Part shown: positions 1 through 10,865 of the stretch, in pieces
How the letters are laid out: every line of letters begins with the position of its first letter
Position numbering within the stretch: the stretch's first letter is position 1
Assembly (NCBI GenBank): GCA_041640075.1
Contig: JBEQAY010000031.1
Location: forward strand, 1-10,865
Reading direction: 5' to 3'
From: Candidatus Nanohaloarchaea archaeon
Lineage (GTDB): Archaea; Nanohalarchaeota; Nanosalinia; Nanosalinales; Nanosalinaceae
Length of the DNA stretch: 10,865 nucleotides
Translations under genes and position numbers: made by a program
The notes under the pieces: model-generated
What the model was told of the DNA's origin: nothing
The model's input: only the letters and a program-made list of their open reading frames with translations
The model's database searches: none

Positions 1-2
1 TA

Positions 3-1790
3 GCCAAGGAAGACCAAGTTTCCGACGGAGATGAAATAGAGATAGTAACAGAGGACTCAGACGAATACATAGAGGTCCTCCGACACAGCGCCGCACATGT
101 CTTCGCACAGGCACTGAAAAGAATCTATGGAGATCAGGTCAAACTCACAATCGGTCCATGGACTGACGAAGGATTCTACTACGATATAGAAGGAGTAGAA
201 CTCGAACAGGAAGACTTCGAAGAAATAGAAGAAGAAATGGACAAGATCATCGAAGAAGATCTGGAAATCAAACGAGAAATGCTTGACCGAGAGGAAGCAG
301 AGGACTTCTTCGAAGACAACGAATACAAGAGACAGATCCTGGACGAGGAAGCTGGTGAAGGCGACACAGTCAGTTTCTACAAACAGGGAGAGTTCCAAGA
401 TCTCTGTAAAGGACCACATGTCTCCTCAACAGGAGAAATAGGAGGATTCAAACTACTGGAAATCGCCGGCGCCTACTGGAGAGGAGATGAAGAAAACGAG
501 ATGCTGACAAGAGTATACGGAACAGCATTCTCCTCAGAAGAAGAACTAGAAGACTTCATGGAAAGAAGAAGAGAAGCCGAAAAAAGAGACCACCGGAAGA
601 TCGGAAAACAGATGGACCTCTTCTCAGTACCAGAACACGCACCTGGAGCCCCACACTACCACAGAAACGGGATGATAATCCGCCGTGAACTAGAGGAATA
701 CATCCGTGAAAAGAACGCAGAGCTCGGCTACGAAGAGGTCTGGACACCTGAACTGAACAAAGCCGAACTCTGGAAGAAAACAGGTCACTACGAAGCATTC
801 AAGGAAGATGGCGAGATGTTCGCCTGGGAACAGGATGACATCGAGTACGGCTTAAAGCCTATGAACTGCGCGAACCACAGCCACATCTTCGACTCCGGAA
901 CACGCAGCTACAAAGACCTGCCAATCAAGCTATCTGAATTCGGAACAGTAAACAGGAACGAACAGAGCGGAGAGCTCTCAGGCCTACTCAGGGTCCGAGT
1001 CATGACTCAGGACGACGGACACGCATACCTGCGTAAAGATCAGATCGAAGGAGAGGTCAAGGCCCACCTTGAGAAGATCATCGAGATGTACGACGAGTTC
1101 GGCTTTGATGTGAACTTTATTATGGAGACAAAACCTGAGAAAGCTCAAGGACCGGACGAACTCTGGGAGGAAGCAGAGTCATCGCTTGAGAACGCTATGG
1201 ATGAAGTAGTCGGCGACTACGAAGTCAAGCCGGAGGAAGGAGCATTCTACGGACCGAAGATTGGAGTAGAGGTAGAAGACGCGATCGGACGAGAATGGCA
1301 GCTTGGAACAGTACAACTCGACTTCGTAATTCCACGAAACTACGGATTGAAGTACCAGGGAGAAGACAATGAGGAACATTACCCGGTCATGATCCACCGT
1401 GCGATCCTTGGATCGATCGAACGGTTCATGGGAGTGATGATCGAGCACTTCGCAGGAGACTTCCCAACATGGCTAGCACCGGAACAGGTCCGCATCCTGC
1501 CGGTCAGCGATGAAAACAGAAAATACGCTGAAAAGATCAAGGAAGAGCTAGGCGACTTCAGAGTTGAGATAGAAGACAGATCCTGGACTGTCGGAAAGAA
1601 AATACAGGCAGCTCACGACGATAATGTCCCGTACATGCTAATCCTCGGAGATGACGAGGAGGAAGCAGAGAACCTGTCAGTAAGAGATAGAGAGGAGCAT
1701 GAACGGGATGATGTCAGTATCGAAGAGTTCAGAAAAGCTTTGAGAGCAGAAGTCGAGGAGAAGAGCCTGGAGCCTAGTTTCCTCGACTAG
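3..1790 (+). CDS. thrS: Threonine--tRNA ligase, bacterial type (5' end outside the window)
   Basis: The frame is open from base 3 (AKEDQVSDGDEIEIVTEDSDEYIEVLRHSAAHVFAQALKR...), upstream of the ORF-track Met at 237. Editing-domain motifs are HSAAH, GFYYD and DLCKGPH, followed by GAYWRGD, RDHRKIG, Zn-ligand motifs KPMNC, QDDGH and IHRA, motif-2-like RNEQSGELSGLLRVR, GAFYGPK, and WLAPEQV at the start of the anticodon-binding domain. Stop TAG at 1788-1790. Confidence 0.98.
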   Translation, partial: AKEDQVSDGDEIEIVTEDSDEYIEVLRHSAAHVFAQALKRIYGDQVKLTIGPWTDEGFYYDIEGVELEQEDFEEIEEEMDKIIEEDLEIKREMLDREEAEDFFEDNEYKRQILDEEAGEGDTVSFYKQGEFQDLCKGPHVSSTGEIGGFKLLEIAGAYWRGDEENEMLTRVYGTAFSSEEELEDFMERRREAEKRDHRKIGKQMDLFSVPEHAPGAPHYHRNGMIIRRELEEYIREKNAELGYEEVWTPELNKAELWKKTGHYEAFKEDGEMFAWEQDDIEYGLKPMNCANHSHIFDSGTRSYKDLPIKLSEFGTVNRNEQSGELSGLLRVRVMTQDDGHAYLRKDQIEGEVKAHLEKIIEMYDEFGFDVNFIMETKPEKAQGPDELWEEAESSLENAMDEVVGDYEVKPEEGAFYGPKIGVEVEDAIGREWQLGTVQLDFVIPRNYGLKYQGEDNEEHYPVMIHRAILGSIERFMGVMIEHFAGDFPTWLAPEQVRILPVSDENRKYAEKIKEELGDFRVEIEDRSWTVGKKIQAAHDDNVPYMLILGDDEEEAENLSVRDREEHERDDVSIEEFRKALRAEVEEKSLEPSFLD

Positions 1791-1791
1791 G

Positions 1792-1811
1792 TTTCTCCTC
1801 TTTTTTATTTA
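1792..1811 (+). terminator. Putative archaeal oligo-T terminator of thrS, possibly overlapping the TATA element of the MFS gene
   Basis: Pyrimidine/T run TTTCTCCTCTTTTTTATTTA directly after the thrS stop. The TTTATTTA part ends about 25 nt upstream of the ATG at 1836. Confidence 0.5.
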
Positions 1812-1835
1812 CATCTTTCTTAATTTTAGATCATA

Positions 1836-3029
1836 ATGCTTGAAGGAGTAGATCTGAAGAGTCTTGAATCAAATATCTGGAAGCTCTATCTCTTCAAGAT
1901 ACTTTTCGGGTTCTTTATTTCCATCCCTGTAATCGTGCTTTTCTGGAAGGACAACGGTTTGTCTATGTTTCAGGTGATGCTTCTACAGTCGCTTTTCTCC
2001 GTGGCTGTGATCGCGCTTGAAGTACCTTCTGGTTACTTCGCGGACTTCTATGGACGGCGGAAAACTCTGATAACAGCCTCAATCTTTGCTACTCTAGGTA
2101 TAGCTGCGTACAGCATAGGCCAAGGATTCATGGTTTTCCTGGCCGCTGAAACTCTCTGGGCAGTAGGTGTATCTCTTGTCTCAGGTGCTGACTCCGCCAT
2201 GTTCTACGACACACTTGTAGAGTTGGGAGAAGAGGGCACCTACAAGCAGAAATGGGGTAAGGCCAGTTCACTGAACATGTTTTCCGCTGCAGGAGCAGCG
2301 ATTCTCGGAGGTTTCATAGCAGAATACAGTCTGAGATGGACACTTTTTGCCCAGGTACCTTTCATGGCAGCCATGATCCCTGTAGCATACAGCCTGAGAG
2401 AACCAGGACACCATGAGGAACTGGCTGAAAAGGAGACGCAGACACTCAAAGCGATAATGGGAAAAGTTTGGAAAGTAAAAAAACTGAGATACCTTGTCCT
2501 CTACGGAGCTTCTATCTACGCAGGGCTTCAGGTGGCATTCTGGATGTACCAGCCTTACTTCGAGCTTACTGGCCTTGAGATAGCTGCTTTTGGATGGGCT
2601 TATGCAGGCTTCAACCTGGTCTCCGCCGCATCATCAAAATACGGATACCTCATAGAAGAGAAGATAGGAAAGCTTTCATCACTGATAATGATGCCGTTAC
2701 TGCTTGTTGCCAGCCTTTTCCTGATAAGCAACGTTATAGCCGTTTTCAGCTTTGCCTTTATCTTCCTGCAGCAGTTTGTAAGAGGTTTTCAGAAACCTAT
2801 AATCTCAGATTACATCAACGAGATAATCTCATCGGAGAACCGATCCACAATACTTTCAACTAAAAGCCTGATAGGCCGGATCCTGCAGGCAGGCAGCCTC
2901 CCGATCTTCGGACTGATTATAGACGTTTACTCGGTCCCGCAAGCTCTTACAGTCCTTGGAATTACTGTAATCGCCGGGTCTTCCGTGCTTCTACTGCTAC
3001 TTTACTCTGTAGACGTGTTCGACATCTGA
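1836..3029 (+). CDS. Major facilitator superfamily transporter (YxaM-like); substrate unknown
   Basis: 397 aa with about 12 hydrophobic segments, MFS motif A (EVPSGYFADFYGRRKTL), SGADSAMFYD, and a C-terminal-half motif INEIISSENRSTILS. Confidence 0.93.
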   Translation: MLEGVDLKSLESNIWKLYLFKILFGFFISIPVIVLFWKDNGLSMFQVMLLQSLFSVAVIALEVPSGYFADFYGRRKTLITASIFATLGIAAYSIGQGFMVFLAAETLWAVGVSLVSGADSAMFYDTLVELGEEGTYKQKWGKASSLNMFSAAGAAILGGFIAEYSLRWTLFAQVPFMAAMIPVAYSLREPGHHEELAEKETQTLKAIMGKVWKVKKLRYLVLYGASIYAGLQVAFWMYQPYFELTGLEIAAFGWAYAGFNLVSAASSKYGYLIEEKIGKLSSLIMMPLLLVASLFLISNVIAVFSFAFIFLQQFVRGFQKPIISDYINEIISSENRSTILSTKSLIGRILQAGSLPIFGLIIDVYSVPQALTVLGITVIAGSSVLLLLLYSVDVFDI

Positions 3030-3045
3030 GATACTTGAGCAAACA

Positions 3046-3057
3046 GAACCGTTAAAT
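3046..3057 (+). promoter_or_regulatory. Putative BRE/TATA box of the aminopeptidase gene (probably leaderless)
   Basis: GAACCG-TTAAAT, with TTAAAT at 3052-3057 about 24 nt before the ATG at 3081. No Shine-Dalgarno sequence is visible. Confidence 0.5.
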
Positions 3058-3080
3058 CACTCAAGCATCAGTCTCTACCT

Positions 3081-4190
3081 ATGGTCGACGAAAAAATACA
3101 GGAATTTGCAAGCGTCCTGGTAGAGCACTCAACAGAGATTGAAGAAGGCGACAACGTCTACCTGCTAGCCAAGTCACTTGATTCACTGCCTCTTTTCGAG
3201 GAAGTAAGGCGCCAGATTATCAAAAAAGGGGCTTTCCCACATGAACACCTTTTCTACGATTCCCAGGTAGGCAGTGAGGGAATGGACTACGACTGGATGA
3301 AGTACGCGTCAAATAAACAGCTTGAAAATGTTTCAGAGGCAAAGAAAAAAGAAATGCAGGAAATGGATGCATACATACGTATAGGAGGTGCAGGCAACAC
3401 TCAAGAGCTTGCAGGAATCGATCCAGAGAAAATAGGGTTACGTAAGAACTCTACACGCGAGATTTTCTACGAACGGGACGAAAAGCGCTGGGTTACAACA
3501 CGATGGCCGACAGACGGCCTGGCACAGTCCTCAGGAATGTCCACACATGAACTCAGAGAGTATATTTTTGATGCAGTTACAGGCGTAGAATACAGTAAGA
3601 TTAAGGAGAGAAACAGAAAAATCAAACAAAAACTTGACGGAGCAAGTAACATAAGAATCACTTCAAACGGAACCGACCTCAAAATGAGTTTGGAGAGGAG
3701 GAAAGGTGTCAACTGCCATGGTAAAAGGAATATTCCTGACGGAGAAGTTTTCTATGCTCCACGCAAAGAAACGGTTGAAGGTGAGATAAGCTTTGAATTC
3801 CCGGGTGTGGAGGGAGGGAACAGAGTCAGAGATATATGGTTGAAATTTGAGGACGGCAAGGTAGTAGAGTTTTCAGCTGGTTCTAACGAGGACTTTCTGG
3901 AGAAAATGCTGGAGACAGACAAAGGATCGAAATATGTAGGTGAAATTGGCATAGGCACGAATCCACAGATGAATAGTTTTATCGGAAACGCACTTCTTGA
4001 TGAAAAAATTCACGGTACAGTTCACATTGCACTCGGTAGAGCCTACAGTAGAAGTATGCCTGGGGACATGGATGGAAATGATTCCGGTATCCACTGGGAC
4101 CTAGTTGAAGATCTTAGAAACGGAGGAAAACTTCAAGTAGATGGAGAAACCGTACAGAAAAATGGAGAATGGGTGTTTGACTCTAAATAA
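3081..4190 (+). CDS. Aminopeptidase, family M29 (thermophilic metalloprotease, AmpS/AmpT/PepS-like)
   Basis: 369 aa with M29 signature motifs NIPDGEVF, GEIGIG, LLDEKIHGTVHIALGRAY and NDSGIHWD, which carry the Glu/His/Asp metal ligands and the conserved Tyr. Confidence 0.95.
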   Translation: MVDEKIQEFASVLVEHSTEIEEGDNVYLLAKSLDSLPLFEEVRRQIIKKGAFPHEHLFYDSQVGSEGMDYDWMKYASNKQLENVSEAKKKEMQEMDAYIRIGGAGNTQELAGIDPEKIGLRKNSTREIFYERDEKRWVTTRWPTDGLAQSSGMSTHELREYIFDAVTGVEYSKIKERNRKIKQKLDGASNIRITSNGTDLKMSLERRKGVNCHGKRNIPDGEVFYAPRKETVEGEISFEFPGVEGGNRVRDIWLKFEDGKVVEFSAGSNEDFLEKMLETDKGSKYVGEIGIGTNPQMNSFIGNALLDEKIHGTVHIALGRAYSRSMPGDMDGNDSGIHWDLVEDLRNGGKLQVDGETVQKNGEWVFDSK

Positions 4191-4219
4191 AACTCAAAAG
4201 CTGTGCACTTAGTTTTAAT

Positions 4220-7114
4220 CTATTCCAGGCCGTTGATTTTTCTGTGCATTTCCAGTGCCTCTTTAGTATCAAACGTCTCTCCAGTCTCTTCACATACATA
4301 TTTGCCGTCTTCATCCTGTGTATCACCATCAGGCTCATCTTCACTTTCAGCATCCTCACTCTCTTCATTTGAGCCTTCAGCTCCCGTTTCCTCATCACTT
4401 TCCTCCTTTACATCTGTGTCTCTTTGGGACGAGTCGCTTTCTTCCTCTTTATTCTCTACAGGCGCGGGAGAACCTGTATCCGGTTCATGTTTCTGGCCGC
4501 GAGAATTACTGTAAGGTTGTCTGTATCCAGATCTTCTGTCCCTTCCATCATCTCCATCATTCTTCTTGATGGCAGCAGCAAGGATCATGCTGAAGATCAT
4601 TATAAGGCCTAATGCGATATTAAGAGAGCTCTGGCTTTGAAGGAACGCACCTGTAGGGGCAATCACTTCCTCCTGTACACTTCCAGTCAGTGAAGTCGAG
4701 TTATCAGAAGACTCATTAACATCCTCAGTCTCATTCTCGGTATCTTCAACACGAGAGTCTTCCTCTCTCTGTCCTACAAGGTTCGTAAATACTGAGGTGG
4801 ACGCTCTCTGTTCTTCCCCCTCAGCCATACCTGAAACCTGAATATTGAAACTTGGGGGATCTCCACATGGATACGGACAGAATCCTTCAGGTAAATTGAC
4901 GTCATAAACAATCTCCTGAACCTCGCCTTCACCTAGAGAGGTGGGTACAGCATCCAATTCATAGAATCTCTGCTCGAGACCCTCAAGAGAAACTTCAACC
5001 TCCTCTACAGGAACCTGGCCTGTATTCCGTAAATCGAAGGATACCTGGCTCTCTTCACCAGGTACTATATCCACTCTCTCCGAACTCTCTATCTCCATAC
5101 CTGTCTCGTAGAATACCTCAATACCTGAGTCACTCACAGTTTCAAATGATTTATACGGATCCTTTCTCAGCTCGACACCTAACCTGTAGTCTCCGGGACG
5201 GGAAGGGACTGTACCCGAAACCGTGAAAGAGCCGTCAGAGCCACTTTCAACCGAGTAAATATCTACTACCTCAGAATCATTCAGAAGTTCCACGGTAACA
5301 TTGGCTCCTTCAACAGGATTACCCTGTGAACTGATGACCGTGCCTGAAACTTCTAAATCGCCTCCAGAGACTATGCTCCCTGAGCTCAGGCTTAGAGGAC
5401 TTTCCTCGCCCTCAAGCCCAAGTTGAGCGTTTGTACCTACCAGGTAGGAGTTCATAAGAATATCTTTCTCTTCACCCACATCTTCAGAAATCTGATGTAG
5501 ATCAAGATTGCCTATGTTCACCCGCCAGTTAGCATAATTAATCGAGACATCATTGCCGGAAACCTGCTCCCAGTCACCAAGACATTTCCTACCCAAGAAA
5601 TTCCAGCTACTACACTCGAAAACCTTCAAATCCTCGGGATTTATATTCGCAGGATTAAACGCCATCGATGTCTTAGCACTCCCGATATTATACCCAAACT
5701 TTACAGCCATCATATTAACAGGATTGATACCAGAAACATCAACCGGTGCATTCTCCCAATACTCGAACTTCACAGCCTCACTGCCACCCACAGAAGACTC
5801 CTCACCCAGATCCACACCATCCAAATTAAAAGTCGCATCAGAAGCAGACTGACCTCTATCGAAGAATTTCAGATTCACTGTACTGTATTTATCTCCCTCA
5901 GCGCTTATCTCCTTGGAGTATAAGCCATCACTTCCCGCATCCACAGGAATTGTCCTTTCGTTATTCCTGAGAGTCATGCGAGTCTTCACACCAGACCCTG
6001 TAGAATCTCTTACCTGTCCAGAGAACTGCCTGGTCTTAACAACTCTCACCGAGTCTACAGGAACTGCTCCTATATCCTCTTTTCTGATCTCGAACAAAAA
6101 CCTGTATTTCCCAGTCTCCAAATCCGGTACATTATTTAGGCTCAGAAGATACTCTGCATCACTACTCTCGCCTGTAGATACCCAGTCCTTCTCCTCATAC
6201 ACTTTGTTGCCTTCCAAATCCTGGACAGAAACGACAAAATCTTCCTCAGAAAGATCCTCAGTATAGGATGGGGCACTATCAATATTCAGCTCGTACTGGA
6301 GAGTCCCAAGATTTTCATAACGGATCTTTCTGCCAGGATCACCTCTTATAATCTCAGGTCTCCAAGGATAAACTCTAACAGGAACCTTGAATGACTCAAT
6401 CAAAGCACCTGGACCAGAACCATATTCATACTCTATATCAAGATTTCTTATATTCCTATCACTATTATCCGAAGTAGGTGGAACATATCCCTCAGTTGTC
6501 TCCATCTCAAGAGAATCTGAACTGGAACTATAGGAGATGGAGTTTGTAAGAACATTATCCGGGGAATCAGTGAACTCTAGCCGTTCAGAATCGAATTCCT
6601 GGGTTGCCCCGTAAAGTTCAATGTCAAAGCCTGTAACCGGTTTCGTAAACTCATTTCTTCCCTCCCAACCAACTATCTCTCCGAAGTAACCCATTCCGTA
6701 CTGACCGCTGTACTCCCCTTCGTAAGTCTCAGAAACCTCAGGAACTCTGAGATGGTTTAAATTAACATCCTTCGCTATCGGCTCTCCACCCTCCTTCATC
6801 TTCACATTGAGGAAATAGTCGTAAGAACCTAGATCTCTCTCGTCAAGTTCACTAAGCACTTGGTTAAAATCATTACCTGTGAGATATTCTTTATCAAAAA
6901 CTTCTTCATTGAAGGAAATATTGTTCCCATTACTCACATTAAGCCAGACTTCTTCCACTGACCCATTCATGGAAGTAAAGTTTACCTCTGTCTGTGATCC
7001 AGTCACCCAAACCTCTCCACCATCATTGAACTGCAACTCCGCTGCTGCAGGCGCTGTTAGAAGCGCGGCGCAGGCGAACAAAATGACGTAGAATTTCTTT
7101 GAGATGGATAGCAT
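4220..7114 (-). CDS. Large single-pass cell-surface protein with multiple Ig-like domains, an acidic cytoplasmic tail and a degenerate C2H2-like C-terminus
   Basis: 964 aa. Sec signal peptide (MLSISKKFYVILFACAALLTAPAAA), beta-rich ectodomain, two carboxypeptidase-regulatory-like segments (FSGQVRDSTGSGV; SGTVISSQGNPVEGANVTV), a CARDB/NEW3-like segment (PGEESQVSFDLRNTG), TM helix NIALGLIMIFSMILAAAI followed by KK, then a 115-aa tail. Confidence 0.85.
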   Translation of the reverse strand: MLSISKKFYVILFACAALLTAPAAAELQFNDGGEVWVTGSQTEVNFTSMNGSVEEVWLNVSNGNNISFNEEVFDKEYLTGNDFNQVLSELDERDLGSYDYFLNVKMKEGGEPIAKDVNLNHLRVPEVSETYEGEYSGQYGMGYFGEIVGWEGRNEFTKPVTGFDIELYGATQEFDSERLEFTDSPDNVLTNSISYSSSSDSLEMETTEGYVPPTSDNSDRNIRNLDIEYEYGSGPGALIESFKVPVRVYPWRPEIIRGDPGRKIRYENLGTLQYELNIDSAPSYTEDLSEEDFVVSVQDLEGNKVYEEKDWVSTGESSDAEYLLSLNNVPDLETGKYRFLFEIRKEDIGAVPVDSVRVVKTRQFSGQVRDSTGSGVKTRMTLRNNERTIPVDAGSDGLYSKEISAEGDKYSTVNLKFFDRGQSASDATFNLDGVDLGEESSVGGSEAVKFEYWENAPVDVSGINPVNMMAVKFGYNIGSAKTSMAFNPANINPEDLKVFECSSWNFLGRKCLGDWEQVSGNDVSINYANWRVNIGNLDLHQISEDVGEEKDILMNSYLVGTNAQLGLEGEESPLSLSSGSIVSGGDLEVSGTVISSQGNPVEGANVTVELLNDSEVVDIYSVESGSDGSFTVSGTVPSRPGDYRLGVELRKDPYKSFETVSDSGIEVFYETGMEIESSERVDIVPGEESQVSFDLRNTGQVPVEEVEVSLEGLEQRFYELDAVPTSLGEGEVQEIVYDVNLPEGFCPYPCGDPPSFNIQVSGMAEGEEQRASTSVFTNLVGQREEDSRVEDTENETEDVNESSDNSTSLTGSVQEEVIAPTGAFLQSQSSLNIALGLIMIFSMILAAAIKKNDGDDGRDRRSGYRQPYSNSRGQKHEPDTGSPAPVENKEEESDSSQRDTDVKEESDEETGAEGSNEESEDAESEDEPDGDTQDEDGKYVCEETGETFDTKEALEMHRKINGLE

Positions 7115-7140
7115 CTATGATCTGTTGCGTGCTGAACTGG

Positions 7141-7154
7141 TTTAAAACTTTATT
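7141..7154 (-). promoter_or_regulatory. Putative BRE/TATA box of the 964-aa gene
   Basis: The minus strand reads AATAAAG-TTTTAAA, ending 26 nt upstream of the ATG at 7114. Confidence 0.5.
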
Positions 7155-7929
7155 TTATCCGGGTTCTGAAAAGGAGGGCTACAAGAGCAATGTTTACAAG
7201 CAGTGAAGTGGCTAGCAGCAGGATGTCCAGTTTCTGTCTAATTTCATTGAGTAAAGATGTCTGTGGCTCGAGCTCTACAGTAGTTCTACCTACGACATTT
7301 TCATTTGATTTATTGAGGACAGCAAACTCTATTTCCTCTTCTGAACGAAAAAGGGTGGGCTCATAATCGATATTGGCCTCACTTTCGTTTATGTCAGCCG
7401 ATGAAACTTTCCAGTAAGGAGGTGTATCCAGTGGAACTAGGACACCACGGCTCACAGAGAAAGTTGCCTTAGCTCCGGTATCCGTAGCCTCTGTAGTTCT
7501 GGAGTCAATTGTGCCGTTAACCTGCTCTGACTTAGTATTCTGGAAGGTGAATTCTTCAAGATTCTCCTCCTGTCCACAGTACTGAAGGTGGATTTGAACC
7601 GGTATCTGTCCTGTTGCATTACCTGAGATAAATCTTAACTTCATAGCTGCTGTCTCTCCAGGCCAGAGCTCGTATCCTCTGGAGTAGTGGGTTATATCAG
7701 TGGTGTTTCTTTGTATATCAGCTCTCAACCTGTATGTACAACCTACAGACCCTGTATTGGTTACAGATGAGGATACAACCTGAAGAGTGTCCGTGGTGTT
7801 TCTGTAATTCAGATCAAAAGACGAATGATTCAGCGAGGCATCCACATCTACCTTGTAAAGAAGAGAGGATGCTCCAGATACAAGTAATATACAGGCAATC
7901 AGTAGAAGTACGATTTTACGTTTATCCAT
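7150..7929 (-). CDS. Hypothetical membrane-anchored surface protein with an Ig-like domain
   Basis: 259 aa. Signal peptide (MDKRKIVLLLIACILLVSGASS), VTNTG...LWPGE Ig-like motif, two Cys in the mature part, many N-x-S/T sequons, and a C-terminal TM helix followed by RTRIK. Overlaps the upstream gene by 31 nt, with AGGT 6 nt before the ATG. Confidence 0.85.
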   Translation of the reverse strand: MDKRKIVLLLIACILLVSGASSLLYKVDVDASLNHSSFDLNYRNTTDTLQVVSSSVTNTGSVGCTYRLRADIQRNTTDITHYSRGYELWPGETAAMKLRFISGNATGQIPVQIHLQYCGQEENLEEFTFQNTKSEQVNGTIDSRTTEATDTGAKATFSVSRGVLVPLDTPPYWKVSSADINESEANIDYEPTLFRSEEEIEFAVLNKSNENVVGRTTVELEPQTSLLNEIRQKLDILLLATSLLVNIALVALLFRTRIK

Positions 7930-8378
7930 TTTTTACCTATCAGGTTGTTAGCGGACTGGATTTTTATCTCTACCTCACCGGCATAGTATCCTGGTTCATC
8001 TGCTATAGCCACTATTTCAAATCTCTCTGAACCCTTCATCACGAAAGAGGAATCATAATCCAGGTAGGATGAGATGTTTCCTCTGGTCTCGACATCAACC
8101 AGGCCTGTAGATGTTGATTCAAGTACCAGTCTTTTGGTCGCATTCGAGCCTTCAGGCAGTACTCCAAACTTCAGGGAGTTATCAGCATTCACTCCTAGGT
8201 ACATATCCGTGGAGTTGTTCATGTCTGCCGTCACGTTCAGACTTGCAGGACGTGTGGAGACTGCTGTATCCGTCATTAACATCTCAAGACCTATAGGAAT
8301 AGCTACTGCCAGGGCGACAGCAACAATCAATATCAGTTGTCTGCGACCTATCTTTTCCCTTAACTTCTCAGGTGACAT
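7899..8378 (-). CDS. Hypothetical small protein with an N-terminal TM/signal segment and one Ig-like domain (candidate minor or anchor subunit)
   Basis: 159 aa. Basic N-terminus, then hydrophobic LILIVAVALAVAIPIGL, motifs LKFGVLPEG and EPGYYAGEVEI, and several sequons. Overlaps both neighbours (11 nt and 31 nt). GGAGGT lies 13 nt upstream of the ATG. Confidence 0.82.
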   Translation of the reverse strand: MSPEKLREKIGRRQLILIVAVALAVAIPIGLEMLMTDTAVSTRPASLNVTADMNNSTDMYLGVNADNSLKFGVLPEGSNATKRLVLESTSTGLVDVETRGNISSYLDYDSSFVMKGSERFEIVAIADEPGYYAGEVEIKIQSANNLIGKKWINVKSYFY

Positions 8379-9468
8379 AGTAGATTATTATACCTCCAGC
8401 TGTTAAAAGTCCTGCCAACATCAGGTTTGAGACATCTGAGATCAGTATAAATATTGCTGTCGACAGGAAGGTCAGGAACACCATTATCCACATCGGATCT
8501 ATCTCAAATGAATACATGAGGACGCCGACAAGAACTAGGAACATCACAACCAGCCACAGTGGCAAAGACTGATTCTGTGGTGCCTCACCGTCCTGACTCT
8601 CAGTATTGTTAACCGGTTGAACATTGACATAATCAGTTATGGAAAAACTTTCCGAGGTGAAAGCACTACCTGTCATGTAGTTGACAGAGCCTTTCAAGGT
8701 GTATTCTCCTTCATCCACATCTTCACCATTCCAGAAAGTTGAAATCCACTCTGCCTCGCCCGGCTGAAGCTTGGCGTCCTCGCTGTCAAGGTTCTCCACG
8801 TTTTCACCTACATAGTTCTCTATCAGAAGCCTCGTGGAGTTAGTGCTGGCAGTTACCGTGCCTGTATTCTCCACACGGGTGTCTATCCTGACAACGTTAT
8901 CATCAACCCTGAAAGCGTTCACATCAGTTATCCTGACTTCCCTATCAGCCTCTCCAGGCACCCTAAAAGAGAACTGGGCTCTGGAAAGTGCGTTTACAGA
9001 AGCTCCAAAACCTGTATCCCCACTGGTTATAGGGGAAGCCTTGACAGATCCAACGTGGTAGCCGGGCTCCGCGCCGTCCTCAGGAACCTCTATATACATG
9101 GTAATCCTGCCGTTCGATGAGACCAGGGTTCCTCCGCCGAGAGCTACAGTATTTGATTCGTTAGGTACTACCGCGAACGTATCCTGTGGGAAACTGACCC
9201 ATTCCTCTATACTCTGCTCCGAAACCTCCTCAGAGGGAACACTGGCCCCGGCTCCAAACTTGTCCGCTCCAAGTGCCTGCCTGAAAGACGGACTCACACG
9301 GAAAGGCGTATCAGAGCCTGTTGTAAGATAGATATCCAGCTTCACGGTCTCACCTCTCTCAACAGTCCCAAGATCAGTATACGCCGGAGCAACCCCGACA
9401 GAAACCGCAGCCGAGGACCCGGCAAACATCAGAACCAGGACGTAAAACAGGATTTTTCTGCTCATCAT
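8368..9468 (-). CDS. DUF916/DUF3324-like membrane-anchored surface protein with two Ig-like domains
   Basis: 366 aa. Signal peptide, domain 1 (VGVAP...EEWVSF...IEVPEDGAEPGYHVGSV), domain 2 (VENTGTV...LQPGE...W...GEYTLKGSVNY), a linker and three C-terminal hydrophobic segments. The ORF is solid; the family call rests on recalled motif resemblance only. Confidence 0.75.
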   Translation of the reverse strand: MMSRKILFYVLVLMFAGSSAAVSVGVAPAYTDLGTVERGETVKLDIYLTTGSDTPFRVSPSFRQALGADKFGAGASVPSEEVSEQSIEEWVSFPQDTFAVVPNESNTVALGGGTLVSSNGRITMYIEVPEDGAEPGYHVGSVKASPITSGDTGFGASVNALSRAQFSFRVPGEADREVRITDVNAFRVDDNVVRIDTRVENTGTVTASTNSTRLLIENYVGENVENLDSEDAKLQPGEAEWISTFWNGEDVDEGEYTLKGSVNYMTGSAFTSESFSITDYVNVQPVNNTESQDGEAPQNQSLPLWLVVMFLVLVGVLMYSFEIDPMWIMVFLTFLSTAIFILISDVSNLMLAGLLTAGGIIIYYVT

Positions 9469-9492
9469 CTAGGAACAAAATCAGTTCTCTGG

Positions 9493-9507
9493 ATTTATAC
9501 CTTTATT
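9493..9507 (-). promoter_or_regulatory. Putative BRE/TATA box of the minus-strand operon
   Basis: The minus strand reads AATAAAG-GTATAAAT, with TATAAA at 9499-9494, 25 nt upstream of the ATG at 9468. Confidence 0.6.
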
Positions 9508-9523
9508 CAATACAAGACAGCCA

Positions 9524-9541
9524 AAAAAGGTGAACCTTTTT
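9524..9541. promoter_or_regulatory. Perfect 8-bp inverted repeat, candidate operator
   Basis: AAAAAGGT-GA-ACCTTTTT lies between the two divergent TATA-like boxes. Confidence 0.5.
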
Positions 9542-9544
9542 ATA
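9537..9544 (+). promoter_or_regulatory. Putative TATA box of the 364-aa gene
   Basis: TTTTTATA preceded by GGTGAACC. This would place a start site near 9568 and give a 5' leader of about 50 nt. Confidence 0.5.
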
Positions 9545-9620
9545 CAGGATAAAGCAATCAAGTCGTAGGGGCAAGTAGCATGAGGGGAGATAGAATCAAA
9601 AGTAGAATGGTATACAAAAC

Positions 9621-10715
9621 ATGAAACGAAACAAAGCCAAAAACTCCTCGATACTTACCGCAACAATTCTAACCCTATCTATAATTGCACTTTCAGGAAG
9701 CGCAGCAAGCATCACATCAGATGCGAATGAAACTACTGACGTAAATGTAACTATAACCAGTGAGGTAGCTATCGACGTCGAACCAAATGTACTGCAGTAT
9801 TCTAGTATAGATGTAGGTACACAACAAACAGTAACAGACAGGAATTTCGGAGGAGTCACTATTGAGAACACAGGGTCAGAATACATCGACAAGGTTTGGG
9901 TAAACGCTTCCGTACCACAAAGCAGACCTTTCGGTACGGGACGACCAACTAATTATGATGCAGGAAACTTTCTACAGATTAGACCAAGGATGAATACAAC
10001 CGGAGTAGCAGGTTCCTCTGTAGGAGAATACCACTTCGTTAACAGAAGAGAGTTCGGAATGCCGGAAGGATCTGTACCGACTTACATTGTCGCACCAGCG
10101 AGCGAGGTCAGCTTTGACAGCGGAGCTACTGTTTCGTCAACAGGCGGTGATGTCGTCGTCGGAAGATTCAGAAGAGGCCAAGAACACATTTGGTTCATCA
10201 TTGCATCACCTGACGGATCAACCTGCGATAATTCAGGAAATCCAACACCAGGACCTATGATCAGGGTTGGAGACACATCTTCAACACCTAACAGGTTGGG
10301 AACTGTAGACTTCACGGATGACAACTCAGGAGAATGGACAGAGTACCAGATAGCTGAGAACTCTGCCTCAACCACATACGGTATCGCAAACTCAGCAGTT
10401 ACACTTCAGTGGAGTAACCCGAACGAGGACCCAAGATACGACGTATTGACCACATGCGACACCACTGATGAAAATTCAAATGTTGTCCGTACGAGATATG
10501 CAATAGACTATGATGGGACAACTGATCTGGTTACAAACGGGTACCAGTCAGAGTATGTGATAGACGCTGGAGTTACAGCAGGAAACATGCTCCTCCCTGG
10601 AGGCACAGTACCTCTCCAGACAGCAATCGAAGTTCCAACGGGAGTTGCAGAGGGACAGGTAGAGCTTGGAACTCTTAACCTCGTGGCGACAGCTAACACC
10701 ACGGCACAGACCTAA
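9621..10715 (+). CDS. Secreted Thr/Ser/Gly-rich beta-sandwich protein, candidate major filament (pilin-like) subunit
   Basis: 364 aa. Signal peptide (MKRNKAKNSSILTATILTLSIIALSGSAA), no C-terminal anchor, an alternating N-terminal strand TTDVNVTITSEVAIDVEP, IENTGSEYIDKVWV, and C-terminal LLPGG...IEVP...GTLNLVATA. The ORF is solid; the function is inferred. Confidence 0.75.
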   Translation: MKRNKAKNSSILTATILTLSIIALSGSAASITSDANETTDVNVTITSEVAIDVEPNVLQYSSIDVGTQQTVTDRNFGGVTIENTGSEYIDKVWVNASVPQSRPFGTGRPTNYDAGNFLQIRPRMNTTGVAGSSVGEYHFVNRREFGMPEGSVPTYIVAPASEVSFDSGATVSSTGGDVVVGRFRRGQEHIWFIIASPDGSTCDNSGNPTPGPMIRVGDTSSTPNRLGTVDFTDDNSGEWTEYQIAENSASTTYGIANSAVTLQWSNPNEDPRYDVLTTCDTTDENSNVVRTRYAIDYDGTTDLVTNGYQSEYVIDAGVTAGNMLLPGGTVPLQTAIEVPTGVAEGQVELGTLNLVATANTTAQT

Positions 10716-10717
10716 AA

Positions 10718-10780
10718 CCTCTCTTCTTTTCTCAATTTCTACATTTTTCATTTTCCTTTCTGCACTCATTTTTTATTCCT
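10718..10780 (+). terminator. Long pyrimidine/T-tract terminator region
   Basis: About 60 nt of C/T-rich sequence with several T4-T6 runs directly after the stop of the 364-aa gene. Confidence 0.65.
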
Positions 10781-10799
10781 GTAAAGCGAAGGTGAAGTT

Positions 10800-10865
10800 A
10801 TGTCCAACAAGTTTGATGATCTTTCTGATGAGGAGTTGTCCGAACAGGCAGAGGATTTTGCTGAC
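10800..10865 (+). CDS. Start of an acidic hypothetical protein (3' end outside the window)
   Basis: GGTGA Shine-Dalgarno-like sequence at 10791-10795, ATG at 10800, and an open frame to the window edge: MSNKFDDLSDEELSEQAEDFAD. Confidence 0.65.
   Translation, partial: MSNKFDDLSDEELSEQAEDFAD

Follow-up and report, generated by a model that had tools for sequence, protein, structure and literature searches.

A conserved gene cluster in three DPANN phyla predicted to encode a chaperone-primed donor-strand-exchange pilus

The window, comprising the whole analysed stretch of 10,865 nucleotides, derives from a nanohaloarchaeon and harbors the five ORFs of the initial annotation, all confirmed at their stated positions, together with the start of a MoxR gene. 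The following features were identified:

4220..7114, - strand: 964-aa multi-Ig protein (F9) with a signal peptide, Ig/prealbumin-like repeats and a C-terminal TM helix (827-852)
7150..7929, - strand: 259-aa protein (F1) with a signal peptide, a V-x-V start, Ig-like domain(s) and a C-terminal TM helix (232-256)
7899..8378, - strand: 159-aa protein (F5) with an N-terminal hydrophobic anchor, one small beta domain and pilin-like motifs
8368..9468, - strand: 366-aa protein (F2), predicted membrane-tethered pilus chaperone, with two Ig-like domains and three C-terminal TM helices
9469..9620, no strand: predicted 152-bp divergent promoter region, with TATA-like boxes seen by eye at ~9494-9499 (-) and ~9536-9543 (+)
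9621..10715, + strand: 364-aa protein (F0), secreted and lacking an anchor, the predicted major pilin, with a Sec-type signal by inspection
9735..9755, + strand: predicted donor strand of F0 (residues 39-45, T-D-V-N-V-T-I), with V/I conservation and unpaired in the model
10716..10799, + strand: T/C-rich tract between the F0 gene and MoxR, seen in the sequence
10800..10865, + strand: first 22 codons of the MoxR AAA+ ATPase gene (F6), the last 66 bases of the window

The adjacency of the five ORFs, the overlaps of their reading frames (31 nt between the 259- and 159-aa frames and 11 nt between the 159- and 366-aa frames) and the 152-bp divergent gap, as described in the initial annotation, were verified in the sequence, and the corresponding spacers of other divergent nanohaloarchaeal loci span 149-508 bp. 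A hydropathy scan identified an N-terminal hydrophobic segment in 5/5 proteins, in agreement with their proposed export, while membrane anchoring of four of them was borne out in part: C-terminal helices are found in the 964-aa (one), 259-aa (one) and 366-aa (two to three) proteins, whereas the 159-aa protein has only an N-terminal anchor or signal. The fifth, 364-aa protein is anchor-less as proposed, with a C-terminal TM helix in just 2/418 homologues. The strong terminator assigned to its gene was not recovered, as a search downstream of position 10715 found no hairpin; the T/C-rich tract is likely an archaeal intrinsic terminator.

The number of genes and the absence of an ATPase both required revision. 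While the five genes are real, the full cluster contains about 14, and the statement that no ATPase is encoded holds only within the window, because the contig stops there, its final bases opening the MoxR gene. This gene and the remainder of the cluster run on to a second contig of the same genome (G000 contig C18, 21405->12307), with zero residues missing at the join in comparison to all 20 homologues passing the score filter. MoxR is followed there by genes for DUF58, BatA-VWA and an acidic protein and by members of families F8, F10, F12 and F16, with the MoxR, DUF58 and BatA-VWA identities resting on the Pfam matches of an orthologue (AAA_3, E 1e-56; DUF58; BatA+VWA). A MinD/FleN-like ATPase is also linked to the cluster among the neighbour families.

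Homologues of the 364-aa protein occur in three DPANN phyla (33/70, 33/42 and 103/301 genomes), where the gene usually adjoins those for the 366-, 159-, 259- and 964-aa proteins. Since it lies directly beside the 366-aa family gene in 21/27 fetched nanohaloarchaeal loci, the arrangement is not a product of chance, and the neighbourhood comparison upheld the expectation that the genes stay adjacent in relatives across all three phyla. The predicted pilin and chaperone are both present in 32/70 genomes and both absent from 35/70, while one alone is found in 3/70, in each case at a contig end. The loci of the three phyla also contain the 964-aa (18/27, 10/20 and 17/22 loci), 259-aa (22/27, 8/20 and 16/22) and 159-aa (20/27, 8/20 and 17/22) families. 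In the second phylum, 13/20 loci lack the chaperone gene in the fetched stretch, many of these being short contigs, and G019, G061, G063 and G066 (68-96% complete) have no chaperone match yet retain the MoxR half of the cluster. The predicted pilin gene is found in one to four tandem copies per locus, and tandem duplication to 2-4 copies is typical of pilins. No description of this gene cluster was found in the literature searched.

The predicted structure of the 364-aa protein (AF2 pLDDT 95.1) contains an Ig-like core split by an inserted beta domain of ~190 residues, which includes one conserved Cys pair, and the sequence is rich in N-glycosylation sequons. Sequence searches of Pfam, NCBIfam and the PDB returned no match, nor did Foldseek at E<=0.001, and the fold matches (all Z<5.3) lie within background, with the core being Ig/PapD-like. 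Those that include the N-terminal strand are to donor-strand polymers (cannulae, Hyper2, FimA-FimI), and the core also matches fibres of TasA and TLP-1b, both sets being weak (Z 3.5-4.6). The nearest named Atlas cluster is WxL, with a score of only 0.79; a W-x-L motif occurs in the last 25 residues of 0/418 homologues, and no Pfam match, including to the WxL domain (PF13731), was obtained for the window protein and 26 distant homologues. The reported lack of a class III prepilin signal is corroborated by the Sec-type signal of the window protein and by the recovery of even a loose class III pattern in only 9/403 homologues starting with Met; a Tat-like motif was found in 0/403. The signal counts bear directly on the suggestion that the locus supplies accessory components for a type IV pilus or archaellum with its motor encoded elsewhere. 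The 366-aa protein does show weak matches to ArlF (E 0.02) and FlgD (E 0.08), a MinD/FleN-like ATPase is linked, and VWA/MoxR pairs are described as accompanying some archaeal type IV pilus loci (PMC4858521). However, PilB/CpaF and TadC are absent among the identified neighbour families, the conserved ones being MoxR, DUF58, VWA and MinD, and the type IV pilus loci presented by Hamm et al. 2024 differ from these loci, making this explanation extremely improbable.

The N-terminus of the 364-aa protein resembles a donor strand. V/I occupies positions 41, 43 and 45 in 89, 92 and 97% of 418 homologues, and DSSP assigns no strand to residues 39-45 of the monomer model despite a pLDDT of 94. Among 31,009 residue pairs, the couplings V43-I336 and E48-D64 rank 14 and 12, and 18 and 13 after re-alignment, with ranks of 9/52 and 15/28, respectively, in two random halves. 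The strand topology, on which this distance argument rests in place of coordinates, puts the coupling partners of the donor region at the opposite end of the domain. Couplings were enriched in the groove (8/20; p 3.5e-5), which was defined partly after looking, with weaker enrichment in later evaluations (6/20, 5/20 and 4/20; p 0.003, 0.016 and 0.07). The donor-strand register (stripe) test was weak, its z not exceeding 2-3 and an unrelated stripe scoring highest. The overall covariation signal is modest, although the far-end couplings hold robustly for the two pairs, and that of the donor region supports a predicted head-to-tail contact between subunits.

The model of the 366-aa protein (AF2 pLDDT 86.5), which ends in three C-terminal helices, most closely resembles the WxLIP (DUF916-DUF3324) chaperones. 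Foldseek places WxLIP 9i25 at rank 1 (E 1.5e-10) and 9i1y at ranks 3-4, with chaperone-usher chaperones lower, and VIA puts 9i1y joint first (Z 13.0, with an rmsd of 7.9 over 226 aligned residues), where it is the only two-domain match among the top 25. The Atlas search likewise matches WxLIP clusters. The superposition rmsd is 7.9-8.8 A, and tandem Ig domains match many generic folds. At the sequence level, the window protein has no PF06030/PF11797 match, while sub-threshold WxLIP Pfam matches occur in 3 and 2 of 39 homologues (best E ~1e-4). F10, encoded on C18, is a one-domain paralogue homologous to the N-domain of the 366-aa protein (HH 97%), with a C-terminal TM helix in most members. 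ElrE, a member of the WxLIP family, is described as a membrane-anchored pilus chaperone by experiment (10.64898/2026.10.17.759780). The agreement of these searches supports the proposed tethered chaperone role, and the protein is predicted to be a membrane-tethered pilus chaperone of WxLIP/PapD architecture.

Expression data from the cultivated relative Ca. Nanohalococcus point to an abundant product. As given in Table S1 of PMC10266531, SVXNc_0246, which was matched to the 364-aa family by gene order (next to MoxR) rather than by sequence, has an RPKM of 55,024, compared to 662/886/448 for the next three genes. This is ~80-fold above its neighbours and of the order of EF-1alpha (41,878 RPKM), with the level falling ~40-fold from the positional equivalent of the pilin gene to that of MoxR. 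Together with the donor-strand-like N-terminus, this very high transcription favours the proposal that the 364-aa protein is the abundant subunit, and it is predicted to be the main pilus subunit. High transcription could also be expected if the 364-aa protein were an S-layer or coat component arranged in a 2D lattice, with the membrane-anchored 964-, 259- and 366-aa proteins as its stalks, for which the many sequons, a weak match (E 0.0011, well short of the cut-off) of one 964-aa homologue to a putative S-layer model and the S-layer-like surface described for nanohaloarchaea (10.1101/794461) could further be cited. We consider a lattice very unlikely, however, as matches to the 364-aa family, along with those to the F2 and F3 families, are absent from four of the phylum's eight single-contig genomes (G001, G010, G014 and G034), no S-layer family or fold was matched and the protein has no anchor of its own. 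Moreover, the expression table lists another hypothetical gene, SVXNc_0101, with a 7-fold higher level.

The roles of the remaining surface proteins are less well defined. The 964-aa protein has an above cut-off Pfam CarboxypepD_reg match and a cytoplasmic tail that is acidic and closes with a degenerate C2H2-like motif, with a C..C...H pattern in the tails of 15/44 homologues, and is a likely candidate for a pilus base or scaffold. Its alternative assignment as the adhesin is disfavoured, with the likely tip adhesin instead being F12 on C18, whose C-terminus is homologous to the core of the predicted pilin (HH 96.5%, E 7e-10) behind a variable body of 400-2,500 aa (lengths up to 2,557 aa). 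The 259-aa protein, with weak matches to a PapD-like Pfam domain (E 0.039) and to the pilin core (HH 8.9%), is a candidate membrane anchor or terminator, while the 159-aa protein, which has no Pfam match and an HH of only 7% to the pilin core, is a candidate membrane-tethered minor subunit. LPxTG was not found in the consensus C-termini of the families, which carry plain TM helices with basic tails.

The contribution of the MoxR-DUF58-VWA-F8 module can be read in different ways. The 364-aa protein gene directly adjoins MoxR in 18/27 nanohaloarchaeal loci, and the genome has a second such cluster, which adjoins another family of secreted proteins. A comparable set is the Bat-type MoxR-DUF58-BatA module of Bacteroides. 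MoxR, DUF58, BatA-VWA and membrane Ig-like proteins also occur together in a predicted archaeal secretion system (arCOG01314 neighbourhood; PMC5898192). As such, the cluster might encode a membrane complex for secretion or assembly that is driven by MoxR/VWA, like that predicted in Makarova et al. 2015, with the 364-aa protein an abundant non-polymerising soluble or surface-bound adhesin or lectin. This is unlikely, as in the other two phyla the majority of loci have the pilin, chaperone and anchor genes without MoxR-module genes nearby, and the conserved free hydrophobic strand and its WxLIP-shaped partner would be left unexplained. Because 0/18 loci of the G15 subtype carry MoxR-module genes, the module is optional; it is tied to F8, and unlike in the described MoxR/vWA/Ig systems it is accompanied here by a pilin/chaperone pair. 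No extracellular flavodoxin-like (GldG-like) domain was matched by Pfam in the families scanned. It is rather unlikely, though conceivable, that in nanohaloarchaea the cytoplasmic MoxR and DUF58 act on the pilus base through the membrane-spanning BatA-like protein, whose VWA domain is sequon-rich and would lie outside, with the MinD-like ATPase placing the pilus on the cell. If so, this would be the first ATP-powered donor-strand-exchange pilus, and it could drive, release or remodel a host-attachment fibre.

We suggest that the cluster probably encodes a chaperone-primed donor-strand-exchange pilus, which works like the WxL/Elr pili of Bacillota and the Pam pili of CPR bacteria and belongs to neither. 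In Enterococcus faecalis and other Bacillota, the WxL/Elr pilus (with ElrD as pilin and ElrE as DUF916-DUF3324 chaperone; PDB 9i25, 9i1y; 10.64898/2026.10.17.759780) likewise has a two-domain chaperone with a C-terminal membrane anchor, and F12 resembles a tip adhesin with a C-terminal pilin domain. The WxL/Elr pilus is reported there as confined to Bacillota in a RefSeq genus-level screen at family thresholds. The cluster differs in its archaeal host, the lack of the W-x-L motif and Pfam WxL match, a V-x-V-x-V/I rather than S/T-x-G/A-x-V/I-x-F donor consensus, the large insert splitting the pilin domain, TM anchors in place of LPxTG/sortase and the linked MoxR-DUF58-VWA and MinD. The Pam pili (PamA/B, PamC/D, PamR; PMC13278184), reported as CPR-exclusive, share small host-dependent cells, Sec-secreted and very abundant two-domain pilins, donor-strand exchange (here predicted), a TM-anchored terminator candidate and two TM-anchored chaperone-like proteins in the operon (here F2 and F10). 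However, Pam pilins are ordered NTD-linker strand-CTD, an order found here only in F12, while the 364-aa protein combines a predicted N-terminal donor with an inserted domain. No Pam entry stands among the fold matches listed. In Tafi (PMC11821415, PMC12337348), AbpA bundling pili, threads, cannulae and bacterial TasA, Ig-like subunits are also joined by an N-terminal strand, as predicted here, and the similarity of the 364-aa protein to TasA fibre and cannula chains is at background level (Z 3.7-4.0). Tafi and cannulae are, however, described as chaperone-independent, whereas a WxLIP-like chaperone is found here, and Tafi loci encode a dedicated signal peptidase and Tat signals, neither of which was found; no S26 signal peptidase match occurs in the representatives of conserved families scanned.

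In the proposed pilus, the 364-aa subunits would exit by Sec, as their signal peptide suggests, and by analogy with Elr and Pam the WxLIP-shaped protein, perhaps also F10, would hold each subunit by filling the open groove of its Ig-like core. The N-terminal V-x-V-x-I strand of the next subunit would then displace the chaperone, such that the fibre may grow at the membrane without an usher or PilB-type motor. F12 may serve as the tip or adhesin, and the anchor or base could be made up of the 259-, 159- and 964-aa proteins. The ~190-residue insert would point away from the fibre, and the MoxR-DUF58-VWA-F8 module would be an optional partner that the pilus does not require. Such a fibre is likely used to attach to host cells or surfaces.

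Candidates for holding the host in DPANN archaea have so far included type IV pili, lectin-like giants and SPEARE-type proteins. To these the cluster adds a concrete candidate fibre with very high transcription, present in between a third and three quarters of the genomes sampled from three phyla, and the cultivated Ca. Nanohalococcus occultus appears to carry it. If true, the proposal would provide the MoxR-DUF58-BatA module, which is poorly understood, with one possible client, and chaperone-primed donor-strand exchange, reported for Bacillota (WxL) or CPR (Pam), would reach the archaea, in which the strand-donation fibres Tafi and cannulae are described as chaperone-free.

The five reading frames, the way they overlap and the divergent gap of 152 bp all match the description in the initial annotation, and a hydropathy scan is consistent with tethering of four proteins and the lack of an anchor in the fifth. 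The named homologues come from Ca. Nanosalina, Nanohalobium and Nanohaloarchaea, which identifies the genome as nanohaloarchaeal. ORF clustering of 29 fetched loci together with the window delineated a recurring block, the first arm of which comprises a PEP synthase, F13, a MinD-like protein (F11) and the 964- (F9), 259- (F1), 159- (F5) and 366-aa (F2) proteins. The divergent arm consists of the 364-aa protein (F0), MoxR (F6), DUF58 (F7), a BatA plus VWA protein (F3), F4 and F15, with F8, F10, F12 and F16 convergent to these. The cluster extends beyond the window: the first 22 codons of the moxR gene lie at the window end and the remainder on contig C18, with 0 residues missing by comparison with 20/20 scored homologues, and C18 continues with F3, F4, F7, F8, F10, F12 and F16. 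The source genome assembly (980 kb, 89% complete) carries the MinD-like ATPase on a contig separate from the window (C11, 25703-26503; in another locus, L022:2393-3175), while no matches to F13 and F15 were found among its contigs. F15 (L022:14776-15297), a small membrane protein tied to the MoxR subtype of the locus, has a conserved HExxH-like motif and no Pfam match; we take it to resemble an M50-type protease. The upstream genes for threonyl-tRNA synthetase, an MFS transporter and an M29 aminopeptidase are absent from the shared neighbor families and are ordinary genes outside the system; a hairpin and T-tract follow the synthetase gene at 1769-1805. Assembly breaks are frequent at or adjoining the pilin gene (seven cases: the window end at 10865 and L153-L158), for which strain-level variability of the gene could be a cause.

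The 364-aa family profile matched 34/70 genomes of the source phylum, one match (G045) being spurious, 33/42 of a second DPANN phylum and 103/301 sampled genomes of a third, a few of them weakly. G045 was discarded as non-homologous, as were two weak matches in G046 and G048 from another search. Source labels on the homologues are Aenigmatarchaeota, Altiarchaeota and Nanohaloarchaeota, and the best Atlas cluster for the protein is 99% archaeal, mainly Aenigmatarchaeota. Loci centred on F0 were picked for strong matches or long contigs, many being truncated by contig ends, and numbered 27, 20 and 22 in the three phyla, excluding L048, L049 and the overlapping L056. The chaperone candidate F2 is present in 22/27, 7/20 and 17/22 of these loci, the 159-, 259- and 964-aa families occur at similar rates, and 16/27, 6/20 and 16/22 also carry a linked gene for the MinD-like ATPase, some in two copies; this ATPase might have a role in placing the fiber. 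The families recur together across three phyla, and the five-gene neighborhood, which the initial annotation had proposed to be a single surface system, is conserved. Throughout the source phylum, F0 and F2 are both found in 32 genomes and neither in 35, while one alone occurs in three, at contig ends. F0, F2 and the F3 ortholog are jointly missing from four of eight single-contig genomes, and the cluster is therefore dispensable. As the genomes share ancestry and linked genes disappear jointly, these counts reflect linkage rather than function.

In the model of the 366-aa protein (39-row alignment; pLDDT: 86.5), two Ig-like domains are accompanied by a flexible linker and three helices. The first-ranked Foldseek match is the DUF916-DUF3324 family protein (WxLIP) of Enterococcus faecium (9i25; E: 1.5e-10), with 9i1y at ranks 3-4 and the CfaA, CupB2, FimC and CsuC chaperones lower in the list. 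VIA aligned 226 residues with 9i1y (Z: 13.0; rmsd: 7.9), a score tied with single-domain glycosidase Ig matches, and language-model features likewise point to WxLIP clusters. ElrE, which is of the WxLIP type, primes and polymerises the WxL pilin by donor-strand exchange in a system reported in Bacillota only (10.64898/2026.10.17.759780). Furthermore, F10 is a one-domain paralog of F2 (HH: 97%), and the pair is reminiscent of CPR Pam pili, in which two chaperones are tethered (PMC13278184).

No family was assigned to the 364-aa protein by Pfam, NCBIfam or PDB sequence searches, and Foldseek retrieved nothing for its model at E<=0.001. VIA matches were all weak (Z<=5.2); alongside many unrelated Ig domains they included TLP-1b, the TasA fiber, cannulae and Fim/Pap pilins, and results of this kind are evidence for neither a new fold nor a different one. 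In the model (150 rows; pLDDT: 95.1), the Ig/PapD-like core consists of N- and C-terminal parts enclosing an inserted domain, and residues 29-50 contain no DSSP strand, yet 39-48 are confidently modelled. Valine or isoleucine occupies positions 41, 43 and 45 in 89, 92 and 97%, respectively, of 418 homologues (effective number: 321). The top-ranked covarying pair, I51-A356, recovers the expected intramolecular pairing, while the V43-I336 and E48-D64 couplings survive re-alignment and both random halves. The pairing of strand 49-54 with 354-358 puts residues 64 and 336-347, by topology, at the far end of the domain, and the two couplings are as such best read as head-to-tail contacts. Speaking against this reading, the strand-register (stripe) test gave a weak signal, and the covariation enrichment in the predicted groove shrank upon resampling.

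A further pilin-related protein is F12, the last ~130 residues of which are homologous to the pilin core, donor-like strand included (HH: 96.5%), behind a body of up to 2,557 aa in some loci. Judged from its sequence, F12 has the layout of a putative tip or adhesin subunit. Pilin-like motifs are present in the 259- and 159-aa proteins, while profile comparison with the pilin core gave no significant match (HH: 7-9%), and their higher full-length scores may stem from signal peptides. The 964-aa protein contains only Ig/prealbumin repeats. By analogy with ElrB and PamR, we infer that these three proteins could serve as anchor or base. The 964-aa C-terminus (4223-4300, reverse strand) is an acidic cytoplasmic tail, at the end of which stands a motif resembling a C2H2 zinc finger; this motif is intact in 15/44 homologues and degenerate in the window protein.

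Readings of the 364-aa protein as a type IV pilin, a Tat-fimbria or an S-layer protein have a low probability. Class III and Tat signals are absent from the system, which is therefore neither a type IV pilus nor a Tafi (PMC11821415, PMC12337348). The DPANN type IV loci described by Hamm et al. (PMC11291902) also differ from the present cluster.

Genes of the MoxR module are found in 24/25 F8-bearing loci and in 0/18 loci with the alternative protein G15, and the locus therefore exists in two subtypes, with a proposed pilus core which, whatever role MoxR may play in it, does not need MoxR nearby. N-glycosylation sequons are abundant in F3, as in F0, unlike in MoxR and DUF58, and the VWA domain of F3 therefore probably faces outside. 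Four genomes contain the MoxR half with no chaperone match. The source genome harbors further MoxR-DUF58 genes:

Contig C14, 4224-17013: second MoxR-DUF58-VWA cluster with an F8 homologue and an F4-like protein (also in L164, L165, L167 and L168)
Contig C15, 4483-7113: third MoxR-DUF58 pair, beside membrane proteins

The second cluster, also present in other genomes, encodes a different, anchor-less secreted family (215-235 aa, up to three tandem copies), for the 235-aa form of which no relation to the pilin core is detectable by profile. The MoxR module can therefore pair with other cargo, and this cluster is possibly a second fiber or coat system. A MoxR/vWA/Ig secretion system has been predicted in other archaea by Makarova et al. 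(PMC5898192).

In Ca. Nanohalococcus occultus, the gene order runs vWA, DUF58, MoxR and the hypothetical SVXNc_0246; a MinD/FleN ATPase follows after three hypotheticals, and PEP synthase after three more (PMC10266531, Table S1). As F0 directly adjoins MoxR in 18/27 nanohaloarchaeal loci, SVXNc_0246 is assigned as the pilin by its position. Its transcript value is 55,024 RPKM, versus 662, 886 and 448 in the next genes, while MoxR stands at 1,382 and EF-1alpha at 41,878; at least one further hypothetical gene exceeds SVXNc_0246 (376,629) (PMC10266531, Table S1). The main-text passages of that study covered here do not discuss the locus.

No description of the locus was found in the literature covered, which also took in passages of PMC4858521, PMC11803251, 10.1101/794461 and 10.1101/2025.08.05.668663; mention in subscription journals or bioRxiv supplements, outside this scope, is possible. 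From sequences and models, the cluster is proposed to work like the WxL/Elr and Pam pili, while failing their sequence-level definitions, as it has no WxL domain, no LPxTG and a different pilin order. The genes, their linkage and distribution, the predicted folds and the homologies of F12 and F10 are demonstrated. The cluster represents a real, conserved surface system of DPANN archaea, and most likely a chaperone-primed donor-strand-exchange pilus, the subunits of which would polymerise in a putative order and which may serve in host attachment.
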